In this document: positions 1 to 64,000 of the stretch, piece by piece
Numbering within the stretch: position 1 is the stretch's first letter
How the letters are laid out: every line of letters starts with the position of its first letter
From: Rhodosorus marinus CCMP1338
Taxonomy: Eukaryota > Plantae > Rhodophyta
Length of the DNA: 64,000 nucleotides
Direction of reading: 5' to 3'
NCBI GenBank assembly: GCA_029953675.1
Contig: JAMWBK010000006.1
Span: forward strand, 2,356,001-2,420,000
Notes under the pieces: generated by a model
Seen by the model: only the letters and a program-made list of their open reading frames with translations
The model's database searches: none
Told to the model about the DNA's origin: nothing
Made by a program: the position numbers and the translations under genes

Positions 1-859
1 TCCCAGCCACAAACGCACATTTCTCGTTTGAATTTTCCAGGAAGAGGATACCAAACTGTGCTAATTCATCCGCCCGCGTTCGCTCAGCATCATTCAGCTC
101 ATGTTCGTGTTGGACTGCTACTTCAAAATCCCGCATGACCCCGGCCAGGGGTGGGTATCTGATCACATTGACTCGCAGGAAGTATCTCACTCTAACCTGG
201 GTTGAGTTTAAACAAACGCTGATTCTTCAGAGGGTCACCCGTGAGTGAGCTCGCAAGATCCCTTCACAAAACGTGCGATGAACCTTACATGTTCGCTCTC
301 GAACGTTTCATAATCTTTATCCACTTCAGCAAAGGTGAATGGCAAATCCTTTCTCCCCGCCACTACTCCAGAATTGTCCAGCACCCGCGTCATACTGAAG
401 AACTCTTCTGGTGCGCATCTCTTCCTGCGCAACAACTCCGGAATCAGAGTCTCGACAAGGAACTAGTAGAGCAAGTTCATTGAACATCGTACGTAGCGGT
501 CTCACCGCGCAACTCAATCGAAATCCGAGAGTACTTGAGACTGCCATTGACAAACACGGATACCTAAACGACGAGTCCTGCTGTCAATTCCAATTCGAAC
601 TTGCGATTTCCGTTCTGTATGAACTACTCACTGTCCCAGAAACACTGTCGCTCGCTCCGTAGACCGCGACTTCCTCTGATCTACTCGAAGTTTTCAGCCG
701 TCTCACTGAATGATCAAGGTCCTGGAAAAAGGGGGCAAAGCTTCAGCTAAACCAAAGCCATTCCCGCCCGGACACGGACAAATGTTAAAATCAACATACG
801 GCACTCACCAAAACTATACGAGGATCATCCAATCCAACGAGCCCAGCCAGCACATCCAT
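1..859 (-). CDS. VPS26: Retromer subunit VPS26-like (arrestin fold), multi-exon, 3' end outside window
   Basis: ATG at 859 gives MDVLAGLVGLDDPRIVL then a gtgagt donor. Later exons read RISIELRG, LPFTFAEVDKDYETFESEH|VRVRYFLRVNV, resembling the VPS26 pattern FPFEF..VEK.YESY.G.NV.LRYFLRV. The intron gtaagg...cag lies between H and V. Confidence 0.75.
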
Positions 860-1681
860 CGTAGCTTTACTAAATGCTCCATTGAACCTCACATTGACCA
901 CCATAGCATGTTGAGATATGATATGATAGTTCCCCTCTATACCACACTCCAGGATTAGTATCCCTTCTACTTGGCACCACAGGTAAAAGCAAATCCGAGA
1001 ATCGATTGTTTTATTTCCAAAAACTTAATTTTGTCAGCATTCGAATAAAGCCCAATCCTCTCCACAACTTTATTGATTGATATACAATCAAAAAAATGAA
1101 TTTTGCACAACTTGGATTGACAATATGGGGCGAGCTGTTATGGATAGCTCGTGATGGGTGGTACGGTGAACCGATGGAGGAGCTTAAGCTGCTAGACTAC
1201 GCGACCTAGTAAGCGAACTATAGATTCTTGAAGTAGTTCTTAGTCCAAAAGCGCTTTCTGGAACAACCTCGTGCTGCCCCTAGACTGAGTTGTCGCAGTT
1301 GTCCCACCAGTAGCTGCACCCCTCCAGTGTATTCGTCGATCAGAGTACGGTCAGTCTCCCGAGCAGGCTGTCCGTATCTAATCGATCGCTTTGCTTCTTG
1401 AGATCTGGCACGCTACAAGGTTCCTCTGGATTGCCCCGCGTCATGACATTTTCTACCTCAACAGGAGGACAAACGGACAACCCTGCTATCCATTTTAGAA
1501 ACTTGGCGTGTTTGACAAAGGGGCTGCAGCTTCCATTCCAGCCAGAGTTCGCAAGACGGCGGCTCAATGAAAGACCAAGCGAAACAGGAAAGTGGCGAGG
1601 CTCGCAGGGAGTTCGCTAGTGTTGTAGTGTCCATTTCTGGAGAAAGGCGCTTCTGATCAAGGCGTTTCTCCGTGAGGAGGG

Positions 1682-3932
1682 ATGGAGAATTTGTGGCTCC
1701 GATGGCTGCCAGTGTTCTACATCTCCGGCTTTGCCTTGCCGTTTCTACTTTATGGAGGGCAGAGGGACGTGAGATGGTGGTCTAGTACTAACAAGTTTGC
1801 GACTGACGAGACGTTTCTGGATTCTGAAACTGTTAACGGATGGGGGGATGACAGCGGCAAGTTGGTCACGATAATCCAGGTACTGCTGAGTTTGTCTAGT
1901 TTGGTTCATCATTATCAGTCATATCTGGGTGACTTAGACGTCCTTGTCTTGCGACTCTTCATAACTTGGGCAGATAACGGATACGCACATGAACTTCTTT
2001 GACGGAGGAATGGCTGCTGAGAAGTTTCAGTATTGTCTGAAGAATGTCATCCCTGTGGTAGGCCGTAATTCCGAATCCGACCTTTCCCAGCCCGTAAGGA
2101 TTTGGAAATGAGCTGCTCGAATTGAAAAGGAGTCTTTCGTTTCCGTCGTTTCCCCCGCACCAAGGTAAACCCTGATGCCGTGGTTGTCACGGGTGACTTG
2201 ACAAATTCGAAGCACTATAACACTTTTCCTTTCCTGGGAAAGTTCTCGGAGCAGAGGCCAGAAGAATGGGAGCTGTACAATAATCTCACACGCAAGACGA
2301 GAGCTAGTTTGTGGTGGATGGAAATACCCGGAAACCACGACAATTTCGGCAACGGTGAGAGAAACGGCCCTGGGGACTTCTACCACCGACAGATTTGGGC
2401 CTCCCCACAGCGAGTTTCCTCAATCAATATCAGGAAACCATTCGGTACTTATCGCCTCTTGACAATCGACGCGACTTTGGAAATGGGGCCGGTAAGCCAG
2501 CCGCCAACTCCCTCGTGAGTAGCCTCATCCAATTCACTTTTTTTTAACTCGAGATCGCTGCTTGCATTGTTTATCTATCGCCAAATCCCAGCATCGACCG
2601 TTCAACTTCTTCGGACATGCAACGGAGGATTTAATTCGGGAGTTTCGAGATACAATTACCCGTGACTCGGACTATCCTGTGGCGGCAACGCTTCTTTTCG
2701 GGCACTTTCCTTCAAGCACCATGCTGTTTGACGACTCACGTCGAAGAGGTTTCATACAGTCTGTACAGGATTTAGCAAGTATCAGCGCGTACATGAGCGG
2801 TCATCTACATTCAATCTTCAATTTGCTTCCCAACGGGCTCCGAAGCTTATCCAGAGACGGCCGCAGTTTGGAGTTGGAAACCCCCGACCTTTGGACATCT
2901 TCGAGTTTTCGGATGATCGTGTTTGATCATAACAGGCTTGCGGAGCATGTGCACAAAATAGGTCAGTGGCCCATTGTGGTAGTGACAAACCCGACTCCCG
3001 CTCTTTCAACGTCCGTGCCTGGATCCGCCGCAGCGGCCGCTCGATCGTCCCATATACGAGTGTTGCTCTATCGAGATCGGAAGTTGACAAGGCCTACAAC
3101 TCAGTTGAAAGTAGAAATCGATGGCCAAGTGGCAGGTCATACCGATGGACTAGAGGGACTCAATCTGGTTGCTTGGGACCCAGATACGTACTCTTCCGGC
3201 GTTCACAATCTTGAAGTTTTTGTGGATGGTGCTGATGAGGCGTGTGTTAGCTTTGACTTCAGTTTGGACGGAAGCAGCCGATTCCCCAGGTTTTCGTTGC
3301 TATCGACAGCACTGTATGTCGTCGAGATTCTGCTGAGCAGGACGGATTTTCCGCGACTTTTGGAGAAGCTGATCATTCTCGGTATTCTCGGGTGTATCGT
3401 GATCCTGGTCTACACTCGATATTCGCCCTCGTATACTGCTCGTTGGCCGGCTCTGAGGAGAAGCGTTTGGTGGTCCCTGTTCGCTTACTTGGGGTGGCTC
3501 CTCCTAGGGTGGTTTTATGTCATCCCAGGCCTCGTTCCAGGAATCCAGGCGCGGTATGCGTTCGTAGGCGTTCTAGGAACACGGACTGGTGACCACAAAA
3601 TCTCTTCGTCCGACGCCAATATCAGTCTTGCCCTGTTCGTTTGGTTTACTTTGGTACCCATGGTGACTGGCTCTGTAGTTTCGACAAGGTACCAGTCCGT
3701 TAGGAGAAGGATTCTGTTTGTTGGCCCTTTGTGGGTGGTGTTTCTCACGCGCATGGCTGGGACAATTCTGGATATGTCCGGAGCATACGGACCCACGGTC
3801 GCGCTCTTGTCTCCTTGTCTTGCACCCACTGCGTTCCTTGGGGTGTACTCGATGAGAACCTTGTGGAATCCCTCTGATGTCAGTGAGAGTTTCCGTCCAA
3901 ACGGAGAAGCCAAAGTCGAGAAGAGTACCTAA
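1682..3932 (+). CDS. TMEM62: TMEM62-like calcineurin-like metallophosphoesterase with C-terminal transmembrane region (~4 exons)
   Basis: N-terminal hydrophobic anchor. Spliced motifs Q|ITDTH (DxH), VVVTGDLT, IPGNHD, LLFGHFP and MSGHLH follow, then ~6 hydrophobic segments. This matches the TMEM62/Cwf family architecture. Confidence 0.8.
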
Positions 3933-4217
3933 CCGCCTAGTTGATTTTCAATGTACAAATTTCCTCGCCCTTTTTATTTGTATTTAATAGCTAATACTAG
4001 AAGAATAATATTGCTTAGCATCGCTAAGCTTGAGGAATCCCGACGCGGACTTGGCTTCTTGCATCTTATACACATCCAACGTCCCCTTTTTCGTTGTACA
4101 ACGCGAACGCTGCTCACGTGACCACGCGATACTCCACCGTACGATACCAGCGAGAGCCCCAGATGGAAAGGCACTCTGTTGGGCATCTATAGAAAGGGCA
4201 AACCTCACTCTCCACGC

Positions 4218-7200
4218 TTATGGGTTTGAACTTAGTTCTGAGCACTTGGCGGCTAAGAACTCTATTGCCGATCGCAAAGTAGACCTTTCGAGGAACACTC
4301 CACAGTCAATACTGCTGCAGCCAACGTCGGCCGGGTCTCGCCACCGCACACATTCCATGCACACGACGGAATACTTTCTCTCCCAGTTCTGCGGTGAAGA
4401 AAACTTGGAAATTGAGACGATCACATGCAATTTGACAACTGAGGAAGCACAAGCTACCACACAGAAGCGAGCTCCCTTTCTCCGCTAACGTCCAACCGGG
4501 AAGCCTCACCTCAGCTTTCTTCAGCCGCTGAGAAAGTACGAATCGAGCACTCTGAGGATTTGACTTGCACTTGCCGCAAACACCTCCTCCTTGGAAATTC
4601 TCGGCGCATAGGGAACATTTCTCAGAATTGTAGTAGCCGTAGAGGGTAGTCAGCCCAGCACGAGACGATCTGTCCGCTCGTGGCCGTATCGAAGGTCTCG
4701 GCATATCTGTGAACCTGGCGTGACGACAAGCTTCCTTGAGACGGAGACACAACCCCGGATAAGATCGAGGGTACCGTTTTGGTTAGACGTACCACGACGC
4801 AACATCCACTCCCAGAAGATGAAAATGTCTCTCGAGTGTGGGAATGATCTGCTTAGTAATATAGTACGTGGTGTTGATTCGGAGCGGGGCTTGCGACATC
4901 TTCAGCACATATTCGGGTGCAACCACGTTGTCTCTTAGCGGAGCGTTCGGTGCAGAGTAAACCACTACGTAAGCCACCCGCTCTCCATGCTTGGGCACAG
5001 CTCGTGGATCTGTTTGCATCGCACGAGTCGCAACGATGGCAGCAGGCGGGAGATGTCCAGGCTTATAAGTACCGAGCCTGACCTCCTGCCGGAAAATGAA
5101 TTCACTCAGTGATACCTTCTCAGCAATTATTCGCTTCCACTGCCTCTCAGCGTATTTGCGAACTCGAGATATATCGTTCGTTTCAAACAAAGTGCGAAGC
5201 GCTCGTTCGAGAACCTTTCTCACTGCGTCGCATGTATCTCTACGGACAGTCTCAATACCCTGCGAGAATGTCAAGTCAGACAAAGGAACAAAGGACCCAG
5301 ACAATTAGCTCTGAACAGCTTTCCACCCCTGTTTTTATCACCTCTTTCATCTGCTATCGGTCAGAATTTCGAGCACATAGTTCGCACCTTGGCATCGAAA
5401 ATCGGGTGCACTTGATCTGGATTTTCGTACATGTAGCCTACGTATCGTTTCTTTGTAAGCAGCATACACGGATGATAAACCTGCCCACAGTGCGAAGGGT
5501 TCGAGGATTCTAGTGTTCAGTCTGGGGTTACGTTAGTCTCGGGTTTCTCTGTCCTAGGCTGATTTCTCGTGAAACAAACCTTTTCCATTTGCAACTTTAT
5601 CGGGGCCGGAAACTCCTGCGAGACTTGATCAGCAATTTCCTGTCCAATGACGTGAGCCTGGTCACGCGTACAACCAGGCAAGAGCACGAATAGGGAGTCC
5701 GTATCGCCATAGACCACTTGCGCGTTGACATGTGCCCATTTCTCTGCAACGAGATGTGCGCTCTTCTCAAGTGCATCGCGACTGCATTGTACTATTGTAT
5801 CTGCTAGACCCGCGCACGGCATTCTGCCGGAGAAGGATGCGGTTGTGTAACCGTATGTTACATTCGCGATCATCTTCAGCGCGAACTGCCTTGCGTTTAA
5901 ACGTCTCAGAAGAGATGTATTGTCCCCCTTCATTTTTCCAACCTCCTTCATGGCCTGCTTGACCATCACTCGAGAGTCCAGAATCTCCTTTAAGAGCTGC
6001 GGAAGAACACCACGACGTACATCTGAAGTACAAAACACTTCTCCATTGGTCCCAACGAACACGTCCCAGTTCGAGGATGCGGAACCGGCGTTTTGCAGAA
6101 CATCAGTTTCGGGGGGCACATAACCATTTACAACACCCAGTTTGCGAGGTTGGCCCCACTCTCTCACGTTTCGGAGTGATCCCATCATCGTCGAAAAGCA
6201 CAGGTTGTGGGCTATGATCATGGACGGATACAGTGACTGAAAATCGAGAACCACAACTGGATCGGTGTAGTATCGACTTTTCGGCTCCATGACCAATGGT
6301 AAGCACTCCACAGCCTGTTGCTTGAAAACCTGCTCACGAGTTGCAGCCAGCAGAATAAAGTCGCGCTGGTGGCTCAACCGCACGAGCATGCTCTCGACGC
6401 GGTACTGGGACCCCCTCGTAAGCACCGACATGAAGTCTATTCCGTAGACTCGCGCTTGCTCGCTAGTCCGACCGATGACGTCCAGAGCATCCATGAGACC
6501 GAATGTGAGCTGGCTGCGCAGCACAAGGTAACGGAGTGCTCTATGAGCAGTAGATTTGCTGCCCACGCCGCTGAACCATGAGTTCAGTTGTCTTGTGGAG
6601 TGTAATGCGACTCTACACCCGAGAACCTCTGCGACTACATTCTCAAAGGTGTAGCTGTTCAGCTTAACCTCTTGTCGTACAACTCTCCACAGGTTTAACA
6701 CGTGTCTCCCCGTTATGTTGAAGCCTCCTCCAGCTGTTTTCTTCATGTATTCGACCGCAACGTTCACCTTTTTCGGTGCACTCTCTTTTTCCGTCGCTTC
6801 CTTTTCGGTGCTCGTTCCCGGAGGACGAAAACGTCGCAGCTCTGGCATCCGTGAGATGACCTCACCAAAGTCAATACCAAGAACTGCAGCCCGGTCAACG
6901 AGGTACCCCAAGGACCCGTTCTGCGCTTCGAATCTGTACAGTCCATTAAGGGTTAAGTCACAACAGGAAGATGAGTTGTCCGCAATATCGAAATTTGGCA
7001 TCTACACATGGTATGATTCTAGGATGCTCTCTCCTACCCTACAATTACGTCCGGGTCGTTCTCGATCAGAGCATTAGCGACAGATTGAAAAAGGTCAGTC
7101 TCCGATCCGCTCCAGCTAGTGTCTACTTCTTCCCTTAGGCCAGCGCTCCATAACTCGGATATTTGCTCGTTCACAGCAAACAGAAGAGTTTTCGTCTCAG

Positions 7201-10200
7201 CCTGCCAAGCCTCGTGCCGACTTTGCTCCGCTCGAGTCATGAGAACGACTATTCGGACTGCGTCAAACCTCGGGTCTGAAAGCAGGCCCTTTCGAGATGC
7301 AGCGAGGACTTCTAACACAACAACAGTCATTTTTTGTGTCTGGCCAAGTGCCTCAGCAATCGTGTGTTCCACCATTGCCTCCGCATCCATACCATGGTCT
7401 CGTCCCATCGCCTTCCTCGGCCCCGATAAATGAGAACTGTCATTTACGGAAGAGCGCGTACGTTTGGAATGAATCTGGAAGTATGAACTCTCGTCATACT
7501 TGGGGGACGCCGGACGCTCAACGTTAATGCCGTCTACCAGTGTTCTCTCCTGAACAAGGGTTGCGATTAGATCCTCTTGTTCCGCCTCGCTCTGAGTCAG
7601 CTCGTCCACATCGGAATCTTCGGATGAGACCTGTTCGTCATAGCCGGTCATTACGCGAACCGGTCTACGTCTCTGTTTCACTGCGGCAGGTCGCGCTGAC
7701 TGGCTGTCTGTAGATTGCGTCGGCCCTGCAGCCAGGCCAGGGCTGGGTAGGTTTGCTTCGTAAGCCACTTCCCTTCCGGCGCTATCAATTCTTGTTCTTT
7801 TCACACCCATCATAGTGCTCCTTCTCGAGGAAGCCATTCTTCCCAGTTCAGAATACAGAGGTGGGCGCTTTCCAGCCGCAACTACATTCGCAACATGCTC
7901 GTCAGCTTGAGCATTGAGGTTGGGCCTGTCCAGAAGCAAGGACCGGGCCTCCGGAAGCGCCGATGCGGTCCCCAGTGGAATCCGAAACAACACCCCTCCG
8001 TAGGTCTTCGGTTTTGTGGGTCGGTCCTGTTTGATGCTGTAGTACGGCTTTGGATGTACCGTTGGTGAAACTCCACAGCCGGCCAGGGAATTCTGCAGAT
8101 CCTCTGAGCTGGGCGCAGCTCGCCGAGCCCTGACAACGCTCTCGACCTGGCGGGACTCATCGACTTCTATTCGTTCAGAGTTATGCAACTCTTTCCATGT
8201 AAACGAACAGAACCACTTTCCGCTTCAGGTGAAGGTAGTTATGAAAGTCTGGTAATCGATACTGCATGGCCGTACCTGTCCTCTCCCGGGCTTCCAATTC
8301 CGTTGTTTGACGACTGCGCGGCTGGCCAGGGCCTGAAGAATGCTTGACTGATGTTTCGTTGGCGGTAGTTGCGTTGCTGTTGTCTTTTTCCTTGTCGGAT
8401 CCAGCCTCCTTCAAGGTAACCTTGTTCATAACTGAGTTCATGCTTGCATCGTACGTGGTAAGGACGTCTCCATTCAATATTGTTGTTCGCTGCTCAGGGT
8501 CTCCTTCGTCCTGTGTGGGCATGAAATCCAACAGAATCTGCTCCTGTTTGGCTTTACTCGACAGGATCCCTTCAGACCTCGTATGCACCATTTCTTTCGT
8601 TGCGAACTCAGGGTACTCGCCCTCGATGGCTCCTCGTCCGATTTCCTTCACGACGTTGATATCATCCGGACATTGATCTACATGCTTTTCAAACTCCTTT
8701 ACACCTTTCGAATCATCAGGTTCAATTTTCGCCGTTTCCTCGTCCAAAATGTTGTCGATGTCGTCTTGCAGTTGTGTAGAAGATGACAGCAAGGCGGTGT
8801 CTTCCTTGTCTGTTTCAACAGAATCGATGCCCTCCACGCGGGTGGTTTCCAAATCTTCTGAGCACGAAAAGTCCAAACAAGTAATACACCGCAGCATCAA
8901 TCTTTCCTGTGAGCCTTCGCAATCCGTCCCCGCTTACAATCTGCCGTGTTGCAAGATAGCGTTCAGCTTCGACTCACCTTCTCCTTCTTCTTCGCTTATA
9001 GTTGGATCAACTTTCAACGTCGCAAGTCTAGCTGCTCTCAGGCGTACACCTCGCTCGTCAGGCGGGGTTTCCGGTACAATCTCGTCTGAAAATGACGGAT
9101 GGTCCTTCTTGTCCCAAGTTTCATGTTCGGCATTAGAGTCTACCCTCAAACCAGGGGCTGCGGTGGTTTCCTTCGGTCTTACAGATCTCACCTGATCGCT
9201 ACGTCGACGTTTCCCAGCCGGTATTTCGAACCGCAGTGATTTCCTCGCCTCCATCAATTTCGAGTTTCCTGGGCGCTCCCCTAAGCTTTCGTGCTCCTGG
9301 ACAGTCATGAAATTCGTTCGAGGACTCCTCCTTTCTGTCTGCTGCCACTCTGCTGTCCCTCGCTTCAACTGCATCTCCCTAGGTGCGACTTCAAAGCTGT
9401 CGTAGTCGCGGGTACCTCTAACCGCAGTCGGTGCAGTGCTCGAGTCAGTCTTCAGGCGCTGGAGCTTTTGTGGACTCTCTGCAGTTCCTGTCGGCCAAGC
9501 AGAGCTGAACGCCAATGGCTCGTAATGAGCAGCAGAAACGCGTTTCTCACGTGTATTCTGTACAGTCTTGGTTAGGCGAGCCGTGGTTTCAAAGGACAGT
9601 TATGATTAAGATCCGGGTGAGTGAGCGTCCTACAGTCGTAGCCAGTCGCGTCCCTTATTGCGTGCGATGCATTCAATTACCTTTGGATTGCTCTCGCTGA
9701 TTCGCTCTTCTCTTTTCAGGTTTCTCGCATTCTGCGTGGACTTCTTCGGATCCTGGATATGCCTGAGCGAGAGAGGTTTGTATCCTGTCGTCCGACGGCT
9801 TTTCTGTTTTTCGTGCACCGAATCAGATCTCGAATGTACTGCATTAGACCTCTCTGGCCGCGGTTGTCCTCCTCCCCGCTTATCATCGTCCTCAGGGTTC
9901 GCACCGTCAAGCTGCGGAATCTGGAGGTCCTCCGACGTATCCTTCGGACGGGTTTGCTCTTGCTGCGCTTGTGTGCATTCCAGGATGTCTGCCCACGCAG
10001 CATCATTGATGTCCTGATCAGGGGACGAATTCAGGATACCCTCGTTGGTTGGTTCCCCTTCGACATCGCCTTCCACACTCTGCTCCGCGTTGTTCCCCAA
10101 CCACTCCAAAAGTACTCCATCGGGTTCTCTAGGCGGCTCCGGGTCTTCAATGTTGTCGCCAGTGTAAGTGCTCCGCAGCAAATCTCCAGCCAGTTCAGCG

Positions 10201-11438
10201 TCAAGCGCGTCCATAGCCCTGACCTCCTGAGAAGTTATGGAGCATATTCGCGCTGTGGAAGTCGGAACTGCTCCCTGCGATTCCTGGGTTTTGCGCTCCT
10301 GCTTCCTTCCCGCTAGTCTTTCTTCTTCGAGTAGGCCTTCAAGATGGTTGAGGTGCTTGGGATCTGACAAATGCCTGCCTGCAACAACGTCTCGTGCGAC
10401 ATGTGCCGGAGCTGGGGGTGTTTGCTTTCGTCGTAGTCGCTCCTCCTCCCACAGTACACGCAGTGTATGAACAGCTCGCTCTTCGGTTTTGCCTCCGTAA
10501 TCGGGGTCGAGTTGCAGCAAGTTCTCCTTGTTCAAGACGTCATCAACAAAAGCGTCGAGTTCAATTTCACTAACAGTTCTACGAAATACCGGGAAGCCCC
10601 AGAACAGATTTGGCTGCGCTTCTTCGAGGCCACGGACAAAACGCCTGTTGTGGATGTCGTAGGAGAATAGCTGGGACGCATTGTTCTCAGCAGCTGGAAG
10701 AGGAGCCCTAAACTTGCATGCGGAAAGGTTCAAAAATCCCATTCCAGCGATGTTTAAATCAACCATCACTTGCAACGTGAATGGTATGTGGGATTCGTAT
10801 GGCTGAAGCGCTCCACCGCCGTTTTGCAGGAGACCAGATGCGCATAACGAAGCGAGCCTGCCAATGAACGCCGGATTGAAAGCCGTGATTTTGAGGAATA
10901 CTCTCGATCCATCGCTGTACCCGTAAATGCCTCGCTTCGAAACTATTTCGACCGCACTGACGAAGCGCTCCCTTATCGGTGCAGGTTGGTCTCCAGTAGC
11001 ACTTCCGCTGCGAAGCGATGCGCTTATAGCTCCTTCCAACTCCGCATGCAAATCCTTGGCGAACTTCTCAGACTCTGATAGATAAACCTTATCATGGGGA
11101 AAACGAGTTTCGTCTGAGATTCATTGCCCGGGTCAAAGAGAGAGTAAGCACCTGCAGTGAACGCAAACCTTGGTGGGCAAGGGAACGAAGAAATGCGGGA
11201 GAGCACCGTGAAGATGTACACATGCCTTCTGACCAGCAGGAGTTGCACCGAAGATGCGGACAACTGGTACTCGCGTGGTCGCCAAACTGTCTGACTTCTT
11301 CAGCGCGGTGAGGAATCGGCGGTCGTGGCTCATTTCCGACAATCTTGAGAGGTAGTAGTCCAAGTGGGTTATCTGCACGCTCACAGCAGCTTGCGAGAGA
11401 CCGGAGTCTACTGACGAACGGGACTTGTTCGACTCCAT
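4218..11438 (-). CDS. REV3: DNA polymerase zeta catalytic subunit (B family), multi-exon
   Basis: N-terminus VQITHLDYY...RIFGATPAGQKACVHLHGALPHF, YESHIPFTLQVMVD, SDPRFDAV, DPDVIVG|FEAQNGSLGYL. Pol motifs VLDFQSLYPS, KMIANVTYGY and VVYGDTDSLFV are present. C-terminal CysA (CSLC...CGKC) and CysB (CMEC...CSSIDC). Apparent in-frame stops are removed by plausible introns. Confidence 0.95.
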
Positions 11439-12238
11439 GATCAACCAATGTCCGGTTCTCCCGACTGGGCGGAGGGTTAAGGTGCACTATACCCGAGTTT
11501 CTCTTCTGCAGCCTCGTCAGAAACAGAACCCCAGAAGCCGACTGCGAGACGAATCCCCATGTTGGTCGTTTGTTCTGCTCAGTTTCCATGCATCCTCAAT
11601 TGCTGCGGATTCCTGCCGTAGAATTGCAGGGTCTGCTCCCGGGCACCCCTCATGATTCAGCGAAGATAGAGTAGCGCCAAACAATCTCATCGAATTGCGT
11701 AGATTAGAAACAGGTCTCTTCAACGAATCTCCCCTTTAGCAGCTGCCATGATTGGTGTGCTGGATGAACTCATAGAATGAAAAAGGACAATCTGGTCGTT
11801 CCTAGCTTTCAGCATTCCAGTTCAGCGCTGATGTGCTGGTTCTGGCTGTTTAAAGGACATCGAATCTGGAAGAGTCATGCGGATGCTGCTGGGTCGGGTA
11901 CCTTGAGAGCTTATAGAGAGTTCTCTGTTAGGGACAGCTTGAACTTCATTCTTGCCGGGGCGCGGTTTTAGGGTGATCTTCAGACCAGCGTTCTAGTGCG
12001 TGCTCTGGTCGGAAACAGAACCTTCTCAGCGTTTGTTCAATTGGATCAGGTTTGCGGGTTTCTGTTGAGAATCGCCGTCGAGGAGGAAGAGAGGGTGGTG
12101 CCCTGGTGCTGTATGAAATTGGACTATTTGGTGTTTGCTTGGGCAGCTACAGTGCTAGTTGAAAAAGCAAATCCGAGGGCTCAGCGTTCGCATTCGGATG
12201 CTTCCTTTACGAATCTGAGTGATGTTGATTTGACCTCC

Positions 12239-13057
12239 ATGAAGGATTCGGTGGATCTTGGAGATGGTGCTGATGGTTTGCGGGAATACGAGCAAAAACG
12301 TGCAGCGGGGAGGCGCGATGGGCGCGAGGCGAGCGAGCTGAGGGCTCTCAAGGTTGAGCAGGATTTTCTTGAGCAGTGCGATGGATCTTCGAGGTTGGCT
12401 TGTGGTGGTACCGTCGTCATGGCTGCTGTGTATGGACCTATTGAGTGCCCACTAAAAGCACAGCTGTCAGATCGTGCGATCGTCAGAGTGGATGTGAAGG
12501 GAGCATCTTCTACAGTTTCTCGATCGTCGAAATGGCTAGAAAAGTACTTCCGTGAATCTTTTGAACCAGTTATTGCAACAGGAATGTTTCCACGGAGCGC
12601 CATCGTCATCGCTTTACAAGTTATGCAGGATGACGGCTCCGTCCTTGCTACTGGGATCAACGCGGGTATGATGGCCTTAGTTGACGCGGTTGTACCTTTG
12701 AGGTCTATTGTATGCGCGAGCTCGGTTGCGATGAATTCTAACCATACGCTGGTGCTTGATCCAACTCAAGCTGAACAGGGTGAGGCTGTTGTTCATGCAA
12801 CCTTTGCTTTCGAATCTGGCGGCGGGCTGGTATCATGTAAGGTACGTGCTTATACAAAAACAGGCAGTACCAACCCATCGTGTACGAACCTTCACACTTA
12901 ACCGTTTTATTCCCCCCGTGGCCAGACTTGGGGTTTCTTTGAAGACGAACGGTCATTTTCCAACGCCGCCTCAATCGCAGAGCAGGCAGCTGGCAAGGTG
13001 CAGGCGTTCCTACAGATAGCCTCCAACCGTAAAGTCAACGAATCGCACAGTATTTAG
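12239..13057 (+). CDS. RRP46: Exosome RNase PH-like subunit Rrp46 (EXOSC5), 2 exons
   Basis: RRDGREASELR, DGSS...TVVMAAVYGP, FPRSAIVIALQVMQDDGSVLATGINAGMMALVDAVVPL. One intron gtacgt...cag near the 3' end. Rrp46 rather than Rrp41 is an inference from the AAVYGP/DDGS motifs. Confidence 0.8.
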
Positions 13058-13589
13058 GGTGAAGGTATACAACTAAACTAGCACTGACTAACAGAGTAGT
13101 CATAGGAGCCAAACCACAACCTCGTCACTATTCTCAACAGAGCAAGATTGATTCATCCTAACACAGACAGCCTACTTCCTCACTGCTCCTGATTCAGCGT
13201 TATCCTTACCCTTCCAAGCTCAAACTGTTTTTATCAAGCCAGCGAACCCACAATCTCTCTCTTCACACTCTTACAACCCCGACCATAGCTTAGCAGATGA
13301 ACGAGATGGGAGCTTGCCTAGAATGTTCCATGATCCATAATATACGCCAATGTATCTTAATAAAGCCACATTCAGCTTCAAAAATGAACCACGGGATTTT
13401 CCACCTTTCAATTTCTTTTTATGAGGTTATAACTACGGCATCAGAATTTTGCTCTTAGACAAGGTCCAAGATTTGGTACGATTTGCGGCGGGAAGGGTGT
13501 GGCCTTTGTAAAGGGCTCCGAAAGCGGTTGCTCAGGCTCGCAAGCCGTGAGGAAGGTTTGCGAGAGATAATTCTATTTCTGTTTTTTTT

Positions 13590-13652
13590 GGGAGGTGGGT
13601 GGGTGAGGGGAAGGAGTTGAGGGGGGTGTGGTTCTATGGATTAGGATGGGGG
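13590..13652 (+). promoter_or_regulatory. G-tract cluster with G-quadruplex potential upstream of AFG3/FtsH
   Basis: GGGAGGTGGGTGGGTGAGGGGAAGGAGTTGAGGGGGG...GGGGG: at least 5 tracts of G3 or longer in ~60 nt. Function unproven. Confidence 0.45.
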
Positions 13653-14032
13653 ATGGTAGTGCGAGTTGGCTTTGCTTGTAGCGAGGGTCGTCTTGTATGA
13701 ATCCGGTTTCTTCTTGAGTATTGTACATTTTTTAGAGGATGTGTTGGAGCTGACTACTTTTTTTTCTTTTTTTTTGGTTGAGAGTGTGGGGTGGTCGCTT
13801 TACATTGTTTATGAGGAAAAGAAGAGTTCGTTTTGTTGGTACCATAGGAATCTTGTGGAAAGTGGCGTGAAGAGTACTGGATTTAGTCTGAAGGACACTT
13901 TATTTTTCCTCCGCTGACGGAGAGTTGTGCAGGCCGGTGAGGATTTGCGCAGCTGACATCCAGGTACATGATCCGCGGACCTCGAGGTAAATTTTTCTGC
14001 GTTGCTCTGCCAGTGTGAGTGTGAATGTCGGG

Positions 14033-16935
14033 ATGAGCTTGGGAATATTTCGAAGGGCAGCCCCGATCTTGAGAGATCTGAACCTGCTCTCGCAAGGTAG
14101 GAGAATTGGAAGTTTGGGGAGTGGAGGCATCGGGAGGCATTTAAGCGGAGGTGGCTTGGATGGAGCTGATAGAGTGACATTTGTTGGATTTGGGGACAGA
14201 GTTCTGTTGCCATGGCTAAGAGCTGAGCAGTCTCCGAAGGGGTTTGGTCGTTTTAGTGCAGAACAGCAGGACAGTCAACGGGAGGGGGTGACGAAGGACT
14301 CGGAGAAAGCTGAGAGGGAAGGTCGTGAACAGCACTCGGAGAGTACAGGGGGTGGGGGGTCTCAAAGAGGGAAAGATCCGGAGCCAGATGTGAACTGGAT
14401 GAGACAAGGAGCTGCGCTCTTTGGATTACTTCTTGCAGTTACTGCGTTGCTTTCTTCTGGTTCCGTTCAGAATAGAAAGGAAATCTCGTTCCACAGTTTT
14501 CTGTGGGACCTCGTATTCGCCGGAAAAGTCGAGAAGGTTGAGGTGAGCAGGCGACCATGTCGTGAATGTTTTGTTGGACTTTGTTGAATCCGGGTGCTCC
14601 GGCAGAGCTTTATGGAATTTGACAATGCATGGAAAATATCGCTCTTCATTCTATGATTTGTAGATTGTTGACAAGTCTGTGGCGCGAGTGTTCCTAAAGC
14701 CTGGCGTTAGCGTACCTGGTGCCCCTCCGCCACAAGTTCCGGGACGCGCTTGGGACCCATACTACTTTACAGTAGGCTCAATAGACTCATTTGAGAGGAA
14801 ACTGGAAGAGGCGCAGGAGGACAACGGCATTGGCCCGGATGACTTCGTTCCGGTTGTGTACAACAACCAAGCCACTGATGGCAGTGTCGGGTCTGAGCTC
14901 ATCAGGTCTGCGCCGTCCTTCCTAATAATATTGATGCTTCTCTGGATGGTGCGTGGGACGTTGTCCAATTTGCCGGGCGTCGGCGGACGCAATATATTCC
15001 AAGTCGGGAAAGCAAACCCGGTGATTGTAAAGGGCAAGGATAAGGTCGGCAAACAGGTCTCTTTCAGTGACGTTGCAGGTCTGGATGAGGCGAAATTGGA
15101 GATTATGGAGTTTGTAGACTTTCTCAAGAATCCGAAACGTTATGAGAAACTTGGTGCGAAAATCCCCAGGGGAGCTCTTCTGGTAGGACCGCCAGGCACT
15201 GGCAAGACCCTGCTGGCCAAAGCTACGGCTGGTGAGGCGAACGTCCCTTTCTTTTCGATGTCGGGCTCTGATTTTATCGAAATGTTTGTCGGCGTTGGTC
15301 CTGCCCGAGTACGAGACTTGTTCCAACAAGCGCGAAGTCAAGCGCCGTGTATTGTTTTCATCGACGAAATTGACGCTGTTGGACGTGCTCGAGGTATACG
15401 CACCTTCTAGTTCTTAAAGCTCTGAACTTTCAGCGGCCTTTCGCGTTTATGAGGAATCGCTCAGACTTTTTCGACTTTTTACTGTTTTTTTTTGTTGCAG
15501 GTCGCGGTGGCTTTTCTGGTGGAAACGATGAGAGGGAAAATACTCTTAACGCTCTGCTCGTCGAAATGGACGGTTTCTCTGCGACGTCGGGAGTCGTAGT
15601 GCTTGCTGGCACAAATCGAGCTGACATCCTGGACAAGGCGCTTTTGCGACCCGGCCGCTTTGACAGGCAAGTTCTGATCGACAAGCCTGATATTAGGGGA
15701 CGGTACCAGATCTTCATGGTCCACCTGAAGAATATCAAGCTCGCTGTTGAGCCCGAAACGGTGGCAAAGCAGTTGGCCTCTTTAACTCCTGGATTCGCAG
15801 GAGCGGATATTGCGAACATTTGCAATGAAGGGGCCCTCATTGCTGCTAGGAATGGGAGAAAATCGGTTGAGATAGTTGATTTCGAGGCAGCCACGGACAG
15901 AGTCCTAGGGGGAATAGAAAAGAAGAACAGAGTGATATCAAGACGCGAGAAGGAGATCGTCGCGCACCACGAGGCTGGCCACGCGGTCGCGGGTTGGTTC
16001 TCTAAATACGCTGATCCTTTAATGAAGGTTGGTGGGCAGCCAGCGAAGATGGGTTGCTTCATCTTCTCCGAAGTTGACCCTTCTCAAAAACTGATTGATC
16101 CACCTCGTGGAATGTGTAGGTCTCTATAATTCCCCGTGGAGAAGCTGCTCTGGGGTTTGCACAGTACATGCCTGTAGACAAGAAGCTCCTTAATAGAGAG
16201 CAACTTGAGGACTTCACAAAAGTTGCTCTCGGTGGTCGTGTTGCCGAATCGCTTTGCTTCGATAGCATCACCACCGGCGCGATTGATGATTTACAGAAGA
16301 TCACGAAGGCCGTCTACGCTCAGGTGACCAAGTACGGTATGACTGACTCTGTTGGTAAGGTCTTCTTTCCAGGCGACTCTGAGCGCCAGGAGCTCTATAA
16401 GCCATACAGCGAGGAAACCGCGAGGATGATTGACGATGAGGCCAGAGATTTCGTGGAGAATTGTCGGGCCAAGACGGAGAAACTTCTCTCGGAGAAGATA
16501 GATCTTGTCAAGGCCCTCGCCGCGAAGCTGTTGGAGAAAGAGGTGAGGATCGACACGAGGGCGTGCCACCTACGTGATGCCAGTCTAGGAAAGCGATTAT
16601 GAGGGATTGGCTAAGTAGTCACTGACTTTTTCGTTTTCTTTGGTAAAGGTTCTGCGGGAGGATGATCTAGTAGCGTTGCTGGGCCCGCGACCGTATGCCA
16701 AGATTGTAGATTACGATACATTTGTGGATGCCTTTGAGAAAGATCGACAGCAGAGGACCAAAAAATCGCCCAGTAGCCCAGACCCGAAGGGTGGGCCTGA
16801 GAAGGACAAGCCAGGTATGTCGGGCAAATATTTGTATTCTTGCCTCTTGCTTTTTGCATTGCTGACATATTGCCTTTTGCCGTTGTTGGAATCTTAGATT
16901 CTAGCGGGTCGAATGTAGAGCTGGAGCTGGCGTAG
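14033..16935 (+). CDS. AFG3: Mitochondrial m-AAA FtsH-family protease (AFG3/paraplegin-like), multi-exon
   Basis: Arg-rich presequence and two TM segments. [26 protein letters not shown], Walker A GPPGTGKT, Walker [31 protein letters not shown], Zn motif HEAGH and GGRVAE are all present. Confidence 0.92.
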
Positions 16936-17365
16936 TTGGTTTTGCTAATATCCGTGTGAATAGAGCTGTTGAAATGTAGTTGTAGCTGCTTTTGTACTTA
17001 CTCCCCTGGGGGCTGGCTGATCCAAGGCTTGAAACCCAAATTACGGTGCAGTCGCCTGCAACATGTTTTAATGGATTTTTTTTTTTTCGTGGTGTGGAAG
17101 TTTATGTGCCAATTCGCACACACCGGCTTGGGAGTAGAAACCAACCGTTGGAGTTCTGATGTGTGCATGCACAAAACGCCGGGAGTTGTCGTCACCAGAA
17201 TCAAGCGAGATTCGCAAAAGGACAAGGATGCTAATCAACTGGCCGCACGCTGCGTTCCCACGTCGGAGGTGTATTCAGTTCGCCTGTATTGTTTCGTGAA
17301 GAGGCAGATAAATTTCGAACATTGATAAACTCGAAATATGCAGCTGTCCATGTTGTGCCTTGCAA

Positions 17366-18167
17366 TCAGCCACCTTTGGGCTGGCGGGAGTCGAGAATTA
17401 GAGTTACAGGCCCATCATTGACGAGCGAAACATTCATATATGACCCGAACACGCATTGTGCGACTCGATCCTGGTTGTAATTTGCCTTCAACTGCGTAAC
17501 AGTTTCTAGGAACATGAGCTCGGCATCCGTGGGCGGCATCGATCTGTGAAACGATGGTTTCATTCCTTTGTAGACTGCGTGGAGAGTGAATTGAGAGACT
17601 TGACGCACACCAATTCACACAAAGAATACCAGTCAGCATCCGAAGGAATAGCAGAGTTTACCTGAGCAAACGAGAGCGTCCGTCTAGTCGTACCCACGAG
17701 GATCTCACCTCCTACGTCAAGAACGCTCTTCTTCCAACCGGATGGTTCATTGTCCTCCGGGAAAATTTTCAGGTTCAATAGCTTCTTTACACTGTTGCAG
17801 TCGATTTTTATATAGGGTTGGGGTCACATTGAGTTCTTCCATAGAGGTTGTATGCTCCAAGTACTTACATGTAATTGGAATCTTCGGACTGTAAATACAA
17901 TTGAAGATGATAAACTTGACATAATCAGCCTTTGTCCATGTTCCACAGTACATAAGAGCAGCTTACCGTGTCATCCGTCGTGATTCCTAGTAGAACGCAC
18001 AGTCCTAGTAGCCAGGGAACACATTCACAAATGTCAGGAGACCGAGAAGCCGTGCCCTCAACTGCGGCGATATCGATTATTGAGTTCTACTGACCTCGAT
18101 CTATTGATGCTGTGGCTCCGCCGCCGGAGACAGTTGCTTGAGCAACGCGCTGAACCACAGCTCTCAT
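17366..18167 (-). CDS. DTD1: D-aminoacyl-tRNA deacylase DTD1, multi-exon
   Basis: Spliced MRAVVQRVAQATVS...G|LCVLLGI, KLLNLKIFPED...WKKSV, VSQFTL, KGMKPSFHRSM, GVFGSYMNVSLVNDGPVT-type (CVFGSYMNVSLVNDGPVT) signature. Confidence 0.93.
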
Positions 18168-18889
18168 CGTCTCCTACAGTACTAGCACAGACGCGATCTT
18201 TTCAAAAGCAACGTTTTTCAAAGCGATCGGTTGCTTGCGCCCTCCTTGCTCACACCCCCATAAAGGGGATATTGGCAAGGGGATCGAGCTTTGTCCGGGC
18301 TCGACAGCTCTACGCCTAAATCTGATCGGCGGTGGCATTGTGTGGGTTATGGAACTAGAGGTTGGGACTTGAGCCCTCTCCGGGCTATGGAAGTGTAACT
18401 TCTCTATTCCTTCTTTGGAGATGATAAATGGCCCCTTTTCCCGTGCGCAACTTTTTTTCCAAAAGGACTGTAAGTAGATGTTCGGATTTAATGGACGACT
18501 GGGGCGTAGCTTTGCCTTGGAGACTCGATCAACTTCTGGACAAAGGAGGACTGGCATGATCACATCCCCTCCAAGCAAAGGGGAACATACAACAACCGCC
18601 GGGGTCCGCGATGTAAGAAATCGATGCTCCCTAAAGGCACATGTGCGGGTTCCTTCGCAAATGTAAATCGAAAACCAAATTCAATAAATGCCCCCTTCAA
18701 TATCACTTCTTGGCAAGTCTGTACCAATTGAGCGTCCACGACTGCTACACATCTGCGGGTTGGATATCACCGGGCATTGACAGCTCACTAGCTCCAAAGC
18801 GGCCAATCGAACAAACATGCAATTTCCACCATCTGAGCAATGCTTTACGGCCTTGAAAACTACGCGAGCTTGGCCCGCTTCCATGCTGC

Positions 18890-20068
18890 TCACCACATTG
18901 CCCACTGAGGCTGCCTCTTTGATGTGCTTGCAGGCACTCTGTCATGGCGTTTGCCTCGTACCTTTTCCTGCAAGAAACGCAAAGCCGTCGAGCTTTGGAC
19001 CGACGGGGTCACCGAAGGACTCGAGAGGACTGACACCGTGAAGCCGTCCTTTTTGACTGAGGCTGGGGCAAGTGGTGAGGCGCGTTCCGTAACTTTCCTG
19101 TTGAGGTTCTTCTTAGCTAGGTCAGCTTTCCGCTGTTCTCGTTCATCACGCTTCGCTTTCACCCTCTTCAGGAGCTCCTGAGGCAGCGACTCCGATTTCA
19201 ACGCTTCCTTCTCGTCCTTGTTTTCTTTGAATTTTCTTCCCCGCTTGCTTCTCATTTCCAGAGCGGCGAGCTTCTCTTGTCTCAGATCCTCTTGCGCCTG
19301 CTGTTTCCCAGCTCCAATGGAAATCTCCTCCGGGGCTTCATCTCCACCTTCGCTCCCGCTTCCCTCCTCTGACTGCTCAGCATTCATCTGCTGAGCTTGA
19401 TCACCAGCGATTTCATCCTCCTTACCCCTCGACAGGCGGGCATCTTCCTCCTCCAATTTCCCTCCACTGTCAGCTTGCTCCCCTTGTGTCGTAGGCGGTC
19501 CCGCCTTCTTTGTCAAAGCATCACCGTCGTTTCTGAAAGTCTTTTCGATCCCCGAATCTGCGCGGTTCGGTGCTTTTTCAAAGCTACCAGCTCTGCCGTC
19601 TTCGGGTTGCTGAGCAACAGGCTGCTTCCTCGGACGTCCTCTTTTCCTCGGGGTTGGAGTTGGCGCTACCTCTGGTTCATCTCGCTTCTTCCGTGGGCGT
19701 CCTCGTTTTCTCGGCGTCTTCTCATCAGCTGCATTATTCACGTCAATTTCAAGACCTTCACGTTCTGCACCCATTGGCGATTCCCCAACCTTTCCGTCGT
19801 CACCGTCTGCTTGCAGCTGCTCCCAACTCTTCCGGCGTTTCGACTGTCCCTTCTTCTTCGAAGTCGGTGTAGAACCAGTCTCCTTCAGCAATTCTTCCTC
19901 CTTGGATCCATGCAGCTCATGAGGTTCTGCCAAAGCCTCTTCAACTTCTAGCCCCTCACTCAGCGCACTAGGTCTACGTGGTGTCCGCTTCGTCGAAACG
20001 CGGTCCTTCGGAGAAGCGTCCTGCACGGACGCATCTCCAGAATGCCTAGTTCTCCGTGTGGAAACCAT
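18890..20068 (-). CDS. Low-complexity charged nuclear protein with two AT-hooks; C-terminal half resembles NOL7/Utp16(Bud21)-type nucleolar proteins
   Basis: 392-aa ATG-initiated ORF with PRKRGRPRKK and PRKRGRPRKQ AT-hooks. An acidic DEAPEEISI motif precedes a basic coiled coil. The family assignment is tentative. Confidence 0.7.
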   Translation of the reverse strand: MVSTRRTRHSGDASVQDASPKDRVSTKRTPRRPSALSEGLEVEEALAEPHELHGSKEEELLKETGSTPTSKKKGQSKRRKSWEQLQADGDDGKVGESPMGAEREGLEIDVNNAADEKTPRKRGRPRKKRDEPEVAPTPTPRKRGRPRKQPVAQQPEDGRAGSFEKAPNRADSGIEKTFRNDGDALTKKAGPPTTQGEQADSGGKLEEEDARLSRGKEDEIAGDQAQQMNAEQSEEGSGSEGGDEAPEEISIGAGKQQAQEDLRQEKLAALEMRSKRGRKFKENKDEKEALKSESLPQELLKRVKAKRDEREQRKADLAKKNLNRKVTERASPLAPASVKKDGFTVSVLSSPSVTPSVQSSTALRFLQEKVRGKRHDRVPASTSKRQPQWAMW

Positions 20069-20938
20069 CTAGTTCCTTATGAAACTCTAGGAAAGAAACT
20101 TCCAAACGATCACCATTGACTAGCGAAACCTCTTCCTGCACGGTTTACAGCGGTTTCGCTCAGGTTGGCAGAGTTAGGAATTTCATTAAACACGGCGACG
20201 CTAATATATGGGGCGTATCGTGGGATTAAGTTCGGCGTTGGTCAACCGAGTCTTTGCGGACTGGCTGCTTGTTTAGCTTTTTGTCAGCTTTCCGGGAATT
20301 GCAGTGGACTGCACAAATGACGCTATTATAGCAAGGGTCTAGCGACATGCAGGCGCTTGTACGATGATGACCAGGAGCAGGAGAATTGATTGAAAATTCC
20401 TCTGGTGTTGGGCTAGATTTTTGAAGTTCCGTCATCTGCAGTAGCTTGAACAGGGAACACCGTACTATAATTCGGTCTTCTATAGTCGACACTGCAAGCT
20501 TTCTTGCTTCTCATTTTCGGCTTTCTTGATCACGTCAGATATAGATAGTTTTTCCAATGTTCCGAGCACGTAGCAAACCGAACGTCGCTGGCCTTGTGGA
20601 GCGGATTAGGTTGTTGATCAGGACCATCGTGGAAATACTGGAGCTCAACATTTCCAACGGTCTGGGTGCTCTAGTAGTCTGGTACAACGAGCCCGTGAGC
20701 GTGGTTGCAGTAACACCGAGTTTCGAGTGTACAAGTTCCGCCCGTGGCTAGTCCAGGTGCTACCAATAACTCCTTCATGTAGACTGAGCTGACAGCTCCT
20801 TATCTTAGGCGCTCGGGTGCTGATCAAGAATGGATAGGATAAGGACATCCTGATGGAAACATAGCTCGGAAACAAAACAAAAAATCAAGCTCCTTTACGT
20901 CCACCGCTTTTTCCTCATGGCGGTGCTCTCCTACTCCT

Positions 20939-22111
20939 CTACAAGATGAACGGAATAAGGGCCTTCCTACCTGTTGGATAGAGCTCCCTCCCGTCCTTTC
21001 CATCGAACTCGGCTTGGTAATTTTTGTGCTTTTTCAGTGCCCATACCAGCATCTGAGCAGATCCAACGACGAAGAAAGCCCAGCCCACCAATGTCGACGT
21101 AAAGAGGTTGAAGAACATCCACGCCAAGATCTCGAAAAGGTAGTTCGGACAGGAAACGAATTCGAAAGCACCATCTCTCGGAATCTTTCGAACCTTCGTC
21201 CCCGCCGGTCTCAAGCTGCTGAGATAAGCATGGGTGACAAAGTTTGCAACTTCCCAGAACCAAAACATTGCCATGCAGAAGGCATATCTTCCCATTGTCA
21301 CAGGTGTATAGAGCGGATGGAACAGAAAGTAGGCTATTCCAGCAGCGAAACCCCAATAATACATTGAGTTCTTGAAAACATTCATAATCGGCATTGTCGA
21401 ATTTGAAAATTTGTGCACCAGCAACGTCTCTAACTCGCGTTTCACGTAGTGGAACATGAAGGCCACAAACCCGGAGCTGCGTAGAAGTTTTCCCAGCGCA
21501 GAGCGAAAAACACGGCATGTCAGCTTTTCAGAAGTATGGAACGTCATTGAGCCTCCAACCTTTGCGCATCAAGGATAAGTTCGGAGCTTACTATTGCTGC
21601 TCAATCAACGGTGGTAGGTCAGTACCGTAGATGATCGATGGTCTCATTAGGAACGTAGGGAAAATCAGCAAGGGACCGAGGTACTCAATGACGAATACGC
21701 CTCTCCATGAAATCTGTGGTCCCATATCCTTGAAAACCACGGTTGCATCTGAAAGCTGGTCATTGAGAGGAACGTCTTCCGCCACCGGCAAGGGCTTTTC
21801 GGAAGATGAGGTCGCCGGAAGTGTAAACCTCTGTCGCTCCGGGTAGTATTTCTTGTCTAGGGAGAATGAAGAACGATTCTAGCGGTGTGAGGACGAGGTT
21901 TCCATATTTGCATCGGCAGGCAATGTTGCGCATGGTGCCGAACATAGACTAGAAACTCGAAACCAGAAGAAAAAGAAAAATGTGGGTTTCATGCTCGTTT
22001 GGGCTCACTCGTTTTGTGAAAGGCATCTTTCAAGTCTCGCAGTTTAGCCTCCTCCGAAAGAGAGACCTGGGCTATTTTGCTCCCCGATCTAGAAACAATT
22101 GTTACATCCAT
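20939..22111 (-). CDS. TECR: Very-long-chain enoyl-CoA reductase (TECR/TSC13/CER10), 3 exons
   Basis: Exon 1 MDVTIVSRSG...LRDLKDAFHK, then KYYPERQRFTL, FKDMGPQISWRGVFVIEYLGP, HYVKRELETLLVHKFS, KNSMYYW, VSCPNYLFEI and RKALIPFIL. Confidence 0.95.
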
Positions 22112-23976
22112 CACTCCCTTCTCCGCAAAATCAATCCTAGCCTTGATTCAGCACCAGTCCAGTAAACACCTTCAACAACTGTTCGTAGCAAGCTCAAAAC
22201 AAGAAGTCCTCACCCTCTGAAACGACTAAGGTGAGCCTCGCCACTCGATTGACTGCGATCCTCCATGCCGTGATAATTTCGATTGTCCTCTGCTCCGTTT
22301 GGTATTAGGGGTTGTGCCAAGTGGGTCGCGTTTTTCGCTGTTTACGACCCAGAAGTGGTTAAACCTGCGAAAACGGTAGGGTTTAGAGGGGTATACAGCG
22401 GCTCAATATGTACATTTGCAGGCGGGCCGATGGCAGCGTGGAGGTCAATGATCGAATGAGGAGTCGTCGCACGGGGGGTGTTTGTGCACGCGTCGGTCCG
22501 ACTCATGGTCAAATGTTATTAGTAGTTCGGATAATTTTGTACTCTTGCACCTACTATGAACGCCGCATCTAATCGTCTGAGGTATGTTGGCGAAGCATAT
22601 GCATATCGGAGCTCGCCGTTCCGTTTGCACTTTGGTGGCTTCGAACGACACCATTGTGTTTACACACATCAGCAAGCGATTAGTGGATTGGTAATTCAGA
22701 CCTACAATATTTGAAAGGAACACGGGCATTCGTCAATGGCGTGAATTCACCGAGCCTGACATTGCGCCTGGACCCGCATATCCGTCACTAGCTCAACCGT
22801 CACACATCGAGCTAGAGCTAGATACTGCCTACTTCCAATGTGGCGCTGCCATTCCTCGCTGACCGCAAAGGGCCGCCGGGAAGGACTTGCCTCGATTGTC
22901 CAGTTGGCCGCTACAGCGAGATTGGATCGGGGATGAGAGTACATTCCACAAGCACTGCTAAGCCTGGGTAGCCTGTGTGGCGGTTTGGGTTGAGCTGTCT
23001 GATGAGCTCAAAGGCCTAAGTTTCAACCTACTACATTCTGCGCTGAGTTTTTAAGTACCCTGGTACTGCAGAAACTCATGTAGCACCGCGCGAGTGGTGA
23101 ACCTTCCTGTAGACAATCGTCCAGTTACCTAATGAGTTGCGGTGGCAGCAGATCTCGGCTCCAGTTTTCAGGCGGAAACGCGAAAACGCTGAAACCAGAA
23201 CATCGCATTGTCACGAGAGTCCCTCGAACCCCTACGATTTGCTGCCTCTGTACAACCGTATCAATACCACTCGCACCTCTAACCGACTTGCTCCCCAAGA
23301 TTTCCTTAAGACCCCGCCAAATAGACTGCATCAGTCAATATCGCGCTCATTTCTTGCTTCCCAAAAAAAGAAAGGAAAACGAGGATCAGCTGGTCCAGCT
23401 CTGCTTAGACGTCACAACCTCTCCTCCGATTGATGCGGTTCAGAATCCATCCCATTTTAGCTTTTCATGCTAATTAATTCTGTGACTATCACGTACACAC
23501 ACCCCTGGGCAACGATCTAGCTTTGCTTATTGTTCCTCCATTGAAACAATTGATTTTAGTATTGCGAGGAGGTATTCCAAGGTCTAGTACATCGACTTGT
23601 GGGGATTTGCATAGGGGGGAAGGAACTGTTATATCTGCACGTGCGTGCTTGGGTTTTAGTGGTTTGTTGCGTTGGTCAGACCATATGGGTTTCTCCCTAA
23701 GGACAAAATCGTGCGTCTAGTCTGGTCTGCAGCAAGCTGTTTGTTGGAATTAGTGTGTGCACATTCAGTGATAGGTGAAAGGTAGGCTCGGGGGTAGATC
23801 GAGAGTGCGGTGGTTGGGTCCTAGGGAAGCGGTTTGAACCAGAACCTTGGAAATATCACAGATCGCCGGTGGAAAAGGTGCTGGCGATTCGGATTGGAAG
23901 TGATGGGATTGAGCCTTGGAGCGTGTTTGGACAGGAGTGCTAGGTGAACTGAGAGGAAACTTCTTAGCGAAACAAT

Positions 23977-26900
23977 ATGATGAGGAGAAGTGTTTTCCGG
24001 GTTTTGCTGCAAGCCGGCCGTGCCTCCGCGAAGGAGGGATTGTATGGGAACGGTGCTGCTGCCACTGGAGGTTTGGTCATTCGGCAGTATTACCTCCATC
24101 AACTAGTATCGGCTCCCGGGTTGCGAGCGATCACGACCATGGATCGTGCCCCACGGTCGAAAAGGGTCGCCTCAAAACCTGTCCCAAGTAGAGCCCTCTC
24201 GACGGGCTCTGCGCAGACATCTGATGAAAAGGAGAAGAGAATCGCCTTCGTGCAGGTTGGTACAAGTTTTCTTGATGAGGGTGGCCGTCGACGTTCGCTG
24301 AGTTCACATCGCTTCACTCGAAACAATTCTTTGTCAACAGGCGTTCAGATCACCACGAAACTTTCTCGGATATTTGAACCAGAGCAGAAAGGGCGCTGTG
24401 GAATTCGTCTCGCATTTCTGGACTGGGTGCAAATTGCTTGCCGTAAGTGATCCTGCCCTTTTATCATCCCTTATCGGGAACAACTACTCCAACCCGCAGG
24501 AACTTGCAGGGACTTTATCGCGTTGCTCGCTCATTTCCTCCTAATTTAAACTGTACAGGCGGATGTCAGAGTTGCATTTCGAATAATGAAGAAGATCTCC
24601 ACGGGGAAGTCTGTCTCCCGTCGTGAGCGAAATCTGCTGGTATCAACGGGAGCAGATTTGGCGAGGATGCTGCCGTTTTCGTTCTTCGTTGTGGTTCCAC
24701 TGATGGAGTTTGCACTACCTTTTGCGATTGTGGTAAGAAACAAAACTTTGTCGGAGGAAAACTGCCGGATCGCATGGACCGGTTAAAGGAATCCTCCACG
24801 GAAAATTCTCAGTCCAAAACGGGAAAGCGGAGAGTGTTTCCTTACTTGACGATTTTCTTGGCCCTTTCTTGGCCCAGTTGTTTCCGAATATGCTACCCTC
24901 GCAATTTCAAGACGGGCTGAAGAAGGAGGAGGATGCGAAGAAGCAACTTAAGGTGAGACTGCACAAAAGCATTCGAAGACTTGGAATGGTTGAAAGCTCG
25001 GTGCTGACGCTCCCTCTGCGCACTTGCCTGTTCAGGTAAGGTTGGAGGTTGCAAAATACTTCCAGGACGTGGTCTCGCAAAGAGCAAAGACTGTTCGTGA
25101 CTCGAACGCCGCAGAGGTATGTTTGCTTTATCCTTTTGTGTTTCGTTGAACTGGACTCGTCCTTGCGTGTATCAGCTCTGCCTTGCTATGCAGTCACCTG
25201 CTTTGTTCCTAACCACTTGGAGGCTTTGCGGCGCTTCAGGAAGTGAGGAAAGAAGCAGAAGAGCTCTCAGGGTTTCTGGATGATATTCGCAACGGAAACG
25301 AGGTCGACGAAAAACGGGTTTTCCAGTTTGCAAGATTTTTTAATGATGAGCTGACCCTTGACGGAGCCGTCAGGTCAGTTTCGCGTGCCCGGGCTGAAAT
25401 GGCGTCGCAATCGAATATAGCACTGACTTTCCACTTCAACCGAAACTTCTTTAGACCCCAGCTTGTCGCAATGTGCAGGTACCTTGGTCTTCGAACTTAT
25501 GGAGCGGATCCAATTCTTCGTTACAGAATCCGCTCGAAGCTCACATCCATCACCAACGACGATATTTTGATAATGTGGGAAGGGGGGGTCGATTCTTTGC
25601 AAGACGATGAAGTGCTCAAGGCTTGTCAAGACAGAGGGATAAGAACGATCGGGGTCTCCAAGAGAAAGCTGAGGCGTCAGCTAGGCGACTGGCTAGAGAT
25701 GTCACAGAAGCGAGAAGGTGACTAGTTTTCCAAGGATGGAACGCAAGACCAATACTTTAATAGATGAGGGAGTTGCTTATCCTGGCCTCGCTTCTTATTC
25801 AGTACCCCCAACTTTGATGATTTTGTCGAGAGGGTTCTTCTACACTGACGTCCCTGAGCATGCTCTCAAGGAGACTCTGTCGAGTTTGCCGGTTGATGTC
25901 CTGACAGATTTGAAGATTGCTACGGATAAGGATCTCACCAGCGCAGAGCGTTTGGAAGAGGTAAGCATCATTTGCTCCTCGCGGAGGATCCTTATAAGCT
26001 TGCTGATGGAGGGTTTTGTTTACCACCGCTGTGTGCATCTTTAGCTTAAACGTCAAGAGCGACTTATTGCCGCGGAAGAAGCACAGCATGGCGAACCCAA
26101 GGACCGCAAAGAGAAACCGGAAGCAGTTTTGGAGGCGGAACCTAAGCCCGATGTGGCGGCGGAGGCCGTGGACCCGATCGATTTGGAGGTTCGAATGGAT
26201 AACTTGAAGGGAGCCGTTGAGGAAGGGCAGAAAGCAATCGACGAAAAAATCGTTCCCGAGGTAAGGAAACTGACTACGAAGGAGGAACCCGGCTTTGATT
26301 TTCACACGATGCCGAGCTGATTGAGGGCTTATTGCATCGAATTAGATGGTACGGACGAGCAGCGCAAGGACCGCGGAAAGCGAAACCGACGATCGTAGGG
26401 CATTGTTGGGCATAGCTGATGTCCTTGAAACTCTTGAATCCGACGACCCAGTTGCAAGTGAACGCCTGGATCTCGAGGTATGTTAGCCACCCTCCGCCAC
26501 TTATTATTGATTCGTAGGCGGGCCTTGGGTGTTCTAATTACGGTTTCCGTTTTATTCTCTTCCATGCTGTGTGGTGTAGCATCTTAAAGCCGAGCTGCTA
26601 AATCTCGAGGCAAGGATTACCGACGACGGAGAGAAGGGCGATTCTCAGGTACGTTCGTATACACAGCATTGCGTTGAGAAACCTTGGATAGATGCCGAGA
26701 ATTTTTCTTTCTCGTTGCGAATTTGCTTAGGTCCGGAGGTTGAAGGCCACTATAAGCAAGCTTGAGAGAGAGTTTGAGAAGACGCAGAACAAGGTTGGCT
26801 TAAAGATGAAGCTCTTGGATACGGACAAGGACGGAGTTATTCACATCGACGAAGTTCTCCAAGCAGCGACTTTGATCGCTGGAGCGAACAACGAGGATGT

Positions 26901-27107
26901 AATCAAACAGGTACGAATGCTACACATCGTCGTTTTCCTGCGTTGCGTTACTTGTCTTAGATCGCTGCTATTGGATTTGCTCACGGTGATCTTTCACTGC
27001 AGGTTTTGGAGCGGCTCGATGAGAACAACGACGGCGTCTTCAGGAAGGAGGATATAAAACGTTTGCGTCGTGAAATCAAGCAAGAGCTGGGGGATTCTAT
27101 GAACTGA
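23977..27107 (+). CDS. LETM1: LETM1/Mdm38 mitochondrial inner-membrane protein with C-terminal EF-hands, ~12+ exons
   Basis: Presequence MMRRSVFRVLLQAGR. SRRERNLLVSTGADLARMLPFSFFVVVPLMEFALP, F..F.DELTLD, RPQLVAMCRYLGL, DD.LI.WEG.DSL...E...AC..RG, L..WLEMS. EF-hands DTDKDGVIHIDE and DENNDGVFRKED. Confidence 0.92.
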
Positions 27108-27740
27108 TAGAATCCAATTAGATCAGGACACATTTGCGACTATTGAAGCGACTGCTAGTAGGCTTCCGCGCGGTCGTCGACTCAACACGGGAGAGGAGTG
27201 TACATGTAGTTCGGACAATTCGGAAGCAGACCTTCCCCCGGAAAACATAGGCTGCTTTTCACCATCGGACCTCGCCCTTATGTAGCCTCACTCTACGCGA
27301 ATAATTTTGTTTCTACCTTTTGCCCTTCAGGCTCCGGCCGCCCGTGGAACGGATTCAAGAGTCGGGCTTGATCCCAAACCTTGACTCTTTGCTTATTTTT
27401 TGGATTGCAGTTTTTGTTCTGACCGCGGAAATATAAACTATTCTTTGTTGAACTGCGGCATAGCTGCGGTGTGACTGTGTATTCTAAGGCACTGGCTCGC
27501 ACGATTGGCTTTTATTATGTTCACAGCGAACTGAATTTGCGGTCTTGTCCGCCGCTCATCCAGCCAGCAACTGAATAGATATGGCCAGAGAAAAGGTCAA
27601 GAAGCGACTCACATCCGTCCAGTAGTCCACACCTCAAGACATGAATCCCGCTTGCAGGCTGTCCCCGGAAAGTCCTCCTAGGACAGCAGATAAATAGAAT
27701 TTACACATATGCTTTCATATTCCTGACAGAATGAACTTCG

Positions 27741-29449
27741 CTAAGCCTCCGCTTCCTGGGGTTCAGAAAGAAAATGAGAAAGCGTCAGCAGGCAGCAAAT
27801 AGAAGTGGACAATTTGGTTGCTCCCAGCGACTCACTATTTCTTCTTTGCGAACAGCATAGTCCTTTGGAAGATTATAGGTCCCGTGGCACCTGCTCTCCC
27901 ACTGATCAATTGTCGTCGTATGCTTGAGAATGGACTCAAGCTCCTCGAGTGTGCAGAAGTCCTTGTTTCCGCACTTGTCAATCATTTTTACATATCTGAT
28001 GTGAACAAACGGAGAAGCTGTTTAGGAGCTTGTTATTCGATGTAAATTACGCCAAATGATGGGGCTCACCGTTCGTTTAAACGAAACATTACATAGGTAT
28101 GCCCGTTGCTGGTTCTGTACAGCTCTATGGCCAGATTGGCACCCATGGGACAGATCGTTCCTGTTGAACAAAGCTCGTCCTGACCCTCGACTCGTTCGGT
28201 TTTACCCAGCCCCAGCAGCAAAATAAGAGGCATAAGCGTCTCGGCATGAGCTACGCGGATGTCTGTCTCAGTACATTGCCCTTGCGAAGCTTGAGAAAGA
28301 CACGCTTTCATCGATTCAATAATATCTATGAGCAGGGGAGCAGCTACCCAGGGAAACCGCACAGCTGCAGACTTGAAGGACTCTTGATCTTCAACGAATC
28401 TCTCCACCTTCAGGGCATCCTTTTCTCCAATCAAATCGCAGAAATGGCTGTTCCTTACATCCCGCGCGACATCATACATGCATGAGTGCAGAAAAACTCT
28501 GGCCATGGACGGCTCAAGGCGATTTCTCAACGAAAGCGCCTTAGCGACACGCTTTGCTAATTCCCTGTATGGGGACAAATCCTTTTCTCTCGCGATCATC
28601 AACGTCGCACGGTACTCATTATATGGAGCACATTCAAAAAACCGTAACGTGCTATCCCTCGGGTCGCGTGGATGTATAAAAACTGACTCCGCGAGCTCGG
28701 CTCCTTGAGAACCTCCTCCATACCAGTTGGAAGCAAATGACCTAGCGGACTCGACGGCTCTCTCCTTGAATGTGGACTCCACTCGTGCAGAATGTAGCCC
28801 CCCGTTCACACCGTAGAGATTCCAGAATCTTGCTCCAAGATCCTTCATTTGCCTTTGGATATGAACACAGAAGCCAGGTTTTCGACAGATTCAGCGCAGT
28901 TTAGTGCCTTTAGGGAAGCTCAGAAGCTCAGACTGTAGGGAGAAATGCGGCTGACCTTGCACCTCTTTCAGTAAGAGCTCCAGCCAGCTCCATCGTGTAC
29001 GGGTTGGAGAGATGGAAGAGCCACGCAGGCGAGTGGGATGTTCCCGTGCGGATGAGCGCCTTATGCAGCTCCGCAATTTTATGTACGTTCTTCTTCGTCG
29101 GGAACCTGCATCCATGCCGCGCGAGTATATAGACGTACAGCAACGTACCGTCGGGATCTAGCGGTGCTACCTCATCCGGGGGAGAGTATATGGACTTGGT
29201 ACCAAAGTGGTCTTCCAACTTGAAGGGTCCGCATGCGCTTGACCGTCGGCTCTCAATATTCGGTTCTACGTAACGCTGCGGACTTAATGATCGAAGTAGG
29301 GCTATGAATGAGACCAATCCCAACGCGGATACAATGGTCACAAAATGCGTGGCAGTGAGCGAGGACTTCCTGGCACGGGCCCCAGAAGCTTCCCCGCGCA
29401 CGGGCGCCCTTCTCCGAGGTCCTGTACCCTTCTTCCAGAAACTCGACAT
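27741..29449 (-). CDS. MINPP1: Histidine acid phosphatase, MINPP1/phytase-like, with N-terminal membrane anchor
   Basis: RHGCRFP catalytic motif, G.LT.RG, LRFFECAPY, acid-donor HAET, PMGANLAIELY. Basic N-tail plus TM (FVTIVSALGLVSFIALL). The 3' terminal exon (stop at 27741) is inferred from a gtgagt...cag intron. Confidence 0.85.
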
Positions 29450-31531
29450 TCTCTGCCTCACCCGGTAGTCCTTCTCACCACCCCATGTATCCCATACAAA
29501 CCAATCCGATTCCATGTCCCTTTCGCTTAGTCAAGAACGTTCCCTAGTAGAGGACCTCTAGCTCTCCGTCATCAAACAACAATCTTGGATTGAAAGCGTT
29601 TTCACTTATTCGAAATACCAGCTTCATTACTACTTTGAAACTGCACGCAGATCGATTTGCCCACGAAGACCTCAGTAATTCTTTGCTCGGTGTGAATCGG
29701 TTGTCCCATCCTCCCCCAAAAAACTTTCTCACTTGGTGCCTTGTCCAAGTTCACAACCCCCACCCCCTTTTCCGAAATTATTTTGAAGATTCAGATCTGG
29801 CACGTTCACAGACCGGCAGACCGGGGGGAGGGGGGGTGAAGATTGGGGACTGAACTCCAATCCGCATTCCAACTCCAATTATAGACTCCCATCCGACTGG
29901 CTCCCCTCCGGACAAAAAATGAAGAAATGCCATGAACTTCACCGGATATATATTTTTGAAAAAAAGGCAAAATTGTCAGGTGTTGTTCATGACCTGCTAG
30001 CCAACGGTCTTAGTTGACGAGATGGCTTGCGTTTGGTTTGGTCGTATGACCAGTTGTAGTGTTTCTGATGGCCACAGTCTGCTGCTCTAGAGCCCTGCAG
30101 ATATTACTGGAACGATGCTTAAGGGCCTGTGTCTTCTTGTGTGAGGAACCCGGTTTTTGACTACCTGGTTTCGTGTTCGAGGGCACGGGTGCGATTAAAA
30201 GCTCCAGTTGAGGAAGTCGGTAACTTTGCCGGGGGTACTGGTATGTTGAGGGTCGGCTTCCGATGGAGCATGCAAGGCTGTTGCTGGGGACTCCAGTGGA
30301 TGCCCAAAAGTTTATTTTGCTGGGATTTGCCTTTGAAAGATCTCTCACTCAGGGGTTACTGGTCTACGCCCGGATTTATGCCTTTGTTCCTCGCGTTAAC
30401 CCATAAATCTTTCGGTTTGGAACAGTTTTGGGTGGGCAGCAGCGCATGTAGGCAAGAACAAATCACAAGTAGGCGCGAGAACCAATACGTTTTACCAAGA
30501 GAGTCTGGAAAACCTAGCAGGGCGCAGTACCATGGTTCACGAGCCAATAGACCTATGTGAGAACAGTCTAACTCAGGCTAGACCCAATAGGAAGCTGGAA
30601 AGCATTGCCTACGGCCTCTCATCTCTCTGTGACAATGCCCGCCCGGCATTTGTCGTTCATCCTACCCCACCGCGAGTCATCGTCAATCGCTGTGGGAACG
30701 CATAGGAAATCGTCAATGGCCTCAGAACCAACTGATTTCTTATGCGCTATTAAGAAGAACAATCATCTAGACGTTTGAAGGAAGTACTGAACCTTGCCTT
30801 CCTCGATCTTCGGCTGTAGCGCCACGGATGTGTCAATCTTTCAGATTGTATTGATTGTTCAGACGCAGTTTTTTTGAAAATCTGTAGGAAAGAACAGGCT
30901 CAGTTTTTTCCCGGAAATTGGAGAGCGACTGGAAGCGGCTGGAGGCATGCTTGAGAAATGGCCCTTGCTGGTTCAGTTGCTTGTCAAAGCTATCCCATGA
31001 CCCCGTAATAGTGCCCGGTATGAGGTGCTAGCTTATTTCTTCCTTAGGACATTCTGCTGAGGTGGAAAACTCCTCCTGTGGCTGTGCTTCGGCAGGGGGC
31101 AAAGCAGCTGACGATGTACGATGTACACACAGCTCATTTCTTTTATCCGCAGCGACACCTTTTTTGTTTCCTTGGCTGGACTTTGAAAACGGTCGAAAAG
31201 AGGCGGGAGGGCAGACTTTGGCAACTTCAGTTTATTTTTGTTTTAACAACTACTGCCCTTGAGGGTGAGCCAGGCCGAAAAATTCATTGGGGCTTCCTGT
31301 TTTGGTGGTCGGCAGCTCTGGGCTTAAGATCACGCTTTCTCGGTTTTTAGGGAAATTCACAATGGGGCTTGGTGGGAAGTGGATTTGACTGCCTTTGGGA
31401 GAGTGGGCGGTGTGGTCAATAGGATTATCTGGCCTGGAGTAGGGCTGTTAGCTCAAGAGGAAACTTCGGGGGTGAGCTTCTGTGAGCAACCTGAGGTGTG
31501 TCTAGGAGCACGTCGAGAGGAGGACTTGAGA

Positions 31532-32483
31532 ATGGGCTTGCTTTTTGTGGCAGGAGCGATCGTTCCACACAATGGCTCTCGCGGAGCTCGTGTCTGCGCG
31601 CACGGGGGCCGAGGTCAAACAGGAGGTTTCTTAGCGCGACGCCAAGTGGAGATGAGCCTGCGGTCTACCTTCGACAACTCTATAACAATAAGTGGCAAAG
31701 TTCCAGGTAGTCGTTCGCGTCTAACTGAGTTTATGGTCTCCAATCCTGAGGCCGTTATCACTGCCTGCTGGTCAGAAAATTTGATTCAGAAACTTGGAAA
31801 CGGGGTCTACAGAACCTCCCTGCCGCCGCTGCAGTTTCTCCACTTTAAGATTAATGCGTCTGTGGACGTGAGGTGAGCTTTAGCCTTCCTCTACATTTCA
31901 ATCCCAACGATTTCGTATTGTGGCCGAGTGGCGCTCACTATTCGCTTCTTTTCTCCAACAAAACAAAGGGCTCAATACGATGAGTCCATAGACGGAATTC
32001 GGCTGGTGTCCGTAAGGTCGCTTGTTGAAGTCCCTCGCTTAGGCTTGAACGAGCACACCTTTAACATGAAGCTGACCGGACATTTGAGTCCTATTGAGAA
32101 GGGACAGAGAACGGTACGTGCTGATCAGAACAATTTCATCGTGGGGGGACACGCAAGGGTTCAGGGCTGACGGGCGACTAGCATACTGGTGAATGCACTC
32201 GGTTGCTTAGAGCTGATTCTTTCGTTTCGCATTCTTGCCCGAGCAGCACTTTGACGGTTCGGCAGACTTGGAGATTTCGCTAGATCTCCCTCCGCTTTTG
32301 CGCTTGATGCCCAAATCTGCGATCAACGCCGCCGGAGCTCAATTGACCAACGGCGTGCTGAGGTCCATGCGACATAACTTGATCCAAAACTTCACAAGCG
32401 CGTACAGATCGTGGCTTCAAACACGCGAAAAAGGGGACTCACTGAACTCTAAGAAACCGCAAAGCTCAGACTTGAGCTTGTAG
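31532..32483 (+). CDS. DUF1997-family (cyanobacterial-type, START/SRPBCC-like) plastid-targeted protein, ~3-4 exons
   Basis: Transit-peptide-like MGLLFVAG. Then IQKLGNGVYRTSLPPLQFLHFKINASVD and LEISLDLPPLLRLMPKSAINAAGAQLTNGVL...Y.SW, the typical DUF1997 layout. Confidence 0.75.
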
Positions 32484-33403
32484 CATTGTGTAATGGAATG
32501 GCGTGTACATGAAGGAATTTCCGAAGTAGGACGGCAAGCTCGGTAGCAATTTGATTACGTGGATACTCAATGGCTCAACTGCCAGCTCAAATAGAAGTGT
32601 AAATTAAGGAAACATCTCAATTAGCCTTTCTTGCCGGCCAGTATTAACATTTGCACCTGCTCAAAGGGTAGTACATTCTTTGGCAGCGTTCTCCAGGCCA
32701 GACTTGGTGAACGACACCGACCTTCGCGCTAGTTAAAGCAGTGTTTTGCAGCGTGTTGAAGCCCATGAATATTCGAGAAACCTGAAATGCAGATTGCCAC
32801 TAGATACGTTTTGGCACCATTATGAACTAATCCGAAAATCTCGTAGACGCTTCCACCAGCGGGTGTCGCAGCAATCAAAGCCGATAAAGCTCTTTGAGGA
32901 CGGGTGCACCAAGAAGCCGCTCAGTAGGAACTCTGTACATGAGCCTTGACAGCCTGTCGCTTACGATTTTTCACCTGCATAATTGCCAGGTGGTCGAATC
33001 AAACCTTGCCAACGTGCATGGGCGCTGACGTTGCAGATTTCGATCAGTCGTTGCCTGGGACTCCTCGATTAGATGTTTAGACTACCCTCCGATCGGAGGG
33101 TCACAAATCTTACGATCAACTGCTTAAGATCTGATTTTCCGTCCTCGCCGAAGCCCTAGCTTCAATAGATGAGTGTGGACTCCTAGTGGTCCATACTCAA
33201 GATTGTCACACGCCAAGCTACCCAGTGCATTGATGTAGTTTCTAACGGGGGCACGGAGAGTCCTGCGCCCGTGATAGTTCGGCATGAATAGAAGTTCCGA
33301 TCTCTTGCGCCTGTTTGAAAGATGATCGTTTCAGGCTGAGTGGACTGACAGCGATTGCACTGTCTGTACTTTCCACTTGGTACTGTTTGTGAGCGATTCA
33401 AGT

Positions 33404-34504
33404 ATGCATATCTCGAGCACGGAAGTAGACTACATTGCTCTAGGTGCCTCCTCTGATTTTCGGGCGGACGGGAGGCACGCGTTCGAGTTTCGAGATGTTA
33501 TTGTAGAATCTCATCTAGTGCCGTCAGTATCAGGTATGATTGAATTGAGCGGCATGTTCTTCTTCTCAGCTGCTCGTAGACGATGGAGTTCGGCAATATA
33601 CACTGAAGACTGAATGCGATCGCGTCCTTGATGCACTTGAAAGGGTCCTCTAGAGCGCAGGTTGGAGGAACGGACGTGTTGGTATATGTTAAGGCAGAGC
33701 TTGGTCCAGCTCAGGGCAAGAACGGCACTGAAGGTGTGATTACATTTACCGCGCACTACTCCAGCGTAACGGGCTTGGACAATGAAGTGCGCACTTCCAA
33801 TATGCTCAATGCAGAGCTCGAAGAGTCGTTGAACCGCTTGTTCTCGGAAAAACAAGCTGCGAACCTGGAGAGACTTTGCTTGCTGGAGGGACGGGTTGCG
33901 TGGACCCTTCTCGTTGACGTGACAGTTCTGAAAGCTGATGGCAACGTCCTTGACGTTGCCTCGTTTGCAGTCCGAAATGCTCTGCTTAGTACACTTGTTC
34001 CACATGTGGAAGTGATTAGGTAAGTTTGAGGGATGTGGTCACGCAGAATACTCCGCCACAGCCAAAATCATTATCTGTATAATTGAATTCGTTGCCTCTT
34101 TCGCGGAAATTACGTTGGCAATACCACGCCAACTTGAAACCAAATTTCTGAATCTCAGAGGCGAAGAGGGCGAAGCGGATGAAATTGAGGTTGACGACGA
34201 ACCTGCATCAAGAAGGCTTCTACTCGAAGGAGACCCCCCGGTGTTTATCAGTGTGTGTTTGCTGGGGTCGAAGTGGATGCTGGATGCCTCTCAGGACGAG
34301 GAGGCAAGCATGACGTCAAAGTTGAGCGTGGGCGTGAACTCAAGCGGAAAAGTCTGTGGGATCGTGAAGGCAGGAGAGGGTGCCCTTGAGTGGGATGGAC
34401 TAGGAGATACGCTGAAAACAGCGGCGAATATGGGTGTCAAGATCATTGAGGGTTTGCGAAAGGTACAAGCCTCACGGGCAGAGACAGTTGGATTTTTCGC
34501 GTGA
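33404..34504 (+). CDS. RRP42: Exosome RNase PH-like subunit Rrp42 (EXOSC7), 3 exons
   Basis: MHISSTEVDYI..G...DFRADGR, GSSRAQVGGTDVLVYVKAELG, LCLLEGRVAWTLLVDVTVLKADGNVLD...ALLST.VP, LDASQDEE, K.GEG.L. Confidence 0.9.
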
Positions 34505-34612
34505 GGAGTATGCCTCTGACTAGTACTGGTTGTCCTTCATTTGAGCGAACGAACGAACTCCACACCGGCCGACCTGACGATAATATTGATTTTAGGCCGG
34601 TGCTGAAGCTTT

Positions 34613-35081
34613 TCAGAAAAACAGATAGTGCTTGTTTACAGCCTTCTTCACGTCCCACATGCATTTCATTCCCGCCGGAAATGTGACCATATCCCCTGCC
34701 CCGAACGATACCGGTTCCCCGCCCTCAGGAGTAACTGTCACATTGCCATCTATCAGCAGGCATCGCTCGTTTTCCTGTTTGCAGAGAAGGGAATAGTTTA
34801 GAAAATCTCTTGGAATTTGTTCGGATCCTCTGCACTGACAGAGTCCCAGGTTGTATCTGTGCAGTATTGCTGCGTACACTGTACTCCCATGGAAACGTGC
34901 CCGTTTCAGAAGACCAGACCGGCCAGGACCGACATCCAAATTTGTTGATCGTCGCCTCATCTGCTCCCCGAACCACCTCGATTTGCTTGGCCATGAACAC
35001 GCGAGAACGCTGAACCTTTGAGATTGAATTTGAAACGCCCTTCCTCCCTGTTCCCAAACTAACAGACGCGAACCCGAGCAT
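34613..35081 (-). CDS. DUF861 (cupin_3) small cupin, probably plastid-targeted, 2 exons
   Basis: GCRSWPVWSSETGTFPWEYS|ENERCLLIDGNVTVTPEGGEPVSFGAGDMVTFPAGMKCMWDVKKAVNKHYLF. N-terminal MLGFASVSL transit peptide. Confidence 0.88.
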
Positions 35082-35630
35082 CCTTTCTAGCCTAGTCTTT
35101 ATGCTTCCGACGCTGCCTAAACACACTGCACACACACTTGCTATTGCTCTCTAGCTCGCTGCTTGAACCCGGCATCGGATCACGTACCCGGGCCAAGAGC
35201 GTTGACCAGCTGCGCCATAGAAACCAGACAGTCTGGGCTTGCCGGTCTTTTTTGGACACCTACGCAAATGGTCGCTTTCGTATAGTTTTAGTTGGGGGGG
35301 TGGACGGCGGGCCGCGTTTTTTTTTCTATTTGCAGCGTTTTGCTCATTTCTTTTAGGTCTCGTGGACAGAATCCAGCTGGGCCGATCAGCCCGAGACAGT
35401 CGCATAAACCGTGGAATCGTTTGCCCGTGCTCCTCAAAAGTCCAGATGAATCCGTGACGACCGCTTGAATTCTGTCCATCGCTGCCGAGCAACTCCGAGA
35501 TTTTGTTATCGGGCGAGTAACAAGTTAGCTTCAGTTCGCTTTTAAGGGGGTCAGAACGAAGAAGATCTGGGGCCGTCGACGAGAGAGGGAGTCCAGGCGG
35601 GGGAAAGCGTTTGCTGCTGCTAGAGGCAGA

Positions 35631-37295
<1,665 letters not shown>

Positions 37296-38499
37296 GCGAG
37301 GACCATTAGGCAGCAACCAAATGTTAATATTCCTAGTAAAATTTGGAGCGAAGATGGCCCCGGATCGTCGTGTCAAAGCTTCGTCTGCATACATTTCCTG
37401 CCACCATCCGTCCTAAACAATCAATTTTCGTCTAAGGCTCTCTGCGGTTGTGTGCAACCTCACTCCTCCGGATATTGGCGAGATGCAATCGCCACTTGTG
37501 GGATGTCCAACTATCGTCGTGAGGAGGACGAGCTGGAGCTTTCACTAGACGATCTGAACTGAGGCATGTGGCTACAGATAAGAATCGTATTACATCGACC
37601 CAAGCAACCCGGCCATGCCTAGCAAAAGCTCGGCTGATGGCTGCGTCATGCGTCAGCTCATCATTAAGAGCATATTGCAAATTGGAAAACCCGCTTTTGA
37701 AAGGTCGTTGCGATCGTCTTTCTTCAGGCAAAACAGGACTGTTGCTTGGGTCTATGCCAACTCCTATATTCAACCCTGCCGGAGCTCCGTCCAGTGGTAC
37801 CTGGAAAGCATTGCTCGCCCCACTACCCAGCTGTCGTGAGAAGAGGTCGCGCAAGGTTTGTGTAAGCCTGCCCCGGACTAATTTAATTAGGGACAGCCTT
37901 GACTTGTTTCCAGACCACTAGCCTCGGATTCCCGCGTACATGTGAATATTAAAAGTCGAGCAGCTTCTGAACCACGTCTCTGAGAACATACGAGCACGAC
38001 GAAGTGCAATTCTGATTGACTCCTAATCCTCAAAAGCCTTCGCTTCAGTCATTTTTGATGGGTTCAATCATTTTTGATCCAGAATTTCCGTTCAAACGAG
38101 GATGGAAATATCTTGTTTGTCCTGAGCTTTTCAGCCGCACTGGTTGTGGCCGGAAGAGCAGTTGTCCTTGACTTGTAGTCTGTTGGAGCAGTAAACTATA
38201 TCCCGAGGAAAACTGCTAGTAGAAATATCTTGACCCTGAGCAAGTTTCGGATTGAACCGTGGGAAGATAGGCAAGAAATTCATTATTCAAAAAGAAGTGA
38301 TTCAGCCAATAATAAGACGCTAATTCATTTCCTCCAGGGAGTATACCAATCTGTTTTCGACGTCTGGCCTCTGTCCCCATCGGAAGCTGTGGATGACCTC
38401 CGTTGCCTCAGTTGTGGCTGGTAAGTGCCCGCTGGAATAGCTCACTTTTCTTGCCCCATAACTCAGATAAAGAGCAAAGCTTCTAAAGCAACGCAAGAA

Positions 38500-38532
38500 G
38501 TGAACATTTGCGTCACATTTGTGTCACATTTG
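38500..38532. repeat. 11-bp tandem repeat x3 (GTGAACATTTG CGTCACATTTG TGTCACATTTG)
   Basis: Read directly from the sequence. Confidence 0.85.
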
Positions 38533-39433
38533 GGACTGGGTAGAAGATAATCTAGACGCGTTTGATGCGAAATCCAGATCGAACTAAAAAAGTATTTAAT
38601 ATTCCGATGCCTAAAATTCACATTTTCCTTCAAATCTATTCATTTTAATAATTTAAGGACCAGCTTGGAAACGGAGGCTAGCAACTGCATGTGAACGGAA
38701 AAGTTTCAAATAATCATGAGTGAATTGCTTTTGCGTTTGCGAATTGCATCTGAGGCATGTTTTTTTCTTTTTGGATGAGGTTCGGACTAAAAGTTTTGAG
38801 AAAAAGAAGGGCCCAGTGTTTCCCCGGTTTGGCGTAATTGGGTTCCCCCCCCCCTATGAATAACTTACTTAATCCAATTTTGTTTTATTTTGATCATATT
38901 GCTTTGGTAAAGGGAGGGGGGGTTGGGGGTTAGCTGCTAATTCTCACTTATGAGTGGGAGAGGAGATATCGCACACCTTGTCCTCGATTTTCTGTGGGTA
39001 GGGAACCCCGTTTCAGGCGAGCCAGTAGTATGTCCATGATTGGAATACAAAATATGCCAAAGGTGGAATGGAATGTCTTGACAAGGTCCCAGCAGGTATT
39101 AATGGTAGAGTTAGGGGCAATTCCAAATCTGTGCGTGACAAGGTAGAAGCTCGCGGCTTTGTTGTGATTGGTGAGAGTATATTGTAGCGGGGACTGAGGT
39201 CGAGGATTGTGCAATAACAGCGAATAGTTTGGAGAGGCATTTCGAGGTCGAGCAGAGCCTGTACGGAGCGAAGGTGTACGTGAAAGGGTTTGAATTGAAG
39301 TTGTTGAGTCGTCAAAGGCCAACTGTAGTAGTGATATGAGATCCTTGAGATTTAAGACGGAGATTTTGGGATGGTAGCGAGATGTGGATGGAGTTGGAAA
39401 GAGCCACCAGAAGTCCGCTCAGAAATACGGAGG

Positions 39434-41727
39434 ATGGCGTTTGTAAGTACTGGGCGCCCGAGTTTGCGACAAGGAGCAGCCACAGCCGTCTCGAAGCGCG
39501 CAAGAGTCAATAGGATTGCCACAGCACGGTGCTTGCAGGGGCTTCCCTTTGGCCACTATGCTGGGCTTGCCGAATCTGGACTTGCTTCCGGAGACGTTTT
39601 CAGCCCACAAGGAACTAAGAGAGAGGTTATAGAGATACAAGTGGAGCTGCCGTTGGGTATTGTTCTCGCGGAGGTTTCGGGAGGAATATACATCGCGGCC
39701 GTCAAACCTGGCGGAAACGCGGACATAACAAGCAACGGGAAAGTTAAGGTTGGAGACCGTATCGTTGGGACAAGCGCAGCTTTTGGCTCAGCGACCTGGC
39801 CCTCTCTGTCTCTCGAAAGAGTACTTATGGCACTAAAGACCCGTTATAAAGGTGAAGTCACTCTGCTAATTGAGAGAGCGGGACTAGCACATGATATATA
39901 CGAACCTAGTGTTGAGGATGCTGCTGATCTTGCGAAGAGTGCAGTCGTCCTCTGCTCAAACAAGAGTGAATCGGAGGAACAAGTTCGCAATGCGTTGAGG
40001 AGTTTTGTCGAGCTGCGCAGCGCTGGACTATCAGCCATTAGCACGCTTACGTTCCTCCTACAGCGCAGCGCGGAGCTGCTGAAAAAGTACTCGAAGGAAA
40101 GGGGTCACGCGGTCTCGGTTAACAGCCTCTATGGCAAGTTGAAACGAGCTGGTGTACCTTTGGACAACAAAATCTACAATTTGTTTATGACCGCTTACAT
40201 AAACACCAAAGCGCCAGAGAAGGCGATTAATATCTTCCAGGAGATCGGCTCGCCGAATATGGAGTGCTACACGTCCTTGGTTAAGGCTTACAGGAAACTG
40301 AATAGACTCGATGATGTCCAGGCAGTTAAGTCGCGGATGGAAAGAGACCGCGTACCGTTGTCTGTGATGACGTACAACACGATCCTGTCTGCGTATGCGC
40401 AGAGTGGAGACGTGGAAAATGTGGAGAATTTGTTTCGGGAAATTAGCGCTCGCCATCTGATACCCGACACTGGCTCTTGGAACAATAGGATGAACGCGCA
40501 CTTCAAAGCGCATAGAGGGCGCGCCAAATTGGAAAAGGTTCGAGATGTTTACAAGGCAATGAGGCTCGGGAATGTAGCTCCGAACAAGTTCACCTTCACG
40601 ATTTTGGTAAGCGCATGCGTCGGATGCGGGGAATTAGATCTGGCTGAAAATTGCCTGGAGGAGATGGCAGATGCTGGGGTTCAGCCAGACACATTCATAT
40701 ACAACAAAGTGATTGAAGGATATGCGGACCATTTGAGATATGAGTCCGCCTTGACACTGCTAGAGAAGATGAATGCTGGCGGAGACGTTCGTCCGAACGA
40801 GTACACATATGGACAGACTATTCGAGCATGTTCTGCTGCTGGACATGAGGAAATTGCGCACTCGCTGATAGATTCCATGCGTGGTCGTGGATTCAAACCC
40901 AGTGCACAGGTGTACGTTACTCTGCTACGCGCATACGCCAAGCGAGGCAACATCGTATCTAGTTTCCGCGTCGTGCAGGAAATGAAAGACGCAGGCTTTG
41001 ATCCGGATGTCCGAACAATGAGTGCCCTAATGCATGCCTGCGTAGAGTCTGAGGATGGAGCTCTCGCGGTGTCAGTCTATTCTAGGATGGTGCAATTGAG
41101 AATGAAGCCTGACGTAGTGTCCTATACCACTCTTATCAGGGCATACGGAAAACGTGGGGACACGGAAATGGCCTTGAGAGCGTTCAACGCAATGAAGAAG
41201 GAGAGAATCGCGCCTACCGTGACTACTTTTAACGCGCTCATTGAGCTTGCAATGCACGGAAATCAAACTCAGCTCGCCCTAGAGGCACTGCGGGAGATGA
41301 ACAATACTCCCAGGGTGACCCTCAACCGAAAGACTTATGAACTACTATGTGATTCGAGTTGTTTCGAGAATTCCCCAAAGGACTACGTGGAATTCTTAAT
41401 GGAGGTGCTGAAAGTATTGCAGGAGAGTAAGATGTACGGGAATGGGCAGTTGTACTGGTGAGAAATTCTTAGAGGATTATTCAAATCTCAACGGTCTCAC
41501 AAGCAATGAGATTGCTGATTTTTTTTTGTTTTCTTCCCTGGTCGCACAGTGAACTCTTGAGTGCCTGCTCACTTGCTTCGGACTCCATCTCCGCGAAAAC
41601 AGTTTTAGAGCACAGGCGAACTGGCGTTTTCAATATTAGCGGCAAGGACAAGGCTCTCGCAAGCAAAGCGGAAGAGCGGGCTGCTGTCATTAACCGGAAT
41701 GTTGCGAAGCTGCGCTCCTTCGTCTAG
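39434..41727 (+). CDS. Plastid-targeted P-class PPR protein (~11 repeats) with an N-terminal PDZ domain, 2 exons
   Basis: MAFV transit peptide. PDZ-like LPLGIVLAE...VKPGGNA...VKVGDRI...V.LLIER at ~39629-39877. Tandem 35-aa repeats (VMTYNTILSAY...LIPD, VVSYTTLIRAYGKRG...IAPT). The intron gtgaga...cag at ~41456-41549 extends the frame to 41727. Confidence 0.88.
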
Positions 41728-42379
41728 ACCCACACAGCCAAAGGATGTACTATAGAGTAAAAGCGTTTCGCGCAATGCGCTGGGAGGACCCGGTGTTAGG
41801 AACGTCAGAAACCAATGACGAGCCTTGCAACGAGCGGCGGAGACTTGGATTTTTTGTTGTGTTGGTGTCCCCTCACGTGGATTGGAAACTAATAGTCAAG
41901 AAGACCAACGGCTGGAGGACGGAAGCGTGTATCGACTATATTATATATTTTGAAATTTTTTCCGTCTGCTTCCGCCTTCAAGCATATCGATTAAACGGAT
42001 ATTTGTTTTCCCCTAAAGTTTTTTTGTGAACATGCAACCTCCGCGTTAGTCTGGCAGCGGAAGAATTGGCCGATAAAAATGAAGGCAGAGTGTCCACGCA
42101 ATCGTATAATCCGCAAGTACTTCTTGGTCTGGGAGCTCGTTCCCCTGTCCAATTGACAGCATTGGAAGATTGGCTATATCTTTTTCAGTGTAGCTCTCTG
42201 CTTCTCCATGTATCCCTGCTTGATAGCTACTAACGAAACAGGATGCTCGCCTGTCTCGCCCGCCGAGATTAGATGTTGGGCCATCATCTTCACGTTGAAC
42301 TCGAGGTGGGTAGTGCCGTGTTTGTCCACAGCACGGGGACTGAGATAAGAGGTGGACTCGTAGATGATCTTTGAAGGCA

Positions 42380-45102
42380 ATGGAAGTATGCACAGGGTTT
42401 GTTTTGGCTTCTCCGCTCGTTTCAGAAAGCAAACGGACCGCTCTGAATGCCAGCAACTGCGATGTCCGCAAATCACCCTCGTCCAAGACGCGGAGGGCGA
42501 AAATGTGCGCCGAGGTCGGCGGTGAGACGGTGGAGTTGAATGGGACTGACGTGGAAGCACCTTTGGGAGACGAGGTTGTTCTCGGCCAAAAACAATTTTC
42601 AGTAGCTCGCCTAGGTCCTCTGTTTCTCTCTTGTTCATGCCATAGCATTGAAACTAACTAACTGCCTCCGTTTCATCCTTCTCTTCCCCTCTTGTGATGC
42701 TCGTTCGTCCAGATTGCCAGGAGGAGAAACTTGGCCATCATTTCCCACCCTGACGCAGGGAAGACGACTCTTACCGAAAAACTGCTCTTGTATGGAGGTG
42801 CCATCCAGCAGGCCGGTTCGGTTCGTGCTCGACGAGCTGGGCATAAGCTGGCGAGGTCGGATTGGATGAAAATGGAACAAGAGAGAGGCATTTCTATCAC
42901 TTCCACAGTGCTCACCTTCAACTATGAGGATCATCATATCAACATTTTGGATACACCTGGACATCAGGACTTCTCTGAAGACACTTATAGAACGCTCTCT
43001 GCAGCTGATAACGTAGTAATGCTTGTGGATGCAGCAAAAGGATTGGAGCCGCAGACAAGAAAACTGTTTGAAGTCTGCCAAATGCGTGAACTGCCTACCT
43101 TGACATTCATAAACAAGATGGACAGGTTCGTGCTGAAACATCAATGCTACAATGGTATTCGCGTGACAGCTCATGGCTTTTGGCATGTGCTGGGCTGTCC
43201 AGTTGGATATCTACTGAACATGTCCTTCCTCGCGGCTGCCGTTCAAATTTGGCGACCTAGACCGGCAATGAACCCTTTCGAATTATGCGACGAGATTGAA
43301 CAGCAGTTTGACCTGGAAACTGTTCCAGCTGTTTGGCCGATAGGAGATGGAGAAAACTTCAAAGGTATTGCGAAACGCTCACCGGTGTGGAAGCTCCTCA
43401 CGAGGCATAACCCCATTACGGCTTTATAAAGAGACGTGGTTGCCTAATTTCCTACTTCTGCTCTTGGTTTTGCTTTTATCCACGTCCTGCAGGCGTGCTG
43501 AAGCGTTCTGAGAGAGTTGTTTACCTGTTTGAAAAGAACCAGAAGGGGAAAACGGCGACTACGAAGAAGGTGCCGATGGATGACCCCGAGCTTTTGTCAC
43601 TTATTGGGCAGAACTTGTACGATCAGCTGTTTGAGGATGTGGAGATACTAGATGAAATGGTATGAGCCGCTGAGAGAAAGCTGATCAACGGAAACGTCAT
43701 GTTTCTTTCTAGACCATGACCTCCAATAAGCTCAGCTTTCCATTCTTCGTATGCTCTCGGTTAATTGCTAGTCTCCTTTTCTTAAATCTTGATTTGCTTT
43801 TACCAGGGCCACACGCTGGACACGGAAAAGCTCCTCAAAGGTGATCAGACTGTGGTCTATTTTGGATCTGCAATGACCAACTTTGGTGTTCAGATATTCC
43901 TGGACGACTTTTTGGATCTGGGTAGGGCTCCTGCAGAACGTTCGTCTTCGATCGGGACTATTGATCCAACCCGAGATGAGTTCAGCGGCTTTGTGTTTAA
44001 ACTTCAAGCGAACATGGACCCACGCCACAGGGACCGGCTAGCCTTCATCAGGATTGTTTCCGGTCGCTACGAGCGAGGGATGAAGGTATTTATCGGTTCC
44101 TCACTACGTTTGGAAAGGCCTCGGGAGGGACCTCTGCGGGAGACCGCCTGGATGCTTAATGTCGTGGGGTTAACCTAACCTCAGTCGCCATTCTCATGAA
44201 AAGGAAGAGCTGAAAGTTGTCACCTGCTTTGTTCGCTGTCAGGTGTTGCACAGCAGACTAGGTGCTCGTCAAATTAATTTAAATCAGGCCCAAAAGCTCT
44301 TCGCTGATGATCGTGAGAGTGTGCAAGTGGCTTTCCCAGGAGATATTGTCGTATGTTCAGTCGTTTTGTAATCTGTCGCCCGACCCCTTCGAGGCCACCG
44401 CTCGTGCTACATCGTATTCCTAAACGCTCTTCCATGTTTTCACTCCTGCAAACTCAGGGACTGAACAATCCAGGTTTGTTCAGTATCGGAGATACGATAT
44501 ACTCCGGCTCAGAAAAGGTCGTCTTTCCTGGAATCCCATCGTTTTCCCCCGAAATGTTCGCCTATCTCCGAAACCCAAACCCGAGCAACTACAAGAATTT
44601 CAAGAAGGGACTACAGCAGCTGCTTGAAGAAGGTAAGTAGCTGAAAAGCAGATGGCACCTGACCTGCTTTGGGCTAGTACGGGTCCGGCGGTTGATATCC
44701 GCAGGCAACTCACGTACGAATGGTGCATTTGTATGGAATCATTTAGGCGCGGTTCAGCTTCTTCGCACAAAAGAGGACCAAGGCAACGAAGGTCCGATCC
44801 TAGCGGCTGTTGGCCAGCTACAGTTTGATGTCGTGCAGCAGCGACTCCGGGATGAGTATGGAGTGGAGTCTAAACTTGAGCTACTGGGTTACTCTGTTGC
44901 CAGGTGGGTTTTGGGACCTGGAGATCCATGGAGCGCCCTTGAAAGCTGCGGACGACTCTTCAATGTTTTTTTCGCAAAAGACCGATGGAATCGTCCAGTG
45001 TTGCTATTCAAGAACGCCTGGAACCTAGCAAAGCTTGAAGAGGAGCACGGTGACAAGCTGGAGTTGAAGCCATGGGCCTTCGCTCCGGACCAGGCTGTTT
45101 AG
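42380..45102 (+). CDS. prfC: Bacterial-type peptide chain release factor 3 (GTPase), nuclear-encoded with plastid transit peptide, multi-exon
   Basis: [96 protein letters not shown]. Exon 1 [11 protein letters not shown]... is transit-peptide-like. Confidence 0.93.
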
Positions 45103-45409
45103 GTAACGCCCCTTGGTACGCGTTGCATTGGATGGTCACACACAAAAGCCTGAAAAACCCGCCTTGACCTGCTATCGTCCCGCACACGTTTTCATTCTTG
45201 ACATTTCTCCTGCTTCGATTGGGCAGTGGGCTCCCTTTGTCTCACCTCGCGGTACAAGCTGTGGAGTTCGCACTCAGCTGCATTTCCAGTTTTGTAGGTC
45301 CCACAAGGGCGACCTTCTACAGTCAGGTCGCCCCCTTTCCCCCACACTAATGCCATTTGTGCTTTAGTCATCTATACATACGCGGCTGACACTATCAAAC
45401 TACACTTGC

Positions 45410-48400
45410 TTAAACCGTCACCGGCAAGCACGTGTCGCCTCGAACAACTCGTTCCCCAATTTTTGATATTTGGAAGGCCCTTTGCTCCCAATTCGCTAAA
45501 CCGTCCCCGCAGACTACATCCGCGTTAATCGCGGTTGCCCGAACCAAAGGGCCAAGGGCTCCCTCCGAAACCACCTCAATGCGGTCCGGTTTCAGAGGTC
45601 CGAAAGGGGCAATTCCAGGTTTGTTCACTCGCACTCTAACCCGATACTGTGACTGTCCTCCCGGGCTGACTACTATGTGCACGGAGTTGAACTGGCTGTC
45701 GACGACTTTGGCATCGAAGTCTGGGCCTTTTTCGCTCCAAATCACGTTTACGTGATCGTTTCCTACGTGCCTCTTTTTGAGTACCCCACTGCTCCGGTCT
45801 GTATTAGGCATCATTGTTGTGACGTGGAACACAACCTGAGTTGCACAATCAGCCCAATGGAGGCAGTACTCGCCGTCAATGTCTCTCCCGCTCGAGTCCA
45901 GTCCCCCAGTGAAAATGTTTCCAGACGTCTTTCCCAGTCGAATGAATGAACCAAGTCGGCGCAGAAATCCCAGGTAAGCATCAGATCCTGCAATGTTGTC
46001 GAGAATAGATGCTTCATCACCGTCATCTTCTCCCACATAAATGAGGCCAATCCTGTGAGTATCTTCTGCGGCCAAGCGATCCAGCATTGATAGTGCGTGG
46101 GGAACCAACTCGTCTTCTTCAGGGAGAGGAGCCGCTCCTTTGCCACCTAGGCCAAGCTGGCACAGTAGCCGCACTGGATCTCGTGGCGTCCCCGATGCAG
46201 TAGAGAGCTGCAACACGTCAGATGCAGACCCGATAGCATCTGTAAGCGTCGACATCGCCTGGTAAGCCTTTCTCAGCGCCCTCTTCTTCTTTAGCTTTGG
46301 CTGATGCGTCTTGTTTTTGGCGATAGCAAGATCCGCAAGGCTCAGTAAGCCTGATTCTTCCGAGGGCACTTGTTCTTTTGGTCGAGGACTGTCTCCTGCG
46401 GAAACCAGGTTCGCCTCTTCCTGCTGACGTGAGTCCCCGCTCAATGCACCGCCATGCCTACCCTCTACAGTATTCGATTTAAGAGTGGAGGGAACGTTGG
46501 ACGACTGCACCCAAAAGCGCGAGGTTCCCGTTGGCCGTCGCTGCACAACCTCAACCGGAGAGTCTTTGTTGAGGAGTACAGAAGGAAATTAGTAAGACTG
46601 GCAATTGGTGTTTCTGGATACCATAGCAAGGAGTTTTGAACACGGAAGTTTCCGATCCTACCTGGGCGCATATAGATGGAAACTAGATGCTGCGTCGGTT
46701 TAAGGCCAACTATGAACGTTGCCTCCTTTCCTTCGCCCGTCTGGCTTTGCCCAGGTCTTCGACGCCATGCCACTCCGAGCTTTGTTCGTTCATCCTCATG
46801 AACAAAACATCCGACGTATTCGACGCAAGCAATGGCCAGAATCTCTCCAGCAGCTGCTAACGGGTTCAAATGCTCGCTCAACAACCCTACTACAGCGCTT
46901 GGGTCCGCAACCCTAGCCCAGAGGATAAAATTTGCAAGGCAAAGGCGTCTCCAGCGCGCTGAGTTTTTTTCTTCTACTTTTGAACTCCTCTTTATCGCCG
47001 TGAGGACGCTCTTCAGACCCATTGACGCTACCTGAATTTTCAGCGGTCACCCCAATATTAATCTGGCGTTCAGACGAAGCGGTGTAAGGCTTGGCGAATT
47101 AAGAACCAACCTTGTAGTCGGCAGGAAGCGATGAAAAGTTTTTGAGACACTCAAGAATGCATAGGAGCTCGAGTTCATCAACATCGTCAGCCTGTAGACA
47201 TTCATGTATAGCTCCCAGTATTCCCTCTGCAGCAGGACCATCCAGCGGTTTTGAGCAATTGTGTGCAAACAGGTAGTTCAAAATTTCTCGAGTATCTGAA
47301 ATGGATCTCGAAGCTGCGTCCAATTCCCCTTGCAGCACGCATACAGTTTCTTGGCAAACGAGACAGCATCGTAGCATTAGTCAGTACTTCAAAGTCAATA
47401 CCGAGTTCGCAGAGGGTTTAACGAGAGCGCCTGGTATGCTAGCATCTAGTGGCATACTGTGCCTCCTCTAGCATGGCAGCAGAGGATGTCTCCATTTTAC
47501 TAACCTTCGACTTCAACATTGTACCCTGCTAGCATGTGAAGAACTGCAAGAAGCTGTCTTCTCAGATTTGGAGTCTTTGCGTACAGAACGTCGTCCCGAA
47601 CGTCACGCAGAAGCTCAGCGGCCAGCCACTCTAACTTGCAGTCCCTAACCGGGTTCGGGGAAACAAACATAGGAGAGGTTTGAAGTCGTCAATTCGTTGG
47701 GACGGAAGATAGTCTACTCTCTCGCTTCGAGAGTGTTGAGACTAGAGCAGCTGGCTTGAGGTCGCGGACCTCATTACAAACACGTTGGAAAGAAGGGCCT
47801 CTAAAGACTCGAACACTGCCGAGCTCAGTTTCTCCGAACACTCTTCCTTCAATCTTTGAGCGAAGTTGGTAATCGCGAACTGAATAGGAAAGAGGACAAT
47901 AGGCGTTGACTCGTCACCTTTCCGAGCACTGCGGAGGTGGCTGACGAGGAAGTACGAGTGCACTCCAGCAGCTATAATCCGATACTGTGAGGTGGCGGAG
48001 ATTGTGGAGACAGCATGTATTGCAATCTCCCGCGATTTCTCATTCGGGGAGTGCACGTGTACGCCAACGAGGGACTTGAAAACTGACACTGCCCTTGAGA
48101 TTGGGGTCCTCGTCATTCTCGAATACAGCAACTGAACCAGTAAGCTAGTTGCCTCACCCGCTGGAGAGTAACCTTGGCGAGCCTGTGCGTTTTTGGAGGT
48201 TAACGAATTAAGTCGTTGAGAAATCGTATTATGCCACGCTCTTACGAGGACCATATTGCGAGACTTTTTTCACCCTTTCATCAAAATGCTCCAGAATAGC
48301 TGAAAACCTCGTATCCGCAATCGGCAAATCCCGAGCAACTTCAAAGAGCAGGCTTAACTCGAGTTCCGTTGAGGGGGAAGTTTCTGCAACTAGCTCCTGG

Positions 48401-50383
48401 CCAATATACGGCAAGAGAACGTCACCCACCAAGGTATCGTCGTAAAGCCCTTTGCATGTGGCGGAATCGAAATAGGCGCGATGAGCAAACAACTGTCTCC
48501 GTCTCATCGGTGCTTTTGGAACAGTACTATCCCGCAAGCTTGCTTTGAATGTGAAACTACAAGAAGAGTCTCGAAGCAGGCTCATCTAGCCATATGCTCT
48601 GATAAAGCTCACCCTGATAAGTCACCAGAGCGTCACGAATGGTATTGAGCGTCTCTACACGAATGTTCTCCCTAGATTCCTCCTTGTAGTAAAGCGTCAT
48701 GACTTTCTGCAGTACGTCAACATAACTAACTAGTCCTCTCCAAGGCTGCGCTGAGCTTGCTCGAGCTCGCATTAACTCAAGCTGGGCATACCAGGTATAG
48801 GAAAACACTTTGTTGAGCAAACTGCACCCACTACCGAAGAACTCAGATTTGCATGGGAAGAGAGGCAGTATCGCTTACGGCTATTTCCTCAGGCAACATG
48901 TCCCTGCACTTGTCCAGGACGTTTCCAATTCTCTCGTAAGTGTAATTAGCATCCAGCGGCAGTTGAGTATCGTGCCTGAAAATTCAGTACACATCTGGTC
49001 AGCAAGGGCAGTTTCCTGCAGGCTGAGGCTGCGATCGGTACGACGGGTAGTAGGTCTCATCCACAGAAATTAGACTCCTGCAAGTAATGGCTCGAGTCCA
49101 TTCAGTTCATTTCTTCGGAGACTTACCGTTGCGACCTATCCGCCGCAAGTGACTCTACTGATGTCTGCAGATAAAACGCGGCCAGTTCTAGCGCAGTTTC
49201 CTTCAGCGTTAAGCATTTGCCTGTGTGTGGAATCAGATCTTCGAAAAGATCCAGGACGGCATCCCACTCGACATCAAGTTCCGGTCCATACTTCTTCACT
49301 AGCCTGCGAAGGCTAAGCTCAACTTCGGTAATCACGTGCGCCTCTCCACTACTTGTAGCAACTCGTAGAATGGACAGTGCAGAAGTAAGGGAAGTTTCTT
49401 TCGCGATAGCTTCTATTCGTTGATGGCTCCAAAGAGCCATCCCTATGAGATAGACAGCCCCTCGTACTAAGGCCGCATCTGTTGCATTTTTCTGCGGTGT
49501 TTTGGCTATCTTTGCGATCGAGCCGAAGAAGTAATGTCTGCAAGGAAGGGCAAGAAGCTTCTTGCAGAATGAAACAACGGCTCGTACTTGCTCATCACCT
49601 TTCGGTCCCTCGCTTGAATTCACTTCCATCGTCAACGTTGCGCACAAGATTTTGGCGAGAGCGTCAGAGTACAGAGAAAAGTGTTTCTGCAATGGCAGCA
49701 CTGCCAGGAGCTCAATGGCTAGCTTCACATTCTTTGATGACTTTGCTTCCTCAATAACCTTCAAACAAGCGCGGAAAACTTCCGCCGTTGGGGAGTTTCC
49801 CCTGAGCCGAGGATTGTGCGTCGCGATGTTTGTAGCCAAGACCAGGGCAAGGGCGATCACGTCGGGCTCAGAAGAAGTTTCCATTGTTCTCGCCAACAAA
49901 ATGAGCAACTTTGAAGTCTCAACACCCTTGACATGAAGCCCAGCATTTGTAATTAGATAGAATGCAGCGAAAAAGCGCTCATCATTCTCCAGCCCCAGTC
50001 GCAGATCCGTATCCGCATTCGACCACTCGTACAGAGCGTGCAACAATGTGGACAGCTCAGAGTCTGTGAGGATGAGCTGGAAAGATTAGCGACGACGAGT
50101 TACGCGCCGAAAACGAGAGAAAGAAACGTCGACTATAAGTCCATGTTAACCAGGCTGAACAGGACACTTCTGCAATTTAAGAGTCTCCAGCCGAGCTGCG
50201 TACCTCTGGAAGGAGCGTCTCCAGACCCTCAATTACTTTGGTCGGGTATTCGTCAGTTCTTGTTACGGCGTCGACAAGCGTGGATGCCAAAAGTTTGTCC
50301 TGTATTGTGGACCTTTCCTGAGTCCCTTCTGTACGGGGAAAACCGTCCCTTGAGTTCAAGAGAGCAGGTATTGATAGTCTCAT
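45410..50383 (-). CDS. TSC2: Tuberin/TSC2 (Rheb GAP): N-terminal HEAT/DUF3384 region plus C-terminal Rap-GAP domain, multi-exon; start approximate
   Basis: ALVRGAVYLIGMALW (tuberin N-terminal LRGAVFFVGMALW). GAP domain HRIGLIYVG, GS..Y..FL..LG, FTGGLD, VVFHVTTMMP, and Asn-thumb KKRHVGNDHV, FGPL. Confidence 0.85.
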
Positions 50384-50987
50384 CGTCGCACTCCTGAAAT
50401 CCTAGAAAAGTATCTGGTTCTATCTCTATATATAAATGGCTTCAACAGATAAAGCTCCGTAGACGCTCCCTTCAAATTCTGACAGAGCTAATAACGCGGG
50501 ACAAACTTCCTCCTATCAGATATTGATCTATGACCTCCCATCTCGCCGAAAAAGCTGTTACACTGACCGCGTGCACCTGATTCCATCTATGTCCGGGTCC
50601 CTCGAACTATCACTGCTCTCGTTCTCCCGTTTCCTCTACGTCCCACAAAGCAAGTAGTATTCCCAGTAGCGCAGCACGCCAGCAAAGCGCTCGTGGTCCA
50701 GTGAATGGTTCAGTTACCCCGCAGATTTGATTGGGAACAGGAATGCCAATCAACTCGTTCTCTTGACCACGGCTCTCTACCCCATCGCCGACGTCTTTCC
50801 ATCCCTTGGAAGCACGCTGTGCTCTTGGACCATTCTGACCAGCGCTGAAGAATCTCAAAAGATTTCGTCCTCAACTTTTCAACATACGTTTTCCAGAAAT
50901 ATCTCGAGGACAGGTCAAGGAACAATCGGCCATGTACATCAACTACTATTCGGGGTGCTCGACACGCGTTGGGGCATGCGAGTAAAC

Positions 50988-51260
50988 CTGGGCATGAGTA
51001 AATTTCCAGATTCATTCTTGCTCACAAGATTCTTCGTGTACATTTAGCAAACAAAGAGAAACGGCCTATTGACCTTGCGCCAGTTAAGTTCAAATATTCT
51101 GGGCATGAGTAAATTTCCGGATTCGTTCAGCTCACGCTATTCTGCGTGGTACATTTTGCAAATGAACAAAGGGAAACGACCTATTTGACCTTGTGCCTGT
51201 TAAGTTCAACGATTCTGGGCATGAGTAAGTTTCCAGATTCGTTCATGCTCACACGATTCT
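50988..51260. repeat. Degenerate tandem repeat, ~2.4 copies of a 111-116 bp unit
   Basis: Units start CTGGGCATGAGTAA at 50988, 51099 and 51215. Copies 1 and 2 align over their whole length and copy 3 over ~46 nt. A partial GGGCATGCGAGTAAA lies at 50972. Confidence 0.9.
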
Positions 51261-51333
51261 GTTTACTTTAGTCGTTATAACATCTGTACAGAGATTATTC
51301 TCCCATCGGATTCCCAGGCGGTCACAGCTGGAA

Positions 51334-54078
51334 CTAATGAGGAAGCGGGATGGCATTTGCAATCTCGCTTGACGGACTATGTTGTACAAGTCTATTGCGT
51401 TCTTCCAATCTCTGCGTCTGCTTTTCAGCAGCCTCCCACAGCGATTCGTCACAAATTGCTTTCAACTTTCTATAAAGCTTTACAAACGCTCCAGTTTCAC
51501 CTTCCTGAAACGAGACCTGCAAAAGAATGCGGAAACGGTTGAGATTCCATGTCTGGTGCTAGAAAGCAATTCAACGCGCACAATCCATCCCAACGCTCGG
51601 ATTTGTTCCACTACGTGCAATGCCTTACCGAAAGAAACGCTCTCCTAGCATTCCTCTGCATTGAAGTTTGCAGGTGAGGCCTATTCACGTTTGGTACGCT
51701 TTTCGACTCTGCCATGTTCCCAAAGGACTGCGCTCGAAGCTGCGGCACGACACCTGGAGCAGTAGTTGCAATGTGTCGCTTGTGTGGATATTGACTCAGC
51801 GTCCTCGATATGGCTGAGTTCTCGAGCACCTCGTGCGATCTTCGAAGGTCCGCCCAGCCGGAATCGCGCGCAACTGCAAATCCATCTTGCACATGCTTGT
51901 CTGTTTCAACCTCGCTCTCTTCTTCATCCGGAGTGTTTGGTCTAGTGCACAACGTTAAGAGAAACTTCAAGTCCAAGCTGGGGTGGTGGCACTTGATACA
52001 CCACATCCCCTCCACTTTGTCCGGAAGCGCGTCATTGTCTACCGCCCCGAGGTGGAAATGGGTCTTGTGCTGGTACAGAACACTCGCGATGATCATTTCC
52101 GCGAGATCAGGCCTGCGCACATAGAGTGGGTGGACTGGAATCTCCAACTTGTCGAGGACAGGAGGGTACTCATCGCCTGCACTAAACCAGGGATGTTCCA
52201 GGAGCTTTTCGAACGATGGTCGAGCGTCGGGATCGACGTTGAGCATCTTGCTCAAAAGGTTGATCGCTTCGACACTCAAGTTTAGCGGCGTTTTGTACGT
52301 CCCTAAAAGACATGCGTAGAGGGGAAAACAATTTGATCAGGTTTCAACGCTAGAATAACAGCAGTCAGTGGTTATTCCCTCTCGCACATACCGGTTACAA
52401 TGGACGTCAGCAAATCTGTACTATCCAAATCATAAAACGGCGGGTGTCCAACCAAAAGACAATACATTGACACCCCGGCACCCCAAACGTCGATCTTCCG
52501 GCCCGAATAGCACATTCCTAAAACTTGCTCCGGCGACAAGCTATATATGCTCCCTACCAAAGTGGTAGAGAACATGTCCCAGGCAGCAGTGAATACTCCG
52601 CTTTGACCAAAGTCGCCCAACTTCAGCTTAGCCTTATTGTCGAGTAGCATATTTTCCAGTCTCACATCTCTGTGGCAAATGCCGAGACTGTGACAGCACT
52701 CCAAGGTCTCGAAAAGTTGCCGCATGTAGTACCTTGCAACTTCCTCGGGGAGAAGGTTGCTGGGATAGAGCCTGACGATGTCAATCAGGGAGCCACCACC
52801 AAGGAGCTCCATTCTTAGATACATGTTTTCGTCATCTTCGAGCACTTCTTCCAGCTCAACCACGTGCGGATGACCAGTCAACATCTTAAGGGACTCGATT
52901 TCATGATCTAACCGCGACATGTAAGCACAGTTACCTAGAGGCAGCAGTGTTTAGACGATTAAGCAACGATCCAAACAGAAAATCGGCATCAACAGCTTCG
53001 TTCGAAGTCGATCATTCCGTTAGAGGAACGGCTCACCTTTCTTTACGATCTTCAGCGCGTATTTTTCATTTGTCTCCATGCTTGATGCGAATCTGACGAT
53101 TCCAGTGGCTCCTTTCCCTATGATTCTTCCGAGCTCGCAGTTCCCCACCGTATCCAGATGTCGAGATTCCCAGTACTCATACTCACGAGTAATCAGATCC
53201 GCAAGTATAATGAAGTGGTCTTGATTAAGAACACCGGAGCCAACAGTATCAAATTCGCTCATGATTCTCTCTTCAGGGGAAACTCCGGGGGGATTAGAGA
53301 ATGATAGCTCGGACAGGTGAATGTTGTCGTACTCCAAGATGCGAAACAAACAGGATAGTTCGGCTATCGTCACGTAGTTCTGTCTACCAAAGTCTGTGAC
53401 CTTCCAAAGCCACTGCATAAACTCCTCCCGTGCACCATCCTCAGAGAGAAATACTGTTAGTTCCTTGAACATTTTGAGCCGAACTCTTTCTCCCACAGCG
53501 GTTGTTTTCGCGTGCTCCGAGTACTCAACTTCTTCTGCATCGACCTCGTTTTCTGAGAGTACTTTCTCGGATTGTGCATCACTTGAGTTCCCATAAATGG
53601 CCACGGAGGGACCATTAGTCTTTTCGGATATTCCAGAATCTCGAAGCGAATGTCTCTGAATCGAATCATCCGGGACGAACACGCTGCGAACCTTCGACAA
53701 ATTTGCGAAACGACGGAACGTCGAACCGTTGCCAGTATGGGTGTCGCTGTCCGTCGTTTCCTGCTTCGTCAATTGCACACCCCTATTCAACAGCTCCTTG
53801 AATTCTGTGTCTGAAAGCTCGTCACGCAGTCTTTCTTTGGAAGTATTAAAGAAAGAATACGTGTCTGCTAGAGACTTGAAAGTGAGCGTGCCATTCTTTA
53901 GCTCGTCAAAATAAAACAGAACTGGAAGACTGTTGATGAAAGTCCAACATTTCGGCACTTTTGCAATATCCCCCAGTGACAGATACCCGTTGTTTTGTGT
54001 GTCCAACTCATTTAAAAGCCCAACAAGCTGTTCCTCGTTCTCAATGGGCAGCCAATCGCTGCTATAGCTGGCTCCCAT
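51334..54078 (-). CDS. Ser/Thr kinase of the SNF1/AMPK/CIPK-like (CAMKL) group with four N-terminal EF-hand-like motifs and a KA1-like C-terminus, ~4 exons
   Basis: MGASYS. EF-like DTQNNGYLSLGD, DELKNGTLTFKS, DFGRQNYVTIAE and DTVGSGVLNQDH. Kinase motifs IGKGATGIV, ALK, HPHVV, HRDVRLEN, DFG, SPE, DVWGAG, GHPPF and DPDARP...HPWF. The last exon reads FQEGETGAFVKLYRKL. Confidence 0.88.
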
Positions 54079-55817
54079 TTTTTTTGTTTGCTAGTGTCAA
54101 ATAACAAAATTGAATGGACTTGCTCGAAACAACGCGTTAGTCTCATCCGTGACCAAACAGACTGTTTAACACATTAGGCTCGGAGCGCGGCTGGCAATAA
54201 CTGCTAATTCCCTCCAACGAATTTGACCCTTCGATACACGAACTCTGAGCAAGGCTCGTGAAAATCCTCCTTTGCTCAAAACGTCCAATTTCCGCTCCCC
54301 GCGTACTTGCTATGAGTCAGTCATAGCCGCACGGTGCCCTGCGTAGTCACTCGCTCAGACCAAAAGTCACCAAGAAGCAGGAAACGAGTCCTCACTCGGC
54401 TCTTCGTCAACTAAATCCATCCACGTGAAAGTTCCAGTCCTCTTCGAGCGCGTGTTGTAGAGGGGAGAAACCACCTTATTTGTTCCCTCCTCGACTCTTC
54501 TCAACCCCTACAACTCTGATAATCCTTGCACTACTACGTAACTCCGCAATCCTCTCCCACTAGCTTCGAAACGAGCCAGCAAACGCCTATTTGAATCAGA
54601 CAATCACCCCTCCACAGTCTCCATCTGCCGCACGGAAATTCGGGAATCCCCGAAAGCGCCACAAATTAAATGACCGCTTTTTCTAGCCAACATTGGGGAG
54701 GCCTTTCCGGGAAAAAATGGCCTGGCATTCTGGAAGATTCCCGCAGGGGTTAGAGTTTCGGCGCTTACGGCTTTTCTGTGTGACGACTTTCGTCGGATTC
54801 TCCCCACCCCTTTTCAGTTTTCTTTTGAGAGCGAAAGTCGGAAGAGTTTTTTCGAAATATTGTTTCTATCTTGGAACCCATTCGGATTTTGCGATGTTTT
54901 TACAGTAGTATTGGATGTGATGTACAAATGTGGCCTAGTGTTGAAGATCTGCGACCATATGCTTCAACATTCCACGTTTGTTCGCGGGCGGGGGTCCCAG
55001 TCTGAGGATAATCGTTAGCTAAGATTTCATCCCCGACTGCAAGCTGCGGGAACTCTCTTATATGCTGAATTGCTTAGTATGACGGGTCAGTTGTCATCCA
55101 CGGCATCTCTTGCTCAGAGCAAGGGTGAAAGCGTGAGATCAAAGCCAGTAAAAGCTGTTCCGCAGCTCCTTTTAATCTGCCCCGAGAGTGTCATAGTTGC
55201 TCTCCGCAGAACGACTATGGTAGGTGAATGCACAAAACCGTGAATCCACTCCAGCTGCTCAGTACTAAAGGGCATGCCTGCAAAAGATAAAACCTATATA
55301 AACTGAGACGAGTGCTGCTCGCGCTTGCCATTCACAGACCCAGCCAAAACAATCTCGCAGAGCACTAGTAACCGCTGCAGGGGCGGCCGGGGTTTACGTT
55401 AATCCGTACGAATGCCGAGATTTTCTTTTCTCTCTGCTTTGACGTTGTTCGCGGCTGGGTCGCTGTCCTTTGTTTAAGGGCTAACGTAACCCCAGACTAA
55501 CGCACCCAAGGACCCTTCGAAGATTTCGCTTGTTTATATGGCGTGCTAACAAATTCGCTCTTTTGAATCGAGGCAAAAAGAAAAAAAAGAGTTTTCGTTG
55601 TCCAGATGCACTGGACCTAGCTTTGGCTGGCTCCCTCCTGAAAACCTTCGAAACTGTACTAGCCAGTTTCGAAGGTTTCGGAGTTCATCGATGAGGAGTA
55701 TCGGGATTTAATTCGGAAGCCCTAAGAGAGGGAGTCTGAAGTACTAAAGGATTTCTAAGGCTGAGCGCGTCAGACATGCCGTTGTGCGAATGATCAGACC
55801 GGAATGAATCGAGAGTT

Positions 55818-56810
55818 ATGCCAGGATTTCAGTCGATTTTGTTCTTCCTAGTCGTATTGTACATTGCCTTGAGTACGAATCCCGATGAGGAATCTTTCCG
55901 GAGATTTGCGGGATCCAGAATACGACGACAGGAGAAGGTTCAGTGCTCGGAGTCGGGAATCTGTGTGCATGGTGGTGGATTCTCTAGGATCTTGGAACCT
56001 TTCAACACAGACTCCAAGAAGGTGCTAGGATTTCAAGTTGCAGACGGATCTCCGCGACTCTACTTCCGTGGCACGGACTGCGTCTTTTTCACTGTGGTGC
56101 ATTGGACCAGTCCCTTGTCGGGCGCGTATCTCGGTATTCTGAATATATGGATAGCGCTTCCGCAACCGAAAGCGATTCGCGATGTGGTTGTGGTCAATCG
56201 CGATCAGTTAACGAGACTTTTGCCAGCAATAGGACTGTGGCAGGGAAGGAACGAAGAACTACCTCCGACTGAACGTGTTCTCGGAATAGTGTATACAGTT
56301 ATCTTCACGGCGCTTGCTCTCAGTTCACCCAGAGTCCGCGACGGACTCCTCTGGAGCAGGACATCAGCACGGAGAGGGCGCCTCTGGACAGCTGCCATAA
56401 GTCTTTTCGCTCATCGGACCTGGTTCTCGACCGCTCGCAGCGTGCTAGTTGTTCTCTTCTGTACATCTTCCCTAGTGGAATCAGTTGGCAAGTCCGCGTT
56501 TGTTGAGTTGCTGGGGTGCAGTGCTGTCGGTGCAATAGTGGCAACTGCAATGGCCGGCAGCGAGACCAGCCCGTTCTACCTTGGCCCGGTGACACCTTAC
56601 AGTACTCTTGTTGCCCTTTGCATGGTTGGTCTTGATTCAAGGGTGAAGATTAGATGGCTAGTGTTCTCTAACCTGTCTGTTTCACCATTTGACGCTCTGA
56701 TGGCGTCAGTAGCAGTGGAACTCATTGAAGGCAGTCTTCAGGGAGGTCTTATCGCTGCGGTAGCTGCGCTTACCTCCTGGCTGTTCGCTCGAATCGGACT
56801 TCTGCGTTAG
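55818..56810 (+). CDS. Intronless multi-pass membrane protein: N-terminal TM/TNP-motif module plus rhomboid-like fold lacking catalytic motif
   Basis: 330-aa ATG ORF. TM then TNPDEESFRRF (DUF4359-like). The C-half has rhomboid-like RGRLWTAAISLFAH and LVESVGKSAFVELL plus 5-6 hydrophobic helices. No GxSG motif. Confidence 0.65.
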   Translation: MPGFQSILFFLVVLYIALSTNPDEESFRRFAGSRIRRQEKVQCSESGICVHGGGFSRILEPFNTDSKKVLGFQVADGSPRLYFRGTDCVFFTVVHWTSPLSGAYLGILNIWIALPQPKAIRDVVVVNRDQLTRLLPAIGLWQGRNEELPPTERVLGIVYTVIFTALALSSPRVRDGLLWSRTSARRGRLWTAAISLFAHRTWFSTARSVLVVLFCTSSLVESVGKSAFVELLGCSAVGAIVATAMAGSETSPFYLGPVTPYSTLVALCMVGLDSRVKIRWLVFSNLSVSPFDALMASVAVELIEGSLQGGLIAAVAALTSWLFARIGLLR

Positions 56811-57287
56811 ATGTTGGATGTACATTTGCATAGTTTGGGATAGAGCGTCCTGGAGCTAGGAGCTCTTGATTTACCGACTGAAGTCAGCGGACCTTCGTAT
56901 ATACGTGAACGCGATATCGCGATCGGTGTCCAGCGGCTTCTCAAGAAAGCCTACGAGTTGGAACTAGTTAACCATTGTAGAAAAAGCGTGTTTCCCCCTT
57001 GTTTGAGACTTCTCGCATGCTGCCATGAATCCGGAAGGATCAATGTGTGTCCCGACGAGGGTTTTCCTATCTTCAAGATGCGCTTTTTTCTCGGCGAAGC
57101 CGTTTCATTTTTTCCGCCTCGCATGGAACATTCGTTGTTACCGTAGAAGAAGTAAATCTTTTTCCACAAGGCATGTTAACCCCAGCTCGCAATCTGTGAC
57201 GCTTCGTAAAGAGAGTGTTCAGAGCATTGAAAAGCTGCATCATAGAAGTCGATCAGCGCGCGCTTTTCATCTGGCTTCGTATTCGGT

Positions 57288-57400
57288 CTTTTCCATGCGA
57301 AGCCGGTTTACTTGCACGCAAGCTTGACCTCCTACTGCGACGATTTAAAAGAACTGTCTGCGTTCAGCCTTTTCCATGCGAAGCCGCTCATTTGCACGTA
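57288..57400. repeat. Imperfect direct repeat, 81-bp period
   Basis: CTTTTCCATGCGAAGCCG is exact at 57288-57305 and 57369-57386, each followed by ...TTGCACG. Confidence 0.8.
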
Positions 57401-58425
57401 ACCTTCGTCTCCTAATGCGATAATCTAGACAACTGTCACCATCGTGCATCTTCTATGATCTACTGCGGCCCTGGAACAAGCAAAGGCATCTTGCGAAGTC
57501 AGCGTAACCACTGTTACAGACCTCAACCTCCTTTTCCGGGGAAGCATGTCTCCTAGGCTTGTAAACAGAACGACGCCAGGAAGCCGCGACTTCGCGTGCT
57601 GGGCTCTACTGTATTTTGGACTCTTCAAAATTTTGTTTTTCATTTCCCGGGGAGGAGGAAGAGACGACCTCAAACCGAAACCGCAATGTCGAAACTCCTA
57701 CAACCAAAGACACGCGTCCCTCATTCACTGGGTTAGGGACATCGTTTTTGTCTTAGGGGGTATACTCCGTCTTGAAGAATACCGTACTCTACCAAGAAAG
57801 CACTTTCGATTCCTTGATTGTTTGAGATACTGACAATATTTTGGAGGATCGTTGGGCGCATATACTGTCTTGTCAATGACAATGGGGAAGATTCGCCGAG
57901 CGTGAGATCGAGCTGCTTCGAAGACGATGGGCCGTTCATCATATTGTGGGGACAGAATCATCAAACTAGCAGAAATAGAATTTTCGGAGAAATTTCGACT
58001 CTTGCTAGCCTGGCTCAGATTTTTTCTTTGCTAGCAGGGATTGGGTGGTCGAAAGTGATAGGATTGGCCAAGAAGCAAATGAAGTTCTGCCTTATCCAAT
58101 CACTGCCAGGATACATTGGAACTCGCTCTCGAGGCGGCAGATCTTTGGATGGGGAATCGCTGAAAAACTTAATTTTTCTTCTTCGTCCTTTCTAGAGGAG
58201 GTCGACAAGCACCACTCACTACCCTTGAAATTTGTAGAATCAGAACTGTTTCTTGTGGATTTCTTTTTTGCACGTTGGATAATGGTAGCGTATCCTCAGC
58301 TGGCAGACCACCATCCTGACTGTATTATAAGTTCGCTTTAGATCTGGAGAGCGTGCAGTAGGATTGTGGGAGTAGACGTGCAGGTCGTGGGAAAGGTTTG
58401 CGTTTCTGAACTTGCCTGTGGAAAT

Positions 58426-59805
58426 ATGGAGCAAGCTGCTTTTGTGTGTGGGGGTGTTTTTGGAGCTCGTAGGAGCACTCTGTCCACCTCGGATGTAGTG
58501 TCCTCCCGCAGCGCGTTTGTCGCGCGCCGTAGCAACGTTGGAGTTGGAAAGTTCTCGTTCCAGGCGAGTCAAGCCAAGCGTTCCGGTGTGATCGTCATGG
58601 CAACGGAAACCGACACGATGGTGAAGGCCGACTCTGCCACAGGAATGCACACAGCTGCCGCAGTGAGTGCCGAAATCAGCAAGGCTATGGCCGCGAAGGG
58701 AATCGACCGACCAGTCATTATCGGTGTCGCTGCTGATTCCGGCTGTGGGAAATCCACCTTCCTGCGTCGTGTTGCGGATATTTTCGGAACCAAGCTTACG
58801 AAGGCACATACACCGCAGGGAGAGTTCCTGACGGTTATCTGCTTAGATGATTTTCATACGCACGATCGAATGGGACGTAGGGAGGCAGGTGTAACGGCCC
58901 TGGACCCAGCGGCAAACAACTTTGACCTCATGTACGAGCAGGTTAAGGCACTGAAGGAGGGAAAGTCCGTCATGAAGCCAATCTACAACCACGAGACCGG
59001 AGAAATCGACCCGCCGGAGCTGGTTGAGCCGAACCATCTAGTGGTCATCGAAGGTCTCCATCCCATTTATGATGAGCGAGTGCGCGAGCTTTTGGACTTC
59101 AGCGTCTACTTGGATCTCGCGGATGAAGTTAAGATCGCCTGGAAGATCCAGAGGGACATGGCTGAGCGAGGCCATACGCTGGAAGCTATTCTGGCTTCAA
59201 TTGAATCTCGCAAGCCCGACTTTGCGGCATACATTGACCCACAGAAGAAGCACGCTGATGTTGTTATGGAAATTCTCCCGACCGAGCTGATTCCAGATGA
59301 CGATGAGAAGAAGGTCCTTCGAGTTCGCCTCATCCAGAACGAGGGAATTGAGGGATATGAACCCGTGTTTCTTTTCGACGAAGGTTCCACGATGGAGTGG
59401 ATTCCGTGTGGAAAGAAGCTTGCTTGCAGCTATCCTGGAATCAAGTTCCGATCTGGACCTGATACTTATTATGACAAGAGTGTAAGTGCCCATCAGGAAT
59501 AGCAGCCCAGGCATTGTCGAACACCGAAAGAAGCTGATTTGACCCGTCCTCTTCTAACGTTGTAGGTCGATGTTGTAGACTGTGATGGTGGGTTTGAGAA
59601 GCTCGACGAGATGATCTACGTCGAATCTCACATGAACAATACCAGCACGAAGTTCTACGGTGAAGTTACCCAGCAACTCCTGAAGAATTCGTCCGCACCG
59701 GGAAGCAAGAATGGCACTGGTTTGTTCCAGGTCATTATGGCGCTCAAAATGCGTGAAGCTTACGAGCGAATTACTGGCAGATCTATCACCCCGGCCCTGT
59801 CGTAG
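58426..59805 (+). CDS. PRK: Phosphoribulokinase, plastid-targeted, 2 exons
   Basis: AAFV transit peptide. IIGVAADSGCGKSTF, VICLDDFH, IYNHETG, KIQRDMAERGH, WIPCGKKLACSYPG, YVESHM, NGTGLFQ. One intron gtaagt...tag at ~59482-59565. Confidence 0.97.
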
Positions 59806-60534
59806 GACGATAGCGCCTCAACTTGTTAAAAACGTGAACGCTTTAGAGAGTAAAAATGAAATTTAGTTCCTCAAAGTCCATTTACTTTTTTGCCCTGGAC
59901 TGTCAAATATAGTCGGGCGTGCGTCTCCATCCTCCCTCCCGCCCGCCCGTGTACAGCCTATGATGGTCACACTTTCCTTGCGATTCAAGACGATCGCCGA
60001 ATGGATTCCAAAAACACCCGCTAGCTCATAATGGAGTACAATTTAGACACAGCGAAAACATGCTGATTTTGAAAAGCTGAACGAACACATTCTTTCGATA
60101 GCAAGCTGTGGGTCCTGCCGACGAACATGGAATACTGCATCTTGTGCATGCGGGAGAAGTCTAGCAAGATTGTTGCAAGTTTATGTCTGTCTTAGACTAG
60201 GCCGAGGCTCTCTTTTGAGCTCTGTTCGGGAACCCGGACAGGTAGTTGCTCCTTGACGAGTGTACATTTTCGCTGTTAAGCGTTTACGAGCGGACTTCGC
60301 TAGTGAATATGCTAGGCTACAGGGGAAACAGGTTGACAAATCGCAGATCAATTTAGTTCAGAATCAGCTTAGACACTCTCCTCTATCACATTAGGATGCC
60401 CCGCGGGGTTGGTTCTCCTGTGGTTGTGCTTTCTGTCTTGCTCGTCAGCTACATCGTTTGTTCCGATGTGATCGGCCAGTTCGGAGGCCAGGTCGGAGGT
60501 TACAGTTCATACTAAGCTCACACTTTTTTCCTTC

Positions 60535-63500
60535 TCACACATCTGTATCGTAATTGAGAATTGGCCTCAACCATTTTTCGGCCGTCCTCGTGTCCCATGA
60601 CTTTCGCTCTTGATAGTCAGTCGCCTGTTCCTTTGTAATCTGCCCGACAGCAAAATACTTGCCTACGGACACCGAGAAAACAGAACGGGGTCAGTGAACG
60701 ACGCAAGACCGTTATGAGACGAGAGACCTTGGCAATGTATCATACTATTTGGGTGAGCGAAGAGCAAGCCGCTCACGCTCGCTGGTGGGGTCATGGCCAG
60801 CGACTCCGTTAGTCCTATTCCAGCCTTGTCCGCCTCCAAGAGTTCCCACATCACGGATTTCTCCGTATGATCAGGCTGGAGTGCGGTTTGAAACCAAAGC
60901 AGGCAGGCGTTCAGGGAAAATCTTCAGTAAACCGAGGATAAGCAATTACAATTTCCTCTTCAGACAAACACCCACCTGCGAAGGATATCCTGGGGCAGGT
61001 CTAATGCCTTCATACTTAATTTTCAACAAGTCTTCTCTGTCCAGGCTTTCCTCCTTCGCATATCCCCATAAGGTTTTCCGAACCTCCTCGTGCATGTACT
61101 CCGCAAACGCTTCAGCAAGTCGATCTGCCAAAGCTTCAGTCATTATGGCTCTGTAGTCATCATTTTTCTTTTTGTAGTCCTCCACGAGCTCCTTTTTACT
61201 CGCGGACAAACAAGAACCTCCTCCATGAGCTCCAGCTCTCATACACCCCACGCCACCCAAACAAATAAGTTTGCACGGTCACATAATCCGCAATGCTCAC
61301 CTCGGCATTGATTCCAGCAGTACATGCAAACATGCCAATGTAGTCTCGAATTCCACTCTCGAGAGGCGCGACGAAATCAGACATCGCCAGGTATGGGTCG
61401 TCTGTCTCCTTCTCGCACTGCTGTCTCAACGTGTGTAGAACTCCAATTCGAGTCTGTTCGGATCTGTTCTGGTCGTCAGAGTAAACCTCAACGTCATCAC
61501 CAACAGAATTTGCGGGATAGAAAGCCACGACGCCTGGAAATTAATGAAGGTGTTGAGCAAAGATCTTCCAGTGAGCGAAATGGGTATCAGACTAAAAATA
61601 TAGTCGCATGGAGGCGTTGGCTTGCGTGCTCTAGCTTATACCGTTTGCACGCAGTAATTTTCCCTCGATGAACTCTTGCAGCATGTCTGCCGCATCCTTG
61701 TGCAGCTCCAAAGCCTGAGCACCGACATCCGGGTCCTTAAAGATCTTTGGATATCCCCGATTCGGATACTTTCCCCTAATCTGCCATGTACTGAAGAAAG
61801 GGTTCCAGTCTATGTACGGAACCAACAGCTCCAACGGCAGCTCCAGTACTTCTCTCCTTCCGATGAAAGAAGGTTTCACCGCTGGTGGTCTTGTGAGGAA
61901 GTCTATCTCAAACTTGTTCTCGCGTGCTTCCGAAAGCGATAGGAACTTTCTCTCTTCCAGGCCTGCATAATGCTCCTGTGCAACAAGCGACGGATAATAT
62001 GGCAGAAGGAATATTCAGACACCCAGAAAACACAACGTTTTAGGGGAGGTCGGACGAAAATTCAGAATTGCAAGGTTTACTTCTCGAAGTTCTTCGTATT
62101 CTTCATCAACGTCAGCAACAAAGTCTTCAGTATTCTTCTCATCCAACAGGCTCGAAACGACCGGCACACTTCGCGACGCGTCCAATACGTGCACAACTGG
62201 GCCACTGTAGGCTGGTCTGATCTTCACAGCAGTATGCATCTTTGAAGTTGTCGCTCCGCCAATTAATAGGGGAATCCTTAGCCTGGTTTTCTCCAACTTC
62301 TTAGCCATGAAAACCATTTCGTCTAGTGACGGAGTGATTAGGCCGGACAATCCGACAACGTCGGCATTATTCTCTATGCACGCTTCAATAATCTTATCGG
62401 GCGGACACATGACCCCGAGATCTATGACTCGGTAGTTATTGCAGCCCAGCACAACTCCGACTATGTTCTTCCCAATATCGTGAACGTCGCCCTTGACCGT
62501 TGCAATAACAAACGTTCCAGCGTACATATCTGTTTCTTCCGCTGCCAAGCCAGCTTCCAAAGCCTTTCGCCTCGCCTCCTCCTTCTCAATTTCCATGTAT
62601 GGAACCAATACTGCCACTGCCTTCTTCATAACTCGGGCGCTTTTGATCACTTGAGGTAGAAACATCTTTCCCGCTCCGAACAAGTCTCCAACAACGTTCA
62701 TACCGTCCATTAAGGGGCCTTCAATGACTTCGAGAGGCCTTGCATATTTTTGTCTGGCTTCTTCCGTGTCTTGCTCCACAAACTCATCGAGTCCTTTCAC
62801 GAGAGAGTGTGTCAAACGCTCCTGAACCGGAGCTTCTCTCCACTTCGACTTTTCCTTATCCTCCTTCCTCCCTTGAGAGCACAAACGGCAGTAAAGCGGT
62901 TGTGAACGAACGCTTTCACTAAGCTTCTAAAACATAGTTCCCTAGCAAACTGTCATGGCAATGTGCTCACCTTCTTTAGTCATAGTCAGTGAGTAGTTGA
63001 GAAGCTTTTCCGTGGCTTCTTCATGTCGATTCAGCAGAACATCTTCAATCAATTTCAGCAACTCCTTATCGATGTCATCATAGTTGGGAATCAGTCCAGC
63101 ATTGACGATACCCATATCCAGACCCTTGTCTATTCCGTAGACAAGGAAAGCCGAATGCATGGCTTCTCGGAGAGTAGAATTCCCCCTGAAGGAGAAAGAG
63201 ACGTTGGAGACTCCGCCAGAAACGTGGCATCCGGGCAACGTGTCTCTAATGATTCTCGAGGCTTCGAAGAAATTAACCGCGTAGTTGTTGTGCTCTTCAA
63301 TGCCAGTGGCGACAGTCAAGATGTTTGGATCAAATATAATATCCGTCGGGGCAAAATTCACTATGTCGACCAGTATTTTGTACGCCCTGGTGCATATGCG
63401 AACCTAAGATCAAGCGGACAGTACAGGTCAGAGTAACCGGTGAACCACCTGAAGGTCCCGGGCCCAAGTATCACAAGCGCCGTCGAATAGAACATTGAAG

Positions 63501-64000
63501 TATTGGATTCGACTCTTGGTGTTTGAATGGTGTCTTTGAGGCAACGTACCTTATCTCGCATGGTTGCAGCCTGTCCTTGCTCATCGAAGGCCATAACCAC
63601 AACAGCAGCACCGTATCGTTTCACAATCCTCGCATTCTTAACAAACGCATCTTCACCTTCCTTCAGAGAGATCGAGTTGACTATACACTTTCCCTGCGTA
63701 CATTGTAGGCCCTCCTCGACGACGCTGAATTTTGAAGAGTCGATCATGAAAGGCACCCTGGCCACATCCGGTTCTGTGGCGAGGAGATTGCAAAATCTCC
63801 TCATTACTGCGTGCGAGTCTAAAAGTCCCTCATCAAAATTCAAGTCTATAACTTGCGCCCCGTTAGCGACCTGCTTAACAGCGATGGCAAGCATTTTGTT
63901 GTAATCACCAGCGATAACCGCTTTTTTAAACAGGGCGGAGCCCGCAACATTGCATCGTTCTCCGATGTTTACAAACTTGACAAACTCCGGGTCAAGCGTA
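60535..64000 (-). CDS. metH: Cobalamin-dependent methionine synthase, multi-exon, 5' part outside window
   Basis: [89 protein letters not shown]12-binding [14 protein letters not shown]...[29 protein letters not shown]. Confidence 0.97.

Follow-up and report, generated by a model that had tools for sequence, protein, structure and literature searches.

Can a lipidated EF-hand sensor and a kinase of the kind that it might regulate, which form a two-component system in plant CBL-CIPK, be carried by one polypeptide in a red alga, and if so, what kind of kinase is it? This question is raised by a gene in the window analyzed here, a 64,000-nucleotide stretch of the Rhodosorus marinus CCMP1338 genome (contig JAMWBK010000006.1, positions 2,356,001 to 2,420,000), for which a first-pass annotation had proposed a myristoylated, Ca2+-sensing, SNF1/CIPK-like kinase of red algae. 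The coding sequence occupies exactly the interval named there (51334-54078, on the minus strand like all features below; stop codon at 51334-51336) and encodes 813 aa in four exons. Exon 1 (53037-54078) encodes aa 1-347 plus one nucleotide, that is, the whole EF-hand region and the first part of the kinase N-lobe; exon 2 (52392-52934) encodes the kinase core, with HRDVRLEN (aa 435-442), DFG (aa 455-457) and the activation loop up to SPE; exon 3 (51629-52302) covers the end of the kinase C-lobe, the first part of a KA1-like domain and a disordered insert; and exon 4 (51334-51516) covers the last KA1-like strand and helix, the C-terminal tail and the stop. All three introns have GT..AG boundaries, namely intron 1 (52935-53036; 102 nt, GTGAGC...CTCTAG, phase 1), intron 2 (52303-52391; 89 nt, GTATGT...TTTTAG, phase 1) and intron 3 (51517-51628; 112 nt, GTAAGG...TTGCAG, phase 0). 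P0001, a transcript-derived protein from Rhodosorus marinus MMETSP0011 with 95% identity to the window protein over aligned residues, reads through all three junctions (as KIVKKGNCAYMSRLDHE, IVTGTYKTPLN and RRAFLSVSFQEGETG, respectively) and spans the whole model, so that the proposal of a single chain withstands comparison with a transcript.

The EF-hands and the kinase certainly belong to one gene, and their fusion does not depend on splicing evidence, since the Gly-rich loop (GKGATG, aa 321-326) and the ALKIVKK lysine (aa 341-347; VAIK-type Lys343) already lie in exon 1; the 53.0-52.9 kb junction is therefore not where the two halves are joined, as had been supposed. That a gene-model artefact has joined two distinct genes, one with the EF-hand ORF and one with the kinase, is a reading to which we give practically no credence, because it is refuted by the uninterrupted ORF 54078-53020, in which all four EF loops occur together with the Gly-rich loop and the VAIK lysine, and is further opposed by the transcript-derived protein and by the identical domain order in more than 60 homologs from many lineages, with nothing found in its favor. 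P0001, the transcript of this related strain, does lack 30 aa of the window protein, a stretch that takes in the exit helix of EF3 and one half of EF4. No GT..AG intron at those window coordinates accounts for the gap, which hence reflects a difference between strains, a non-canonical event or an artefact of assembly. An alternative donor/acceptor pair at the same place gives a different peptide.

The protein kinase domain (aa 316-568; 52184-53133, spanning introns 1 and 2; Pfam Pkinase, E 5e-56) is apparently catalytically active, as its Gly-rich loop, VAIK Lys343, HRD Asp437, Asn442, DFG and SPE are present together with a candidate alpha-C Glu in LDHEIESL. In the catalytic loop HRDVRLEN, the second residue after the HRD Asp is Arg and not the usual Lys, and one might read this as the mark of a catalytically inactive pseudokinase that serves as a scaffold; we consider this highly improbable and reject it, since the catalytic motifs are intact, the Lys-to-Arg change is conservative and found family-wide, and Src-type tyrosine kinases use HRDLRAAN.

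It could also be argued that the gene is simply a CIPK/SnRK3, SnRK1/AMPK or BRSK ortholog that works with separate partner subunits. The best PDB matches of the kinase domain are CAMKL members (Hsl1, BRSK2, SIK3, SNRK and MARK, also CIPK23, Snf1 and AMPK), its relatives carry database names such as "CBL-interacting protein kinase 31", "SnRK", "KIN10" and "BRSK2", and the KA1-like tail recalls those of BRSK and MARK and the PPI domain of CIPK. However, neither the full protein nor its 250-aa tail matched the Pfam models of NAF (PF03822), UBA or the AMPK C-terminal domain even at E<=10, and the kinase domain scored 193-348 bits to family members versus 139-157 bits for Gin4/Hsl1/CIPK (139 for a poplar CIPK) and 164 bits for BRSK2, the best PDB CAMKL matches reaching at most 170 bits. 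CBL and CIPK have, moreover, been reported to be absent from Rhodophyta (PMC4990929). The orthologs fall instead into OG040, an unnamed clade of the CAMK superfamily, of unknown function, which the kinome tree published in 2020 by van Wijk and Snel traces back to the last eukaryotic common ancestor (LECA; 10.1101/2020.01.27.920793). With a bootstrap of 99, this clade unites PPUR008001, GSUL004803, NGRU000218, CPAR020371, COWC002949 and ACAS000767, spanning Galdieria, Naegleria, Cyanophora, Capsaspora, Acanthamoeba and Porphyridium, and stands apart from OG045 (CHK1/CIPK), OG046 (MARK2), OG047 (AMPKA2) and OG048 (BRSK1) (10.1101/2020.01.27.920793). The Porphyridium ortholog P0032 (E 2.9e-148 to the window protein) is PPUR008001, the two being identical throughout the columns that the trimmed supplement alignment retains, and a Galdieria ortholog corresponds approximately to GSUL004803. 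Judging from the published tree and the gap in kinase scores (193-348 vs. 139-170 bits), the kinase belongs to OG040 and not to SNF1 or CIPK, as the first-pass annotation had it; given the missing diagnostic domains, the score gap and the separate clade, we reject the ordinary-ortholog identity as very unlikely.

Nor is the arrangement an invention of red algae, as had been suggested. The same EF-hand, kinase and KA1-like layout is present in proteins of glaucophytes, Rhodelphis, a cryptist, Discoba (heterolobosean proteins), a malawimonad and an amoebozoan; for the jakobid member from Andalucia (P0144), Pfam matches the kinase only, and EF-hand pair 2 and the tail were read by eye. The patchy spread resembles that in the study that defined OG040 (red algae, a glaucophyte, excavates, amoebae and Capsaspora), which calls the retention pattern and function of the clade a matter of curiosity (10.1101/2020.01.27.920793). 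That study treats kinase domains only, assigns the clade no name, function or architecture, and never mentions EF-hand, KA1 or myristoyl in its main text; hence, the layout described here is additional to it. We found no other literature that names OG040 and no published description of the EF-hand–kinase–KA1-like architecture in the literature on EF-hands with red algae, BRSK or KA1.

The layout is constant in the family: a Met-Gly start, two pairs of EF-hands with a disordered linker between them, a helix between EF4 and the kinase, a Ser/Thr kinase and a KA1-like domain. In Rhodosorus, the chain starts with MGASYS (54061-54078), whose Met is the first start codon downstream of an in-frame stop, and which has the initiator Met, Gly2 and small uncharged residue at position 6 (Ser6) of a predicted N-myristoylation signal. 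This agrees with the MGxxxS reading made earlier, as do the invariant Met1 and Gly2 in an alignment of 24 red-algal orthologs with complete N-termini; an MG start is also found in most distant, non-red-algal members.

Two EF-hand-like pairs had been claimed, and Pfam, alignment and AlphaFold2 place them at aa 15-87 (pair 1; 53818-54036) and, with a preceding long helix, at aa 188-301 (pair 2; 53176-53517). In the window protein itself the Pfam evidence is borderline, with EF-hand_7 at aa 219-290 scoring 30.7 bits vs. a cut-off of 30 and EF-hand_6 at aa 21-41 scoring 18.8 bits, under its cut-off; the orthologs score 44-63 bits on EF-hand models (33-63 bits with distant members included). A family profile of the region matches 406 PDB EF-hand chains at E<=0.01, the top matches being calcineurin B (E 6e-14 to 4e-10) with no CBL chain among the top 60, and a single-sequence phmmer search of the window N-terminal region against PDB returned only calcineurin B (E 0.099). 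The AlphaFold2 model of the region (pTM 0.70) has four helix-loop-helix units with both pairs confident, and its top Foldseek matches are all EF-hand sensors (GCAP1, calcineurin B, NCS-1, KChIP and CIB1) at E of about 0.02, none with E <=0.001. The EF-hand call is thus solid at the family level and borderline in the window protein, and, by profile and predicted structure, the sensor region appears closest to calcineurin B and NCS proteins.

The four loops differ in their ligands. By the test applied for a canonical loop (12 residues, oxygen ligands at positions 1, 3 and 5, Glu/Asp at 12), EF1 (aa 26-37, DTQNNGYLSLGD; 53968-54003; Gln3, Asp12) passes and is the only loop in the window protein with the full set of oxygen ligands at 1, 3, 5 and 12; Asp12 EF-hands can bind Ca2+ or Mg2+. 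EF3 (aa 229-240, DFGRQNYVTIAE; 53359-53394; Gly3, Asn6, Glu12) is without the position-3 ligand, and EF2 (aa 58-69, DELKNGTLTFKS; 53872-53907; Leu3, Ser12) and EF4 (aa 277-288, DTVGSGVLNQDH; 53215-53250; Val3, His12) fail at both 3 and 12. The first-pass annotation was right that EF2 and EF4 lack Glu12; the Asp12 of EF1 and the missing ligand of EF3 are added here. Most orthologs have canonical loops (EF2 and EF3 pass), and the hydrophobic core and helix positions of the Rhodosorus copy are conserved with those of the canonical-loop orthologs. Because three of its four loops are degenerate, Ca2+ sensing by the Rhodosorus copy, which had been proposed, must be regarded as uncertain. The EF4 exit helix, which runs into the kinase (aa 286-308, ending in ADLITREYEYWESRHL; 53155-53223; predicted helices 286-301 and 303-308), is the most conserved stretch of the family outside the kinase, with T297, E299, Y300, W303, R306 and H307 invariant.

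Between the two pairs lies a polar linker that is disordered over about 70 aa in the AlphaFold2 model (aa 112-182; 53533-53745; pLDDT <50); the EF2 and EF3 loops are 159 aa apart, and the "~120-aa" linker reported earlier was a fair description. Within it, a motif conserved among orthologs (FRRFANLSKVRSVF, aa 121-134; 53677-53718) has the form F-R-R-F-S-S-Y-S-N-V in red algae, with Asn for the phospho-acceptor Ser in Rhodosorus, and is not conserved outside red algae. AMPK/MARK-type substrates combine hydrophobic residues at -5 and +4 with a basic residue at -4/-3, a consensus to which we take the motif to conform, and it is by this match that the Rhodosorus version may be read as a pseudosubstrate.

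The tail that follows the kinase consists of a conserved N-terminal part (aa 575-660; 51908-52165; strand, helix, three strands), a disordered insert recognized by AlphaFold2 and alignment (about aa 661-747; 51647-51907), and a C-terminal part that spans intron 3 (aa 748-798; 51382-51646), with the strand FLSVSFQEGETG and a long helix. In the AlphaFold2 model, the elements thus follow one another as strand, helix, four strands, helix, with a pLDDT of 80-96 except in the insert. The length of the insert varies widely among orthologs, and the insert is almost absent in compact family members. Pfam gave no KA1 match in the window protein and no family at all for the isolated 250-aa tail, but a tail family profile searched against 177,635 PDB sequences had the KA1 domains of Chk1 (5wi2_A) and BRSK2 (4yom_A) as its best two matches (E 0.0068 each), and hhalign against MARK and fungal KA1 aligned the two in register at E 9.7e-4 and a probability of 22%. 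KA1 domains became the top profile matches only once compact non-red-algal members were added, one of which (P0035) matches Fungal_KA1 at E 0.0095; a red-algal-only profile with the insert removed found no KA1 in PDB, with an hhalign probability of 0.4%. No Foldseek match of the tail model in PDB was significant (best E 3.3), and by target-normalised TM-score the BRSK2 KA1 chain 4yom_A came first (0.48, with E 7.8); the disordered insert of about 80 residues probably breaks this alignment. Each single test is sub-threshold; taken together, the element order and the identity of the top profile matches lend moderate support to the KA1-like tail claimed earlier, a call that the Pfam search did not reproduce.

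Building on the gene structure, domain order, family membership and taxonomic spread established above, we favor, as somewhat the more probable account, an ancient CAMK-group kinase of OG040 in which an MG signal, a four-EF module, a helix, the kinase and a KA1-like domain work together as follows. The myristoyl group and the KA1-like domain would tether the kinase to acidic membranes, and the KA1-like domain may keep the kinase autoinhibited, by analogy with KA1 of MARK, BRSK and Chk1, an effect to which the F-R-R-F-S-S-Y-S-N-V linker motif may add in red algae. Binding of Ca2+ to the EF module would be signaled through the rigid EF4-kinase helix and relieve the inhibition. The conserved activation-loop Thr/Ser is probably phosphorylated by an upstream kinase of the LKB1 or CaMKK type; LKB1 is retained in red algae (10.1101/2020.01.27.920793). 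In the Rhodosorus copy, EF2 and EF4 would be dead, EF3 weakened and only EF1, with Asp12, looks competent; the Ca2+ dependence of this copy is probably low or altered, and its linker, with Asn for Ser, would serve not as a substrate but as a pseudosubstrate.

Alternatively, the Rhodosorus EF module might be a non-sensing pseudo-EF-hand scaffold with a structural or regulatory role, the kinase being controlled only by LKB1-/CaMKK-type phosphorylation of the activation loop, lipid binding and autoinhibition by KA1 and linker. We regard this combination as possible but, on balance, doubtful. It draws on the loop residues given above for all four EF-hands (Leu3/Ser12, Val3/His12, Gly3/Asn6 and Gln3/Asp12 in EF2, EF4, EF3 and EF1, respectively), on Pfam scores at or under the cut-offs, on the similar degeneration of EF1 and EF2 in an N-terminal fragment from a close relative (P0121), and on the loss of part of EF3 and EF4 from the P0001 transcript, which points to relaxed constraint on EF pair 2 in the Rhodosorus lineage; it also has a parallel in PITG_08008 of Phytophthora infestans, the one previously tested kinase with N-terminal EF-hands, whose weak EF-hands did not bind 45Ca (PMC3019232). 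However, the fold of both pairs is still confidently predicted by AlphaFold2, the hydrophobic core and helix positions are kept, and EF1 retains its oxygen ligands, all of which speaks against such a scaffold.

It is important to note how this account relates to known systems. CDPKs, many of which are N-myristoylated, and CCaMKs likewise have EF-hands and a kinase in a single chain. Here, however, all four EF loops (aa 26-288) precede the kinase (aa 316-568) instead of following it, a long linker interrupts the EF module, the kinase comes from another clade and has an additional KA1-like tail, and no junction/autoinhibitory helix connects kinase and EF-hands. NCS, GCAP and calcineurin B sensors, the top structure and profile matches, share the Met-Gly start and a compact two-lobe arrangement; they are, however, free-standing proteins of ~170-200 aa, whereas in this family the lobes are split by a disordered linker of 70-400 aa and the module is covalently joined to a kinase. 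BRSK/SAD, MARK/PAR-1, Hsl1/Gin4/Kcc4 and Chk1, which provide the best PDB kinase or tail matches, are kinases with KA1-mediated autoinhibition and acidic-lipid binding; they differ in having no EF-hands, UBA is missing from the Rhodosorus protein, and the similarity of its tail to their KA1 domains is sub-threshold, with a large disordered insert in red algae. Plant CBL-CIPK (SOS3-SOS2) similarly uses an acylated, calcineurin-B-related four-EF sensor to regulate a CAMK-group kinase, and the regulatory PPI domain of CIPK is KA1-like and may bind membranes (PMC3634423). The Rhodosorus protein differs in being a single chain with the sensor N-terminal, without a NAF/FISL motif and with a kinase from a different clade. 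Thus, the earlier comparison to a CBL-CIPK-like module is reasonable as a functional analogy, given the calcineurin-B/NCS-like EF region and the KA1-like CIPK PPI domain, but not as a statement of kinase clade membership. The N-terminal position of the EF-hands is likewise real but has a precedent, since PITG_08008 has EF-hands N-terminal to a CAMK-group kinase, an arrangement described in 2010 as new for any ePK (PMC3019232). In that oomycete-specific protein, a PH domain that is absent from the Rhodosorus layout separates the EF-hands from the kinase, and a KA1 domain was not reported (PMC3019232).

A broader hypothesis is that the whole architecture, and not only the kinase clade, dates to LECA. 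Next to CaM-CaMK/CDPK and CBL-CIPK, OG040 would then constitute a third kind of Ca2+-decoding kinase, contained in a single chain and sensing Ca2+ and membrane lipid together. It would have been retained by red algae, glaucophytes, Rhodelphis, cryptists, Discoba, malawimonads, Amoebozoa and Capsaspora, and may replace CBL-CIPK in lineages that lack it, such as red algae. We advance this set of propositions tentatively and, as a whole, consider it rather unlikely. Should the EF module work in those orthologs whose loops are canonical, the family would represent an independent, ancient coupling of a myristoylated Ca2+ sensor to a kinase, and could inform the origin of two-component (CBL-CIPK) and fused (CDPK) systems. 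Ca2+ decoding in red algae is poorly known, and CBL-CIPK has been reported absent there, which makes the Rhodosorus gene a concrete candidate; OG040, for its part, gains a domain architecture and hence testable hypotheses. Members are present in tractable species (Porphyridium, Galdieria, Acanthamoeba, Naegleria and Capsaspora), the practical value being modest. Finally, the assignment corrects misleading database names attached to members of the family, including CIPK31, SnRK, KIN10, BRSK2, AMPK alpha-1 and "tyrosine kinase".

The gene for the EF-hand–kinase protein lies on the minus strand and, based on reading and translation of 54400-51200, consists of four exons (54078-53037, 52934-52392, 52302-51629 and 51516-51334) separated by introns of 102, 89 and 112 nt, all three with GT..AG borders. 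The resulting 2442-nt CDS encodes 813 aa and starts at the ATG at 54078, with no earlier start codon downstream of the in-frame stop. The best database match, a transcript of Rhodosorus marinus MMETSP0011 (P0001; 95% identity over aligned positions), spans all three splice junctions, which bears out the proposal of the first-pass annotation that the EF-hand and kinase halves are joined in one gene. Further, exon 1 by itself encodes all four EF loops as well as the Gly-rich GKGATG (aa 321-326) of the kinase and its VAIK-type lysine, in ALKIVKK (aa 341-347); that is, the EF-kinase fusion is independent of splicing.

The kinase domain (Pfam Pkinase, aa 316-568, E 5e-56) carries Lys343, a candidate alpha-C Glu within LDHEIESL, HRDVRLEN (aa 435-442), DFG (aa 455-457) and SPE, and the residue two positions after the HRD Asp is Arg, not the usual Lys (catalytic loop at 52657-52680, minus strand). 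This Arg is family-wide, with distant members reading HRDLRLEN, and may be the source of the name "calcium-dependent tyrosine protein kinase" given to the Gracilaria domingensis homolog; the P+1 region (GS...SPE) is still Ser/Thr-kinase in appearance. A family-motif search of the supplementary sequences of a 2020 eukaryotic kinome preprint, which described the unnamed LECA kinase clade OG040 (10.1101/2020.01.27.920793), recovered PPUR008001, GSUL004803, NGRU000218, CPAR020371 and COWC002949. The first of these equals the kinase domain of the Porphyridium ortholog (P0032) in every column kept by the trimmed alignment, and GSUL004803 is nearly identical to another database relative, P0125. In the published tree file, all five, together with ACAS000767, fall in OG040 with bootstrap 99, separate from OG045 CHK1/CIPK, OG046 MARK2, OG047 AMPKA2 and OG048 BRSK1. 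Consistent with this placement, the window kinase domain alone scored 193-348 bits against family members vs. 139-157 bits against Gin4/Hsl1/CIPK and at most 170 bits against the best PDB CAMKL kinases. The window protein thus belongs to a kinase clade that has been delineated before but is unnamed and uncharacterised. The terms EF-hand, KA1 and myristoyl do not occur in the main text of the preprint (10.1101/2020.01.27.920793), and we found no publication on this conserved architecture, in which a myristoyl signal and EF-hands precede the kinase and a KA1-like tail follows it. The first-pass observation of this domain order stands, and its interpretation does so only in part.

About 35 full-length relatives were found (E 1e-176 to 1e-82), all red-algal (Florideophyceae, Bangiophyceae, Porphyridiophyceae and Compsopogonophyceae), followed by a sharp fall to kinase-only matches. 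Using the N-terminal 311 aa as phmmer query against 1.84 billion representative proteins, only 53 proteins matched at E<=0.001. The non-red-algal matches have the same order (Met-Gly, EF pair 1, linker, EF pair 2, kinase) and end in a compact tail with the signature LKCxxPxxxLKF...LxFxLxEGESxxF, so that the suggested restriction to red algae did not hold: the layout occurs in several other eukaryotic lineages. Family members include the glaucophyte Gloeochaete wittrockiana, Rhodelphis marinus, Galdieria yellowstonensis, Palpitomonas bilix (Cryptista), Acrasis kona (Heterolobosea), the jakobid Andalucia godoyi (Pfam finds only the kinase; EF pair 2 and the tail motif were recognized by eye), the malawimonad Gefionella okellyi, Mastigella eilhardi (Archamoebae) and an unclassified eukaryote. 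The full architecture was also present in a protein filed as Schistocerca gregaria (desert locust; XP_049848742.1, on a 115-kb contig), which may come from a contaminant or symbiont since the other sources of the family are protists and algae. One distant relative (P0157) has a dual-specificity-phosphatase-like insert between the EF pairs (aa 391-499; DSPc 30.8 bits vs. a 33.5 cut-off), and another (P0142) a CHARSGAGR-type motif there, seen by eye only, with no DSPc match at E<=0.001; judging from sequence, in both a phosphatase would separate the two EF pairs, with the kinase behind them.

No Pfam domain was found in the 250-aa tail of the window protein. Its red-algal relatives conserve a split C-terminal domain with a last strand and helix reading FQPFIEVRLxxGESGLFLKICRKLK, and an AlphaFold2 model of aa 565-813 gave a confident order of strand, helix, four strands and helix, with a disordered insert just ahead of the last strand. 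Foldseek returned no significant PDB match for this model, the highest target-normalised TM-score (0.48, not significant) being that of the BRSK2/SAD KA1 chain 4yom_A. A red-algal-only tail profile had no KA1 match; the profile including compact members ranked Chk1 KA1 (5wi2_A) and BRSK2 KA1 (4yom_A) first among 177,635 PDB sequences (each E 0.0068), with BRSK1 KA1 and the SOS2/CIPK24 regulatory domain lower down. When aligned by hhalign to MARK1/3 and fungal Gin4/Hsl1 KA1 (E 9.7e-4, probability 22%), the two final strands and the helix were in register. The tail is thus likely, albeit not proven, to be a KA1 domain. A 482-aa short form (P0035; Logan ERR1711963 contig L001, 1738 nt), with EF pair 2 only, kinase and a compact, insert-free tail, is alone in the family in having a marginal tail match to Pfam Fungal_KA1 (E 0.0095-0.11). 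Within the otherwise disordered insert, a short conserved motif (xHPSKxxSP in most red-algal orthologs; YPHKR in the window, as part of SQYPHKR, aa 709-715, ~51742-51762, minus strand) may serve for docking or be phosphorylated, and tail position 137 is a nearly invariant Pro.

At the other end of the protein, the EF-hand match is borderline in the window (EF-hand_7, aa 219-290, 30.7 bits vs. a cut-off of 30; EF-hand_6, aa 21-41, 18.8 bits, under its cut-off) and well founded for the family, whose 17-sequence profile of the EF region, with the linker taken out, matched 406 PDB chains at E<=0.01. First came calcineurin B (6e-14 to 4e-10), with ALG-2, the calmodulin-like domain of CDPK and hippocalcin/NCS after it. 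An AlphaFold2 model of aa 1-311, built with 24 orthologs (pTM 0.70, mean pLDDT 75), was confident over 8-111 and 183-307 and disordered over 112-182; its top Foldseek PDB matches were all EF-hand sensors (GCAP1, calcineurin B, NCS-1, KChIP1, CIB1, hippocalcin), albeit weak ones (E only ~0.02, low TM-scores). Among the four loops, EF1 (DTQNNGYLSLGD), EF2 (DELKNGTLTFKS), EF3 (DFGRQNYVTIAE) and EF4 (DTVGSGVLNQDH), only EF1 has oxygen ligands at positions 1, 3, 5 and 12, the last being Asp; EF3 has no position-3 ligand, and EF2 and EF4, already noted to lack the position-12 Glu, fail at both 3 and 12. Most red-algal relatives have canonical EF2 and EF3, and their EF-hands score 34-56 bits in Pfam.

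In addition, the MMETSP0011 transcript is 30 aa shorter between EF3 and EF4 (aa 246-276, 53251-53343, minus strand; YDNIHLSELSFSNPPGVSPEERIMSEFDTVGS replaced by L), which removes the exit helix of EF3 as well as the entry helix and the first part of the loop of EF4. We found no matching GT..AG intron at 53251-53343, and the gap may reflect a deletion in that strain, non-canonical splicing or faulty assembly. Given the degenerate loops and this gap in the sister strain, Ca2+ control may have been weakened or lost in Rhodosorus, a serious, if less probable, alternative to a working sensor-kinase. For such a sensor-kinase, the known behaviour of the component parts suggests that the myristoyl group would anchor the kinase, or possibly act as a Ca2+-myristoyl switch as in NCS proteins, that the KA1-like domain would provide lipid binding and autoinhibition, and that LKB1, retained in red algae (10.1101/2020.01.27.920793), would phosphorylate the activation loop.

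The comparison to a CBL-CIPK module in one chain is fair as an analogy, both systems having a calcineurin-B-type sensor that is acylated (predicted here from the Met-Gly start) and the CIPK PPI domain being KA1-like (PMC3634423). Membership fails, however, because the window protein lacks a NAF motif and its kinase falls in a different clade; Rhodophyta reportedly have neither CBL nor CIPK (PMC4990929). CDPK and CCaMK have the opposite domain order and belong to another kinase clade, and the KA1 kinases MARK, BRSK, Hsl1 and Chk1, unlike the window family, have no EF-hands. Phytophthora PITG_08008 is a precedent for N-terminal EF-hands on a kinase, with a PH domain in between and no 45Ca binding (PMC3019232).

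Every complete red-algal N-terminus starts with Met-Gly, and the EF4 exit helix leading into the kinase (ADLVTREYEFWENRHL) is conserved in red algae, with six invariant residues. The red-algal linker also contains a conserved motif, F-R-R-F-S-S-Y-S-N-V-R-S-V-F. AMPK/MARK-type substrates have hydrophobic residues at -5 and +4 and a basic one at -4/-3, and we infer that the motif agrees with this consensus. The window linker (FRRFANLSKV) has Asn in place of the acceptor Ser and would thus be pseudosubstrate-like.

Finally, a tuberin/TSC2-like gene follows immediately downstream, likewise on the minus strand (45410-50046), with one ORF (49123-50046) matching DUF3384 (35 bits), which we take to be the tuberin N-terminal region, and another (45410-46546) matching Rap_GAP (157 bits). 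AMPK phosphorylates TSC2 in animals, which makes a TSC2 homolog beside a CAMK-group kinase a curious neighbourhood. Other neighbours are a 330-aa hydrophobic ORF with no Pfam match (55818-56810, plus strand), a phosphoribulokinase/uridine-kinase family gene (58366-59502, plus strand; 248 bits) and an ORF with two B12-binding domains, methionine synthase-like in appearance (62015-62884, minus strand).
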